A DNA stretch of 64,000 nucleotides, from positions 192,001 through 256,000 of the forward strand of contig CAWCRS010000002.1 in assembly GCA_963798085.1 (NCBI GenBank), in the 5' to 3' direction. The DNA comes from an uncultured Gemmatimonadales bacterium. Lineage in GTDB: Bacteria; Gemmatimonadota; Gemmatimonadetes; Longimicrobiales; RSA9. The translations under genes were made by a program, and so were the position numbers. Positions 1 to 64,000 of the stretch are shown here, piece after piece; the first letter of the stretch is position 1; the number at the start of each line of letters is the position of its first letter. The notes beneath the pieces are model-generated. The model had not been told where the DNA came from and made no database searches. It was given only the letters and a program-made list of their open reading frames with translations.

Positions 1-312
1 GCTGCGTGCCCGATGGAACAACCGGACCGCATCATCCCGGCGGCCGAAGCGCAGCAGCGTCTCGCCCAGGCCTACCAGCGCGTCCTCGTGATCGGGATCC
101 AGCACGAGACCCCGCTCGAACGCCTGCTTCGCCCAGACAAAATCCTCTCGCGCCAGCTGCGTGTAGCCCAGACCGACGTACAACTCAACCGAGTGCGGAT
201 AGAGTCGCAGTCCCTCCTTCAGCGTCGTCAGCGCCGAGTCGTACTGACCATCGTCGTACATGCGGTGCGCGCGCTCATCATAATCCTCTGAGCTGAGGAG
301 AGAATCGGCCAT
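1..312 (-). CDS. Tetratricopeptide-repeat protein (N-terminal part; runs off left edge)
   Basis: Manual minus-strand translation from ATG at 312: MADSLLSSEDYDERAHRMYDDGQYDSALTTLKEGLRLYPHSVELYVGLGYTQLAREDFVWAKQAFERGLVLDPDHEDALVGLGETLLRFG, a TPR helix pattern. AGGAGG SD lies upstream. Not in the ORF track because the stop is outside the window. Confidence 0.85.
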   Translation of the reverse strand, partial: MADSLLSSEDYDERAHRMYDDGQYDSALTTLKEGLRLYPHSVELYVGLGYTQLAREDFVWAKQAFERGLVLDPDHEDALVGLGETLLRFGRRDDAVRLFHRARS

Positions 313-622
313 TCGACGCCTCCTCCTGGCGCGATTGCAGGTGCCACTTGGCTCGAAGGTGCGGTGGGGTCGCTCCAGATTGGACCACAATGTAATGAGG
401 TTGCTACTGCGTTGCTACCCCTACGGATTGTGGGACCCGGCTTCCCAACACGAAGTTGCCGCCAGCGCAACGGTACACGATACCGCTTGCCCGCAAGCCT
501 GCGTCTCTGCGACTTTGTTGAGCCCGAAAAGTCAGAGGCTCGTGCATTCCGTCAGCGGATCGCGCGGACGCACCTTCTGATAGGCGACGGAGTGCAAGGG
601 TGGTTCCAGTCGAGGAGGCAAT

Positions 623-916
623 GTGCTGGGCTGGTGGCGTCGGCGGCGATTGAGCGAGGCGGGACGGCGGCGGCTGATGATCGGCCTGGCGCGCGCCGAG
701 GAAGAGCTGGTGGAGACGCACGTGCAGAATGCGCTCGACCTGTTCGATGCGATCGGTGACGAGATACCGCTCGATCGGGCGCTGGAGATCTACCTCGACT
801 CGATGGAGGTGACCGATCCTCGCGCTGCGATCGTGGCGAGGCGGGTGATGGCGCGACTGGAGGCTGGCGCCGCGCGCGCGCGCAGGAAGCCGCGCGCGCG
901 CGCCGACAGCGATTAG
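623..916 (+). CDS. Hypothetical small helical protein
   Basis: 97-aa ORF with GAGGAGG SD before the GTG start and protein-like composition (EEELVETHVQNALDLFDAIG). Confidence 0.75.
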   Translation: MLGWWRRRRLSEAGRRRLMIGLARAEEELVETHVQNALDLFDAIGDEIPLDRALEIYLDSMEVTDPRAAIVARRVMARLEAGAARARRKPRARADSD

Positions 917-918
917 CG

Positions 919-2214
919 TCAGGGCGAGAAGACGACGCCGCAGGACGGACAGACGAATTGCCGACCGCGGCGTCGCAAGCCAACCGGTACCGAGTGCCGC
1001 GGGCACAGCGCTTCGCGCCCCTGCTCCTCCGCCTGGGCAATGGCGGCGTTCTCGTTGCGTGTCGCCTTGGGCAGCACGAACTGCTTGCGCTGCGCGCAGC
1101 TGAGACATTCGAACCAGACTTCGCCGCCGCCATTGGCGAGGGTGGCGACGCGCACGACTTCCGAGAAGCCACCGCAACCGACAACGCACGGAACCATCTG
1201 GCCGGCGAGGTAGGCGCCGAGCGGATCGGTCTTCTGCAGTGGCGGTGAGGGCCGGACGCGCTGGTCGCGCGGCCGCTTGCGCTTCTTGCGGCGGCGCGGA
1301 CCAGGGGCGGCGTCCTCCTCGACGAGCACGGGCGTTTTGCGCTTGCGCCGTCGAGGCCGAACCGCGACGGGGGCTTCGGCCTCGACCAGCATCGGGTCTG
1401 CGTCTTCGCCCTGGAAAGCCGGTTCCTCGTCGTCGTCGCTGGCTTCCTCGTATTCAGGCTCCCCGACTTCTGTTTCCTCCGGTTCATCGTCTTCGAAGAT
1501 GGACTTGCGCCGCGACCGGCCACCCGAAGGCGCGCGCTTGGCGCGGGTGGGAGGCCCGCCCGGACGGCCACTCGCGGGGCGAGGCGGCTTCTGCGGCGCC
1601 GCCGCATCTGACGGGGCAGCCGCCTTCTTCGCGCGAGGCGGTTTCTGCGGCGCCGCTGCATCTGCCGCAGGCGCCTTCCTGGGACGAGGTGGCTTCTCTG
1701 CTGCCGCCGGCGGAGCCGTTTCGGCGACCGCGACCACGGGAGCCGGTGCCGCGGCAGGCGCCGGCTTGGGCTTGCGGGTTTTTTCGACCGGTGGTCTGGT
1801 CTCCGCACGCGGCTTCCGGGCCGGTGTCTCCACCGCCCGCTTCGCGCGTGTCGTCACCCGCTCGGCCTTGCGGGCTGGCGCTGTCCTGGCAGCGGCGCGG
1901 GCCGGCTTGCTCGCTGGCTTGGCCGCTGGCTTGGCCGCCTTCCGGGCCGGCTTCTCCGCTGCTCGGGTCGCGGTGCGCTTCTCCTTGCGGGCGGGGGCCT
2001 TGCGGGACGCAGTCGCCCGATCCGCCGCCTTGCGTGCAGGCTTGCGTGCCTCCGACTTCCGCTTCGCCGTCTTGCGTGTGGCCGAGCCGGTAGCCGCCTT
2101 GCGCGCTGGCTTCGCCGCCTTGCGGTCGGTTGTCTTGCGAGGGGCGGCCTTCTTCTTCTTTGCGGTTTCGCGCGATTTGGGCGCCGCCGGTCTGACCTTC
2201 TTGCGAGCCGCCAT
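919..2214 (-). CDS. Histone H1-like Lys/Arg/Ala-rich protein with acidic linker and C-terminal Cys-rich (Zn-ribbon) domain
   Basis: N-terminal K/R/A/P-rich repeats (KPARKAA, KPAAKPAS), an acidic stretch (EDDEPEETEVGEPEYEEASDDDEE), and C-terminal CVVGC..CLSC..CPRH..CPSC. GGGAGG SD before ATG at 2214. Confidence 0.8.
   Translation of the reverse strand: MAARKKVRPAAPKSRETAKKKKAAPRKTTDRKAAKPARKAATGSATRKTAKRKSEARKPARKAADRATASRKAPARKEKRTATRAAEKPARKAAKPAAKPASKPARAAARTAPARKAERVTTRAKRAVETPARKPRAETRPPVEKTRKPKPAPAAAPAPVVAVAETAPPAAAEKPPRPRKAPAADAAAPQKPPRAKKAAAPSDAAAPQKPPRPASGRPGGPPTRAKRAPSGGRSRRKSIFEDDEPEETEVGEPEYEEASDDDEEPAFQGEDADPMLVEAEAPVAVRPRRRKRKTPVLVEEDAAPGPRRRKKRKRPRDQRVRPSPPLQKTDPLGAYLAGQMVPCVVGCGGFSEVVRVATLANGGGEVWFECLSCAQRKQFVLPKATRNENAAIAQAEEQGREALCPRHSVPVGLRRRGRQFVCPSCGVVFSP
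1579..1710. repeat. Intragenic ~54-bp tandem repeat (DAAAPQKPPR units)
   Basis: gcgaggcgg(c/t)ttctgcggcgccgc(c/t)gcatctg at 1579 and 1633, plus a degenerate third copy near 1685. Confidence 0.75.
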
Positions 2215-2299
2215 GCTCACCTCCCACGCTCCGATTGCAGTCGACGGTGGCGGCCGGCCGCGGTGAATTCCCAGGCCTGCGTCCCGGAGCCCCCGGTTT

Positions 2300-2417
2300 C
2301 AGCGACCCGCCCAGTCTGCCCGCCGCCGCGCGGGTCGCTGTTCATGCCTGTCACGAGTGACGCTTGCTGATGGCGCGGCGAGAAGCCGCCGGCCGGAAAA
2401 AAAACCGACCGATTATA
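2300..2417 (-). promoter_or_regulatory. Putative sigma70 -10 box and structured 5' leader of the histone-like gene
   Basis: Perfect TATAAT on the minus strand at 2417-2412; 11-bp stem cagcgacccgc/gcgggtcgctg at 2300-2340 within the leader. Confidence 0.45.
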
Positions 2418-2598
2418 GCGTGACGCGCAAGTGCCTCGCCAAACTGGCGCGGTCCGCCTGCGCCCGAAACGCAACGAGCACCCGGCGATCGTCACCTGGT
2501 GCCGGGGGCAACGGTCGCAACTGCGCCTTCAGAAAACGGGGCTTTACACCTGCAACGGGCATGGCGCGCTGCGCTCTCGCACACACCCTGGGGGAACT

Positions 2599-2889
2599 TC
2601 AGGCTACGTTGGCATCCTCGAGCGTGAGTGCCGTGTGTTCCTTGCCGTGGGGGATGACCGGGCCGCAGAAACGGAGTCCCGTTCCGCGGAGCTGCTCCAG
2701 TTCCACCGGCGTGAGTTCCGGATGCCGCTCCGCCATGAAACCCAGCGTCTCCGTCATCCATTCCTCGCGTTGCTGCTGATCGGCCTCCATCACTCCACAC
2801 TGACGGATCGCGCTGAAGAGCTCGTCCCTGGCCCGATCGAATGGGGTGGGTTCACGCTTGGTACGCTTCTGACTTCTCTTTCGCGCCAA
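2599..2889 (-). CDS. Hypothetical protein
   Basis: TTG start at 2889 preceded by GGAGG; sequence PTPFDRARDELFSAIRQCGVMEA...LRFCGPVIPHG is protein-like. Confidence 0.75.
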   Translation of the reverse strand: MARKRSQKRTKREPTPFDRARDELFSAIRQCGVMEADQQQREEWMTETLGFMAERHPELTPVELEQLRGTGLRFCGPVIPHGKEHTALTLEDANVA

Positions 2890-2992
2890 TGCCTTGCCTC
2901 CGGTTCGTTGTTCCGAGATCCTACGCACTGCAACTGCGGGTCCAGGGAGGATCAAAATAACCCGCACCACTGCTTTCGGGAAAGATGTGCCC

Positions 2993-4567
2993 ATGGACGC
3001 CGTGCGACTCGAGATCTATCGCCATCTGTTCACCGCATTGGCGGAGGAGATGGGCGCTGCGCTCCGCCGGTCCGCTTATTCGCCGAACATCAAGGAGCGA
3101 CGCGATTACTCGTGCGCCGTCTTCAATGGTAGGGGACGTGTGATCGCAATGGGGGATCACATGCCCGTGCACCTTGGCGCCATGCCCATGAGTGTCAGCG
3201 CGGCGATCGCGGCATTCGGCTCGCTCGAACCGGGCAACGTCGTGATGCTGAACGATCCCTTCGAGGGTGGCACGCATCTGCCCGACATCACCGTGGTCTC
3301 GGCCGCATGGGCGGAAAGTGGCGAGCCGCTCGGTTACCTCGCTGCGCGCGCGCACCATTCCGATGTGGGCGGCATGGCGCCGGGCTCGATGCCGCTGGCT
3401 CGTGAGATCTACCAGGAAGGGCTGCGCCTGCCACCCGTGCTCGTGGTGCGGCGAGGCGAGCGTGTGCACGATCTGTGGCGCGTGGTGCGCGCCAACGTGC
3501 GCACGCCGGACGAACGCGAAGGCGATCTCACCGCACAGCTCGCCGCGCTGGTCACCGGGGAGCGCCGCCTCAGCGAAATGGTGGCACGCCGCGGAGAGAC
3601 CGAAGTGCGCGCGGCCATGTCCGCGCTCATCGACTACGCGGACCGGCTCGTGCGCCGCGGCATTGAACGCATCCCCGATGGCGTGTACGAGGCCGTCGAC
3701 GTCCTGGACGATGATGGCTGTGGCAACGGTCCTCTGCCCATTCGCGTGCGGATCGAAGTGCGAGGGGATCGCGTGACCGCCGATTTCACGGGCACATCGC
3801 CGCAGACGGCTGGTGGCGTCAATGCCGTGGCCGCAATCACTACCTCCGCTGCGCGCTACGTGCTGCGCTGCTTCGTGGAAGCGCTGCTGGATCAGCCGCT
3901 GCCCGCGGGCGGCGGCGAGATGCGCGCGCTCGAGCTGGTGCTGCCCCAGGGCTCGCTGGTGTGCGCCCGTCCCCCGGCGAGCGTGGCGGCCGGCAACGTC
4001 GAGACCTCGCAGCGCGTGACCGACGTGATGCTGCTCGCATTCGCGCAGGCGCTGCCGCAGCTCGCGCCCGCGCAGTCGCAGGGCACCATGAACAACCTGG
4101 CAGCGGGCGGCATCGATCCGCGCGACGGCAGCGCCTTCGCCTACTATGAGACGATGGCCGGCGGTCAGGGCGCCTCGCCGGCCGGGCCCGGCCTCTCCGC
4201 CGTGCACGTGCACATGTCCAACTCGCTGAACACGCCCATCGAAGCGCTGGAGCACGCGTATCCATTCCGCGTGCGCCGCTACGAGCTGCGGCGAGGCAGT
4301 GGCGGCGCCGGACATCATCGCGGCGGCAATGGTGTGCGCCGCGACATCGAGCTGCTGGCGGATGCCGAGGTGAGTCTGCTCACGGAGCGGCGCGTGCACG
4401 CACCTGCGGGACTCGCGGGCGGCGCCAGCGGAGCGTGCGGCGAGAATGTGTTGATTCGCGCGGGCGAAGCTTCGCCCTTGCCGGCCAAGGCGACGTTTCG
4501 CACGAAAGCGGGCAATGTGCTCAGCCTTCGCTCACCGGGCGGCGGTGGCTGGGGCAGACCGGATTGA
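2993..4567 (+). CDS. Hydantoinase B / 5-oxoprolinase family protein
   Basis: Motifs EEMG..LRRSAYSPNIKERRDYSCA, HMPVHLG, NDPFEGGTHLPD, AHHSDVGG..PGS, GNVETSQR, NTPIEALE, SPGGGGWG. Confidence 0.95.
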   Translation: MDAVRLEIYRHLFTALAEEMGAALRRSAYSPNIKERRDYSCAVFNGRGRVIAMGDHMPVHLGAMPMSVSAAIAAFGSLEPGNVVMLNDPFEGGTHLPDITVVSAAWAESGEPLGYLAARAHHSDVGGMAPGSMPLAREIYQEGLRLPPVLVVRRGERVHDLWRVVRANVRTPDEREGDLTAQLAALVTGERRLSEMVARRGETEVRAAMSALIDYADRLVRRGIERIPDGVYEAVDVLDDDGCGNGPLPIRVRIEVRGDRVTADFTGTSPQTAGGVNAVAAITTSAARYVLRCFVEALLDQPLPAGGGEMRALELVLPQGSLVCARPPASVAAGNVETSQRVTDVMLLAFAQALPQLAPAQSQGTMNNLAAGGIDPRDGSAFAYYETMAGGQGASPAGPGLSAVHVHMSNSLNTPIEALEHAYPFRVRRYELRRGSGGAGHHRGGNGVRRDIELLADAEVSLLTERRVHAPAGLAGGASGACGENVLIRAGEASPLPAKATFRTKAGNVLSLRSPGGGGWGRPD

Positions 4568-4597
4568 TGGTGGAATGCGAGAGCTACGGACGCGCGA

Positions 4598-4625
4598 GAG
4601 GCCCGGGCGCTGCCGACCGGGCCTC
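4598..4625. terminator. Hairpin between convergent genes
   Basis: 9-bp stem gaggcccgg/ccgggcctc. Confidence 0.45.
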
Positions 4626-4682
4626 CCCGCCACCGCCGTGAGCCGGCCCGCGCACGAGCCGGCCCACGGGCCGCAACCCGCG

Positions 4683-5198
4683 TTACTTCGCACTCTTGAT
4701 GCGATTCAGGATATCGTCACGATCCTTGTCCGCGAGCAGCGGCGAGCGCGCCAGCATTTCCGCCTTGCGAGCCAGGCGCGTCACGTTCTCACCATCACCG
4801 GATTCGCGCGCGAGGAACGCGGCGTCGAGATACGTCGCTGCAGCCTGCATCACATCACCCGTGGACGCCGCCTCATCGGCCGCGCGCTCCATCAGCGTGC
4901 GTGCGCGCTCCACATCACCGCGGTAGAACGACAGCCTCGCCGCCATCGAAATGTCGCGCGTGCGGATCGGGTCACCCAGCTCACGCGTGTCGGCCGCCTT
5001 CAGGAAGAGCCGCGCGGCCTCGTCGTAACGCTTCGGGTACGGAAACAGACTCCTTGCCTGCGACTCGAAATCCGTCGGATCCGCCGTCACGCGATCACTC
5101 GGGCCCGCAAATGCGATCTGTTTGGCCGACCCCGCTGCGGGACGCAGAGAGATGAGGCCGGCTGCGAGTATGGTCGCAAATGCAATCGTCTTCCTCAT
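4683..5198 (-). CDS. Hypothetical secreted helical (TPR-like) protein
   Basis: AAGGAG SD, signal peptide MRKTIAFATILAAGLISL, Ala-rich helical repeats. Confidence 0.75.
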   Translation of the reverse strand: MRKTIAFATILAAGLISLRPAAGSAKQIAFAGPSDRVTADPTDFESQARSLFPYPKRYDEAARLFLKAADTRELGDPIRTRDISMAARLSFYRGDVERARTLMERAADEAASTGDVMQAAATYLDAAFLARESGDGENVTRLARKAEMLARSPLLADKDRDDILNRIKSAK

Positions 5199-5648
5199 TG
5201 TGGTGCTCCTTCCGACTCGGGTTGTACCGCTGATTGCGAGCGTGGCCTCGGGCCCGGGCACCGTGACGTGACCCGCCGCCCCGTGGCCACTGAACCCTCG
5301 GCCACACTCGCGTCATGCGCCCATCTAAGACGTCAGGTTCACGCCACATGATTCGAGTGCGGGCCGAATGGTGTGAAGTCACGTGCGAATGTCGGCGCTG
5401 CGGGGACGAAGCCGGGAACCGCGATGATGATTTTTCCGTGCCGCACATGCGCGCGCGCCAACAGCGTGTTCCAAATCCGGGACGCGCGTCCCGCAACCGC
5501 TACATGCCAGACGACGATTGCGCTTCGCCGCTTGCGCGCGCTGCGCACTGCGGGAGCGCGCAACGCATGACACCAGTCGCGCACGCATCATGACGAAACT
5601 GTTCTCAAACCGTGAACGAATGGTAAAAGACGCGCGTACCGGAATGAG

Positions 5649-7862
5649 ATGCCATTGATGCGCATGCGGAGGTGGCAGCAGTGCACGCCCCTGCTGCGCA
5701 GCGGCCTGACCGTGCTGGCTGCCGCCGGGGCGGCGGGCCGCGCACGCGCGCAGCAGCTCACGGTGGAGCGCATCTTCTCCAGCGACTTCGCCGCGCGCAC
5801 TGCGGATGTGGCATTCATGGCCGACGGGCGCAGGCTGCAGAGCTTCGCGCGCAACGGTGATTACGTAGATGTCTGGGTCGAGCGCATCGGCAGCGCACAG
5901 CCCGCACGCGCCATCGATGGCTCGCAGCTGGTGCCCGCAGGCGGCTCCCGCGCGATCACTCTGCGCGACATCGCCTGGAGCGGTGACGAACAGCGCGCCC
6001 TGATCCTTGCTGCGGACACGCAGGCGGAACCCGCCGCCGGCTGCGGCACTTTCTACGTGTGGGACGTCGCCAGCCATCGACTCGTCGCCCTCAGCGCGCG
6101 CGCCGGCATGCAGCAGTTCGCGCAATTCTCGCCTGACGGCACGCAGGTCGCATTCGTCCGCGCGCACGATCTGTACGTTGCTGATCCGTCTGCTGGCCGC
6201 GAGCTGCGACTCACCACGGACGGCAGCGACAGCATCGCCAATGGTGCGGGGGATCGCGCGTACGCGGATGAACTGCGGCTGCGTGCCGCATTCCGCTGGA
6301 GTCCCGACGGCCGGCGCATTGCCTACTGGCATTTCGACGAGACCGCTGTCGCCAGGTTCTACAATGTGGATGCGCTCGCGCTGTATCCGCGCGTGGTCTC
6401 CGCCCGTTACGCCCAGGCGGGCACGCCGACCGCACGCGTGGAGCTGCGCGTCGTGGACATCGCCACCGGCCGCACCATACGCATCGATGCCGGCCGCGAC
6501 AGCGCTGGCTGGCTGCCCCGCATGCAGTGGATCGGGCCGGATGAGCTGGTGATCCAGAGGCTGAATCGTCGCCAGAACCAGCTCGACGTCCTGCTCGCCA
6601 GTGCAGCGAGCGGCGACACGCGCACCGTCCTCACCGAGCGCGATTCCACGTGGCTGCATCTTCCCGACGACATCACATGGGTGCGCCAGGGCCGGCAGTT
6701 CCTCTGGTCGAGCGAGCGCGACGGCTTTCGACACATCTACCTGTACGCGCGCGACGGCACGCTGGTGCGTCAGCTGACGCACGGTGCGTGGGACGTGTCG
6801 GAAATCGCGGGAACCGACGATGCCGGCACCGTGTTCTTCACGGCATCGGAACCGGGACCGCAGCAGAAGCAGCTCTTCGCTGTCGGTCTGGATGGCAAGG
6901 GACTGCGGCGCGTCTCGATCGAGCCGGGCACGCACGAAGTCCTGCTGGCGCCCGGCGGCCGCTATTACGTGGACACGTGGTCCCGCGCGGGCGTGCCGCC
7001 GGTCACCCGGCTGCACAGCGCGGACGGGCGCGTGCTGCGCACGCTGCTCGATAACAGCGCGCTAGCCAGCCGCCTGGCCGGCCTCGAGCTCGAGGCGCCC
7101 GAGTTCTTCAGCTTCGCCGCCGCCGACGGCGTGACACTCAACGGGTGGCTCATCAAGCCCCCCGGCTTCGACGCCAGCCGGCGCTACCCCGTGCTGCTCT
7201 ACGTGTACGGCGGTCCTGGCTCGCAGACCGTCACCGATGCATGGGACGGAGCACGCTATCTCTGGCACCAGCTGCTGGCGCAACAGGGCATCGTGGTGGC
7301 CAGCGTGGACGGCCGGGGAACGGGCGGGCGGGGACGCGCCTTCAGCCGTGCCTCCAGCGGCCAGCTCGGGCGACTGGAAGCCCGCGATCAGGTGGAAGCG
7401 GCCCGCCACATGGCCGCGCTGCCCTGGGTGGACAGCGATCGCATCGGCATTTGGGGCTGGAGTTACGGCGGCTACGTCGCGGCGCTCAGCATGATGAGCA
7501 GCGACGCGTTCCGCGCCGGCATCGCCGTCGCGCCGGTGGCGGACTGGCGCCTCTACGACGCGGTGTATGCCGAGCGCTTCATGGGTATGCCCGCGGACCG
7601 CGCGCAGGCGTACGACGAAAGCTCCCTGCTGAAACACGCCGCCCAGCTGCGCGGTCGACTGCTGCTCGTGCACGGCACGGGCGATCCTAACGTGCACTTT
7701 CAGAACTCGCTCCAGCTGGCGGCCGCGCTGCAGGCCGCGGCCCGCTCGTTCGACATGATGGTCTATCCTGACGGCACGCACAGCCTGTCGCGCGGTGGCA
7801 CACCGATCCATCTCTTCCACACCCTGACCGACTGGCTGCAGCGCAACCTGCTGCGCCCGTGA
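5649..7862 (+). CDS. Dipeptidyl-peptidase IV-like S9B serine peptidase
   Basis: DPPIV N-terminal propeller, VYGGPGSQ, catalytic GWSYGG, HGTGDPNVH and terminal His motif; signal peptide. Confidence 0.95.
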   Translation: MPLMRMRRWQQCTPLLRSGLTVLAAAGAAGRARAQQLTVERIFSSDFAARTADVAFMADGRRLQSFARNGDYVDVWVERIGSAQPARAIDGSQLVPAGGSRAITLRDIAWSGDEQRALILAADTQAEPAAGCGTFYVWDVASHRLVALSARAGMQQFAQFSPDGTQVAFVRAHDLYVADPSAGRELRLTTDGSDSIANGAGDRAYADELRLRAAFRWSPDGRRIAYWHFDETAVARFYNVDALALYPRVVSARYAQAGTPTARVELRVVDIATGRTIRIDAGRDSAGWLPRMQWIGPDELVIQRLNRRQNQLDVLLASAASGDTRTVLTERDSTWLHLPDDITWVRQGRQFLWSSERDGFRHIYLYARDGTLVRQLTHGAWDVSEIAGTDDAGTVFFTASEPGPQQKQLFAVGLDGKGLRRVSIEPGTHEVLLAPGGRYYVDTWSRAGVPPVTRLHSADGRVLRTLLDNSALASRLAGLELEAPEFFSFAAADGVTLNGWLIKPPGFDASRRYPVLLYVYGGPGSQTVTDAWDGARYLWHQLLAQQGIVVASVDGRGTGGRGRAFSRASSGQLGRLEARDQVEAARHMAALPWVDSDRIGIWGWSYGGYVAALSMMSSDAFRAGIAVAPVADWRLYDAVYAERFMGMPADRAQAYDESSLLKHAAQLRGRLLLVHGTGDPNVHFQNSLQLAAALQAAARSFDMMVYPDGTHSLSRGGTPIHLFHTLTDWLQRNLLRP

Positions 7863-7911
7863 TCGTCTTTCGTGGTGGTGCGTGCGGGGGTCATAATGGA
7901 GGGGTGGCGCA

Positions 7912-7932
7912 GGACTTTGTGGGGCAGAGAAC
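7912..7932 (+). promoter_or_regulatory. Candidate operator for the downstream winged-helix regulator
   Basis: Imperfect inverted repeat ACTTTG-N5-CAGAGA just downstream of a CATAAT -10-like box (7892-7897). Confidence 0.35.
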
Positions 7933-7949
7933 TTGACATTGGGAGAAAA

Positions 7950-8567
7950 ATGCACGACCATCCCCTCAGACAACGCACCGCCAAGGGCGAAACCCGCGCT
8001 ATCCACGAACGCGCCATCGACAACCTGCGCTACATCCGGGACGCGATGGAGCGGGCCAGCGCGTTCACGGCGGTGCCGGGCTGGGGCGGCGCGCTGATGG
8101 GTGTATCCGCAGCGGTGGCAGCGGGGCTGGCGGCGCGCGTGCGCGCGCAACCGGAGCGCTGGCTGAGGATCTGGCTGGTGGAAGCGGTGGTGGCGCTGCT
8201 GATTGGCGCGGTCGCCCTGGGACTCAAGGCGAAGCGGGCGCGGGTGTCACTGATGAGTGGGTCGGGCCGGCGCTTCGCACTGAGCTTTCTGCCGCCCGTT
8301 CTGGTGGGTGGGCTGCTGACGGCAGGACTGGTGCGGGCCCATGACTACGCGTTGCTGCCCGCGACCTGGCTGCTGACGTACGGCGCGGCGGTGGTGACGG
8401 GCGGGACATTCTCGGTGCCCGTGGTGCCGGTGCTGGGTGTGGCCATCCTGGGCGTGGGCGGCCTGGCGTTGATCATGCCGCAGCACGGCGATGTATGGAT
8501 GGGGCTGGGCTTCGGTGGGTTGGAGATGGTGTTCGGTGTCTGGATCGCGAGGAGGCACGGTGGCTAG
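7950..8567 (+). CDS. Multi-pass membrane protein
   Basis: About 6 hydrophobic segments; N-terminal AIDNLRYIRDAMERA; overlaps the start of the regulator gene. Confidence 0.85.
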   Translation: MHDHPLRQRTAKGETRAIHERAIDNLRYIRDAMERASAFTAVPGWGGALMGVSAAVAAGLAARVRAQPERWLRIWLVEAVVALLIGAVALGLKAKRARVSLMSGSGRRFALSFLPPVLVGGLLTAGLVRAHDYALLPATWLLTYGAAVVTGGTFSVPVVPVLGVAILGVGGLALIMPQHGDVWMGLGFGGLEMVFGVWIARRHGG

Positions 8568-8943
8568 GACGGCGAGGGCGGCAGAAGGCGGACCGGCGCG
8601 GGAGCCCCGGCGCAAGCCGGAACTGCGCGGCGTCCGGGGTGACGCCGTGGCATCACCCACGGAACTGGACCGCCTGATTCACGAGCGCGTCCGACTGGGG
8701 ATCGTCAGCGCCCTCGCGGTGAACGAGGCGCTGACCTTCAACGAGCTCAAGTCTCTGCTGGAGACGACGGACGGCAACCTGAGCGTGCACGCGCGCAAGC
8801 TGGAGGATGCCGGCTACATCCGCTGCACCAAGTCCTTCGAGGGGCGCATGCCGCGTACCGAGTACGCGCTCACCGAGGCCGGTCGCCGCGCCCTGCGCGG
8901 CTACGTGGAGCATATGGAGGCGCTGATCCGGGCGGTGAGGTAG
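8560..8943 (+). CDS. Winged-helix transcriptional regulator (MarR/ArsR-like, HTH_34 type)
   Basis: LDRLIHERVRLGIVSAL..LTFNELK..TDGNLSVHARKLEDAGYI..PRTEYALTEAG; GGAGG SD before GTG. Confidence 0.92.
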   Translation: MARTARAAEGGPAREPRRKPELRGVRGDAVASPTELDRLIHERVRLGIVSALAVNEALTFNELKSLLETTDGNLSVHARKLEDAGYIRCTKSFEGRMPRTEYALTEAGRRALRGYVEHMEALIRAVR

Positions 8944-8986
8944 GCAGCGAGGCAACGAGCGGGCGGGCGTCCCCGGCAAACGGATC

Positions 8987-9054
8987 ATTATCACGGAGGC
9001 GCGGGGCCGCGGAGGGTACAGGTCCTCCGCGGTTCCGCGCCTCCGCGTGATAAT
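8987..9054. terminator. Long palindrome / bidirectional terminator (REP-like)
   Basis: attatcacggaggcgcggggccgcggagg ... cctccgcggttccgcgcctccgcgtgataat between convergent genes. Confidence 0.7.
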
Positions 9055-9069
9055 AGCCTGTTGGGAGGA

Positions 9070-9852
9070 CTACCGCTTGCGGATGCGGATGGCCCCGTTC
9101 ACGGTGCTCAGGCCGACGCTGCGGCCGCCGCGACCGATGGTCCCGTTGATGCGCTTGGGGCCGAAGCGACCCTGCACGGTGAGCGGGAAATCGGTGTCGA
9201 TGTCGCCATTGACGGTGGTTGCGTGTATGTCGGCGCTGAAGTCGCCGCCCACATCCAGCTCGATGCTGCCATTGACGGTCTCGAAGTCGAGCTCGCCATC
9301 CATGTCGCCGCGATCCATGGCGACCTTGATGTTGCCGTTCACGGTGTGGGCTTCGGCGAGGCCGTTGGTGTCGATGGTGACGCCGCCGTTGACGGTCCAG
9401 GCGCGCACATCGGAATCGAGCCCGTCGCCATTAATGTTGCCGTTGACGTTGCGCGCCAGCAGCATGACACCCGCCGGCACCTGCACCTCGAACGCCACCT
9501 GCACGTCGTTGTTCTCGACGTTGTTGCGGCCGCCGCTGCCGGCCTTGCACTCGTTGGGCTCGCTGCGCCGGCGTGATGATGGGTAGACGGCGCAGATGGT
9601 GACGCCGTCATCATGTTCCAGCACTTCGATCTTCACCTCATCCGGGTCGTTCTTCTTGCCGGACTTGGTGGCGTTCACACGGACCTCATTGCCGGAGGCG
9701 GCCACGGCGTGAATGGTGCCGTTGATGCCCTTGATCTCGACCGATTCGCCTCGCCGCAGCCGGCCTCGCCAGCTGAAATCCTGTGCGGCGGCGTGACTCC
9801 AGCTCGCGGATGCCAGCACGAACAGTGCGGTCAGGCTCAGAATGCGTTTCAT
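9070..9852 (-). CDS. DUF4097 family beta-strand repeat protein
   Basis: Signal peptide MKRILSLTALFVLASASWSHAAA; repeated TVNG motifs; C-terminal LSTVNGAIRIRKR. Confidence 0.9.
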   Translation of the reverse strand: MKRILSLTALFVLASASWSHAAAQDFSWRGRLRRGESVEIKGINGTIHAVAASGNEVRVNATKSGKKNDPDEVKIEVLEHDDGVTICAVYPSSRRRSEPNECKAGSGGRNNVENNDVQVAFEVQVPAGVMLLARNVNGNINGDGLDSDVRAWTVNGGVTIDTNGLAEAHTVNGNIKVAMDRGDMDGELDFETVNGSIELDVGGDFSADIHATTVNGDIDTDFPLTVQGRFGPKRINGTIGRGGRSVGLSTVNGAIRIRKR

Positions 9853-9913
9853 GGTTTCGCCTGGATCGTTGAAGTTTCTCGAGCCGCCATGCATGCGGCT
9901 CGGGGATCGCGCA

Positions 9914-10765
9914 TCAGTGCCGCTGGGGCCGGCGCAGGCTGATGCTGCCGCCGAAGGAAGCCAGCTCGAGGCGTGCGCCGCCGGTGCCAATCGTGAACGT
10001 ACTGCGTCCGCGGCCCACACCACCCCGCACGCGGATGGGGAAATCGGCGTTGATCTCGCCGTTGTAGGTCTCGAGCGTGACCGTGGCGTTGGTGCCTTCG
10101 GGCACGAATACCACCAGGCTGCCGTTGTGCGTGCCGAGTGCGTAGCGTCCGCCGTCGCGGATTTCGCCATCATACTGGACGGTGCCGTTGATCGTCTCGG
10201 CGTCGACCGCGTCGGAGTGGATCCCGGTCAGGTTCAGCGGGCCGTTGACGGTTTCCGCGCTCAGGTCGCCGGTGTGGCCGGTGACGCTGATGCCCTGATT
10301 CACGGTTTCGAGGTGCATGCCGCCGCGCGTTTCGGTGGTGACGATGCGGCCCGAGGTGGATTCGATGTGCGCCTTCCCGTCCAGCTTCGACAGCGTGACG
10401 TTGCCACCCACGGTTTCGGCATGCACGTCGCCTTCAATGCCGGCGATGTCGATGCTGCATTGCACGCCATCGATCTCGATATCGAACCGTTGCGGCACGG
10501 TGATCTCGTAATCCACGGGACCGCGTGCGCCGCGGCGATTGTGCGAGCCGAGCTGCACGCTGGAGCTGGAGCGCTCGAGGTCGATCCGGATGGTGCCCGT
10601 GTAGCGGGCGCGCACCCGGACTTCGCCGCGATCCCAGGACCGTACGGTAATGGAGCCGAGCTGGTTTTCGATGGACATGCGGCCACCGGCCCGGACGGCG
10701 AAGGTGGTGTCGAACTGCTGCGGTGGCGCAGCCACCAGCATGGCGGTCATGAGTGCGGCTACCAT
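9914..10765 (-). CDS. DUF4097 family beta-strand repeat protein
   Basis: Repeated ETVGG/ETVNG/ETING/ETYNG motifs; C-terminal LELASFGGSISLRR. Confidence 0.9.
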   Translation of the reverse strand: MVAALMTAMLVAAPPQQFDTTFAVRAGGRMSIENQLGSITVRSWDRGEVRVRARYTGTIRIDLERSSSSVQLGSHNRRGARGPVDYEITVPQRFDIEIDGVQCSIDIAGIEGDVHAETVGGNVTLSKLDGKAHIESTSGRIVTTETRGGMHLETVNQGISVTGHTGDLSAETVNGPLNLTGIHSDAVDAETINGTVQYDGEIRDGGRYALGTHNGSLVVFVPEGTNATVTLETYNGEINADFPIRVRGGVGRGRSTFTIGTGGARLELASFGGSISLRRPQRH

Positions 10766-10777
10766 TTCCTATGCCTT

Positions 10778-11482
10778 TCAGGTCTCGCTCCGCAGACTCG
10801 CGGCGTGGCGGAGGAGATCGATCTTACGCATGAGAGTGTCGTCCAGGTGTCGGTAGAGCCACGTATTGGACGGATCGGTGCGCAACGCCTGACGCGCCTC
10901 GGCAATGGCGCCGTCGATGATCTGCAGATTGTGCTCGACGACTGCCACGGTCGCGGAATCCAGCTGGGGCCGGCGTGCCGCGAGTTCCCGTTCCAGCTCG
11001 CGAATGGCGCCGTCGTAGTTCTCCTCGGTGGTATTGACGAACTGCGCCGCGAAGCTGGCGGCGCTCTCCGTGCCGCCGGCTGGCGCGCCGGCGAGGGGAG
11101 CGGCACCGTGCGGTGCGCTGAGCAGCCAGACGGCGAGCCCGGTAGCCAGCATGAGCACGGTCGCGGCAGCTGCCAGCTGCCACCCCGAGAAGCTGAAGCG
11201 GCGAGGCGGATGGCCGTGCCCGCGGAAGGGCAGGACGGCCACATCGTCGCCTGCGATGATCTGTTGCCGTATACCGGCCCAGAGATCGCGGGCGGGTGGT
11301 GTGTCCGGCAGATTTTCCGCGTGTGCGACGACGCGCCGCAGCGAATCCAGCGTACCACGGCAGGCGGCGCAACTCGTCAGGTGCGACTCGAGGCGCTCAC
11401 GGTCCTGCGCGCTCAGCTCGCCGTCCATGTATTCCGAAAGTCGGTCTGTCCAGTGCTCGCTCATATGCCTGTTCCTGCTCAA
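10778..11482 (-). CDS. Zinc-binding anti-sigma factor (zf-HC2/ZAS) with TM helix
   Basis: LSEYMDGEL..HLTSCAAC (HxxxCxxC) followed by a TM segment; coupled to the ECF sigma gene. Alternative ATG start at 11464. Confidence 0.9.
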   Translation of the reverse strand: MSRNRHMSEHWTDRLSEYMDGELSAQDRERLESHLTSCAACRGTLDSLRRVVAHAENLPDTPPARDLWAGIRQQIIAGDDVAVLPFRGHGHPPRRFSFSGWQLAAAATVLMLATGLAVWLLSAPHGAAPLAGAPAGGTESAASFAAQFVNTTEENYDGAIRELERELAARRPQLDSATVAVVEHNLQIIDGAIAEARQALRTDPSNTWLYRHLDDTLMRKIDLLRHAASLRSET

Positions 11483-12027
11483 CGAAAGAACTCGCGCAGC
11501 GCCATGCGGGCGCGGTGCAGCTGCGATTTCAATGTGCCCGCCGTGACCTCGAGCATCTCGCCGATCTCCTCGTGTGTGTAACCCTCGACGTCGTGCAGCA
11601 CGAACACGTCGCGTGCCCCTCTGGGCAGCTGAGCGATCGCGGTCTCGAAATCGACGCTCAGCTCGTGCGTCGCTCGCCGGGCGGCAATCGGTAGATCAGC
11701 GGGGTCGCCACCGGTGAAGCGAGACCGGTACGACCCGATCGCCGCCCGGCGACCGAGAATGACGTTCACAGCCAGCCGATAGAGCCAGGTGCCAAAGGCG
11801 GAATCGCCCCGGAACTGGCCCAGCTTGCGCCACGCGCGCACGAATATCTCCTGCGTCACGTCATCCACATCGACGTCGCCGATCATGCGGCGCGTGAGCG
11901 AATGGACGTGTGCGACATGGCGGTGATAGAGGCGCTCGAACGCCTCGGTGTCTCCGGCGGCGGCCGTCGCCGCGTCGGCGCGGTCGGCTTCCGCGCCCGC
12001 CGTTTTCTGCCGAATTGCCAGTGTCAC
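11479..12027 (-). CDS. ECF RNA polymerase sigma factor
   Basis: Region 2 DDVTQEIFVRAWRKL..FGTWLYRLAVN; region 4 FVLHDVEGYTHEEIGEML..KSQLHRAR. Confidence 0.95.
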   Translation of the reverse strand: MTLAIRQKTAGAEADRADAATAAAGDTEAFERLYHRHVAHVHSLTRRMIGDVDVDDVTQEIFVRAWRKLGQFRGDSAFGTWLYRLAVNVILGRRAAIGSYRSRFTGGDPADLPIAARRATHELSVDFETAIAQLPRGARDVFVLHDVEGYTHEEIGEMLEVTAGTLKSQLHRARMALREFFR

Positions 12028-12124
12028 TTCCCCGCTGCCTGGTCTCGCTTCGGCCTGTTAGATAGGGGGCCGGGCGTCTGGGTTGGAAGAATAGCGACTT
12101 GCCATTCTCGAGGCTCGGCGCGAG

Positions 12125-12338
12125 ACGGCGTGGCTGGGGCGGGTTGCTGGGGCTGGTTGCCCGGGAACGACAAACAGAATACGGACGATTCCCTTGTTCG
12201 GGCTGGGTTGCTGGAGAACGAATGGGCGGGCCGGCCGACATGGAACTCTCGACGTACCGCCTGCGGATCCGACGCTCTTTCCGATTGGTACGGCATTTTT
12301 CTGAGCGACCAGCCCAGCAACCAGCACGAGCAACGCCT
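12125..12338. repeat. Intergenic REP-like repeat cluster
   Basis: gggctggttgcccgggaacg and variants at 12133-12222, with inverted copies (cagcccagcaaccagc) at 12303-12338. Confidence 0.65.
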
Positions 12339-12450
12339 TCGAGCGGGCCGGGAGCGCCCGGTGCACGGGGCCCGGCGGCCCATGGGTGGAGGCAGACAGG
12401 TCGCAATGATAGGTTTTCCCGGCAACAATGGAGGAAGGGGAGGCACAGGC

Positions 12451-13242
12451 ATGGCGCAGGAGATCATCCAGGTCGATGCGTTTGCAACGCGGGCCTTCGC
12501 GGGCAATCCGGCGGGGGTGTGCATCATGGATGCCGCACGCGAGGACGCGTGGATGCAGGCGGTGGCGCGCGAAATGAACCTGTCGGAGACGGCGTTCCTG
12601 GTGCGCGACGGCGATGGCTACCGACTGCGCTGGTTCACGCCGGCGGTGGAGGTGGCGCTGTGCGGTCATGCGACGCTTGCGAGCGCGCACGTGTTGTGGG
12701 AATCGGGGCGTCTGGATGGAGCGGCGACGGCGCGTTTTCACACCCGCTCCGGCCTGTTGACGGCGAAGCGCATCGACGGCGTCATCGAGATGGACTTTCC
12801 CGCGGTGACGCCGGAGCCGGCGGAGGCGCCTGCCGGTCTGCTGGACGCGCTCGGGGTACCAGCCGTCGCGGTGCTGCGCAATCGCTTCGATTACCTGGTC
12901 GAGGTGGCGAGCGCGGAGGATGTGCGCAGCGCGCGTCCCGACATGACGCGGCTGCGCGCGGTGGAGGCGAGGGGCGTGATCGTGACCAGCCGCGGCGATG
13001 ATGGCAAACACGACTTTATCTCGCGTTTCTTCGCACCGCGTGCCGGTGTGGATGAAGACCCGGTCACCGGCTCGGCGCACTGCTGTCTGGCGCCCTACTG
13101 GGCGGGCAAGCTGGGCCGCGACACGCTGACCGGCTATCAGGCTTCGCCGCGTGGAGGCACGGTGGGCGTCGAGCTGCGCGGCTCGCGCGTTCTGCTGCGC
13201 GGCAGTGCGGTGACGGTCATGCGCGGCGAGCTGCTCGAGTAA
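12451..13242 (+). CDS. PhzF family phenazine-biosynthesis-like isomerase
   Basis: [46 protein letters not shown]. Confidence 0.95.
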
Positions 13243-13289
13243 CCGGTTGGCGCCCAACATGGAGTCTGCACAGGTGCAGGGGTGAGGCA

Positions 13290-13733
13290 ATGGCAAGGAT
13301 CAGGAAAACCGAAGAAGAGTGGGCACAGCAGCTGACGCCGGAGCAGTTCGCGGTGACGCGGCGCAAGGGAACGGAGCGCGCGTTCACGGGCGAGTATCAC
13401 GACTGCAAGGCGGACGGCACCTATCACTGTGTTTGCTGCGGCGCGGAGCTGTTCCGCTCGGACGAGAAGTACGATTCGGGCAGCGGCTGGCCCAGCTTCT
13501 GGGCGCCCGCAGCGGGCGCGAACGTACGCACGGAGACGGATACGAGTCACGGCATGCGCCGGGTCGAGGTGATGTGCGCGGCCTGTGATGCGCACCTGGG
13601 CCACGTGTTCCCGGACGGGCCGCGCCCCACGGGCCTGCGCTACTGCATCAATTCACTGGCGTTGTCGCTGGACGAGAACGAGAAGGCCGGCGTGCAGCCG
13701 GAAAACCCGCGGGTTGAAGAGGAGAGCACGTGA
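13290..13733 (+). CDS. msrB: Peptide-methionine (R)-S-oxide reductase
   Basis: [43 protein letters not shown]. Confidence 0.97.
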
Positions 13734-15505
13734 TGATGCGACGAAGCGGTTGGGTGCAGGCGTGGTTCCGGACGTCCGGTCGCGCCGTGCTGACAATGGT
13801 CTCGGCGCTGCTGCTCGGAGCGGCCGGCGTCCGCGGCCAGGCTGCTGCCGCGGCACGCCAGGGCGGGACGCCGCCGCGCGCGCAGAACGACGCGCTGCGC
13901 ACCGTGGCGGAGAAGACGGAGTTCAAGCAGACGTCGCGCTACGAGGACGTGGTGCGGCTGATGGAGGCCGCGCAGCGCGCCGCGCCTGCGCTGCTGCGCA
14001 TGGACACCTTCGGCTACACGTTCGAGGGACGCGCACTGCCGCTGATGGTCGTGGGCCACCTGCGTGACAAGCGACCGGAGACCGTGCGCGCGTCCGGCAG
14101 GACCGTGGTGTACCTGCAGGGCAACATCCACGCGGGTGAAGTCGAGGGCAAGGAATCGCTGCAGATCCTGCTGCGCGAACTGACGCAGGGCCAGCATGGC
14201 GCATGGCTGGATTCACTCGTGCTGCTCATCGCGCCCATCTACAACGCTGATGGCAACGAACGCATCCTGCTGACCAATCGCGGCGTGCAGAACGGGCCCA
14301 TCGGCGGCATGGGCCAGCGGCCCAACGCCCAGGATTACGACCTGAACCGCGACCACATGAAGCTGGAGTCGCCGGAGGCGAGGTCGCTCGCCGGCCTGCT
14401 GACGCGCTACGATCCGCAGGTGGCGGTGGACCTGCACACCACCGACGGCACGCGCATGGCGTACTACGTCACCTATTCGGGGCCCATGCACCCCAACACG
14501 GATTCCGCGCTGGTCCGCATGCTGCGCCAGCGCTGGTTTCCCGAGATGACAAAGACGCTGCACGACAAGTATCACTGGGACTACTACTACTACGGCAACG
14601 TCGAACGCACGGGAGACCAGCGGGGCTGGTACACCTTCGACTACCGCCCGCGCTTCAACAACAACTACATCGGGCTGCGCAACCGCTTCGCCATTCTGAG
14701 CGAGGCGTACGCTTACGCGACGTTCGAGGACCGCATCAAGGCGACATCGCGTTTCGTCGAGGAGATCGTCAACTTCGCGATGCACAACGCCACCGCGATC
14801 CGGCGCACCACTGCGGCGGCGGATGCCGCACCCATCGTGGGCCGGCAGTTCGCGTTGCGCGCCGACTTCGAGCGCTCCGACCCGGTGGATATCCTGCTGG
14901 GTGATGTCACCGAGGAGCGCAATCCCTACAGCGGCGCACGCATGCTGCGGCGCGCGGATGTGACGCACGTGGAGCGCATGCCGGAGTACGGCACGTACAC
15001 ACCCACGGAGACGGAACGCGTGCCGCGCGCCTATCTGATCCCGCCCGCGCTCGCGGACATCGTCGACAAGCTGCAGGCGCACGGTGTGAAGACAACGGTG
15101 CTCGCGACGGACCGGCAGCTGCGCGTCGAGAAGTTCCGCATCGACTCCACGACTGCGGAAACGCAGCCATTCCAGGGACACCAGGAGCGCACGCTGTATG
15201 GCGCCTGGGAGGCTTCGACGGAAACCGTACCGGCTGGCACGGTGGTGGCCTCGGTGGAACAGCCGCTCGGCCGGCTCATGTTCACACTGCTCGAGCCGCG
15301 CTCGGACGACGGCTTCGTTGACTGGAACCTGCTGGACCGCGATCTCGGCCTGGTCGCTGCCGGCAGCGGACGCCGTGGCGGTGGCTTCGGCGGCGGTGGC
15401 GGCGGCGGGCGAGGCGGCCGGGGGGGCGGTGGCGGCGGCGCGGGTGCACCCACACAGCCGGTGCCGTTCTACCCGATCCTGCGCACGGACGAGAGCGTGC
15501 ACTGA
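13730..15505 (+). CDS. M14 family zinc carboxypeptidase-like protein
   Basis: [10 protein letters not shown] (HxxE), NADG, DLNRD, DLHTTDG; signal peptide; Gly-rich insert near the C-terminus. Confidence 0.92.
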
Positions 15506-15524
15506 AGCGATAACAGGCCGTCAG

Positions 15525-15567
15525 ACGAAACGCGCCGGCGGGCAGGAGCCCGACCGGCGCGTTTCGT
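15525..15567. terminator. Bidirectional intrinsic terminator
   Basis: 14-bp stem acgaaacgcgccgg/ccggcgcgtttcgt between convergent genes. Confidence 0.75.
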
Positions 15568-15590
15568 TGCGCAGGCGAGGAGAGGGGATG

Positions 15591-17642
15591 TTACCTGCGC
15601 AGAATCTCTATCAGCAGGTCGCGCTTGCGGGGATCGTCGGTCTGCGAGAAGTACATGACCGCGCTCTTCTTGAGGTCCAGGTCCTTCTCGTTGCGCGCAA
15701 TGTCGATGAGCTTGTCGGCGGCGGGCTGCTCGGTGCGCGCGCGCTCGCCGATGGCGCCCAGCACGGAGCGCTTCACGGTCTTGTCAGTGGTGCGATCGTA
15801 GAGCGCCGCCAGCCGGTCGAATGACAGGGTCTTGCTGCGTCCGACCATGTTGATGGCGTACTGACGCAGGCGAGGCTCTTCGTTCTCGTTGCTGGCGATG
15901 GTCATGAGCCAGTCGGCGTCCATGCCGCCCCGACGCACGCCGGCCGCCATGAGAATCGTCTCCCGCAGATCGGTTTCGCTGCCGGCACGGGAGTAGAGCT
16001 GGCGCAGAAACGCCGCGTTAGCGGAATCGCCGGACTGGCCCAGATAGGCGATGGCACGGCGGCGTGCGTCGATGGGCAGGTCGGTGCGGCCGGCATAATC
16101 GCGGACGGCGCGCCAGCCACGGTCGGTGCGCGTGCGCGCCAGTGTCTGCAACGCCCAGTCCCGGCCCTTGGCGTCGCTAGCGGTGCGCAGCTGCTCCTCG
16201 GCCAGCGCGACGGCACGGTCCGGATTGCGTGAGCTGAGGTACACCAGTGCGGACTGGCGCACGGCGGGCTCCGGATCGTTGCGCGCCGCATCGGCCAGCA
16301 TGGCTTCGGCGTCCGGCGTCTGGATGCGGGCCACGATCATGAGCGCGCGATCGCGCAACTGCGCCGCGCACTCATCACGGCGGCCCATGACATCCTTCAG
16401 CACCGGCATGGCCGCGGAGGAATCCATGCGCACCAGCGCATTGAGCGCGATGAGCCGGATCTCGCTGTCATCCCCGGCGCATTGCGGCGGTACCCGGACG
16501 TAGCCGCTGTAGCCCATCCCGCCCATCGATCCATACAGGCTGGTCATCGCGTTAACCTGCGCGACGGTGTTATTGGCCTGCGCGATCTCGGCCTGCATCT
16601 GCGCAGACTGGACCGCGCTGGCGACAATGTTACTGGAACGGGTTGCGGCGACCGCGCCCGATTCGAGGACGCGCGAGGGCCCGGTCACCAGTGTGCGCAC
16701 ATCATCGGTGGCACTGCTGGCATCGCCCATCTGCGCCAGGCGCACACGCACACTGGTCAGCAATCCCGTGGTGTCGCGTGGGCGGCGCTCGGCCGGGTAC
16801 TTCTCCATGAGCTGCTCGAGTGCGGCCCTCGCCTCACGCAGGTTGTCCCGCGAGCCGAGGCGGGCCAGCGCGAAAGCCTGGTAGTAGTAGGCTTCGGGCC
16901 GGTACGTCGATTTGGCAAAGCGCTCCTCCGTGCGGATGCGCCCGAAGAGACGGGCCGCCTGCGTGTAGTCCGAGCGATTGAGCCGCTCACGCGCGGCGCG
17001 CCACAGCGAATCGGCAGGATCCTGCGCTGCCCATGACGCGCGCGGTCCACCGCCATACAGCTGGTTCAGCGAGCGATCGAACTCATCGGAACCTCGCCAC
17101 ACGCCCGCCGCGACGGGCGCGATCTCCTGCACGCGGCCGGGCCACGCGAGCGCCTCCGCCTGCGCGCGCAGTGCGTTGCTCTGCGCTTCGGCATCGCGCT
17201 TGGCGTAGCCGCCCAGCGTCGAAGCTGCCAGCGTTTCCTGCGCGCGGCGCAGCTGGTCGCCGACCACCGCGCCCTGCGCCGCCTGCATCTCGAGCGCATG
17301 CCTGGCGCTCTCGAATTCCTCGCCATGCTGCGCGGCCATTGCCTGCAGGGCCACATGCTGCGCCTCGAGAGCCTGGCGCATCTGGTCCTCGTTCAGGCCG
17401 GTCGAGAGCTGCTCCTGTGCGCGCTCGATCAGCGCCTGGAGACGATCGAGCTGTTGGGCATCGACCTCCGTGCCGACCTGTCGCAGCCGGTCGATCAGGC
17501 TCTGGTACTCGGCAATGGCGGCGCGCTGGCGAGCCAATTCCTGCTCGGCGGCGCGGCGCTGCTGCGTCGTGGCCTGCCCGAAGAGCGGGGCCGCGGCGAC
17601 TGCCAGCGTCAGGGTGGCGAGTGTGAGAATTCTCATTTTCAA
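15591..17642 (-). CDS. Secreted HEAT-repeat protein with coiled-coil and TPR-like region
   Basis: Signal peptide, coiled coil, QDPADSLWRAARERL TPR-like segment, C-terminal HEAT repeats (LIDIARNEKDLDLKKSAVMYFSQ). Alternative ATG start at 17636. Confidence 0.85.
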   Translation of the reverse strand: MKMRILTLATLTLAVAAAPLFGQATTQQRRAAEQELARQRAAIAEYQSLIDRLRQVGTEVDAQQLDRLQALIERAQEQLSTGLNEDQMRQALEAQHVALQAMAAQHGEEFESARHALEMQAAQGAVVGDQLRRAQETLAASTLGGYAKRDAEAQSNALRAQAEALAWPGRVQEIAPVAAGVWRGSDEFDRSLNQLYGGGPRASWAAQDPADSLWRAARERLNRSDYTQAARLFGRIRTEERFAKSTYRPEAYYYQAFALARLGSRDNLREARAALEQLMEKYPAERRPRDTTGLLTSVRVRLAQMGDASSATDDVRTLVTGPSRVLESGAVAATRSSNIVASAVQSAQMQAEIAQANNTVAQVNAMTSLYGSMGGMGYSGYVRVPPQCAGDDSEIRLIALNALVRMDSSAAMPVLKDVMGRRDECAAQLRDRALMIVARIQTPDAEAMLADAARNDPEPAVRQSALVYLSSRNPDRAVALAEEQLRTASDAKGRDWALQTLARTRTDRGWRAVRDYAGRTDLPIDARRRAIAYLGQSGDSANAAFLRQLYSRAGSETDLRETILMAAGVRRGGMDADWLMTIASNENEEPRLRQYAINMVGRSKTLSFDRLAALYDRTTDKTVKRSVLGAIGERARTEQPAADKLIDIARNEKDLDLKKSAVMYFSQTDDPRKRDLLIEILRR

Positions 17643-18265
17643 TCGTCTCCGTTGGCCCCGGCGGCGAGCCGGAGGCGGGCGAGTACGCGGTTGTGCTGAA
17701 TACCGTCTTCGATCAGTCGGATCTCTTCCTGCGGATCGTGCGCGGGCAGGGTGGCGATCTGCGCGAGCACCAGCTCGAGATCACCCAGCAGCCGGCTCAT
17801 GACGGGATCGCGGCCGGCCGGAGAATCGATGAGCAACCGGGTGTCGAGCAGCAGCTGTTTCGCCCATGCGGCCGCTTCCGGCGTCCGCCCCCCGCGGGCC
17901 TCGCCTTGCAGCGAAGCAAGCAGGACCTGCGTGTTCTGCAGGTAGTCCGCGGCGGCCACCTGGTACAGGCGGGGCGTGGTTGGCGCGTCCTCCATGCGTG
18001 TCTCGGCCTGTGCGGTTGCAGGCGACTTCACAGGTCCGGCCGCCGCGTCGCCGAGAGACATCCGACCAATGCCGACGCCCATGGCCAAGGTGGCGGCGAG
18101 GCTGAGTCCCCAGGCGATGCCGGTGCGGGAAGGGCAATGCGCCGGGCGGCGGAAGCGGTGCACGGAACTCACTTCCGCCCAGATCTCGTCACGCGGGATT
18201 TCGGGAGCGGGATCGAGATCCCGCACCAGGTCACCCACGAATTGTCCGAATTTCTCTTCGCTCAT
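17639..18265 (-). CDS. Putative anti-sigma factor (single TM)
   Basis: Coupled to the upstream ECF sigma gene (ATGA overlap); TM segment AWGLSLAATLAMGVGIG; no ZAS motif. Confidence 0.75.
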   Translation of the reverse strand: MSEEKFGQFVGDLVRDLDPAPEIPRDEIWAEVSSVHRFRRPAHCPSRTGIAWGLSLAATLAMGVGIGRMSLGDAAAGPVKSPATAQAETRMEDAPTTPRLYQVAAADYLQNTQVLLASLQGEARGGRTPEAAAWAKQLLLDTRLLIDSPAGRDPVMSRLLGDLELVLAQIATLPAHDPQEEIRLIEDGIQHNRVLARLRLAAGANGDD

Positions 18266-18807
18266 GACACCCACTCTCCTGCGAATTCCTTCAACTCCAG
18301 TCGCAACCTGGCCCGGGCTCGCGAGAGCCTGGCCTTGGAGGTACCGGTCGGCATGCCCAGCGCGGCGCCGATCTCGTCGTGTGTATAGCCTTCCACGTCG
18401 TACATGAGGAAAACGACACGGTACTTCACGGGGAGGCGGGCAATCGCATCACGCAGTCGGCTGCGCAGGTCCGGTTCCACGGCGCTGGCAACGGCACCGA
18501 GCGACGTCGCCTCGTGCAGGTCGGTTTCCCGGGCCCGCCACCGCTTCACCTTCCGCATCCCGTTCAGAGCGACCGACACGGTGATGCTATGGAGCCACGT
18601 GGAGAGCGCAGCATCACCCCGGAAGTCACCCAGCCGATCGAACGCGCGTACGAAGACATCCTGCGTGAAATCGCGCGCCAGGTCACCGTCGCCATCGGCG
18701 AGCCGGTAGGCCAGCCGATAGACTCTGTCCACGTGCCGGTCGTACAGCTGGCGTTCCGCCAGTCGCTCGCCCCGGAGCACGCGTTCGATCAGTTCCCGTT
18801 CCGTCAC
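18262..18807 (-). CDS. ECF RNA polymerase sigma factor
   Basis: DFTQDVFVRAF..LSTWLHSITV; FLMYDVEGYTHDEIG..GTSKARLSRAR. Confidence 0.95.
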   Translation of the reverse strand: MTERELIERVLRGERLAERQLYDRHVDRVYRLAYRLADGDGDLARDFTQDVFVRAFDRLGDFRGDAALSTWLHSITVSVALNGMRKVKRWRARETDLHEATSLGAVASAVEPDLRSRLRDAIARLPVKYRVVFLMYDVEGYTHDEIGAALGMPTGTSKARLSRARARLRLELKEFAGEWVS

Positions 18808-19015
18808 GCGGTACCGCTTCGGCGTTCAAGTGCCGTGGATCCGACGATATGACACGTTATTGCGGGCCGCGGTTGCGCGGGCGGGTCGGGCAGGCCCGCG
18901 GGGAGCCGGGCGCTCCGGGAAGGTCCCGGCCCCGTGCGGAAGGGCCGGAGCCGCCGTGAGAACCGTGGCCCCGACGCTCTGGCTGGAGCGTGAATATGGC
19001 GTAGAATTATGGTCC

Positions 19016-19853
19016 ATGGCGACCTCGCGTACTCCCCGGCGCCGACCGCGCCGGCAGGCCGACCAGTACCAGCTCGCATTACCGCTCGCGTGGCTGACGG
19101 AGGCGGAATTCATTGAAGCGCTGCGCGTGCGCGGCGTCAATGGAATCCGTCGTATTCGCTATCGGCCGAATCGCACACGGCTCATCTCGCTGTCGTCGGA
19201 TCAACGCGCACTCAATCTGCACGATTGTTTTCGCGGTGCGACGGATGTCGTGATCGATGCGATCGCCGCCTTTCTGCATCCGGCATCCACTTCCGGCGTG
19301 CAACGGGCCGCGGTGCAGTCCATGCGGTCGTGGTCGGAGGGGCAGTCGCCGGTGGATGCGATATGGCCGATGCACGCGCCCGCGACCGCGGGGACGCTGG
19401 CACAGCTCGCATTCCTCAATGCCGCGTACCGTCATCTCGAATCGCGAGTGGTTCGCTGGCCTGCTGCCCGAAGGCGTGACCATTCGCCTGAGCCAGCGCA
19501 TGGTGCGGCGTTTCGGTCACGTCGAGTATCGGCGTGTACGCGGCCAGCGCGTGGTGGCGGAGATCGCGCTCAACATCGACCTGATGATAGAGGGCAACGA
19601 GCGGCCGCTTCTGGACACACTGATGCACGAGATGGCACACGTGGAAGCGTGGGTGCGCTGCGGTCACGTGGGTCACGGCGAGCCGTGGCGGCGCATAGCG
19701 CTGCGTGTGGGCTGCGAGGTCAACGCGTCATCGCACATGCGCATCCGCCGGCGCCGCAACACCGAAGTCACCTGGGTTCCGGACCTCGATTCCTTCCTGA
19801 TGCTGGCGAGGCGGCGCATGGAGCCGCGCCGGCCCGCCCTGCGCAAGGCCTGA
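19016..19853 (+). CDS. SprT-like zinc metalloprotease domain protein (one frameshift near 19439)
   Basis: The N-terminal frame (NRTRLISLS..LNLHDCF) joins a second frame NREWFAGLLP..LDTLMHEMAH..GHGEPWRRIALRVG (HExxH plus His of SprT) if one base near 19439 is removed. Confidence 0.8.
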
Positions 19854-19872
19854 ACCATACCGCCGCCGCGCA

Positions 19873-21321
19873 CTAACGTCGCTGTTTCTTCTCCAGGTCC
19901 GCGAGCACACGCTGCGCGGCGTTGAAGCCGCACATGCCGTGCACGCCGCCGCCGGGCGGTGTCGACGCCGAGCACAGGTAGAGGCCTCGCCGTGGCGTGC
20001 GGTAGGGATCCCAGCGCGTGGTGGGGCGGAAGAACGTCTGGAACAGCGTGTTGGAGCCGCCCGTCACATCGCCGCCCACCAGATTGCGATTGTGCCGCTC
20101 CAGCTCGATGGGGGAACGCACGCTGCGCTGCAGGATGCAGTCGCGGAAGCCGGGCGCGAAGCGCTCGATCTGCGCTTCAATGCGCGCCGTCATGTCGAAG
20201 GCACTGCCGTTGGGCACGTGACAGTAGGCCCATGCCGTGTGCATGCCCGGCGGCGCGCGCGAGCCGTCGACAATGGTGGGCTGCGTCAGGAGCACGAATG
20301 GTTTTTCGCTGTGCTGGCCGTCCCAGGCATCAGCCTCGGAGCGAGCAATCTCCTCGAGTGTACCGCCTACGTGTACCGTCGTGGCCTCACGGCACGCGGG
20401 CGCGCTCCACGGAATCGGCTCGGACAGCGCCCAGTCCAGCTTGAAGGCACCGGGCCCGTAACGGTAGACCGCCAGGCGGCGCAGGAACTTCACGGGCAGC
20501 TGGCGCTGCGCGATGCGCGCCACTTCCAGGGGCGCGAGATCGAGCACCACGGCGCGGGCGGCGGGCAGCTCTTTCAGCGAATCGACGGGTGCACCCGTTT
20601 CAATGGTGCCGCCCAGCTTGCGCAGCCAGCCGGCGAGCGCATCGGCGATGGCCTGTGAACCGCCGCGCGCAACGGGCCAGCCCGCCACGTGCGCGACGGT
20701 GCCCAGCACGAGGCCGGTTGCTGCCGAGGCGAGCGCATCGAGGGGCAGCACCGCGTGCGCGGCCAGACCCGCGAACAGCGCGCGCATCTGCGGCGTGCGA
20801 AACCGGGAACGCGCGAGTGCGGCCGCGGGACGCAGAGCGGACAGGCCGAACTTCGCCATCAGCAGCGGATGGCGAGGGACGCGCAGCGGCGCGAGCAGAT
20901 CTTCGCGCAGCGCATCCCACAATGCGACGAACGGTGCAACGAGACGGATCCATGAGGCGCCGTCGTCGCCTGCATTCTGTTGCATTGCCTCCAGCGATGA
21001 CGTGAGACTGACAGCTTCACCACCATCCAGCGGATGCGCGGCAGGCAGCGGCGAGTACAGGAAGGTGAGCCCGTACTCTGCGAGCGGCATGTCGAGAAAC
21101 GCGGGCGAGACCGCGGCCATGGGATGCGCAGCGGAGCAGATATCGTGCAGAAAGCCGGGCATGGTGAGCGACTCGGTGCGCGTGCCGCCGCCGATCACCG
21201 GCTCGGCTTCGCGAACGTGCACGGAGAGGCCGGCGCGCGCGAGCGTCACCGCTGCGGCGAGCCCGTTCGGTCCGGCGCCCACGACAATCACGTCGTACAC
21301 AGGCGTCTGTCGCTGCATCAT
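19873..21321 (-). CDS. FAD-dependent oxidoreductase, phytoene desaturase-like family
   Basis: DVIVVGAGPNGLAAA, GGGTRT, HDICSAAHP, LYLCSASTPPGGGVHGMCG. Confidence 0.93.
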   Translation of the reverse strand: MMQRQTPVYDVIVVGAGPNGLAAAVTLARAGLSVHVREAEPVIGGGTRTESLTMPGFLHDICSAAHPMAAVSPAFLDMPLAEYGLTFLYSPLPAAHPLDGGEAVSLTSSLEAMQQNAGDDGASWIRLVAPFVALWDALREDLLAPLRVPRHPLLMAKFGLSALRPAAALARSRFRTPQMRALFAGLAAHAVLPLDALASAATGLVLGTVAHVAGWPVARGGSQAIADALAGWLRKLGGTIETGAPVDSLKELPAARAVVLDLAPLEVARIAQRQLPVKFLRRLAVYRYGPGAFKLDWALSEPIPWSAPACREATTVHVGGTLEEIARSEADAWDGQHSEKPFVLLTQPTIVDGSRAPPGMHTAWAYCHVPNGSAFDMTARIEAQIERFAPGFRDCILQRSVRSPIELERHNRNLVGGDVTGGSNTLFQTFFRPTTRWDPYRTPRRGLYLCSASTPPGGGVHGMCGFNAAQRVLADLEKKQRR

Positions 21322-21431
21322 CGCCCGGATCGAAGCCGCGCCGGCAAGGGTATGGAACCCGCTTTCCATCGGCAGTCCATGTGCGCCCGGTAAGGGATCG
21401 TTTGTTTTCGAAATCATCAGCTGACGCCATC

Positions 21432-22856
21432 ATGATGCCGGCTCGACGGCCGGCCGTCCACGTTCCGGCTCTGGTCATCGCCCTTTCCGCCCTCACGTTA
21501 CCAGTGCCACTGGCTGCCCGGCAGTCCCGCGTTGTGGGGTCCGCGGCGCATTCTGGTGTCTCCAGACAGGGGACCACGGCACGCCCGGCGCGTGACTCGG
21601 CGCGCACGCACATTGCGCCGGCGGACTCATCGAGCACGCGTGCCCATCGCACACGGGCTGCGCGGCAGAATGGAAGGGGCGTGGAGCTGCACGGCGGTGC
21701 ACAGGTGATCGGACTCGTGACACGCGTGGATCCGGCGCTCGCGAACCGGCCGCTGACGGAGAGTTATCTGACGCAGCCCCTGCTGTTCGGTCATCTGTCC
21801 GCATTGCAGGGACGCGTCTCGGGTCGCGCGTCGATCGACTTCGAGGGGCTGACCATGCCCAACGGCGAGCTGGTGCCCGGGGCGAACGGCGAAGGCTTTG
21901 TCGACCGGCGACACCCGCACACCTATCTGCACGAGATGATCCTTTCCGGATCCGCGCGCGCGGCAGGCATCGACGCATCGCTGGCGGCGGGACGCGGCTT
22001 TGCGCCTTTCGGAACCGATGATCCGATGGTGCGCCCGTTCGTGAAGTATCCCGCGAACCACCACTGGTCGCAGATCCTGGAGCGCTGGACACTGACGGCC
22101 GCGGCGAGGCGAGGGCCGGCCACGGTGGAGGGTGGACTGTTCAACGGCGATGAGCCGACGGGCCCGCGCAGCCTCGGCAAGCTCGGTCATTTCGCGGATT
22201 CGTGGGCGACACGTCTCACGCTGCGCCCGCTGCGCGAGCTGGAGACACAGGCCAGTTACGCGTTCATCAATTCGCCGGAGAACATCACGGGACTGGGCGT
22301 GGATCAGCGCAAGCGCAGCGCATCCGCGCGCTACGAGCACGAGGTGCGCGCGGGAACAAGTGTGTACGGGCTGCTGGAATGGGCGGAAACGGACGAGTAC
22401 ACGGGCAGCCGCAAGATCTACATCTACAACACCACGTTAGCGGAAGCGGCGCTGCGCACACAGCCGTGGAAGGTGGCCCTGCGTTTCGAACGGACCACGC
22501 GACCGGAAGAGGAGCGCGAGGCGGATCCCTTCCGCACGCCAAGGCCGCAAGGCGACGAGAACATCCTGGGCGCGACGCGCTGGAACACGATCTCGGCCAG
22601 CGTCGGCTACGCGTTCTCCGTGCGCAGCGTGCGACTCGAGCCCTTCGCCGAAGCGGAGCACAGTGTGGTACGGGAAGTGACCGGCTCGAGCTTCCATCCG
22701 TCCCTGATCTACGGGTCGGACCGGTTGTGGACGCTGAGTCTGGGGTTGCGTGCGGGCGTGGGCATGACACACGGCCGCATGGGCCGCTACGGTGTGGCTC
22801 TGCCGCCCGCGGCGGCCATGCCGGAAATGTCGAACATGATGAACCGGAACGAGTGA
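21432..22856 (+). CDS. Putative outer-membrane beta-barrel protein with His/Met motifs
   Basis: Signal peptide; alternating beta-strand pattern; DRRHPHTYLHEM, NHHWSQ, Met-rich C-terminal tail. Confidence 0.7.
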   Translation: MMPARRPAVHVPALVIALSALTLPVPLAARQSRVVGSAAHSGVSRQGTTARPARDSARTHIAPADSSSTRAHRTRAARQNGRGVELHGGAQVIGLVTRVDPALANRPLTESYLTQPLLFGHLSALQGRVSGRASIDFEGLTMPNGELVPGANGEGFVDRRHPHTYLHEMILSGSARAAGIDASLAAGRGFAPFGTDDPMVRPFVKYPANHHWSQILERWTLTAAARRGPATVEGGLFNGDEPTGPRSLGKLGHFADSWATRLTLRPLRELETQASYAFINSPENITGLGVDQRKRSASARYEHEVRAGTSVYGLLEWAETDEYTGSRKIYIYNTTLAEAALRTQPWKVALRFERTTRPEEEREADPFRTPRPQGDENILGATRWNTISASVGYAFSVRSVRLEPFAEAEHSVVREVTGSSFHPSLIYGSDRLWTLSLGLRAGVGMTHGRMGRYGVALPPAAAMPEMSNMMNRNE

Positions 22857-22867
22857 GGCAGCAGGTG

Positions 22868-24084
22868 ATGATCCGCGGCGGAAAGAGGGGCCGGTGTGCA
22901 TATGCACTGTCAGGCGTGCTCCTGCTGGCGGCGTGCGACAAGAATCCGGTCGTGCCACCGGATGACGGCGGCTTCGTGCCGCGCACGTCCATCACGCTGC
23001 CCTCGCTGGGGCACGGTGATGTGCCCAACCGCTATACGGCGGAAGTGGCGGCTCGTGACCAGTGGGTGTACACGACCAGCTGGCAGTTCCGGCCGGCACC
23101 CGGCAACGCGGTGATGATCTGGGATGGATCGGGCAACACACCGGTGCTGGTGGACAGCCTCATCGTGGCCAATGTCTCGACCCTGGGCGATGTCGAGATC
23201 TCCGATGACGGCAAGCTGCTGGTGGTGGCCACGGAGTACAGCGGCGGCTCCATCATGATCTACGACCGCACCGATCCGGCTCATCCCACGCTGATCACGC
23301 AGTACACATCGCCGAACACGACGCGGGGCGTGCATACCGCCAAGGTGGCGCGTGTCGATGGCCGACTCTACGCCTTCCTCTGCATCGACCCCTCGCCGGC
23401 ACAGCTCGTGATCGTCGACATCACCGATCCGGCGTCGCCCCGGGAAGTGTTCGTGCAGGCCATGGGCGCGCCGTACGTGCATGACGTGTTCGTGCGCGAT
23501 GGTCTGCTGTTCACGGCGCTCTGGAACGACGGCATGACGATCTGGGACATCGGTGGCGGCGGCAAAGGCGGGACGCCGGCCAATCCCATCGCGATCGGCA
23601 ATGTGAAGACGCTGAACGGGCACGTGCACAACATCTTCTGGTACCACAGCCCCGCCGGCGAGAAGAAGTACGCGTTCATTGGCGAAGAGAACTCGCCGTT
23701 CTCGCTGGGCGTGACATCGGCGGGCGACATCCACGTGGTGGATGTGAGCGACATGGCGAATCCGCACGAGGTCGCGTTCTATCACGTGCCCAACGCGGGC
23801 ACGCACAACTTCTCCGTCGACGAAGCCCACGAAATTCTGTACGCGGCCTACTACAACGGGGGCGTTCGCGCTCTCGACATCCGGGGCGACCTGAGCCAGT
23901 GCGATGCCAGTACGCGCGCCGCGGATGGCCGCTGCGACCTGGCGGCAGCGAAACGCGAGGCGGGCGCCGCGCTGACCGGCCAGACGATCTGCGTCTGGGG
24001 TGTGTCGCGCGTGGGCCGCTACATTTCGCGTCGGACATGCTGAGCGGGCTGTTCAAGCTGGATGCAGGGGAGCTCATGCAATGA
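22868..24084 (+). CDS. LVIVD-repeat beta-propeller lipoprotein (frameshift near 24020)
   Basis: Lipobox LLLAAC; LVIVDITDP, IHVVDVSDMANP, AAYYNGGVRALD. The C-terminus ASDMLSGLFKLD lies in another frame ending at 24084. Confidence 0.85.
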
Positions 24085-24091
24085 ACGGGGG

Positions 24092-24195
24092 ACGGCGTTG
24101 CTGGGGCAATCGCTCGGGCTGGTTGCCCGGGAACGGATTCAGCGACCAGCGCCACGGGCGACCTGGAGCGGGCTGAACGGACTCGGGTTGCTCAC
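24092..24195. repeat. Intergenic REP-like repeat
   Basis: acggcgttgctgggg...ctcgggctggttgcccgggaacggattc. Confidence 0.6.
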
Positions 24196-24389
24196 AATGG
24201 GTTCGAGTACTGCGGTGAACCATTTGAACTTTCCTGTCGACTTTTTGCGCACTATGGCGTAGACTGCTGCGGGTGACGGGGCCCCGGGCGGACGCCAGAC
24301 CGCCCGAGCGTGCCTCCGTTGCAGCCGTGACGCACGTCTGACGCGCAGCAACTCCAGCAATTCAGATTTCCACCGTGACGGAGGACCCC

Positions 24390-25520
24390 ATGAGGTATCT
24401 CGTGCTGTCCGCCCTTGTGCCTCTCGCGGCACTGGCCGGGTGCGCCTCGGTCGACAACGGCGTTGCTACTGCGGCACAGGCGCGCATCTACTACGTGGCC
24501 GCGGATGAAGTGCCGTGGGACTACGTGCCCGGGGGCGTGAACGGAATCACCGGGGAACCCTTCAAGGCGACGGGTTACTTCAAGAGCCCGAAATCGGCGT
24601 ACACGCCGCGCGAAGTGCCAACCCTGTACACGAAGGTCCTGTACCGGGAATACGCCGACAGCACGTTCCAGACGCTCAAGCCACGTCCTCCCGAGTGGGA
24701 GCACCTGGGCTTTCTGGGCCCGGTGATTCGCGGCGTCGTGGGCGACACGATCCGGGTGGTGTTCCGTAACAACGGGCACGAGCCGTACGCAATGCACCCG
24801 CACGGCGTGTTCTACAACAAGGACTCCGAAGGCGCACCCTACGACGACGGCACGTCCGCGGGGGACAAGGGGGATGATGGCGTACCACCGGGAGGCACGC
24901 ACGTCTACGTGTGGCCCGTGCCGGAGCGCGCGGGTCCGGCCGACGGGGACATGAGTTCCGTGGTCTGGATGTACCACTCGCACCACGATGAAGTGAAGGA
25001 CGTGAATTCGGGCCTCATGGGACCGATGATCGTGACGGCGCGCGGCAAGGCCAGGCCGGACGGCACGCCCGTGGATGTGGACCGCGAGTTCGTCGCGGCC
25101 TTCATGCAGGTGCACGAGGAGGACAGCTGGATGGCCTTGCAGAACATTGGCAGGAACTTCGAGACCGTGAACGTCGCACCACCCGGCGCGAGCCAGAACT
25201 TCTATCCGTACTTCGTGCTCTTCTCCATCAACGGCTACACGCACGGTGGCATGCCGCTGCGCGCCTACACCATGAAGAAGGGCGAGCGCGTCCGCTGGTA
25301 TGTCTTCTCCTCCACCAACGACTTCGACGCCCACGCGCCGCACTGGCACGGCAATACCGTCGTGATCAACCACATGCGCACTGATGTCGCCTCGGTCAAT
25401 CCAATGGAGATGGTGGTGGCGGACATGGTGCCGGACAATGTGGGAACATGGCTGTTCCACTGCCACATCTCGTTTCACAATACCGAGGGCATGGCCGTCC
25501 GATACGTCGTTACGTCGTGA
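24390..25520 (+). CDS. Two-domain multicopper oxidase lipoprotein (ceruloplasmin-like domain 1)
   Basis: Lipobox LAALAGC; Cu motifs MHPHG, WMYHSH, HAPHWHG, WLFHCHISFHNTEGM. Confidence 0.92.
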   Translation: MRYLVLSALVPLAALAGCASVDNGVATAAQARIYYVAADEVPWDYVPGGVNGITGEPFKATGYFKSPKSAYTPREVPTLYTKVLYREYADSTFQTLKPRPPEWEHLGFLGPVIRGVVGDTIRVVFRNNGHEPYAMHPHGVFYNKDSEGAPYDDGTSAGDKGDDGVPPGGTHVYVWPVPERAGPADGDMSSVVWMYHSHHDEVKDVNSGLMGPMIVTARGKARPDGTPVDVDREFVAAFMQVHEEDSWMALQNIGRNFETVNVAPPGASQNFYPYFVLFSINGYTHGGMPLRAYTMKKGERVRWYVFSSTNDFDAHAPHWHGNTVVINHMRTDVASVNPMEMVVADMVPDNVGTWLFHCHISFHNTEGMAVRYVVTS

Positions 25521-25620
25521 ACGGCGCTGCCAGAACCGTCGAGAACGGCGTTGCCGGTGCTGGCTGCTGGGGAACGGAGTCGGACAATGTTGCCGGGGCT
25601 CGGGCTCGGGCTGGGAGCTC
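25519..25620. repeat. Intergenic REP-like repeat
   Basis: gaacggcgttgccggtgctggctgctggggaacgg...gttgccggggctcgggctcgggctggg. Confidence 0.6.
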
Positions 25621-25657
25621 ACGAGATTTCAGGCGGCTGGCGCCCCCGCAACGCAGT

Positions 25658-26518
25658 TCAGTCTGACGCTAACTTCCTGAGGCGCGACACGATCAGGCGG
25701 TCGCGGAGCCGTGTGGGAAGGAGAGCGCCGATGGCGAGGCGGATGCGGGCGTCGGTGCCGACGACATAGCGCGGACGGGGGCGGGACGCGGTCAGGGCAT
25801 GCGTGACGGCCATGGCGACGGCATCGGGCGGCAGGCCGCCTTCCCCGCGAGCACCGCGCAGGGCGACACGGCGCAGGCCATCGATCAGAGGGCCGTATCG
25901 GGAGCGCGCTTCCGCCGGCATCGCGCCGATCAGCGTGTCGCCATGAGCGAGGGAGGTTTCCCAGATCGGTGTAGCGATCACGCCCGGCTCCACGATCGAC
26001 ACGTGAATCCCCCAGGGCAGCAGTTCGACACGCAGCGCGTCGGCAATCGCTTCCAGAGCGTGTTTCAATGCCGCATAGGCGCCGGTGAAAGGCAGCGCGC
26101 TCCGCCCGGCAACCGAGCCGATGAACACGACCCGACCCTGCGCCTTGCGGATCCGCGGCAGCACAGCCTGCGTGACCGCCACCTGACCCACCACGTTGAT
26201 CTCCAGCTGGCGCCGCAACTCATCGATCGGCAGATACTCGAGCGGTCCGGCGATGGCCACGCCGGCGTTATTGACCACACCCTCGAGCCCGGCCTCACCC
26301 AACTCCGTCTCCAGCAGTCGGGCGGCAGCCTCGATCTGGGCCGAATCCGTGACATCGAGCAGAACGGGCCGCACCGCTTCACCCGACTGCGCCCGAAGCC
26401 GCTCGCCATCCTCCTGCCTGCGCACGCCCGCGAAGACGCGAAACCCCTCCCCCGCAAGCCGCGCCACGCACGCCTCGCCAATGCCCTTCGACGCGCCTGT
26501 CACCAGAACCGATTTCAT
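25658..26518 (-). CDS. Short-chain dehydrogenase/reductase
   Basis: TGASKGIG, NNAG, catalytic Ser and YAALK (YxxxK). Confidence 0.95.
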   Translation of the reverse strand: MKSVLVTGASKGIGEACVARLAGEGFRVFAGVRRQEDGERLRAQSGEAVRPVLLDVTDSAQIEAAARLLETELGEAGLEGVVNNAGVAIAGPLEYLPIDELRRQLEINVVGQVAVTQAVLPRIRKAQGRVVFIGSVAGRSALPFTGAYAALKHALEAIADALRVELLPWGIHVSIVEPGVIATPIWETSLAHGDTLIGAMPAEARSRYGPLIDGLRRVALRGARGEGGLPPDAVAMAVTHALTASRPRPRYVVGTDARIRLAIGALLPTRLRDRLIVSRLRKLASD

Positions 26519-26571
26519 GCCGGAACGGTAGGGTGACGCCAGGTCGCGGGAAAGGCGTGGTGCGCGAACTG

Positions 26572-26726
26572 CGTTGCTCGAGCTGGCTCGGGCTGGTTGC
26601 TGGGAACGGATTCACGCGGAGAACCGCGACGAACGTTGCTCGGGCTGAGGCTCGGGCTGGCTGCTGGATATTCACACGGAGAACGGCGACGAACGTTGCC
26701 GGGACTCGGATGTGGCCGGGGCTCGG
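26572..26726. repeat. Tandem array of about 2.5 x 60-62-bp REP-like units
   Basis: Unit cgttgctcg..ggctcgggctgg(t/c)tgctgg..attcac(g/a)cggagaac(c/g)gcgacgaa at 26572 and 26634, partial at 26694; an inverted core copy at 26858-26880. Confidence 0.75.
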
Positions 26727-26908
26727 TACACGTTGGTTTTGCGGTTCGACGCGGGGGTCCGCGGTCCACTGCAATCGACCGTGCGCGGCACGCGCACCCT
26801 GCGGAAAAGACGTGTGTCCCGGGCCGAACCCGGCCCGGGTCCCGGTCACAGCGGAATCCGTTCCCGAGCAGCGAGCCCCAGCAGCCGTGTCAGACTTGAA
26901 TTGGGGTC

Positions 26909-26938
26909 TTGACTTCTCCACGCTATATCGCAAGATAT
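26909..26938 (+). promoter_or_regulatory. Promoter -35 and candidate PadR operator
   Basis: TTGACT at 26909-26914; palindrome ATATC-GCAA-GATAT at 26925-26938, 10 bp before the PadR start. Confidence 0.55.
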
Positions 26939-26947
26939 GTCCCGCGT

Positions 26948-27497
26948 ATGGAATGGTGGGACAGCTGGAAAGGGATTGCGGCCGCGTTCGGCGGGCGGCC
27001 GGGGCGGTTCTTCGAGGCGGGCGAAGTGCGTCTCGCGCTGCTCTCGCTGCTGGCCGATTCGGCCAAGCACGGATACGAGCTGATGAAAGCGCTGGAGACG
27101 CGATCGGGCGGACTGTACCGGGCCAGTGCGGGCGCCATTTACCCGACGCTGCAGCAGCTCGAGGACGAGGGACTCGTGCGCTCGGAGTTGCGCGACGGCA
27201 AACGCGTCTACGTGATGACGCCAGGAGGCCAGGCGGAGCTGGCGCGCGAGCCGGAGCGGGTGGAGCGCATCTGGACGCGGGCGAGCCAATGGCGCGAGAA
27301 TGGGCAGCTGGTCCACAGGCAATCAGTTCGGCCTGGTCGCCATGCTGGCGGGGGAGCTGGTGGGTGAGGCGATGCGCGCCGCGAAGCGGAGCGCGGGTCA
27401 GCCGGGCAGCCTCGAGCGCGTGCGTGAGATCCTGGAGAACGCGCGGCAGGAGCTGCGCACGCTGGGCGACGATGCATCGTCGTCTGCAACGCCCTGA
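26948..27497 (+). CDS. PadR family transcriptional regulator (frameshift near 27300)
   Basis: GEVRLALLSLL..KHGYELMKALE..SAGAIYPTLQQLEDEGLV; the C-terminus ERVREILENARQEL is in another frame. Confidence 0.88.
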
Positions 27498-27763
27498 CGG
27501 CCTGCGGTTCCGCGTCCGCGAGGGACCGTCCACATGGCGCGTCTGCGCCACGGCAAGTGCGTCGGCCTGCCTCGCCGCGTCCTTTCTGACACGCTGTTGG
27601 GCGTGTGTGTCGCGGAAGCTGACGCTGGCTCGGCAATCACGCGCTGCGATGCTGGTGCTGCTGCGCGAGCACGCGTCGGTCCGGTCCTTTCAGCGGTGGC
27701 TCTTGATCCTCACGTAACGTGATGTTGCATGTTGGCGGCGGCTGATCGCGGGAGGAGTGTTCG

Positions 27764-28981
27764 GTGGTAGACACGTCGGATCTGGCGAAGCTGCGCATCG
27801 ATCGCACAGCGCGATCAGGCGGTGGCGGTCCGGGCAGGTGGTTGCTCTGGCTGGTCGCAGTGCTGCTCGTGGTGGGCGCGGCGGTCACAGGCGGATTCCT
27901 GGTACTGCGTGACCGGCCGGTGTCCGTCCGCACGGGTCGCGCGGAAGTGCGCGGCGGCGCGGCCGGCGGCGGGCTCACGGCGAATGGTTACGTGGTGGCG
28001 CGCACGAAGGCGTCGATCTCGTCCAAGATCGCGGGACGGCTGGCGCACCTCTCGGTCGAGGAAGGCGATCACGTCCGCAAAGGCGAAGTGATCGGGTGGC
28101 TGGATGACGCGGAGTACTCGGCGGCGATTCGTCAGGCGGAGGGCAATCTGCTGAACGCGCAGGCCGGCGAGATCGAAGCGAAGGCGAGGGTGGAGCAGGC
28201 CGCGCGTGACATGGACCGCGCACGTCGCCTGTACGCGGACTCCCTGACATCGCTGCAGGCGGTGCAGGATGCCGAGACCGGGCGCCAGGCGGCCGTGGCA
28301 CAGGCATTCGCGGCGGCCGCGCGCGTACAGGCAGGAGAGGCCGCACTGGATGCGGCGAAAGCGAGCCTGGCTAACACGCGTATCGTAGCGCCCTTCGACG
28401 GGACCGTGCTGCGCAAGGATGCGGAGGTCGGCGAGGTGGTGGCGCCATCCGTGGCGGGCGGCGGTCTCACGCGCGGCGCCGTTGTAACCATGGCGGACAT
28501 GGCGACGCTCGAGGTCGAAGTCAATGTCAACGAAGCGTACATCGGCGAGGTGCGGCTGCAGCAGGCGGCGAGCATCATCCTGGATGCCTACCCGACGGTC
28601 ACCTATCCGGCGCGCGTGCGGCAGATCGTGCCCACTGCGGACCGGCAGAAGGCGACGGTGCTGGTGCGCGTCGCCTTCAACAAGGCAGACCATCGTGTGC
28701 TGCCCGAGATGGCGGGGCGGGTGGTGTTCCAGTCGTCTGACGACAGCGCCAATGCGTCGCCCGCGCATGTCGTGATTCCCGCCGAAGCCGTGCGCAACGA
28801 GGGCGGCGCCGATTATGTGTGGGTGGTGGGCGAGGGTCGGGTGACGAAGCGGCCCATCGACGCGGGCCCGGTGAGCGCCGGCGAGCGCGAGGTCAGGTCG
28901 GGTCTGCGTGGCGGCGAAACACTGGTCCTGGAGCCGCCGGCCGCACTGGCCGAGGGCAAACGCGTGGTTATACGGCAGTGA
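27764..28981 (+). CDS. Efflux periplasmic adaptor (membrane fusion protein)
   Basis: N-terminal TM, ANGYVVARTKASISSKIAG, VEEGDHVRKG, IVAPFDGTV, PTADRQKATV. Confidence 0.93.
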   Translation: MVDTSDLAKLRIDRTARSGGGGPGRWLLWLVAVLLVVGAAVTGGFLVLRDRPVSVRTGRAEVRGGAAGGGLTANGYVVARTKASISSKIAGRLAHLSVEEGDHVRKGEVIGWLDDAEYSAAIRQAEGNLLNAQAGEIEAKARVEQAARDMDRARRLYADSLTSLQAVQDAETGRQAAVAQAFAAAARVQAGEAALDAAKASLANTRIVAPFDGTVLRKDAEVGEVVAPSVAGGGLTRGAVVTMADMATLEVEVNVNEAYIGEVRLQQAASIILDAYPTVTYPARVRQIVPTADRQKATVLVRVAFNKADHRVLPEMAGRVVFQSSDDSANASPAHVVIPAEAVRNEGGADYVWVVGEGRVTKRPIDAGPVSAGEREVRSGLRGGETLVLEPPAALAEGKRVVIRQ

Positions 28982-29117
28982 CGGAACGGTGTTGCCGGGG
29001 CTGGGGCTCGGGCTGGCTGCTGGGGAACGGCGTGAACGGAAACGGATGACGACGTTGCTGCGGCTCGGGCCGGGGCTGGGAACGGCGTGAACGGATGACG
29101 GCCCAGCAACGCCGTTC
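28981..29117. repeat. Intergenic REP-like repeat cluster inside the efflux operon
   Basis: Two direct copies ending gggaacggcgtgaacgga, plus inverted cagcaacgccgttc. Confidence 0.7.
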
Positions 29118-29181
29118 AGAGACGCGCAGTGCAACGAGCTGTTAGAGAACGAACACGGACAAGCGAAGCGGGGAGTCACAC

Positions 29182-29872
29182 ATGGCACTCGTCGAGGTGC
29201 GGGGGTTGACCAAGGTGTTCCGGCGGGACACGCAGGAGATCGTGGTGTTCGACGGTATGGACCTGGCCATGGAGCCGGGCGATTTCCTGGCGCTCATGGG
29301 TCCATCGGGCAGTGGCAAGTCGACGCTGCTGAATCTGCTGGCCGGGCTGGACCGGCCCACGTCGGGAAGTGTCGAGGTGGGGGGCCGCGACGTGGCCGCC
29401 ATGAAGCGCGGGCGGCTGGCGGAATGGCGAGCGACGCACATCGGTTTCATCTTCCAGCTCTACAATCTCATTCCGGTGCTGACCGCGGTGCAGAACGTCG
29501 AGCTGCCGTTGCTGCTGACGAAGTTCGGGCGGCGCGAGCGGCGGGAGCGCGCGCTCACCGCGCTCAAGGTAGTGGGGCTCACGGATCGTGCGGACCACTT
29601 TCCTCGCCAGCTGTCGGGCGGGCAGGAGCAACGCGTGGGCATTGCGCGCGCGATTGTGACCGATCCCCAGCTGATTCTGGCTGACGAGCCGACGGGCGAT
29701 CTCGATGCGAAGTCGGCGGCGGAAGTGCTGGATCTGCTGCAGCGTCTGAATCACGGAATTCGGCAAGACGATTCTCATGGTGACGCACGACCCGCACGCC
29801 GCCGAGCGCGCGGGCCGCACACTGCACCTGGAGAAGGGCGTGCTGCTGGAAGCCGCCGGGAGTCCGGCATGA
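29182..29872 (+). CDS. ABC transporter ATP-binding protein, MacB/LolD-like (frameshift near 29755)
   Basis: [28 protein letters not shown]; the H-loop (MVTHDP) is in a shifted frame. Confidence 0.9.
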
Positions 29873-31023
29873 CACGCGCGGGCATCGTCTTCGCCAACCT
29901 GCGGCGTCGCAAGCGGCGCAGTGTACTGACCATGCTGGGCATCGCCATCGCGCTGTTCCTGTTCGTCATGCTGCGCTCGGTGCTGACCACACTGGCGGAT
30001 GCCGGACGGGTGGGCAGCGAGCAGCGGCTGGTGGTGCGCAACAAGCTCGGCATCGTGTTCCCGCTGCCGGATGCATATCGCGCGCGGCTGCAGTCCATGC
30101 CGGGTGTCAGCGCTGTGAGCTGGTGCGAACTGGTTCGGCGGCGTGTACGTCGAGCCGCGCAATTTCTTTGCGCAGTTCGCCATCAATGCAGAGACGTTCC
30201 TGCCGCTCTATCCGGAGATCGTGATGCCGGAGGAACAGAAGCAGGCGTTCATGCGCGAGCAGACGGCCGCGATTGTCGGGCGAGGCCTGATCGAACGCTT
30301 CGGCTGGAAGCTGGGGCAGACGATCAACCTGACGCGCCACCATCTACGATCCCGGCCGCGACTGGCCGTTCACCATTCGCGCGATCTACGACAGCGGCCG
30401 CAGGGCTTTCCCGACAATGCGATGTACTTCCACTACAAGCTATCTGGAGCAGGGTCTGGGCGCGAGTTTCGGCCAGGTGGGCACGTTCGTGCTCGGGCTG
30501 ACGGATCCGTCGAACGCGGCGGAGATCGCGGCGGCGATCGATGCGTCCTACGAGAATTCGTCGGCCGCGACCAGGACGGAAACGGAAAGCGCGTACAATC
30601 TCGGTTTCGTCGGGCTCTACGGTAACATCGGGTTCTTTCTCAACACCATCGGCATGGCAGTAGTGTTTGCCATCCTGCTGGTGGCAGCGAACACCATGGC
30701 GCATGTCGGCACGCGAGCGCATCCCGGAAGTCGCAGTGCTCAAGACGTGGGCTTCAGTGACGCGGCCGGTCTTCCGGCTGGTGCTGGCGGAGGCGTTCGC
30801 CATTGCCTTTACCGGCATGGTGCTGGGTCTGGGCGGTGCACTGCTGGTGTTCAACCTGCGCAACTTCAACGTTTTCGGCTTCATCCCCGGCATGTCCGTG
30901 GCCACGCGCACGGTCATGCTCACGGTCGGTATCACTGTACTGTTAGCATTGGCCAGCGGTCTGCTGCCGGCACGCGCGGCCAGCCGGCTCAAGGTCATCC
31001 AGGCGCTGAGGCACGTGGCATGA
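29869..31023 (+). CDS. ABC transporter permease, MacB/FtsX-like (several frameshifts)
   Basis: [52 protein letters not shown], spread over several frames. Confidence 0.82.
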
Positions 31024-32190
31024 AGATTCCACTGATCTACAACATCCGCAGCCTGCGGCAACGCCTGACGACGGCGGCCGCCACGCTGATCGGCATTGCG
31101 CTGGTGGTGGTCACCTTCGTGGGCATGCTCGCGCTGGCCACGGGCTTCAGCGCCGCGATGGTGCGCACCGGTCGCGCCGACAATGTGCTGGTGATGCGCA
31201 AGGGCTCGACCAGCGAACTGACCAGCGGCATCACGCGCGACCATGCATTCGATCATCAAGGGGCTGCCGCAGGTGGCGAAGGCTGCGGACGGCTCGCCGC
31301 TCGTCACGGCCAATGTGTACGTGGTGGTCACCATGAACCGCAGTGTGGGCGGCTCGGGTGAGGCGAACGTGCCGGTGCGTGGCGTCGACTTCGCCGCCTT
31401 CCAGGTGCGCGACCAGGTGAAAATTACGGAGGGCCGCGCATTCCAGCCGGGGCGTCCGGAAGTCATCATTGGCGCAGGCATTGCCCGCCGCATTGCCGGC
31501 GCGCAGGTGGGCGACACGATCAAGCTGGGCACCGGCCGCTTCGCCGTGGTCGGTCATTTCACGGCGGATGGCGGCGCCTTCGAGTCGGAGATCTGGGGCG
31601 AGAACGAACAGCTCATGGGCGTGTTCCGCGGCCCGGTGTTCGAGTCCATCACGTTCCGCCTCGCGGATCCTGCCGGCTTCGACCAGGCGAAATCAGCGGT
31701 GGAAAGCGATCCTCGCCTCACGCTCGAGGCGCACCATGAGGATGAATTCTTTCGCGGGCAGTCCGTGTTACTGTCCAACGTGCTGCGCTTCGTCGCCATC
31801 TTCGTGACCAGCATCATGGCCATCGGCGCCGTGTTCGGCGCCATCAACACAATGGATACGATGGTCAGCGCGCGCTCGCGCGAGATCGCACTGCTGCTGA
31901 CGCTCGGCTTCAAGCCACGCAGCGTGATGGCTTCGTTCCTCACGGAGTCCGTGCTGCTGGCCTTCGCCGGCGGCGTGGTCGGCTGTCTGCTGGCACTGCC
32001 GCTCAACGGCGTAACCACCAGCACCACCAACTTCCAGTCCTTCGCGGAGCTGGCCTTCAGCGTGCGCGTCACGCCCGGTGTCATGCTGCAGGGCCTGATA
32101 TTCGCCGTGCTGATGGGCCTGATCGGCGGCTTCCTGCCCGCACGCCACGCCGCCCGCCAGGTCATCGCTGTCGCACTCCGAAAGGCCTGA
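31020..32190 (+). CDS. ABC transporter permease, MacB/FtsX-like (frameshift near 31245)
   Basis: [48 protein letters not shown]. Confidence 0.88.
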
Positions 32191-32238
32191 TTCACCGCGA
32201 GAGCACGCGGAGGACGCGGAGGGCCGAGGCGTTTGCGC

Positions 32239-32274
32239 TACGCCATGCGCTGCATTTCACTGGCGCATGGCGTA
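32239..32274. terminator. Hairpin downstream of the ABC operon
   Basis: 12-bp stem tacgccatgcgc/gcgcatggcgta. Confidence 0.5.
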
Positions 32275-32474
32275 ATGCGGATGGGAATTCCGGATTTCAT
32301 CTTCGCGCGGTGAACAGCGGCGTACGGGATGGAAACGGGTTTCTTGGTTTCAACGGAAACGGATTCAGGCGGGCGGTGCATCCGGGTGGTGCGCATTTCA
32401 CCGGCGTCACGGGAATCGATGTTTCCGTCGCCATCCAAACCAGGAATCCGTTTCCTCCGCGTGCGTCTCGGCGC

Positions 32475-33788
32475 TCACCGCGCCCTCTGCGCTGAAGAGA
32501 GCGTGCGGGCGAGGCTGTCGAGGAGCGCGATGGGGAGGGGCGCGCGGAGGATGATCGTGGCGTCGGGCAGGCGCGCGACGGACGTGGTAACAGGGAGTTT
32601 GGCCTGATCCTTTTCAGCGGGCGCCGCGGGCGGGCGCTGCGCGCCAGCCCCGCCGGCCGTGCCGGCGCCTCGGAAGTCGCCTTCGGCAAGCGCACTCTGC
32701 GCGGGCGAGCGCGGCCATTGCAGCAGCTCGATGGCGGTGCCGGAGCCTGTGTGCTGTACCAACCGCACGGCGGCGCCGTAGTCGGCAACACTCGCGGTCT
32801 GGATGGAGTCGATGGCCAGACCCTGGATGCTCGAGGGAGAACGGCCGAGCACGCGGGTCGCTTCCTCATGCGTGATGCTGCGCCATTGCGCCGCGGCCAG
32901 TACAGCCAGCATGTGCGACTCGATCGAGTCGGGGATGGCGCGCCCGACGGGGACTCTGTCTCCCTTGACACCGAGCCCGCTCAAGTCCGTCGCGTCCAAC
33001 GCCCGGCCATCACGGCGCTGCTGCGCCTGCTGGTCGGCGAGCTGGCGATTCGCACCCCCCGACGACGCCTGCGCCTGCTGCTGGAGCTGCGCCCGCAGTT
33101 CCACTGTCTTCGGTGGCGGAGCGGCCTGCTGCTGCACGGGCGGCGGTGCCGCCGCCATCTTGCCCTCCTGCTTCGCCGCCGTCCTGCCCTCCTCCTTCTC
33201 GAGTGCGCGCTGGCCCGCAATCTCTGCATCAGTGATGGCGTTCGCTGAAGCCGGTGCATTCGCGGCCACACCGGGCGCGGTCTCGTGGGCGCGGGTCTCA
33301 TCGCGTGCATTGCTGGCGGGCGGCACAGCGGTCGCGGGCGGCGCGGCTTTGCGATCGGCGCTTTCCTGCGTGCGATCGAGTGCCAGTACGGCCTCCGGTC
33401 GGGAGGCGCGCGGCAGGTATACGCGCGCGTACCACGTGGCGGTGAGGGCGAGCATGACGGTCGCCGCCAGCGTCAGCGGGATGTAGAACCGCCTGCCCGG
33501 CCGTCCGGCCGCATTGCCGGACCCGCCACGTGATGCGGAGGCCGCGACGCCTGCGTCCGTACGGCGGGCCGCAAGCATCTGTTCGAAAGTCCCGGTGCGC
33601 ACACCGGCGGGAGCCATGCGTCCAAGCAATTCGTTAGCGCGCTCCCGCACCTGCCGCTCCTGCTCGAGCTGCGCCCGGCACTGGGCGCAGGACGTGAAGT
33701 GCGACTCCAGCGTGGCGCGCTCCGGATCATCCTGACCCCAGGCGCCATCGAGGTACGCGTGCATGCGTCCTTCATCCACGTGCGACAT
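32475..33788 (-). CDS. Zinc-finger (ZAS) anti-sigma factor with large extracytoplasmic region
   Basis: MSHVDEGRMHAYLDG..HFTSCAQC; TM IPLTLAATVMLALTATW; overlaps the sigma gene stop. Confidence 0.85.
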   Translation of the reverse strand: MSHVDEGRMHAYLDGAWGQDDPERATLESHFTSCAQCRAQLEQERQVRERANELLGRMAPAGVRTGTFEQMLAARRTDAGVAASASRGGSGNAAGRPGRRFYIPLTLAATVMLALTATWYARVYLPRASRPEAVLALDRTQESADRKAAPPATAVPPASNARDETRAHETAPGVAANAPASANAITDAEIAGQRALEKEEGRTAAKQEGKMAAAPPPVQQQAAPPPKTVELRAQLQQQAQASSGGANRQLADQQAQQRRDGRALDATDLSGLGVKGDRVPVGRAIPDSIESHMLAVLAAAQWRSITHEEATRVLGRSPSSIQGLAIDSIQTASVADYGAAVRLVQHTGSGTAIELLQWPRSPAQSALAEGDFRGAGTAGGAGAQRPPAAPAEKDQAKLPVTTSVARLPDATIILRAPLPIALLDSLARTLSSAQRAR

Positions 33789-34287
33789 GACTTCCCTCCG
33801 CGCCCTGCGCCGCATCGTGCGCGGCGACCAGGCGTTTTCTGGCTCGCGAGAGCGTGGTGCCGATGGCGCCCACGGCGAGACCGGTCTGCTGCGCGATTTC
33901 CACGTAATTGAAGCCGGCATCCCAGAGCAGCAGCACTTCGCGGTCGCGCTCACTCAGCTGCTCCAGTGCGTTGCGCGCCGCCTGCTCTCTTTCACGGCGA
34001 TCCATTGCGTCCACGGGATCGGGGGCCGGATCGGCTTCGTCGCTTTCGGCCTTGATCAGTGTCAGGTGCCGGCGCCGGCGCAGGGTCGAGCGCACTTCGT
34101 CGTGCGCGAGATTCGTGGCCACGCGAAACAGCCACGCCCGCGGGTTGTCAGGCTGATCGTCGAGTACGCGCACGAACGCCTCCTGCGCCAGGTCCTGGGC
34201 CCGCTCCGCATCCCACACCTTGCGGTAGAGGTAGCGGACGAGGGCCGTCCAGTTCGTGCGGTACACTTCCGCCCAGTCGGTGCTCAC
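33772..34287 (-). CDS. ECF RNA polymerase sigma factor
   Basis: AQDLAQEAFVR..AWLFRVATNL; LSERDREVLLLWDAGFNYVEIA..GTTLSRARKRL; GTG start at 34287. Confidence 0.93.
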   Translation of the reverse strand: MSTDWAEVYRTNWTALVRYLYRKVWDAERAQDLAQEAFVRVLDDQPDNPRAWLFRVATNLAHDEVRSTLRRRRHLTLIKAESDEADPAPDPVDAMDRREREQAARNALEQLSERDREVLLLWDAGFNYVEIAQQTGLAVGAIGTTLSRARKRLVAAHDAAQGAEGSHVARG

Positions 34288-34357
34288 GCTTCGCCGGTCT
34301 CGCGCTCGTTCGAACGGGGACGACGCCACCAGGGCACCGCCCCCGACTGCTCGAACG

Positions 34358-36637
34358 TTATCGGGCGCGGAACTGCTGGACCACCCCCGCCAGCTCGGCA
34401 TCGCTCAAACGTGTGCTGCCACCCGCCGTCAGCTCGATGGCGACGTTCCTGCCCATCACGACCACGTGGTCGAACGCCGTCCAGTACGGCTGCAGCTCGG
34501 GCAGCGCGCGCAGCAGCGCGAAGTACGCGTCGCTGAATGGGTCGATGCGCACGGTCTTCGCGCCACTCTGCAGGCCCGCATCCTTCCAGCTGCCATCGCT
34601 CTGACGCGTGAAGCTGCGTCCCGCGACGGTCTGTGCAGCGAGATCGCGACGATTGCCCTCGTCCTTCCGGTAGCCCTGCACCTGCTGCTGCGCGGATTCC
34701 TGCGCCTGCTTCACGTCCTGCAGCGTCTTCGCTTCGCGCGAGCGCTGCGACTGCACCGCATCCATCACGGCCTGCTGACCCTGCTGCGACGCAGGCGGCG
34801 CCGCCGCGACACGGGCGGACAGGCCACCCGCACCCGGTGCGTTCTGGGCGCGCAGCAGTTCCGGCTCCTGCACCAGGTACGATGTGTACGCGCTCAGCAG
34901 CCCGTAGCGCAGCGCCGTCTGGCGGATCTCGTCGACCAGCTCGGGATTCGCGCCGTTCAGCCTGATGTCCTGTTCGAGCGCGCCGATCTTGCGGCTGGCC
35001 CAGAGGCGAGGAATGAAGTCGTTGCCCGTCTCGTGCGCCGGGAACGTGGCGCGCACCGTGTAACGCTCGCTCCGACCATTGCGCTGGCCGCCGATGGCCA
35101 GGTCACCACTTACGTCGCCCGTCGCGCGCTCGGCATGGTAGCGGCCGAAGATCACCAGATCCTCACCCGCGAACAGATCGGGCAGCTTGCGCGGGTAGAT
35201 CTCGTCGAAGCGCACGGGTGAACCCGCGATGTCGAGATCCGCGAGGACCGGGTGGCGGATCTTGGTCGTCAGGCTGCCCAGCGCCGCTTCCACATCCTCG
35301 CCCGGCTGCACGTACTGCGTGCTGCCGCGGCCGGCGGCGCCCAGCCTGTCGAGCAGATACGTATTCACATCGTAGCCCACGCCGAATGCGAACACGCGTG
35401 TTCTGCCGGCTTCGTGCTCGGCCTGCTGCGCAATGCGCTCGGGATTGGTCTCGCCCGCGGAGGGCAGACCATCGGTCACGAAGACGACGACGGGTAAACG
35501 GCTGTCAGGCGACGATGCCCGGAACGCTTCCGTCAGAGCGCCGGCAATGTTGGTGCCGCCTTCCGCGCGCAGCTCGTCGACCCAGCGCAGGCCCTCGCGC
35601 ACCTGGTCCGCCGTGGCCACAGTCCAGTCCTCACGCCAAGTGGTGACGCCGCTGCTGAAGCGGATCAGGCGGAAGCGGTCGCGCCGGTCCAGCGACTGCA
35701 GCAGCTGGCGCAGTGCGGAGCGCGCCTGCTCGATTTTCTCCCCGGACATTGAACCGGAGACGTCGACTACCGCCGTGATGTCGCGGGGCACCTGCGATTC
35801 CGCCGCTTCTCCCGGCGACAGTGTCAGCATGAAGTAGCCGTCCTCGCCGGACGGCCGGTGTGTGGCGAGCGTCAGGCCAATGGCACGCTCCGCCAGCGGC
35901 AGGAAGAGGGCGAGGTCGCCTTCCAGCGCGCCCGCGGGCCGCACCACCATGTGGCCCGCCTCACGCGTCACACGCAGCTCGTGCGTGGGTGAGAACGCAT
36001 CGCGGAACAACTCGCCGTTATCCGCGGTCAGCATGAACGTGAGCGGCGCACTGGCGGGCAGGGTCTGCACGCCCGGCGCGTGCTCGCTGCCCGGTGGCAC
36101 GATGCCGCCGAAACGGCCGCCCGCCGCGTAGCGGAACTGCACCGCATCGCCGGCGCGCTGCAGCAGCTGGGTGTAACGCAGCGTTATCTTGCGCGTCTCA
36201 CCGGGGTTGATGGGGAACACGCGCGCACGCACCAGCCCGTGGCCCACCAGCTCGATGAGCGCCGGATCGCGCTTCTTGCGCACGATCTCCTCGTAGATGC
36301 TGCGCGCACGGTCCGCATCCATGGTCTCGCCGCGAAGCTCCTGATCGCCCTGGAACAGCGAAAAGTTGCTGAACACGGCTTCGCCCGGCAGCGGGTAGAT
36401 GTAGTCGCCTTCACCCAGCGGATTGCGCCCGGAATTGCGGAACCACTCCTCCACTTCGACCTGTGCCACGCGATCCGTCACGTGCACCTGTACGCTCGTG
36501 CGCACCTTCACCACCCCCGGATCCGAACGCCCCGGCGGCGGCTCGATCCACCCCTGTGCATGTGCCTGTTTGCTCAACGGGAAGATCGCGAGCAGCGGCA
36601 GCAGCGCCGCGAACCGTGACAGACTGCGTCGTCGCAT
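34358..36637 (-). CDS. VIT and von Willebrand factor A domain protein (secreted)
   Basis: Signal peptide; VIT (EGDYIYPLP..YEEIVRKKRDPALIE); vWA MIDAS DVSGSM, GGTNI, VTDG; RLWASRKIG. Confidence 0.92.
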   Translation of the reverse strand: MRRRSLSRFAALLPLLAIFPLSKQAHAQGWIEPPPGRSDPGVVKVRTSVQVHVTDRVAQVEVEEWFRNSGRNPLGEGDYIYPLPGEAVFSNFSLFQGDQELRGETMDADRARSIYEEIVRKKRDPALIELVGHGLVRARVFPINPGETRKITLRYTQLLQRAGDAVQFRYAAGGRFGGIVPPGSEHAPGVQTLPASAPLTFMLTADNGELFRDAFSPTHELRVTREAGHMVVRPAGALEGDLALFLPLAERAIGLTLATHRPSGEDGYFMLTLSPGEAAESQVPRDITAVVDVSGSMSGEKIEQARSALRQLLQSLDRRDRFRLIRFSSGVTTWREDWTVATADQVREGLRWVDELRAEGGTNIAGALTEAFRASSPDSRLPVVVFVTDGLPSAGETNPERIAQQAEHEAGRTRVFAFGVGYDVNTYLLDRLGAAGRGSTQYVQPGEDVEAALGSLTTKIRHPVLADLDIAGSPVRFDEIYPRKLPDLFAGEDLVIFGRYHAERATGDVSGDLAIGGQRNGRSERYTVRATFPAHETGNDFIPRLWASRKIGALEQDIRLNGANPELVDEIRQTALRYGLLSAYTSYLVQEPELLRAQNAPGAGGLSARVAAAPPASQQGQQAVMDAVQSQRSREAKTLQDVKQAQESAQQQVQGYRKDEGNRRDLAAQTVAGRSFTRQSDGSWKDAGLQSGAKTVRIDPFSDAYFALLRALPELQPYWTAFDHVVVMGRNVAIELTAGGSTRLSDAELAGVVQQFRAR

Positions 36638-36730
36638 GATGCTCCTCCAGCCAGAATCGTGGTTGCGTTCCAACCGGGATGACGGCTGGGGCCGGAGGAG
36701 TTGCACAGGTGGGCGCCTGCGGCGCCCGTT

Positions 36731-37023
36731 TCTGGGCTGGGGCTGGGGCTCGGGCTGGGGTTAACCTGTCGGACCGTCCTGGCATTCTTGCGATGCGCGC
36801 CAAACGCTCATGGTGAAGACGCGCACGGCTATCGACGGACCGGTCTTCATTCCTGTGCGGGTCGCGGCGCTGTCGAAACCGGCCGGAAGGAAAGAACGCC
36901 AAGCTGGTCCGATAGCCTGCAGAGTGGGGCGGCGTTGCTGGGTCCGAGCAACCAGCCCCAGCAACGCCATTGATCCGTGTCTGTTTCCGAGCAACCAGCC
37001 GGAGCAACCAGCCCCGGCAACGA
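36731..37023. repeat. Intergenic REP-like repeat cluster
   Basis: gggctggggctggggctcgggctgggg at 36734-36760; palindrome ggcgttgctggg..cccagcaacgcc at 36931-36968; tandem gagcaaccagcc copies to 37023. Confidence 0.65.
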
Positions 37024-37026
37024 AAT

Positions 37027-39855
37027 TCAATTCGTCGCGGGTTTCGTCGACGATGCACCCCCCAGCATGACGCCATTGAAAAGCAGTTTGAACGTGGCAT
37101 GCGGCTGGCCGCGGAAGGCGACCTCGGGACCGAGCAGCATGACGCGGCCCTTGCCCAGAGTGGCATCGACGATGGCGGTGCCGCCGTCGAGGTATTCCTG
37201 GCCCCAGGCCCAGCCGCTGTCCAGCACCTTGGGGCTGGCGAACCAGGCCACAGGCGAGGCGTGTTTGAGCGCGGCGTCAGGGCTCATGCGGAAAACAGGA
37301 CTGTTATCGAACACCACATTGACGGTCGAAGGCATGCCGTACGCCAGCGGGTCGGTGTTGTCCACGCTCACGCGCAGCAGTGAGCCGGGGATGTAGAACT
37401 TCTCGGGTGGCAGCGGCTGCTCGCGACCATTGTGGTCCAGTTCGGTGAGGTAGTCGCTGACGGGCAGGCCCAGCAGCTGGCCCATTCCGGTCGAGCTGCC
37501 AATGCTGACCACCGCGCCGCCGGCTTCGACGAACCGGCGCAGCTGCGGAATCGTACGATCTTCGCTGATGCGGCCCAGCCAGCCGCGGTACTCGGCCGGG
37601 ATGCTGGCGGGATCGGTGCTCGTGCCGTCGCCGCCGCTGCCCGCACGCATTTCGCCCGCGGCACTCTCGCCACGCGCGCGGCGGAACGCGCCATCCGTGA
37701 ATACGAGGACGTCGTACTTGTTCTGCAGATTGCCGGCATCGAGTGTCTGCGGATACACCAGCTCGCAGGGGAACTCGTACTGCTCGAAGAGCCAGCGCGC
37801 CCAGCCGGTGGGCATGAGGCCGCCATAGATGTCGACCAGCCCGATGCGCACCGGCTTGAGCTTGATCGCCGTCTGTATGGCGCGCGCCGCACCATGCACG
37901 TCCACACCCAGTTCTTTTGCGGCGCGCTCCAGTATGGGCCTGCCCGCCGTGCACGCAGGCGTCCAGATGGTGCCTGTTCCCAGGTCCACATGCTCGTCGG
38001 TTTCAGCGCCGGGCAGCCAGTATACATCGCAGCCCGCCTTGAGCAGCCGGTTCACGACAATGAACGAATTGTTAGTCTCATGGCTGATCAAGTAGCCGGC
38101 GGCATTGGCTGGACCGGTCACGGTGCCGGCTGGCGGATCGACCAGACCGGTCAGCTTCGTGAACGGTCCGTCGAACGGATCCAGCAGCCGGTCGTACTGC
38201 ACGCCCATCTGCATGGCCAGTGTCCAGCCCGTGATGTCATAGGGCGGGATGGGCGGACCGCCCGGATAACGGAAATCGTTGGGGTGATCCTGCGGCTCGA
38301 ACATGTCGAGCACGTGCGGGCGGTACGCCTGCGCCGTCTTCACCACGTAGGAACCTGCGGGATAGCTCTTGCCGCCCGCCTGGAAACCCGCGCTGGCGCG
38401 CTGTACCGTGATGCCGGTCTTGAGGAGCGCATTCACGAACTTCGTCGCGGTCGCGAAATCGGGCTGGTCCGCGGGAATGATGTAGCCGCGCGGATCGCGA
38501 TGCTGCGGATCGTGCAGCACGCTCTCGTAGAGCGATGCTGGCAGCGCGTTGCCGCCGCCGCGCAGCGCGGCATTCGCGGTGCGCCCCTGCGCCGCCGCCC
38601 GCAGCGCCTCGATGCGATCCGGTGTCACCGTCCAGGAATCGCGGCTGCCGCGCTCGATCGAGTTCATGCCCTTGCGGTACATGTCGTAGAGCAGCGTCTC
38701 GCGATTGCGTGATGCGTAGTCGAGCACCGCGCGGTTGATCTCGATCTCATAATCGATCGACTGCCGGTAGTGCCATTTCTGCGGCGGCACGGGATACGGC
38801 AGATCGCCTGTGGGCAGCTGCCGGTCCGCTACCAGCGGGATGTCGACGGGTGTGGGATTGCCGATAATCTCCGTGAGCAAGCCGATGGTGTTGTGGAAAT
38901 AGCCGATCGTGCGCAAGCCGCCGTTCCACCACGTCGAATAGTTCGAGTAGCTGCGCATGCCCGAACCCGGCATGCCCTCGGAAATCAGGCGGGCGTGCAT
39001 GGCGCTGGCCACCTGCTCGATCTGCACGGGAATGAGCGGATCGAAGTTGTAGTTGAAGGGATCGCGGAACGGTGGCATGAACACCACGCCGCCCGTGGCA
39101 TTGGGACCGGGCTGATGGTGGTTGTAGACGATCTGCGGGAACCACTCGAGGAACATGACGCGATTCATGTTCGTGGTTTCCGGCATGTTGGAGATGAAGA
39201 AGTCGCGGTTGTCGTCGTGGCCGATGTACTTGTTGTACAGGCGGGGCAGCGCATTCAGCGACCGCTTCGCCGGGTCCGACTCACGCATGTACCACTTCGC
39301 CACCATCTCCTGCCCGTCCGGATTCGCCTGCACGGCCAGCAGGATGTCATCATTCAGGAAACGCATCGTCTCGGGATCCGTGCGGCTGACCATCTGGTAG
39401 ACGGTCTCCATGATCTGCTGCGAGCCGACCGTCTCGCTGGCGTGCAGTCCGCCATCGATCCATACGACGGCCTTGCCTTCGCGCGCCAGCGCGTGCGCCT
39501 GGTCCTCGGTCAGACCTTCCGCGTGCGCGAGACGCGCGGAAATATCGCGATAGTGGTCGAGCTTCTTCAGATTCTCCGGCGAACTGATGATGGCCATGTA
39601 CTGGTGCCGGCCCTCTGCGGTCGGGCCCATGTCGACCAGCTTCATGCGGTCCGACTCCGCAGCCAGCTTCTTCCACCAGCCCTCCAGTTGCGTGTAGTTC
39701 GCCATCTGGTAGTCGTCACCCAGATTGAACCCGAGCGCCTGTTTCGGCGTGGTCACCTTGAGCGGCGCCTGCGCCCGCAGCGCGGACGTCTGCGCGGCCA
39801 GTGCCAGCAGCAGCGTGAGCAGCAGTGTCGATTGACGCGCGGCGCGTGCCTTCAT
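37027..39855 (-). CDS. M14 family metallopeptidase with C-terminal glutamine amidotransferase-like domain
   Basis: IDGGLHASE, ANPDG, GHDDNRD, YNHHQ, PYDITGWTL; signal peptide. Confidence 0.92.
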   Translation of the reverse strand: MKARAARQSTLLLTLLLALAAQTSALRAQAPLKVTTPKQALGFNLGDDYQMANYTQLEGWWKKLAAESDRMKLVDMGPTAEGRHQYMAIISSPENLKKLDHYRDISARLAHAEGLTEDQAHALAREGKAVVWIDGGLHASETVGSQQIMETVYQMVSRTDPETMRFLNDDILLAVQANPDGQEMVAKWYMRESDPAKRSLNALPRLYNKYIGHDDNRDFFISNMPETTNMNRVMFLEWFPQIVYNHHQPGPNATGGVVFMPPFRDPFNYNFDPLIPVQIEQVASAMHARLISEGMPGSGMRSYSNYSTWWNGGLRTIGYFHNTIGLLTEIIGNPTPVDIPLVADRQLPTGDLPYPVPPQKWHYRQSIDYEIEINRAVLDYASRNRETLLYDMYRKGMNSIERGSRDSWTVTPDRIEALRAAAQGRTANAALRGGGNALPASLYESVLHDPQHRDPRGYIIPADQPDFATATKFVNALLKTGITVQRASAGFQAGGKSYPAGSYVVKTAQAYRPHVLDMFEPQDHPNDFRYPGGPPIPPYDITGWTLAMQMGVQYDRLLDPFDGPFTKLTGLVDPPAGTVTGPANAAGYLISHETNNSFIVVNRLLKAGCDVYWLPGAETDEHVDLGTGTIWTPACTAGRPILERAAKELGVDVHGAARAIQTAIKLKPVRIGLVDIYGGLMPTGWARWLFEQYEFPCELVYPQTLDAGNLQNKYDVLVFTDGAFRRARGESAAGEMRAGSGGDGTSTDPASIPAEYRGWLGRISEDRTIPQLRRFVEAGGAVVSIGSSTGMGQLLGLPVSDYLTELDHNGREQPLPPEKFYIPGSLLRVSVDNTDPLAYGMPSTVNVVFDNSPVFRMSPDAALKHASPVAWFASPKVLDSGWAWGQEYLDGGTAIVDATLGKGRVMLLGPEVAFRGQPHATFKLLFNGVMLGGASSTKPATN

Positions 39856-40017
39856 GGATCGCCTCCGGGCGGGCGTGGTGGATCCCTAACGTGATATTGT
39901 GCGGACCGCTCGCGGCGCAGTGCCGACCCGCGGGCCTCGCCGGTGACTGACCGTTGCCGGCCGGCCGGCGCGGCGCAGCATTCGAGGAAGCGGGCGTTTG
40001 CGAGTGTGCGTCGGAGT

Positions 40018-40878
40018 CTAGGGATGGCGCGGCGCAGGCACAAGGCGGCGCGACCCGGCCGCCTCGGCTGCGCCACGCATGGCGAGATCCAGGGCCTGCA
40101 TCTCCCGTGTCGTCAGCGCGCGGAACCGGCCGCTCGCCAGTGTGCCCAGCGCCAGCGGTCCGATGGCCACGCGCACGAGACGGCGCACCTGCACACCCAG
40201 CGCCTCGAGCAGGCGACGGATCTGACGGTTGCGGCCCTCGTCCAGCACCACTTCCAGCCACGCGTTCCTGTCGCCACGCCGCAGTTCGCGCACGGCCAGA
40301 GCGCGCAGCGCGCCGGCACGCGGATGCGTGATGCCCCGCTCCATTGCAGCCAGCAGCGCCGCATCCGGCAGCCTGTCGATCTGCACGTGATACACGCGCT
40401 CCACGTGCCGCGCCGGCGAGAGCAGACGGTCCGCCCAGCGCGTGTCGTTGGTGAACAGGAGCAACCCTTCACTGGCCTTGTCGAGCCGGCCCACGGGTGA
40501 GAGCCAGGGCAGCGCGTGTCCGCGCAGACACGTGTACACGGTGTCCCGCCCCTGCTCATCGGATGTCGTCGTCACCAGACCGCGCGGCTTGTTCAGCATG
40601 AGATACAACGGATGGTGGGCGACGACTCTCTTTCCGTCCACGTCGATGCGATCGCGCTCCGGATCGACGCGGAGTGTCGTCGCGCGCAAAAGGCGGCCGT
40701 TGACGCGCACGCGCTGCTGCGCGATCAGCGATGCGGCCTCACTGCGCGAACAATGGCCCAGACGCGAGAGAGCGCGCGCAATGCTGAGTACACCGTGGCC
40801 GTGCGGCGACGGCGAGTTGCCCGGCGCTGCCGTGCTTCGCCTGCGGGAAAGCCGGGATCGTGAATCAGACGTCGTCAT
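40018..40878 (-). CDS. RsuA/RluB/RluE family pseudouridine synthase
   Basis: S4 domain (SRSEAASLI..VRVNG), LNKPRG, VGRLDKASEGLLLFTND, EGRNRQIRR. Start position uncertain. Confidence 0.93.
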   Translation of the reverse strand: MTTSDSRSRLSRRRSTAAPGNSPSPHGHGVLSIARALSRLGHCSRSEAASLIAQQRVRVNGRLLRATTLRVDPERDRIDVDGKRVVAHHPLYLMLNKPRGLVTTTSDEQGRDTVYTCLRGHALPWLSPVGRLDKASEGLLLFTNDTRWADRLLSPARHVERVYHVQIDRLPDAALLAAMERGITHPRAGALRALAVRELRRGDRNAWLEVVLDEGRNRQIRRLLEALGVQVRRLVRVAIGPLALGTLASGRFRALTTREMQALDLAMRGAAEAAGSRRLVPAPRHP

Positions 40879-40915
40879 GGCATCGTCGCCTGCAATCCGT
40901 CATGCACCGGACAGT

Positions 40916-41149
40916 GCATCCAGCACGCTTGAGCACTTCTCCGCGTGGGAGCGCATGCACGGGATTGGCGCCGCCTCGCACCCAGCGCACGACACCGCCG
41001 CGGTCCACGATGACACTGCTGCTGCGCTGGAGAAAAGCACGACATTCCGGCCGCGCAGGGCGGAGAGTGCAACCGCATCGCCATGCGTGGTGTGCGCCGA
41101 GGAATCGGGCGCGGGCAGTCCCACCATCTCGGCCCTGGAAAGGCGTCAT
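40916..41149 (-). pseudogene. Peroxiredoxin (AhpC/TSA/BCP) remnant with internal deletion
   Basis: N-terminal VGLPAPDSSAHTTHGDAVALSALRGRNVVLF joined out of frame to C-terminal QRSSSVIVDRGGVVRWV..EVLK; the catalytic PxxxTxxC region is absent. Confidence 0.6.
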
Positions 41150-41320
41150 GGGCGTTCCTCTCGCTGAGGGCGCCCGCAACGTGCCGGGCGCGAACGCGGC
41201 CCGCAAGACTGCGCAATGCACGGACGACCCGGCGCCGGTGGCGCCGGGCCGCCGCGACGCGTCACTGCGACCGGTGCTTCAAGGTGAGAGTGGACGCGTC
41301 GATCTGTGCATGCGTGCGCG

Positions 41321-41539
41321 TCAGGTATGGCGGGATGGTTCGGTCAGCGTCTCGACCCAGGAATCCACCTCGCGCTCGAGTTCTTCCTTGTTCCTGCCGT
41401 AGCGCTCCTGCAGCCTGCCGAGCAGCTCCATCCGCCGTCCCTGTATGCGATCCACGTCATCATCCGTGAGCTTGCCCCAGTGCTGCCGCACGCGGCCCTT
41501 CACCTGCTTCCAGTTTCCTTCCATCTGCTGCCAGTTCAT
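41321..41539 (-). CDS. CsbD family general stress protein
   Basis: MNWQQMEGNWKQVKGRVRQHWGKLTDDDVDRIQGRR..LQERYG; AAAGGAG SD. Confidence 0.93.
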   Translation of the reverse strand: MNWQQMEGNWKQVKGRVRQHWGKLTDDDVDRIQGRRMELLGRLQERYGRNKEELEREVDSWVETLTEPSRHT

Positions 41540-41842
41540 AGCGACTCCTTTCCCATCCGGAAAGCGAACATCGCCGACAGCCGCGACCGTGCCTCCTGCG
41601 CGGCAGGCGCCGGCGACAGCTGCACGATCATGCAACGCAAGCCATGTGCCCATCGCATGGTTGTGCGGAAACTCACTGCACGGCTCGCTAGCACGCGTGT
41701 TCGCACGGCACCCCAGTGTACACTCGTCGCGGCGCCGGCAATGCGCTGACTGCGCGCCGCGGTACGGGTTCTGCACACATTGTGCAGTGCACCCGGCACG
41801 AGAAGCGGAGGGTGCGCTTCAACGCATGGAAGGAGCAGGACG

Positions 41843-42142
41843 ATGCCGGAAGCATGGAGCGAGAAGGACGAGAGACAGTACCGGCACATCCGCGACAGTG
41901 AAGAGCAACGGGGTCGCACGGCGGATCGCGCAAAGGAAATCGCCGCGCGCACCGTCAACCGGCAGCGGCGTGAAGAGGGCAGGACGCCCTCGCGTCGCAC
42001 GTCGGGCACCGGCAGTCGCAACGCGCGACTCGACGCACGCACCGTGGAGGAGCTGCGCAATCGGGCCGCCGAACTGGGCATTCGCGGACGCAGCGGCATG
42101 AACAAGAGGCAGCTCATCGCTGCCATCCGCGAAGAGGAGTAG
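41843..42142 (+). CDS. Small basic protein with C-terminal Rho-N-like domain
   Basis: WSEKDERQYRHI..AKEIAARTVNRQR; TVEELRNRAAELGIRGRSGMNKRQLI; AAGGAG SD. Confidence 0.85.
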   Translation: MPEAWSEKDERQYRHIRDSEEQRGRTADRAKEIAARTVNRQRREEGRTPSRRTSGTGSRNARLDARTVEELRNRAAELGIRGRSGMNKRQLIAAIREEE

Positions 42143-42361
42143 TGGGCCGGAACGGTCCGCTACTCTACCGCAGCACACAGTCCCGCCCCATCGACGGCGT
42201 GACGTCGGCCACGATCACGGCAGCGTGAAGCGTGGCGACGTCCGCCGCTCGCCACTGCTGTTGTTCCGCGCACGGGCCGCGGTATATTGGCCGTCGTCTG
42301 CACACGGCCGTCCAGGGGCCGGATGGCCGCCCACCTTCCGTGAACGCTCGGAGAGATCCTC

Positions 42362-45783
<3,422 letters not shown>

Positions 45784-45796
45784 CACGAAGTTGGAA

Positions 45797-45835
45797 CGGC
45801 CCGGTCCGCGCGCGTTGCCTGCGCGGACCGGGCCG
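45797..45835. terminator. Hairpin between convergent genes
   Basis: 15-bp stem cggcccggtccgcgc/gcgcggaccgggccg. Confidence 0.65.
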
Positions 45836-45882
45836 CCAGTCCTCCGCCACGCGGGGCGGCCGATCGGGTTTTCAGGCTGGAC

Positions 45883-47119
45883 TCAGCCCGCCTTCCTGAG
45901 GAGCGGGAAGCGGCGCACGGATTCCACGTCCAGCTCATTGCGCCAGACACCCAGCACGTAATCGCGGCCGATCTCTTCCGGCCGGAAGTTCGCGGGCATG
46001 TGGACCGTGCCCAGCCAGCGTCCCTGCCCGTCGAACACCGACCACGGACCATCCGTGTCCACCGCGGTCGTGAAGTCCTGCACCCAGAGATCATTGTCCG
46101 CGTCCACCACCCAGACGTTGCCGTACGCCGGCAGCGTCGCCGTGTGCGGCTTGTCCGCGTAATCCTTCTCGATGGCCGCACGCCGCTCGGGCGCTGCCGC
46201 ATCAACGTCGTGCTGCTTCAGCTGATCGAGCAGCGACGCGGTGACGGCTCGCGGCTGCGCCGGATGGCGCATGCTGAGCAGGTGCCGGCCGTGCACGGTG
46301 TACACATCGACCGTGTAGTCGTCACCCATGCCCCGGTAGTAGAACGTGTCGTGCGCCATGAGCACCGCGAAGCGACCGAAGCGCGGCACGTTCGGCCCCC
46401 AGCTGGGCGTGGTTACGTAATCCGCGTCCGCGAAGGTGCCAATGGTGTCGACGACTGTGCCGTCATCCCTGGTGCGCACGGCGGGCACCATGGTGCGGCC
46501 ATTGCCTTCCTTGATGGCCGCGTCGATGAAGCGGTTGCGGCGCAGCAGGAACGTGCCATCGGAGAAACGCGCGTAGGGAATGGCGCTCAACCCCTGCGAC
46601 CCCTTCTGCTCGAAAGTCACCATGCGCGCGGGAGCGCCGGCAACGTCGAAATACGTCATGCGCGCGTTGCTGGCGTCGAACACCAGGATCGTGTCCGGGC
46701 GGATGAACCACGCATCCCAGATCAGGCGTATCTCGCCGGGCCCCGAGCCCATGTGGCCGATCGTGCTCTGGTATTTGCCGGACGCGTCGAACAGGCGGAT
46801 CTCGGGCGGCCGGCTGGTGTTCACCACGGCAATGCGGCCGTCCGGCAGCGTGAACGTCCGCTTGATGCTTGTGAACTCGTCGTTAGGGCCGGCCGGATGC
46901 TCGCCGATGGCCAGCGTGGGCGCCGCGCCGAGCTTCCATTCTTCGCCTTTCTTCCACAGCGGCGTGCGGCTCTCCACGATGCGCACACCTGCGCTGTCCT
47001 TCGCCTGTGCCGCGGCGGGTGAGCGGGATCCGGAAACTGCCAATCACGCTCACGACCGCCAGCATCGGGAGCTGACGCGTGCTGCTCGACTGCCGGCGCT
47101 GCCATCGGTCGACGCTCAT
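45883..47119 (-). CDS. 6-bladed beta-propeller protein (probable frameshift near 47040)
   Basis: DSAGVRIVES, IGHMGSGPGEIR, VDADNDLWV, VFDGQGRWLGTV, GVWRNELDVESV. Start inferred across a frameshift. Confidence 0.8.
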
Positions 47120-47193
47120 TGAGCCGTTCCCGTCTTCCGGGTAAATGTGCTGGTCGCGAGGGCAGATTATTGGAGCACGCGGTGCGCACGGCG

Positions 47194-47808
47194 TCAACCA
47201 CCTCGCCCGGAATCGGGGTGAGCCATCGCCTGCGCGCGCACGACTGCCTCGCGCTTCGTAAGCAGGCGCTGGAAGGCCTCGGCATCTTTCGGTCGCGCGC
47301 CATCGTGGCCGATGCGCGCCCAGTCCGCATCCTCCGGATCCAGTCCCAGCACCCGCACCGCTTCGGCTGTGCACACGAAGAAATGATGGCGATAGGGCAG
47401 CAGGTAGCCGCCTGCGCGCTCCAGATCCGCCTTCGCTTCCTCGTGACGCGGGTACCAGCGATTCAGGAAAACGGCCATGCCGCGACCGTACCAGATCTCC
47501 TCCGCCGCATTGCGTCGCGCAGCGCGCCGTGGCGCCGGGACGGGCATGGTCGCCTCCAATGCGCGTTTCATTGCCGTCCATGACGCGTAGCCGGCCTCCT
47601 GCGCCACCACGGCCAGCGCGTGCTTGAGCTGGATGCGTTCGTGTTGCGCGGTATCGGCTGCGCTCAGGGTGGCGAAACTGCGCAGGCCGCGGAATCGTGC
47701 GAGCGCCGCAGCAACCGCGTCGGCTTCACCGGAACGCAACTGCTTGAGGAGTCGCCGCGCCGACGCGCGACACGAAGACAGCGAAGGTGTTTCCTGCGGG
47801 CTCGACAT
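47194..47808 (-). CDS. Uncharacterised protein with N-terminal helical domain (LKHALAVVAQEAGYASW motif)
   Basis: GGGAGA SD; N-terminal ARRLLKQL...ALAVVAQEAGYASW type also seen at the N-terminus of ankyrin- and glyoxalase-associated proteins; C-terminal LNRWY..YLLPYRHHFFVC..LGLDPEDADW. Confidence 0.85.
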   Translation of the reverse strand: MSSPQETPSLSSCRASARRLLKQLRSGEADAVAAALARFRGLRSFATLSAADTAQHERIQLKHALAVVAQEAGYASWTAMKRALEATMPVPAPRRAARRNAAEEIWYGRGMAVFLNRWYPRHEEAKADLERAGGYLLPYRHHFFVCTAEAVRVLGLDPEDADWARIGHDGARPKDAEAFQRLLTKREAVVRAQAMAHPDSGRGG

Positions 47809-47945
47809 GGATTTCTCCCTCGATCTGCTGCGCCAGCCCGACGAATTGCAGCATCAAGGAGATCCGTGTGAACCACCCATCAGGGCAGAACGAGGGTGAG
47901 CGTGCTCTTTCTCGGGCGCAGGCGTCCCTCGCCACCTGCGCTCGA
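47809..47945 (-). ncRNA. Candidate structured cis-regulatory leader RNA (pseudoknotted)
   Basis: Four stems, a loop-to-downstream pairing CGAGGG/CCCUCG, and a final stem that covers the SD; see findings. Confidence 0.6.
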
Positions 47946-47973
47946 ATGATCGCGCAATCCCGCCGCCTGTCAA
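47946..47973 (-). promoter_or_regulatory. Putative sigma70 promoter
   Basis: TTGACA at 47973-47968, 16-bp spacer, GATCAT at 47951-47946. Confidence 0.55.
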
Positions 47974-47986
47974 GCCGGCGCGACGC

Positions 47987-48536
47987 TCAACCGGCTTTGT
48001 GTTTGACGTACATCGCGTCGAACGTGGACTGCCAGTTCCTGCCATCGCGCGACACTTCAATGACCTGGTGCACGCGCCCGTCGGCCATGGGCGTGAGCGT
48101 CGTGCGATCCTGAATCTCGCCACCGCTCAGCAGCGGAATGGTTCCCTGAAAGCGTACGGCGCCTCCGGCGAGGGGCGGCTGCAGCTCTTTCTCTTTCACA
48201 CCGCCGGGCGACGACGGGTTTTCCGTGACCCACACCTGTTTCCAGCGACGTGTGGGCGGCTGATAGTAGAAGAGACTCTTCCCTTCACCACCGCCCGCGC
48301 CTCGCCAGTTCTCGAATGAGCGCGCAGCCTGACAGAATCTTCTCCACGCGATCCGTGCCCGCCAGCTGATCGCCCGTGAAGACATCCCATTCGCCCACCC
48401 AGAAGTCGAGCAGGCTGAACGCGGAATCCGCGGCGCAGCCGCCCGCGGTCTGCGCCTGCACCCGGGCGGGTCGCGCTGCCATGCACGCGCACAACGCCGC
48501 GAGCAGCAGCGATCCGATGACAGCGGGTTTGCCCAT
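47987..48536 (-). CDS. Secreted hypothetical beta-barrel-like protein (DUF1579-like; frameshift near 48320)
   Basis: Signal peptide, C..LDFWVGEWDV..KILSGCALI, then in another frame ENW..GKSLFYY..WKQVWV..VIEVSRDGRNW. Confidence 0.78.
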
Positions 48537-48675
48537 GGCGGCTCCATGTTGACGGGAAGCTGCCGCCAATCTGTTGCCGCGTGCCTTCGCGTGGCGAGCC
48601 CGCAGCAAGCCATTCGTCGCACACCACGAGCCGTTGATCACGACAGCCTGCGGGTGCGCCGCACCGGCGGGAGGA

Positions 48676-49533
48676 TCAGACGGTCGCGCTCCAGATGCCG
48701 GTGCGTTGCGGTGCGCGCAGACTGTCCCGACGGCCCTGCAGATAACGCGCTGTCATGGTGACCGCATCCAGTCCGAGAATCTGCGAGAAGCCCAGACCGT
48801 ACAGCCGTTCCCGCAGTACATCCGGATCCATGTGCGTGCGGAACGGTTCGCCCACGGCAGCGGCGCGCGCCGCCAGCGCGCTCTCGCCGTCGCCTGCAGC
48901 GGTAGGCGGCGCACTCATCGTGAACACCAGCTCGCTGCCGCGCGGCAGTCCGGCGGCGAAGCGGAACACGGCATCGACGCCCGCCGCATCGAGGTATACC
49001 AGCACGCCCAGGCAGGCGGCCAGCACGGGCTGCGCCGGGTCCATCCCAGCCTCGACCAGTCGCGGGTGCAACGCAGGCGAGGTGATGTCGGCGGGCACGA
49101 ACACGGTGTTTGGGGGCGGGACCACACCCGCCTGACGCAGCCGTTCCAGCTTGGCCTGCTGCGTGGCCGCCTGGTCGACTTCGAAGATGCGCAGGGCGCC
49201 GGCCCAGGCCGGCTGGCGGCAGGCAAACGTGTCGTAGCCCGCACCCAGAATCACGTACTGCGTCACGCCCCGCTGCACCGCTTCCGCCAGCCGATCCTCG
49301 GCGAACCGGCTGCGTACCACGACGTGCGTGCGCAGCGCACCGGCACGCGGCGCCTGGAAGGACTGGGCGTGTGCGCGAATGCCGGCTTTCGCCTCCGCAT
49401 CCAGCAGGCGCAGGATCACGGGATCGTCGTGCACGCACGGCGCATCGTCCAGCAGCTGGTGCACGGCGCGCAGCAGGGCCGCGCCCAGCGCGGTCGCGCT
49501 CGCGCCCGCTGGCGCAGGTCCCTCGTCGTTCAT
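48676..49533 (-). CDS. SAM-dependent methyltransferase (leucine carboxyl methyltransferase-like)
   Basis: SATALGAALLRA, RSRFAED, QYVILGAGYDT, IFEVDQAATQQAK. Confidence 0.92.
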   Translation of the reverse strand: MNDEGPAPAGASATALGAALLRAVHQLLDDAPCVHDDPVILRLLDAEAKAGIRAHAQSFQAPRAGALRTHVVVRSRFAEDRLAEAVQRGVTQYVILGAGYDTFACRQPAWAGALRIFEVDQAATQQAKLERLRQAGVVPPPNTVFVPADITSPALHPRLVEAGMDPAQPVLAACLGVLVYLDAAGVDAVFRFAAGLPRGSELVFTMSAPPTAAGDGESALAARAAAVGEPFRTHMDPDVLRERLYGLGFSQILGLDAVTMTARYLQGRRDSLRAPQRTGIWSATV

Positions 49534-50273
49534 TTCGCGCGACGAGGCCGCTTCGAGGCCGGCGCGCTGCGCTTGACGTAGCGACGCCGGCGGGCGTCCG
49601 GGAAGCGCTCGACCGCGTAGCGCAGCATGGTGCGCGGCATGCGCGCGTGATGCTCGCGCAGGAACGCTTCCTCCACCGCCATGTCGCGCTTGCCGATCTC
49701 CCGCAGCATCCAGCCGGCGGCCTTGTGGATCAGGTCCTCCTCGTCATCCAGCAGCTGGCGCACCAGCTCGAGCGTGGTCGTGAATTCGCCCTGCTTGATG
49801 TACGTGAACGTGGCCAGGATGGCGACACGCCGCTCCCAGAGACCCGGCGAACGCGCGAGCCGCGCCAGGAGCGAGCGGTCACCTTCGCGCAGGTGCGCAC
49901 CTACAATGTGTTCCGCCGAGCAATCCACCAGATCCCAGTTGTTGATCCAGTGCAGGTGCTCGAGGTAGGTGTCGAAGAGCCGCTGGCGGGTGGCGGCGTC
50001 GCCACGCTGATACTGGTGTACCATGATGAACAGCGCGAGCGCCCGCTCCTCGTGGTAGCGGGAACGCAGCAGGCGGCGCACTTCGGTGGGCGACAGCGCG
50101 TGATAACGCCGAGTCAGCTCACGCAGCACGGGTACCCGGATACCCAGGAACGCATCGCCCTCGCCGTATTCGCCGGGTCCGGTCTTGAAGAATAATGCGG
50201 TACGCCGCGCAATCGTGGCATCCGCCTGGCGTCGCAGCTCGCGTTGCGCCTCCGTCAGCCCCGCCATGGTCAC
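49530..50273 (-). CDS. DNA alkylation repair protein (AlkD-like HEAT-repeat glycosylase family)
   Basis: FFKTGPGEYGEGD.FLGIRVP, NNWDLVD, LWERR, DLIHKAAGWMLREIGK, PRTMLRYAVERF. Confidence 0.93.
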   Translation of the reverse strand: MTMAGLTEAQRELRRQADATIARRTALFFKTGPGEYGEGDAFLGIRVPVLRELTRRYHALSPTEVRRLLRSRYHEERALALFIMVHQYQRGDAATRQRLFDTYLEHLHWINNWDLVDCSAEHIVGAHLREGDRSLLARLARSPGLWERRVAILATFTYIKQGEFTTTLELVRQLLDDEEDLIHKAAGWMLREIGKRDMAVEEAFLREHHARMPRTMLRYAVERFPDARRRRYVKRSAPASKRPRRAK

Positions 50274-50300
50274 TCCCGTCCGCAGGCACCGGGCGACGGG

Positions 50301-50705
50301 TCAGCCCGACGCCACGGCTTCCATGCCCGTCACCGCATCGCGGTTCACGAGAATGCGGATGTTGTTGCTCTTCGTGTCGACCGGCACGACGAAGAAGTAG
50401 GGCCGGTTGGGTGGATACCGGATGGTGAGTCCGACAATGGTCTCTCCATCCGCGAAGCGCAGCTTCACGATGGTCGATCCGCGGGCGCGCGGATCGGTCG
50501 GATCCGGCGTATTCGCTTCCTCGTGTCTGGCATCACCCTCGAGCGAGCGCACGAAGAACAGCGCCTTCAGCTCGCTGAGCTTCACCTCGAGTGCGGCGCC
50601 TTGCGGTGGACGTACATGAAACGCGGGCCGTGCCGGGTCCACGTCCAGGCTGATGCCGCGCACGACGCGGCCATCCAGGAAGCGCGCGACGACTTTGTTG
50701 CTCAT
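50301..50705 (-). CDS. Hypothetical protein (DUF6982-like tandem Sm-like beta domains)
   Basis: NKVVARFLDGRVVRG..LKALFFVRS..LRFADGETIVG..FFVVPVDTKSNNIRILVN. Confidence 0.8.
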   Translation of the reverse strand: MSNKVVARFLDGRVVRGISLDVDPARPAFHVRPPQGAALEVKLSELKALFFVRSLEGDARHEEANTPDPTDPRARGSTIVKLRFADGETIVGLTIRYPPNRPYFFVVPVDTKSNNIRILVNRDAVTGMEAVASG

Positions 50706-50794
50706 GTCGGATTTTGCCGTGCAATTCGCTGGCCATGGTTGTCGCGGGGGCGGCCAAAGCTGCAGGACGGCGGGCGCAGCGGCAAGAGCGCGCC

Positions 50795-51514
50795 TCAGCC
50801 TGCGGGCTTCTGCAGCACGAGCTGCATCCGGGGCCGTTCCGCGCTGGCCGCCAGGACCTCCGTGAAGTCGCTGCAGGCGAGCACCAGCTCGAGGCCGGCC
50901 GCGTGTGCCGCCACCGCCAGCGATTCCGGTGTGTGCACCTGCCACTGGAAGCGATCGGTATCGCCGGAGCCGGCGTACTGTAACTCCACGGTTAGCACGT
51001 CGCCGGTCAGCTGCTTGCGCTCGTGGACGGCAATGCCATCGCGCGTGAAGCGGCGCTCGTCGTGATGGCGTGCGAAGAAGTCGCGGTGGTACACGTCGAG
51101 GAGCAGGCGGCCGCCCGGCCGCAGCAGTGCGTACACCGCGTCCAGCACTGCCTGGTTCTGCGCCGGTGTGAACCAGCCGAAGCTGGCCCAGAGGATCAGA
51201 ACGCCGTCCCACCCGGCCTGCAAGCCGGCGAGATCACGTATATCCTGCTGCAGGAACCGGCAACCGGGCGGCGCGGCCGCGCGGGCCGCAGCAATCACCC
51301 GGGCGTTGCGGTCCACACCCGTGACTTCGTAGCCGAGGCCAGCCAGCGGGATGGCGTGGCGCCCGTATCCGCAGCACAGATCGAGCAGGCGGCGGAAGTG
51401 CGGGAGTGGCAGCTGGCGCGCGACGAACTGCAGCTCCACGCCTGTTTGCGCTGCCGGTACCGTCGCCAGGAACGTGCGGTACCAGGTCGGAGAGAACACG
51501 CCGCCGTCAGTCAT
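50795..51514 (-). CDS. Class I SAM-dependent methyltransferase
   Basis: LLDLCCGYGRH, VTGVD, SFGWF, LRPGGRLLLD. Confidence 0.92.
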   Translation of the reverse strand: MTDGGVFSPTWYRTFLATVPAAQTGVELQFVARQLPLPHFRRLLDLCCGYGRHAIPLAGLGYEVTGVDRNARVIAAARAAAPPGCRFLQQDIRDLAGLQAGWDGVLILWASFGWFTPAQNQAVLDAVYALLRPGGRLLLDVYHRDFFARHHDERRFTRDGIAVHERKQLTGDVLTVELQYAGSGDTDRFQWQVHTPESLAVAAHAAGLELVLACSDFTEVLAASAERPRMQLVLQKPAG

Positions 51515-51671
51515 GCGCGTCGTGCGCCGGCGGCAGGCCAGTGGGCCCGGCAGCCGGGACCGGCGCGGGACCTGCGGCCCGTTTCGAACGAGCTGTTAGG
51601 GAGGCTGCGGGCCGGGGCTTGCTGCGCTGGCACGGGGCATGGCGCGGAGTTGGTGGCGGTACGCCACCCTG

Positions 51672-51710
51672 CCGGGACGGTCCGCCCGCTTCGGCTGGGG
51701 ACCGTCCCGG
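51672..51710. terminator. Hairpin downstream of the small HTH-like gene
   Basis: 12-bp stem ccgggacggtcc/ggaccgtcccgg. Confidence 0.5.
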
Positions 51711-51767
51711 ATCGGGTCACGGGATGGAACGACGTGCGACGCGGAGTCCGGTCGCCCGCCGCGGTAA

Positions 51768-52088
51768 TCAGCGACGTCCGCGCTTGCTCTTCGCCGCAGT
51801 CCGCCTGCGTGCTGCTGCTTTCTTCGCGCGGGCCGGCTTGGAACGAGGCCGGGTCGATGCTTCGGGATCCCTGGACAACTGGTCGATCAACTTCGAGAGC
51901 TCGGTTGACCGGCGACGCGCGAGCTTCAGCGCAGCGGCCTGCCAGCCTGCGGGTGGATTGCAATGACCCGGATTCGAGGGATCGAGTCGCGCCAGACGCA
52001 GCACACCATGGCTCGTCCCGGTCTCCTTGGCGAGGTCTTTCAGGGTCACGCCCCCGATCAAGGTTGAAGTGGCGCGCGTGAAGTCCAT
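51768..52088 (-). CDS. Small HTH-like hypothetical protein with basic tail
   Basis: GGAGG SD; VTLKDLAKETGTSHGVLRLAR resembles an HTH; Lys/Arg-rich C-terminus. Confidence 0.65.
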   Translation of the reverse strand: MDFTRATSTLIGGVTLKDLAKETGTSHGVLRLARLDPSNPGHCNPPAGWQAAALKLARRRSTELSKLIDQLSRDPEASTRPRSKPARAKKAAARRRTAAKSKRGRR

Positions 52089-52412
52089 GAACCCTTGCCT
52101 CCAGTTTGAGGTGGATCGGGGGTGCAGGATGGTGATGTGCGTGCGAGACTTGCGCAAGATCCGCCAGTGTGTGCACACCCGGCACCCATCCCTAACTCGC
52201 TGGAAAAATGCATGCTCGACATGTCGTGTGTCCAGCCTCGCACGGATAGTGGTCCCGCGGCCCGTGCAATTCGTCGTGTCGCGGAACTGTCTGTTCAATG
52301 GCCGGCCGCGTGTTCTGCAGGTCCCGCGACCGGCGCGCCAGGGGTGCTCCCGCCCCCGGCCCGGCGACCGGGCCGGACGGCGCGCGAACCGGCACCGCCC
52401 GGCCGCCGCCGG

Positions 52413-52510
52413 TTGACATGCGGGGGGATTCGGCTATGTTGCCTTTCGTACCATCCGGATTTCGCCGCCGACTGATTCCGAGACCTGACGCGTGCGCCAG
52501 GTCTTTTTTT
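52413..52510 (+). promoter_or_regulatory. rpsU promoter and leader terminator
   Basis: TTGACA (52413-52418), 16-bp spacer, TATGTT (52435-52440); hairpin agacctg/caggtct followed by a T run (52480-52510) upstream of the start codon. Confidence 0.65.
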
Positions 52511-52534
52511 GCTGCCCCGTTATGGAAGGATCCC

Positions 52535-52744
52535 GTGGTCGAAATACAATTGGAAGAACACGACCGGCTGGACTGGGCACTGAAGCAGTTCCGGCGCCGC
52601 ATGCTGCGCTCTGGACTGTTCAAGGACATGAAGCGGAAGCGCTTCTATGTGAAGCCCAGCGTTGCCCGCAAGGCCAAGGAGCAGGCAGCGCAACGTCGCC
52701 GTCACAAGGACCGGAAGCGCGCCGCGCGCTGGAAGAACGACTGA
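52535..52744 (+). CDS. rpsU: 30S ribosomal protein S21
   Basis: VEIQLEEHDRLDWALKQFRRRMLRSGLFKDMKRKRFYVKPSVARKAK, the S21 signature. Confidence 0.9.
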   Translation: MVEIQLEEHDRLDWALKQFRRRMLRSGLFKDMKRKRFYVKPSVARKAKEQAAQRRRHKDRKRAARWKND

Positions 52745-52800
52745 CCAGCTGAGCGAGCAGGTCCGAGCCAGAGCTGGCCCGGACCCGCTCGTATCACGCG

Positions 52801-53124
52801 TCAGCGACGACCGCCGCCGCCGCCACCACCGGGGCCGCGATCACGCCGGCCACCACCGCCCCCCCCACCACCAAAGCCACCGCGCCCTCCGGGCGGCGGA
52901 CTTCCTCCCGCGGGCGCATCCAGACGCACGACGTTCTCTGCGGCCGGCCCTTTCTGGCCCTGAACCACATCGAACTCGACCCGCTCACCCTCGTTCAGGG
53001 TCCGAAAGCCGGAACCCTGAATTGCTGTGTGGTGGACGAATACGTCATCGCCCCCCTCACGTGTGATGAATCCGAAACCCTTGTCTGGATTGAACCACTT
53101 GACCGTCCCGTTCTCTCTCGCCAT
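52801..53124 (-). CDS. Cold-shock domain protein with Gly/Arg-rich tail
   Basis: [32 protein letters not shown], followed by [19 protein letters not shown]. Confidence 0.93.
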
Positions 53125-53296
53125 GTCGACCGATCCTAAAGGGATGTCACCCGGTGCCCGCGCAAACGCCAACATACGTCGCTAAGTGCAGACGCGCCAT
53201 TGCAAGGCGATTTGCTGGCGCCGGCGCGGCTGACTGGAGCCGCTTCGTGAAGCCCGGCTCGTCAGCCCGGGAACCCGGCCGGAGCAACCGACGGAT

Positions 53297-53405
53297 TTGA
53301 CGTCCTGCTATCGCGCCGTTATCGTGTAGCAGAGCGGGAACCAGATCCGGGCAAGTGCCCGGGGACCACTGAGAGGGACTGGGCCAATGCCCGGTCCCTT
53401 TTTTT
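53297..53405 (+). promoter_or_regulatory. csp promoter and leader terminator
   Basis: TTGACG-N17-TATCGT (53297-53325); hairpin at 53347-53362; terminator-like gagagggactgggc/gcccggtccc plus T run (53371-53405). Confidence 0.7.
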
Positions 53406-53508
53406 GTACCGCTCTGCGTTTCGCGGACACAGTGTCTGCGGGACATGGTGGCGACAAGGTACGGATACCCGTCCCCCGACACCACAACTCGTTCAAGGGA
53501 GTACGGTT

Positions 53509-53718
53509 ATGCGTACGACAGGAGTAGTGAAGTGGTTCAATGATACCAAGGGCTTCGGCTTCATCACGCCGAGCAATGGTAGCAAGGACTGCTTCGTCCA
53601 CCACAGCGCCATCAGCGGTTCGGGCTTCAAGAGTCTGTCCGAAGGCGATCGCGTCGAATTCGACGTCGTGCAGGGTCAGAAGGGTCCGGCGGCCGAGAAC
53701 GTGAGCCGGGTCCAGTAA
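53509..53718 (+). CDS. Cold-shock protein (CspA family)
   Basis: [45 protein letters not shown]. Confidence 0.96.
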
Positions 53719-53738
53719 CAGCGGTTCAGTGCAGTGGT

Positions 53739-53772
53739 GAACCGCCCGCGCCGCAGTCAGCGCGGGCGGTTC
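53739..53772. terminator. Hairpin between convergent genes
   Basis: 13-bp stem gaaccgcccgcgc/gcgcgggcggttc. Confidence 0.65.
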
Positions 53773-53777
53773 TGCAT

Positions 53778-54056
53778 TTAACGCGAGCCACGCGGCTGTC
53801 GAGCGGGAAGCAGGACATTCGAGGAGGCCGCGTAGAACGGCGGCGCCTGTCGGTCCAGGATACGCAGCTCGAGCAGACGACTCCCATCGCTCGTCTTGCC
53901 GCACACGCGTGAAACTTCGGCGCGGCCCTCGGTGCAGAAGACCGTATCGCCCTTGCGTGGAGCCCTGCTGTCCGACGGCTCCCATCCCGGATGGGAAGAC
54001 GGGTCCACGCGAAGATCCGCATTCCGGAGCCGCCTGGCCGTGTTTCCTGATGCCAT
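53778..54056 (-). CDS. Hypothetical small SH3/KOW-like protein
   Basis: GAGGT SD; PRKGDTVFCTEGRAEVSRVCGKTSDGSRLLEL..PFYAASSNVL, a beta-rich pattern. Confidence 0.7.
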   Translation of the reverse strand: MASGNTARRLRNADLRVDPSSHPGWEPSDSRAPRKGDTVFCTEGRAEVSRVCGKTSDGSRLLELRILDRQAPPFYAASSNVLLPARQPRGSR

Positions 54057-54473
54057 GCTCTCTACCTCGGGGTCACCATGGAACTGCGTGCGCCCGTTAG
54101 CGATACGGTACGCGGCGGGTGGGTTCGGATGGCTCGTGCGGACACGACCCCCGAAGCGAGTCCTTCGCGGAATGCCTTGCGCGACGTTACCGCCAGTCTT
54201 CCAGTCTTCGGCGCCGACGCGCTGGGCTGCGCCAGACAACGCTTCTTTCACAGTTTACCGAAAAACCGGCCGAACGGCCAGTGCCCGCAGCATTCGGCGC
54301 GCGGATTCGACACCTGAACTGATTGCTTGTCGTTAGCGGAATGCAGAGTGCGTTGCCGGCGACAATGCTGCTGCCGCTCCGGCGCGACCGCCGCGCGCCG
54401 GGCGGGGCCGGCGCCCCATCAGCCGCAGCACCTTAACACGATATTACGATGCCGGTGCCTTCCCCGGACTCGC

Positions 54474-55241
54474 TCACTCCGCGTCGGGCCGCAGTGCCGG
54501 CGGACTGCCCGGATAACGACGTTCGCTGAAGCCGCGCGGCCCATCCGCTTCCAGGAACGAAACCATGTCCGTCGCCACGTCGTGGGCAGGCACCAGCATG
54601 CCTGCGCCGGCCAGCTGGCGGAATCGCGGGGCGAGCGGAAAGGCGGCGGCGTCCCGTTCCCTCGCCTGGCGCTGCATGTCGGTGTCGACAATGCCCGGCT
54701 CGTAGCTCAGCACTGCCACATCCTCACCCGGACGCCACTGCTCCGCCTCCAGCGACGCCACCATGCCTGCCATGCGCATGCCGGCCTTGCTGCTGCAGTA
54801 CTCGGCCAGTCCGGCAAACGCCGTGGTAGCCGCCCCTGACGACACGTTGAGGAAGCGCAGCGCGCTGCCTGCGGGCCAGAGGCGCAGGAAGAGTCCCATG
54901 AGCGCGATGGGCGCCGCGACATTCGTGGCGACCACGGGTGCCACCGCCGTTGGATCGAGCAAGGCCAGGCCACGCATCTGCCCGGCCGCCGCAGCATTGT
55001 TGACCAGGGCGAAGCGCGCGCACGGACGAGCCTGCAGCTGCGACTCGAGCACGCGCTGCAGCGTGACCCAGCCCGGACCCACGTCGGCCAGGTCCAGCTG
55101 CACGTGCTGATAGCTGGTCGCGGCATTGGCCGGCCGGCGCGCCACGCCGATCACGTACCAGCCGCGCGCCAGCAACTGCCGGGTGAGCGCGAGGCCGATT
55201 CCCGAGCTGCTCCCCGTCACCATCGCCAGGCGATCGCTCAT
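54474..55241 (-). CDS. SDR family oxidoreductase (sepiapterin/benzil reductase-like)
   Basis: TGSSSGIG, NNAA, NVSSGAA, YCSSK, PGIVDTDMQ. Confidence 0.92.
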   Translation of the reverse strand: MSDRLAMVTGSSSGIGLALTRQLLARGWYVIGVARRPANAATSYQHVQLDLADVGPGWVTLQRVLESQLQARPCARFALVNNAAAAGQMRGLALLDPTAVAPVVATNVAAPIALMGLFLRLWPAGSALRFLNVSSGAATTAFAGLAEYCSSKAGMRMAGMVASLEAEQWRPGEDVAVLSYEPGIVDTDMQRQARERDAAAFPLAPRFRQLAGAGMLVPAHDVATDMVSFLEADGPRGFSERRYPGSPPALRPDAE

Positions 55242-56247
55242 GGCACAGCCTCCACTCCGCCAGCCTGCAAGCGGCCGCCATCCGGTTCCCGCGGCAGTCG
55301 CCCGGCGGAAACGTCGAGCCAGGGCGACAGGTCGCGGGCCAGCAGGCGCTGCAGCAGCTGGATGTCGGGCGCATACGCTTCCACGGCGAGAGACCGGTCG
55401 GCGGGCGTGGCGCGCAATGGCGGCGCCGCGTGATACCAGCGGCGTGCAACGGCGGCCGTCCGCGCCGGCAACAGGGAAGCGAGTCGTCGCCTGAACGATG
55501 CGGGAAGGACCCGTTGCAGCAGCGGGTAGCGCGGCAGCAATGTGGTGTTATGACGCTGCCTCGTGTCGATGGCGGCCTCCGGGTTCACATTGAGGAAGGC
55601 GAACAGCTCCCGCAGCACGGACGCGGGCGCTTGCGCGAAGTCGTCATACAGGCCGACAAAGATGCGCTCGCGGGGGAAGAACCGGAGGAAGCGCTCGAGG
55701 TGCTCGCCGTAACGGCCCGTGCGAATGTGACCGAAGGGTGTGGAACCGGCCGCTTCCTGGCGCGCCTGCGCTTCGAGCCACGCGGCAAAGGGCAGCGACG
55801 TGGAGCGGGTTGCGCGGAAGGCGGCGTACTGGGAAAACAGCCTGTCAGCGGGATCGCGCAGCAGCATGACGATGCGAGCCTCCGGGATGCGCGCGTGGAT
55901 GCGTTGCGCGGCCTGCCGCGAAGCCAGGTACGCTACAGTAGCCTCGCCGATGGCGCTTTCGTCCTGCACGTGGCGGAACAGCATCAGGTAGGACTCCCAC
56001 TCGAGCACGGTACCGTGGTCGCGCTTCCCCGGCATGGGCCCGTCCAGCCACGCGCGCAGTTCGGCGCCATCAGCGGCCCGCTGCGCATGCGGCCGGGGCG
56101 CATGCTCGATCAGTTCCGGTGCGAAGAAGCCCGGCTCCTTGAGCGGGCTCATGTACACGGCCGGATGCTGATCGAGGTAGTGATAGAGCGAGTGGTGCCC
56201 GCCTTGGGCGCACCGACGACGAAGAAGGTAGGCGCGGGCGGCGCCAT
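55238..56247 (-). CDS. Sulfotransferase (frameshift near 56193)
   Basis: PTFFVVGAPKAGTT / SLYHYLDQHP..KEPGFF (5'-PSB loop), GEATVAY, LRDPADRLFSQY (3'-PB). Confidence 0.88.
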
Positions 56248-56306
56248 CAGCGCTCTGCCCGCGAAGCGTCGCGCGCGCACGAAGCGAAGCGGAGGACCAC
56301 GACCCG

Positions 56307-56895
56307 TCAGGGGCTGGCGGCTGCGGCTGGAAACCGCAGCTCGAGCGCGGACCCGGCCGGCACTGCGGCCCAGCGCTGGTGCAATTCGCGCGTGCAGGCA
56401 CGCACGTCGTCCAGCTGTGCTGCGCCCAGCTGGAGGGTGTCCAGTCCGGTGCGCGTGCATATGGCGAGCAGCTGGGCGTTGAAGTCGGCGGCGCTCCACT
56501 CGCTGCCGCCCGCGCGTTCCGCGGTGAAGAGGCCCACCAGGTGCTCGACGAGCACGGTTCCGGGGCAGCGGTCCGCGCCGGCCCTTGCCGGTCGTGTCTT
56601 CAATGTCCCAGCCCGCCGCGATCAGTCCGAAGAAGCCCTGACGGAAGCCGAGTCGCGTTTCCACTGCGTAATGCGTGAGATCGTGCAGCGGGAAGAAGCG
56701 CGCGTGTCTTCCCTGCTGGCGCTGCCAGGTGGCGGATCCATCATCCCGCTCGCATTGCAACACGACATTACCGTCAGTGTGGGCCGTGAGCGTGATGCGC
56801 AGACTGCGGTCACTCTGCGCCGCGGCCGGGCGGCCGGGAGATGCGGCGGGCTGCGCCGGGCGCTGCGCGGCGCGATCAGCGGGCGGGCGGGCCAT
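56307..56895 (-). CDS. Hypothetical protein with HDLTH motif (frameshift near 56560)
   Basis: RDDGSATWQ..FFPLHDLTHYAVE..GFFGLIAAGWDI, then a second frame ending RWAAVPAGSALELRF. Start uncertain. Confidence 0.7.
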
Positions 56896-57571
56896 AGCTG
56901 ACCAGACGGGCGGAGCCATCGCGCACCAGGCCGATCCCGGGCGCGTAGTACTTGTACTCGTGCACCAGCGGCTCGAGCGGCGAGGTCTCGGCTGTCCTGA
57001 GGATCTGCTGCAGGTGTCCGGCGGGCACGTTGATGCTGTCGCTGAGGCTGACGATTTCGGCGCGGTCCATGGCCGTACGCGGCGCCTGCTCCTGGTAGTA
57101 GCGACTGCCCAGCAGCGGCACCCCCGGCATCATCATGCCGAACTTCGCACCGTTCTCGCCCGCCAGCCAGGAACCTTCGTGGTTGCGCAGCTGGCCGTTG
57201 TGGTACGTGTCGACTTCCTCGCCGAAATAGAATACGCTGTTAGTGCGCTTGCTGATGGCGTAGAAGTTGCGCGACACCTCGACCAGCTGGCCGTGCTCGG
57301 TCTCGCGCTCCTCCACCACGCGCGTGCTGACACCGGCCACGATTCGTGTTTCAGCCCGCACAGTCACGGTGAGGCGGGTGTCGCCGTCCTCGAGCACCAG
57401 CTGCCAGCCCGGCTCGAGCACGAACCAGGGGTTGCGACCCGTGTCGGTCAGCTCATCCGGCTGAATCAGGAAATCGCGGGTCCAGTCGGAGCGGGCGGCC
57501 TGGCGGCGCATGGCGAAGACAGCCGGCACAGCCAACAACGCGATAATGCCGAAGCCGTGGATCCGGCGCAT
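56876..57571 (-). CDS. Secreted hypothetical protein
   Basis: GGAGG SD, signal peptide, GRNPWFVLEPG, VFYFGEEVD, GSWLAG, KYYAPGIGLV. Confidence 0.85.
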   Translation of the reverse strand: MRRIHGFGIIALLAVPAVFAMRRQAARSDWTRDFLIQPDELTDTGRNPWFVLEPGWQLVLEDGDTRLTVTVRAETRIVAGVSTRVVEERETEHGQLVEVSRNFYAISKRTNSVFYFGEEVDTYHNGQLRNHEGSWLAGENGAKFGMMMPGVPLLGSRYYQEQAPRTAMDRAEIVSLSDSINVPAGHLQQILRTAETSPLEPLVHEYKYYAPGIGLVRDGSARLVSYGPPAR

Positions 57572-57604
57572 GGGAATCCTCCGCGTGCGTGGTGCGGTAT
57601 GCTG

Positions 57605-59053
57605 TCAGCCGGCGCCGTCACCGTCGTCCGGCTCGGCCAGCACACCGCTTTCCTGGTCCAGCAGGTCGAAGACGCCTTCCTCGTCGAGCACGCGCACGCC
57701 CAGCCGTTGCGAAGAAACGCCGGGTCGCAGCACGTAGTCGAATTCGAGGCGGCCGCCGCGCTCGCTGGCTTCGAAGCGGCGACAGTCGACGGATCCGGTA
57801 TCCTCGAGCGCGTCTCCCAGCTCGATGAGATGCGAGGAAACGAGGAAGATGTTGCCGTCCTTGTCGGCGAGGCGCACGAGCACGGCGCGCGACGCGTCCA
57901 GTGCATCCTTCACGTTGGTGCCCTTGAAGGGCTCGTCCATCAGGGCGATCACACGACGACCCTCCGCGACCGCCTGCGCGATACTCTTGACGCGCAACGC
58001 CTCCGCGCGGAAAAAACTGACACCTTCGCGCACATTGTCATTCAGGCTGATGGCGCTGAAGAGCGCGTCGCAGGGGGAGAAGCGGCAGCTGCGCGCGGGG
58101 ACGCCCATGCCCAGATGCGCGAGATAGGCGGCAGTGCCGGCGGCGCGCAGGTACGTGGTCTTGCCGGCCATGTTGGGGCCCGTCAGAAACAGCAGGCGCT
58201 GCGTCTGATCGACGCGCAGCGGATTGGCCACGGGTTGCGCCACAAAAGGGTGAAAGATGCCTTCCGCGACCAGCTCGAGCGGCCCATCGTGCAGTTCCGG
58301 AATCACCAGGCCGAACTCGCGCACGGCATCCGCCATGGAGAGCAGCGCATCGATCTCGAATACCAGATGCAGCAGGCGCTCGACAGCATCGCGCTGATCC
58401 TGACGCAGCAGCTTGTCGAGGCGCATCCAGCGCCACGACGTCATCTCCGCGCCGACCTGTTGCGGCAGTGCCTCGAGCAGGGGTCGGCGCACCAGCACGC
58501 GCATTTCCTCGAGCCATGGTCCCAGCTCGCCGGGCGCCTGACCCAGCTCGGGCCGGCTGGCAATGTGCTGCAGGGCCCGGATCATGCCCATCGTGCGTTG
58601 CACGCCGGCCACGATCTGCCAGTAGTGACGCAGATCGCCGAAACGCACTTCGATGGCCTCGATGACGAACTCGAAGCGGTTCTCCGTTGTGAGCAGAGGC
58701 AGGCCGGCGTACAGGTAGCGATCGATCCCGCTGACCACACTCTCGCCGGGGAGGATGTCGAAGGCTGCGCGGTGCTGGATCAGGTAGCGCACGGAATCCT
58801 GCACGGCGCGAATGTGCTCGAGCTTCGACCACGGCTTGCGCCAGCGGGCCTGGAGCACGCGGGCGCCGCCCGTAGTGCGGGTGCGGTTCATGAGCGCGAA
58901 GAGGCTGGGCGCATTGCCCTCGCCGTGGAAGATCTCGAGGTCGAGGTAGGTGCGCTCATCCATCATCATCTCGAGTTCGCTGCGGCGAGGCAGCGGTCGC
59001 CGCGCGACGCGGTCCGTCAGGGGCCGGCGCGGGATGTGGAAGAGCTTCGCCAC
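57605..59053 (-). CDS. MutS-related ATPase (domains III and V only)
   Basis: TYLDLEIF, RTRTTGG..L, Walker A TGPNMAGKTT, SFFRAE, LMDEPFKGTN, SSH; GGAGG SD before GTG at 59053. Confidence 0.9.
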   Translation of the reverse strand: MAKLFHIPRRPLTDRVARRPLPRRSELEMMMDERTYLDLEIFHGEGNAPSLFALMNRTRTTGGARVLQARWRKPWSKLEHIRAVQDSVRYLIQHRAAFDILPGESVVSGIDRYLYAGLPLLTTENRFEFVIEAIEVRFGDLRHYWQIVAGVQRTMGMIRALQHIASRPELGQAPGELGPWLEEMRVLVRRPLLEALPQQVGAEMTSWRWMRLDKLLRQDQRDAVERLLHLVFEIDALLSMADAVREFGLVIPELHDGPLELVAEGIFHPFVAQPVANPLRVDQTQRLLFLTGPNMAGKTTYLRAAGTAAYLAHLGMGVPARSCRFSPCDALFSAISLNDNVREGVSFFRAEALRVKSIAQAVAEGRRVIALMDEPFKGTNVKDALDASRAVLVRLADKDGNIFLVSSHLIELGDALEDTGSVDCRRFEASERGGRLEFDYVLRPGVSSQRLGVRVLDEEGVFDLLDQESGVLAEPDDGDGAG

Positions 59054-59290
59054 TATGACCTCCCGGGGCAGGTCGGAGATGTATGGCGCGGGGCGCAAAG
59101 GGGGGCATGCGCCGGGCGGAGCATCCGCGAACGCCGTGTTGCGAGTGGGCGGCCCTGCGCCGCGTCTGCAGGGTTGCGTTGCCCCGGCCTCACCGCAAGG
59201 GGCCGTCCGTCTGCGAGGCGCCCTTCTGCGGCGTGGCGCGGCGTTTTAGCTTGCGCTTAATCAGGATCACCCTCACAACGGAGAAAGTCG

Positions 59291-59698
59291 ATGACGATGG
59301 TGAATGGGGCGGCCGCGACGCTGCAGGCGAAGGGTCTGGCTCCTTCGCTGACCGTGAACGATATGCGGAAGAGCCTGCATTTCTACACGGAGGGCCTGGG
59401 CTTCGGGATCGAGGACCAGAACGAAGAGAACGGCCAGGTGCGTTTCGCGATGCTGCGTGCCGGCGATGGCCGGCTGGGCATTGGCCAGGACGACTTCGCC
59501 AAGGGACGGGATCGCGTGAAGGGCGTGGGCCTGCGCATGTGGATTTCGACTACGCAGGATCTCAACGCGTTGGCTGGTCGCATCAAGGCCGCGGGCTACC
59601 AGCTCGACAGTGAACCTGCCGCACTGCCATGGGGCCCGCTGGCCTTCGCCGTCACCGACCCGGACGGTTTCAAGTTCACCATTGCCAGCGACGTGTGA
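59291..59698 (+). CDS. VOC / glyoxalase-bleomycin resistance family protein
   Basis: LTVNDMRKSLHFYTEGLGF; PWGPLAFAVTDPDGFKFT. Confidence 0.92.
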   Translation: MTMVNGAAATLQAKGLAPSLTVNDMRKSLHFYTEGLGFGIEDQNEENGQVRFAMLRAGDGRLGIGQDDFAKGRDRVKGVGLRMWISTTQDLNALAGRIKAAGYQLDSEPAALPWGPLAFAVTDPDGFKFTIASDV

Positions 59699-59819
59699 GC
59701 GACACGCAGCGCAGCGTGCCTGCCGCGTCCAGCGCGTGCCGGCTTTCGCGGGCGCGGGTGCTGAATGCACTCGCGCCCGGGGTTCCAGCGGCCGCAGCGG
59801 CGTTCCGCAGCCGACCGCA

Positions 59820-61502
59820 TCACCGCGGAGGCAGTGTCGTCGCCTGCAGCTTCGCAGCCAGCCAGTCCGCAATGGTGCCGAGCACATCGCGGCCCACCTG
59901 GTTGCTGCGCAGCTGGTCATAGTTCCGGAAATCGCCGTCCGGGTCTTCAATGAACAGATGGTTGCGATCCGGGAAGATCTTCACGGTAACATCAGTGTTA
60001 CCACCGGCGCGGATGAGCGCGGCCAGCTTCGCCGCCTGCTCCACGGGCACCTGCCGGTCGGTCGAGCCCTGCACGATCAGTGTGGCGGCCTGCACCTTCC
60101 TGGCGACGGGAGCGGGATCCCAGGTCATCCAGAAGCGGACCCAGGGAATCGTCTGCTTCGAGCTGTCCAGTGAAGCACGCGCCACGCGCAGCAGGGAATC
60201 GCGCTGCGCCGGCGTGAGCGTGCTGTCGTGGTCGACGAGGAAGCGATTCTGCGCCATGCTGATCTCGATGCCCTTCTCGCCCGGTCCGGCCATGATCACC
60301 ATGGCCTTCAGCTGCGGGTCCGTGGCCGCGATCATGGGCGCGATGGCGCCGCCTTCGCTGTGGCCGATCAGGGCGAGGCGCGCGCCATCGATGTCGGGGC
60401 GGCCGCGCAGCCAGGCGAGAGCGGCGCGAATGTCGTCGGCGAAATCCGCGCTCGTGGCCTCCCGTGCATCACCGTTGGAGGCGCCCACACCGCGATCATC
60501 AAGACGCAGCACCGCAATGCCTCGGCGGCTCAACGTGTCGGCAACCTGGCGGAACAGCCGGATGCCGCCGGCGAAGGGAATGTACTCGTCGCGATCCTGC
60601 TGACCGGAGCCGGTGATGGTGACGGCGGCCGGCACGCTGCCGCGCGCATTCTTCGGCATGGTCAGTGTGCCGCCCAGATGGATGCCGCCGGGACCGGTGA
60701 CCGTGACTTCCTGCGCGGTGTACGGCGCACCGGGCGGTGCGGCGTAGTCGGGCCGTGGCGCAATCGAGCTGGTGTCCGTGAGCGTGACGTCGAGGCCGGC
60801 GCTGGCTTCCGGGCCGGCACGCAGGAACTCGAACGCTGTCCCCTCGATGACACCGCCGGCAATGCGACCGCGCGCATCGATGCGCAGCCGCTCGACCTGC
60901 TTCTCAATGGTGAGGGTGACCGAGTCGCTGCCAATGGGACGGATGGCGGCGTTCAGCGTGGCGCCGCCGTTGAGCGCGAAATACGGAATGTCCGCCACGT
61001 CGCCCGTGGCGCGGGCGCGGCGGGTGAACAGCTCGCTCAGCGCCAGGGCGTTGTTGAACATGGGAATGGCGCCGGCCTTCGTGCCGACGCGCTGCACACC
61101 GGCGGCAGTCTGCACTACCACGCTATCACCACGCAGCTCGACGCGCACACGCTGCTGCGGCGCTGCTCCGGGGGCCGCTCCCGGCGGGTATACGGCGATC
61201 ACGAGCGAGCGGACGGCGTCGCCGGCATTGAGCACGGCCAGGTAGTCGATGCGCGGCTGCCCGCGGACCTGCACGCTGCCACGCAGCGTGTCGCCGGCGC
61301 GAATGAAGCGGTCGGTGACCACAGTGTCCGCGCCCCGGCGAATCAGCAGCGCGCCGCGATCAGACAGCTGGCGGGCGGCCAGGGGCGTGACCGGAACCGC
61401 AAACAGCAGCGCGACAGGCAGCAGCCGCAGTATGCTGGCGCGCCACCCGATGTGCCCGCGTCGACGGTCCCACGAACAGGCTGTTACAGGCGGGAACTGC
61501 AT
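59820..61502 (-). CDS. Secreted alpha/beta-fold hydrolase
   Basis: LGGTLTMP, TGSGQQDRDE, RLDDRGVG, nucleophile GHSEGG, GSTDRQV, NHLF. Confidence 0.9.
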   Translation of the reverse strand: MQFPPVTACSWDRRRGHIGWRASILRLLPVALLFAVPVTPLAARQLSDRGALLIRRGADTVVTDRFIRAGDTLRGSVQVRGQPRIDYLAVLNAGDAVRSLVIAVYPPGAAPGAAPQQRVRVELRGDSVVVQTAAGVQRVGTKAGAIPMFNNALALSELFTRRARATGDVADIPYFALNGGATLNAAIRPIGSDSVTLTIEKQVERLRIDARGRIAGGVIEGTAFEFLRAGPEASAGLDVTLTDTSSIAPRPDYAAPPGAPYTAQEVTVTGPGGIHLGGTLTMPKNARGSVPAAVTITGSGQQDRDEYIPFAGGIRLFRQVADTLSRRGIAVLRLDDRGVGASNGDAREATSADFADDIRAALAWLRGRPDIDGARLALIGHSEGGAIAPMIAATDPQLKAMVIMAGPGEKGIEISMAQNRFLVDHDSTLTPAQRDSLLRVARASLDSSKQTIPWVRFWMTWDPAPVARKVQAATLIVQGSTDRQVPVEQAAKLAALIRAGGNTDVTVKIFPDRNHLFIEDPDGDFRNYDQLRSNQVGRDVLGTIADWLAAKLQATTLPPR

Positions 61503-61694
61503 GGCGCCCCCCTGGTTCTGCGCATCCGCCAGCAGGCGGCGTAATACAGCGCCCTCGTATCCGGCCCGGGCGGACCGCCGCTGCGAAGTGTACGCGTGCC
61601 TGTGGTGGTGCGTCTTGCGCTTTGCCCGGACACTGCCGACCCGTGCCGGTCCGCAGTGCACTACGGACGGCAGGGCTGTGTTATTTCCGGCTGC

Positions 61695-62312
61695 TCAGCG
61701 CTCGCCGGGCATGAGGTATCCCACCTCCTCGAACAGCGGGTGTCCCTGCAGCGTGGCGGCCAGCGTGGAAGGCGAGACCTTGCCGTCCCGCATGTTGAAC
61801 AGCGATGCCGCGGCGACGCCGGACTGCGCGGCCACGAACTGGTACACGTACACCACGAACTGCGAGCAGAAGAAGCGGTGCCCCTTGCCCTCGAGGATGC
61901 GCGTGAGCAGCGAGTCCATGTCTCCAGGTGTGGCAGGCTTGCCTGCCCCGCCGAAAAGCGAGCCGATCGCGCCGGGTACGGAATACTTCAGATTGCCCCC
62001 GCGCTTGTGTATGTCGAACATCATCTTTGCGCAAGTCCCGGCGCCCGCCCCCATGCTGCTGTTGCGGCAGCGGTACACGTAATAGCCGTAGTGGTTGTTC
62101 TGCACGCGCAGGTCGTGCGCGTCAATGCCGGTGCCCTGGGCCTCGATGATGAAGGTCGAGTCGAACATGACGCCGGCATGCACGACGCCGGCGTTGGGAC
62201 CACCGGTCGCGGCCTGTCCGAACTGGATCGCCTTCCCGATGATCGAGCCATCCGCGACCTTCAGCAGAAGATCGCCAGCCTTGAGATCACGACAACGCAA
62301 CTGACGGGTCAT
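61695..62312 (-). CDS. Permuted papain-like NlpC/P60 (YiiX/YaeF-type) protein
   Basis: LKAGDLLL, VHAGVM (catalytic His) upstream of FFCSQFVVYVY (catalytic Cys), then VSPSTL; GGGAGG SD. Confidence 0.8.
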   Translation of the reverse strand: MTRQLRCRDLKAGDLLLKVADGSIIGKAIQFGQAATGGPNAGVVHAGVMFDSTFIIEAQGTGIDAHDLRVQNNHYGYYVYRCRNSSMGAGAGTCAKMMFDIHKRGGNLKYSVPGAIGSLFGGAGKPATPGDMDSLLTRILEGKGHRFFCSQFVVYVYQFVAAQSGVAAASLFNMRDGKVSPSTLAATLQGHPLFEEVGYLMPGER

Positions 62313-62435
62313 TACCGGCCTCCCGCAGCCATGAAGCGGGCACGCCACGGTGCATGCCCGTGCACCAGTGTACGGCGGCGGCTGGCGGGCGGCCACCTCT
62401 CGAGTCGGGGTTCGACGTGAGCGGATCCAGCGTAC

Positions 62436-63302
62436 TCATCCCGGGCGGGTTATCCCGCGGATGACGTTGGCGAAGCGGCGAGGGGCGTGCGGGGCCCGGT
62501 CGAGCAGCAGCGACGGCTCGATCAGCTCGACCTCCATCACCAGCAGGCGTCCCTCACTGGCACAGCCGTCGACGCGCGCATACAGCCACTCGACAGGAAC
62601 AGCGTCGAGCACCGCTTCCGCCTGGCGAACGAGGCCGGCGGCGGGCGAGAAGTCCTCGACAATGCCACCGTGAATCGACTGCACGCGGTAGTCTCCCGCG
62701 CGTGGTCGCTTGCGTACGGCGTGACTGTAGAGGCCGCCCAGGAACACGAACGAGAATTCTCCGTCACTCTGCACTTCGGGCACGAAGCGCTGCACCATGG
62801 CGCCGTTGGCTGAGGCTGCCAGCCCGGCGAACGCCGGCTCGTCTGCCCGCGCGCTGCGCTGACCCGTGCGGAACGTGCGATACGCGTCCGCCGAGATGCG
62901 CGGCTTCACCACGGCGTCGGTCCAGCCGCAGCGCTGCAGGATGGATGCGAGCGGCTCGGCGCCATCGGCGTACCATGTGGGCACCACGTCAACGCCGCGG
63001 CCCTGCAGCTCGGCGAGATAGCGCTTGTCGAGGTTCCAGCGCACGGTCGCGGGGCGGTTCCACAGGGGCGCGCTGCATGCTTCGATCGCATCCAGCCAGG
63101 CGAGGAATTCGGGCACCTTCGCCGGATAGTCCCAGGTGGAGCGCAGGAGCAGTGTATCGTAGCCCGCCCAGTCCACGCCGGCCGCATCCCAGATCACCGG
63201 CTCCACGGCAATGCCCATTGCCCGCAGCTCGGCGGCGGCCAGGCGGTCGTCGGGCGAGAGATCCGGCCAGCGCGCGGCGGTCAGGAATGCGACGCGACTC
63301 AC
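62436..63302 (-). CDS. ATP-grasp domain protein (RimK/GshB-like)
   Basis: LRSTWDY, WNLDKRYLAEL, VVKPRISA, MVQRF..GEFS, DYRVQ..GG, YARVD, MEVELIEPSL. Confidence 0.92.
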   Translation of the reverse strand: MSRVAFLTAARWPDLSPDDRLAAAELRAMGIAVEPVIWDAAGVDWAGYDTLLLRSTWDYPAKVPEFLAWLDAIEACSAPLWNRPATVRWNLDKRYLAELQGRGVDVVPTWYADGAEPLASILQRCGWTDAVVKPRISADAYRTFRTGQRSARADEPAFAGLAASANGAMVQRFVPEVQSDGEFSFVFLGGLYSHAVRKRPRAGDYRVQSIHGGIVEDFSPAAGLVRQAEAVLDAVPVEWLYARVDGCASEGRLLVMEVELIEPSLLLDRAPHAPRRFANVIRGITRPG

Positions 63303-63352
63303 CGCGTCGGCTCCGCGTTCATGCCTGTTCTAACACGCTGATAGAAGCGGAG

Positions 63353-63835
63353 TCAGCCGTACTTCATTGCGGGGTGGCCCAGGTACTTGCGCAGCAGGGC
63401 CAACTGTCCGATGTGGTAGGACTCGTGCTGGATCATGAAGCTGATGGCGCCCAGCAGGCTGGGATCACTTACGGGAAAGAGCTGCCGTGATGGCGAGCGC
63501 AGCTCGTCCTCGTCGAGCGTCCCGAGACAGGCATCGAGCGTGGGCGCCAGCTCGCTCCAGACGCGGCGGACGACGCTCAATGCAGGCAGCGTCGGGATTT
63601 CTTCGATGCTGCTCGCATCGCTCAACAGATCGGCAAACGGGTTGGCGTCGGGCAGACCGAGGTAGCCGGCCAGGAAATAGCGCGCGTCCACCACGTGGCA
63701 GGCAATGAAGGCCAGGCTGTTGACCTGCCCCGTTGGCCGCTGACAGGCTTCGGCATCCGTGACATCCGCCAGACAGTTCAGGAACAGACGCGTGTTGAGG
63801 CGGACCAGGCTGGCGATCGCAGCGATCTCGCTCAG
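63353..63835 (-). CDS. DinB family protein
   Basis: RLNTRLFLNCL..NSLAFIACHVVDAR..QHESYHIGQLALLRK. The frame is open back to CTG at 63835. Confidence 0.88.
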   Translation of the reverse strand: MSEIAAIASLVRLNTRLFLNCLADVTDAEACQRPTGQVNSLAFIACHVVDARYFLAGYLGLPDANPFADLLSDASSIEEIPTLPALSVVRRVWSELAPTLDACLGTLDEDELRSPSRQLFPVSDPSLLGAISFMIQHESYHIGQLALLRKYLGHPAMKYG

Positions 63836-64000
63836 CTAGGCCTCCCCGGATTGACCCGCGCGTGCGCGGTGCCACGCGATCAGCTGCTCGGCCGCCGTGC
63901 TCAGCTTGCCGGCATCGCCCTCGCGACAGTCCACGTAATCGATGATCTCCATGTACGGCAGCAGCTCCGTGCTGTGCAGGTATATGGGGAACAGCACATT
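63836..64000 (-). CDS. C-terminus of a gene entering from the right edge (possibly TIR-like)
   Basis: Manual translation NVLFPIYLHSTELLPYMEIIDYVDCREGDAGKLSTAAEQLIAWHRARAGQSGEA*, resembling the end of a TIR_2 domain. Confidence 0.5.
   Translation of the reverse strand, partial: NVLFPIYLHSTELLPYMEIIDYVDCREGDAGKLSTAAEQLIAWHRARAGQSGEA

Follow-up and report, generated by a model that had tools for sequence, protein, structure and literature searches.

Among described RNAs, the translational riboswitches SAM-II, preQ1-II/III and ZTP combine a compact pseudoknot core with long-range loop pairing, sequestration of the SD sequence and a wide range, and the RNAs of type III toxin-antitoxin systems (ToxI-like) are pseudoknotted and encoded just upstream of their protein partner. 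Closest to the case described here are the E. coli alpha-operon leader (S4, RF00140) and the rpsO leader (S15, RF00114), pseudoknotted 5′ leaders at the ribosome-binding site; that of S4 is a double pseudoknot, and in both cases the regulator of translation is encoded in the operon itself, although the S4 gene does not stand first there (PMC3616713, in part). These leaders, as portions of that source describe them, are the precedent for the autoregulation that we propose below.

The window is the whole stretch of DNA analysed, 64,000 nucleotides from an uncultured Gemmatimonadales bacterium. On its minus strand, between a promoter-like site and the ORF of a 204-aa hypothetical protein (47194..47808), lies a leader of about 135 nt with a pseudoknotted structure at the ribosome-binding site, observed by covariation. 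It shares its position with the S4 and S15 leaders, the double pseudoknot with S4, and, as proposed here, translation control by a protein of the same operon; with the riboswitches named above it shares the compact pseudoknot core, long-range loop pairing, SD sequestration and wide range. The leader is a real, widespread double-pseudoknot RNA, coupled to one protein domain.

This RNA is uncatalogued: it matches no Rfam family and no paper on it was found. The first-pass annotation had recognised no named family, and a scan of the window with Rfam 15 agreed, giving no match at gathering level; around the leader, raising the limit to E 10 brought up only mir-74 and Chlorobi-1, each at E about 2, far below cut-off and at chance level. 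A further Rfam search gave none to E 1, with no r-protein leader, riboswitch class or ribozyme model matching. Literature on PF20066/Glyoxalase_8, PRK05973 and ankyrin-linked RNA motifs, subscription papers being outside the scope, yielded no description of the leader family; ankyrin and glyoxalase are unmentioned in the main texts of PMC11109978 and PMC5737381, whose supplements could hold the motif.

The leader at the locus and its fold in homologs

The leader and promoter elements reported in the first-pass annotation were all found in place on re-reading the minus strand. The sigma70-type promoter-like site TTGACA-N16-GATCAT (47973-47946; -35 at 47973-47968, -10 at 47951-47946) is the sole such site in 46000-49500, with 0.3 expected. 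Its spacing is fixed in homologs: a -35-like hexamer stands 14-36 nt before the motif in 67/92 and 46/70 homologous leaders, where a control window gave 6 and 3. A hexamer at fixed distance suggests that the RNA starts at the mRNA 5′ end. No terminator-like site was found near the window gene, and a leader peptide is not evident, internal ATGs occurring in 52/94 and 35/70 leaders.

Upstream of the gene, at 48676-50273 (minus strand), are a leucine carboxyl methyltransferase-family gene and a DNA alkylation repair gene. Overlapping ORFs on the plus strand at 42362-45783 look by eye like pieces of one propeller-plus-amidohydrolase gene in several frames, possibly from sequencing indels. At 52492-53718 are what we take, by eye, to be an rpsU-like ORF along with two divergent cold-shock-like ORFs, one of which has a glycine-rich tail.

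The folding energy of the window leader is unremarkable for its composition (z -1.41; 23 of 200 shuffles as good), so the case for the leader rests on homologs. The protein has 69, and their alignment was used to collect 49 loci from genomes, 71 from metagenomes and 30 from this genome and its kin. The same fold, with P1, two pseudoknots (PK1 and PK2), P2 and a long SD-burying P3, lies upstream of homologs in at least eight phyla; the locus record titles name Acidobacteriota, Planctomycetota, Gemmatimonadota, Pseudomonadota, Chloroflexota, Bacteroidota, Ignavibacteria and Krumholzibacteriia, and the domain and leader were also seen in one actinomycete record. Reading 5′ to 3′ in the upstream DNA, the order is P1 (its loop being the 5′ strand of PK1), PK2 5′ strand, purine linker, P2, PK1 3′ strand, variable linker and P3, which in homologs carries the PK2 3′ strand in its loop and the SD sequence in its base.

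Both pseudoknots can be placed in the window leader. P1 (47918..47939) pairs 47939-47933 with 47924-47918, and is supported by homolog alignments, with covariation, and by a descriptor of the double pseudoknot. Its loop holds the PK1 5′ strand (47926..47932; core GAGGG, 47930-47926), which meets the PK1 3′ strand at 47890..47896 (core CCCUC, 47896-47892); 89-95% of alignment cells are paired and 4/4 core pairs change on both sides, so that the P1-loop pseudoknot drawn earlier from the single sequence is borne out by the homologs. Immediately 3′ of P1 lies the PK2 5′ strand (47912..47917), with 92-99% of cells paired and every pair changing on both sides; its 3′ strand, placed by homolog alignments, is at 47836..47841, within the P3 loop. 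This is the GCCCGA/UCGGGC complementarity for which a second long-range or switch pairing had been suggested. The pairing stands as a conserved second pseudoknot that fits with the other helices, and nothing shows a switch: it requires only the two outermost P1 pairs to open, and these are likely, from the -10 position, to lie at or before the transcription start.

P3 (47815..47861) is formed by an anti-SD strand (47861-47853) pairing with 47824-47815, which holds the SD sequence, and by an upper stem (47852-47848 with 47831-47827). The SD-burying final stem of the first-pass annotation shows covarying pairs in homologs, and the gathered and aligned upstream regions as a whole contain the conserved, covarying, SD-sequestering structure. 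The two small hairpins that it drew fared differently. GAG/CUC is conserved, better drawn as GAG-CACG-CUC, and corresponds to P2 (47898..47907; 3 bp and a variable loop in homolog alignments), but CUGCCC-UGAU-GGGUGG is not conserved. Its site is the variable linker (47862..47889, 19-49 nt in homologs), which has no conserved structure by linker shuffles across leaders, beating 90% of its own shuffles in only 14/77; it is a possible ribosome standby site. The purine-rich linker (47908..47911) retains one A in 100% of rows of the second leader type defined below, and probably packs on the helices.

Pairing was scored in three alignments. When 76 leaders were aligned with plain MAFFT (84 passed an 80% identity filter, and 8 of them, from unpublished genomes, were left out), both sides changed in 13/13 tested PK1, PK2 and P2 pairs; 87% of cells pair, where slid partners give 40-54%. 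Two covariance models, R1 and R2, were built from nested helices only, leaving the pseudoknots outside both. In the R2 alignment (70 leaders) 30/32 pairs change on both sides, and the cells paired amount to 95% for PK1 and 98.6% for PK2. The R1 alignment has 94 rows, among them some near-duplicates; here the figures are 91% for PK1 and 92% for PK2, while P1 (68%) and the upper stem of P3 (65%) score lower owing to register shifts. The counts in all three alignments take no account of kinship, and those for nested helices come from fitted pairs. The leaders fall into two sequence types, type 1, to which the leader in this window belongs, and type 2, seen mostly with ankyrin genes, that differ in sequence and keep the topology; several nucleotides are 95-100% conserved, and no column is invariant across types. 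The double-pseudoknot descriptor scores the window leader above 100/100 shuffles. The 64-kb window has one covariance-model match, that is, a single RNA copy per gene, with no tandem pseudoknot repeats.

The N-terminal domain and its co-occurrence with the leader

The 204-aa protein (model pLDDT 91) has an N-terminal helical domain at about residues 10-87 (47548..47781, minus strand), which is the candidate RNA-binding part with R14 and R18 as candidate contacts, and a C-terminal alpha/beta domain (47194..47511, minus strand), one of many cargo domains, with no family or fold match. Fold searches with the whole protein gave no clear match. The N-terminal domain is modelled with confidence (pLDDT 88); against solved folds its best Z was 4.2 (rmsd 4.6, 81 aligned), Foldseek gave no match at E 0.001, and no known RNA-binding protein matched in fold, an absence that speaks neither for nor against binding. 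ESM Atlas returned hypothetical clusters and one Glyoxalase_8 cluster at 0.80. A sequence match to PDB 9s82, 'JUBO2' (E 0.003), was set aside; it reads like a designed helical protein, and nothing relevant appeared in the literature under the name. At E 0.001 the domain family has 8,082 representatives (clusters at 50% identity). Many members (P0071, P0085, P0121 and others) have two or three matched stretches of the domain profile, and some of them may carry tandem copies.

The first-pass annotation had likened this domain to the N-termini of ankyrin- and glyoxalase-associated proteins. It falls below the Glyoxalase_8 cut-off (14.7 and 17.2 against 23.7 bits) and is better called a distant relative, 15/39 domain rows reaching E 0.1 or better.

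The leader follows the domain and not the cargo, in this genome and across genomes. This genome has seven RNA matches and seven domain genes, paired one to one and differing in their C-termini, which for three of the seven were confirmed as ankyrin and ankyrin plus VOC. Six of these cassettes lie inside 137 kb of one contig (G000:C2:239806-375892) and the seventh on C5; one paralog (L154:1632-2138; G000:C2:375635, plus strand) stops after 168 aa, against 340-530 aa in its relatives, possibly by frameshift or assembly error. Cargo among 88 long members scanned includes ankyrin, Clp_N, zf-C4_ClpX, LRR, FliG, FliM, HisKA/HATPase, ClpS, winged helix and TPR, with many members lacking a family; VOC and DUF1835 were seen as further cargo.

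Co-occurrence was counted from both sides. Tallies from RNA-model searches are lower bounds where these covered more than 40 genomes, since few candidates are then scored in each. Starting from the domain in 60 loci of four phyla (four centre loci are, or resemble, training rows), the model matches 44 at E 0.01 or better, a further 7 show a recognisable or partial leader by eye, and 9 are without. A second domain-first set, searched with nhmmer, comprised 134 genes, 129 from this phylum and 5 named records, leaving out this genome, three genomes already used, one unpublished genome and repeat matches within a gene. The leader is directly upstream in 117, at 185 nt in 1, truncated in 1 and missing in 15, one of which has a leader by eye; there were 2 opposite-strand matches. 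Starting from the RNA at 26 loci from kin, the domain gene is next in 24 and the second gene in the other 2; without 8 loci from two unpublished genomes it is next in 16/18. In another phylum 11/12 RNAs precede a domain gene and 1 is at a contig end.

In the two loci where the domain gene comes second (L169 and L177), a DinB-family gene stands between it and the leader, and the domain gene starts 2 nt after the stop codon. Between these loci the RNA is 81% identical, the DinB-family gene DNA 73% and the upstream DNA 52%; the insertion is probably one event. An orphan leader (L304:1501-1642) has no start codon or domain gene behind it and is probably a relic.

Leader-less genes have no distant same-strand leader in 22 stretches of 5.4-8.7 kb. 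Viral contigs yielded no protein relative, and of 120 stretches there that fit a loose motif, 80 were tested with R1, which is weaker on that leader type, and 0 matched. A Pseudomonas phage record marked UNVERIFIED (L429:2373-2503) carries domain and leader, the only viral case seen. Among sequencing runs, no RNA holder was listed.

Helix 1 in leader-less domains and in distant relatives

Domains with and without a leader were compared at two basic positions of helix 1. The comparison set 161 domains with leader against 22 without; it dropped the 7 by-eye cases, a PRK05973-type gene, a misclassified locus, two domains without helix 1, the far locus and the truncated locus, and added two leader-less loci from the first homolog collection. 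K/R occupies position 14 in 147/161 domains with leader and in 9/22 leader-less ones, and position 18 in 153/161 and 14/22; both basics are kept in 139/161 and 8/22, the leader-less set being small, partly related and cleaned by eye. An acidic residue at 14 or 18 occurs in 7 of the 22 and in none of the 161. The core residues A17, L20, A69 and W77 are retained in 21-22 of the 22. A first sample showed no difference in net charge of helix 1 (2.55 and 2.5), and 14/161 leader-bearing domains have no K/R at position 14.

On a domain tree built on about 80 columns, the 22 leader-less domains amount to about 15 separate parsimony changes. At a tree distance of 1.0 or more, both basics are present in 21/24 domains with the RNA and in 4/18 without; leader-less domains near a leader-bearing relative keep both in 4/4. 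The pattern is the one expected if the basics at 14 and 18 touch the RNA and decay after it is lost, which is indirect support, drawn from sequence; part of the pattern could come from a salt bridge or from a different partner.

The N-termini of Pfam Glyoxalase_8 (PF20066) and NCBIfam PRK05973 show weak profile similarity to the domain, below both cut-offs (E 0.008 for PRK05973), and by a crude pattern have basic residues at matching helix-1 places in 13/17. Their genes have upstream leaders of like helix order, which match neither R1 nor R2 at E 0.01, nor Rfam. For Glyoxalase_8 the helix order is the same by eye at 12 of 13 loci, with none at the other; PK2 is paired in 98.6% of cells, and 3/6 of its pairs change on both sides. 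By the descriptor, 5/11 Glyoxalase_8 leaders score above all 20 shuffles and 10/11 have at most 2 of 20 as good, although in some it picked other helices than the by-eye drawing. Leaders L403-L413 and L416 keep two motifs, GG(U/C)GAA ahead of the PK1 3′ strand and a CAA-like one ahead of that of PK2. The Glyoxalase_8 leaders probably form a separate RNA family. PRK05973 leaders resemble the fold but score weakly, with 1-9 of 20 shuffles as good, and the eight collected are too few and too alike for covariation. These genes (L417-L424, 'DNA helicase') have in common a conserved leader peculiar to them, about 140 nt ahead of the start codon, with two pseudoknot-like pairings.

Proposed function and comparison with known systems

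The best reading, and in our judgement a reasonably probable one, is that promoter, leader and N-terminal domain make up a portable translational autoregulation cassette. The domain most likely binds the leader RNA and so limits its own production. Binding is favoured because leader-less domains lose the two basic helix-1 residues but keep their core, because the RNA is intact where another gene separates leader from domain gene, and because the distant Glyoxalase_8 relatives carry leaders of like topology. Co-occurrence bears on this less directly, since the three parts are adjacent and linkage alone predicts much of it.

The proposed mechanism is as follows. The promoter would start the mRNA at P1. 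As covariation shows, the leader folds into P1, PK1, PK2, P2 and P3, the last of which pairs the SD sequence. The helical domain would bind this fold through the basic face of helix 1 and stabilise PK2, docking the loop of the SD hairpin on the 5′ knot. Initiation would then be blocked or trapped, and the protein would cap its own level. Without protein, ribosomes might load at a low rate, perhaps through the unstructured linker, which is the weakest step. Promoter, RNA and domain would move as one unit ahead of unrelated cargo domains.

The sign of the control could also be the reverse. In nested folding the mean unpaired fraction of the SD sequence is 0.16 and 0.27, falling no further than 0.11 and 0.17 when the pseudoknot strands are committed; since the SD sequence is mostly paired without protein and the pseudoknots add little, activation by the protein is possible instead. 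The one alternative helix tested, of the purine linker with the anti-SD strand, pairs no better than permuted (p 0.42 and 0.18), and no alternative ON fold was found.

All the evidence for binding fits equally well with an RNA that is a functional partner, the leader-protein complex holding the cargo inactive, localising it, or releasing it when the RNA is cut. The logic would be that of type III toxin-antitoxin systems. An operator would not need so elaborate a fold, and in type 2 leaders PK2 retains sequence as well as pairing (63-69 of 70 rows per pair). We nevertheless find this account unlikely, given an RNA that spans promoter to start codon, pairs the SD sequence with covariation, has no terminator-like site near the window gene and occurs as a single copy per gene, while most cargo domains found are non-nucleases.

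Another unlikely account makes the RNA a small-molecule or ion riboswitch, with the domain merely a co-inherited neighbour or a responder to the same signal. In spanning a variable linker, its long-range loop pairing resembles that of the ZTP riboswitch, and SD sequestration would be an expression platform. The spread over many phyla, with two pseudoknots and several 95-100% conserved nucleotides, counts in its favour, this being the profile of biochemically sophisticated RNAs (PMC5737381, in part). A metabolite riboswitch is however disfavoured by downstream functions that are unrelated apart from the domain, with no common metabolite-related function, and by the lack of covariation in the single alternative helix; the leader types differ in sequence while the topology stays, and the loss of basic residues would go unexplained.

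That loss would be equally unexplained by a device that needs no ligand, whether thermosensor, fixed damper of translation or 5′ stabiliser, hitch-hiking with the 5′ end of the gene; we hold this account to be quite improbable. Default pairing of the SD sequence and an anti-SD helix rich in G-U pairs would suit it, and adjacency explains co-inheritance; but such a device should spread to other genes, and in the RNA-first searches the RNA is ahead of the domain gene or its operon except for one orphan and one truncated case. A self-cleaving ribozyme processing the 5′ end is very improbable, for although pistol and HDV-like ribozymes have double pseudoknots, with a P1-loop pseudoknot and then an A-rich linker, the helix order here differs from theirs, no Rfam ribozyme matched, and no column is invariant across leader types.

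A broader and more tentative proposal, on which we would not yet rely, is an undescribed superfamily of RNA-protein cassettes: a reader domain of 55-85 residues (with the Glyoxalase_8 and PRK05973 relatives) and its cognate leaders, of one topology and several sequence types with specificities of their own. Proteins fused to the domain would gain self-limiting translation, as a plug-in dosage control, and the pairs would be orthogonal.

Two-pseudoknot RNA motifs that span several phyla and are absent from Rfam are rare, and here a candidate partner can be named, together with two candidate contact residues. Should binding hold, a large family of hypothetical N-terminal domains would gain a function, autogenous pseudoknot control would be a portable module beyond ribosomal operons, and divergent RNA-domain pairs could serve as compact translational controllers.

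Compared with the systems described at the outset, the leader departs from ToxI-like RNAs in its single copy, in having no terminator-like site before the gene, in the SD sequence lying inside the fold and in cargo that is mostly non-nuclease. From SAM-II, preQ1-II/III and ZTP it differs in having no model match or coherent metabolic context, and in its link with a protein domain. In its proposed working it comes nearest to the S4 and S15 leaders, yet it belongs to neither group: it has no Rfam match, its genes are not ribosomal and its structure ends before the start codon. Its reader, as proposed here, is a domain fused to many unrelated proteins, and there are several paralogous cassettes per genome.
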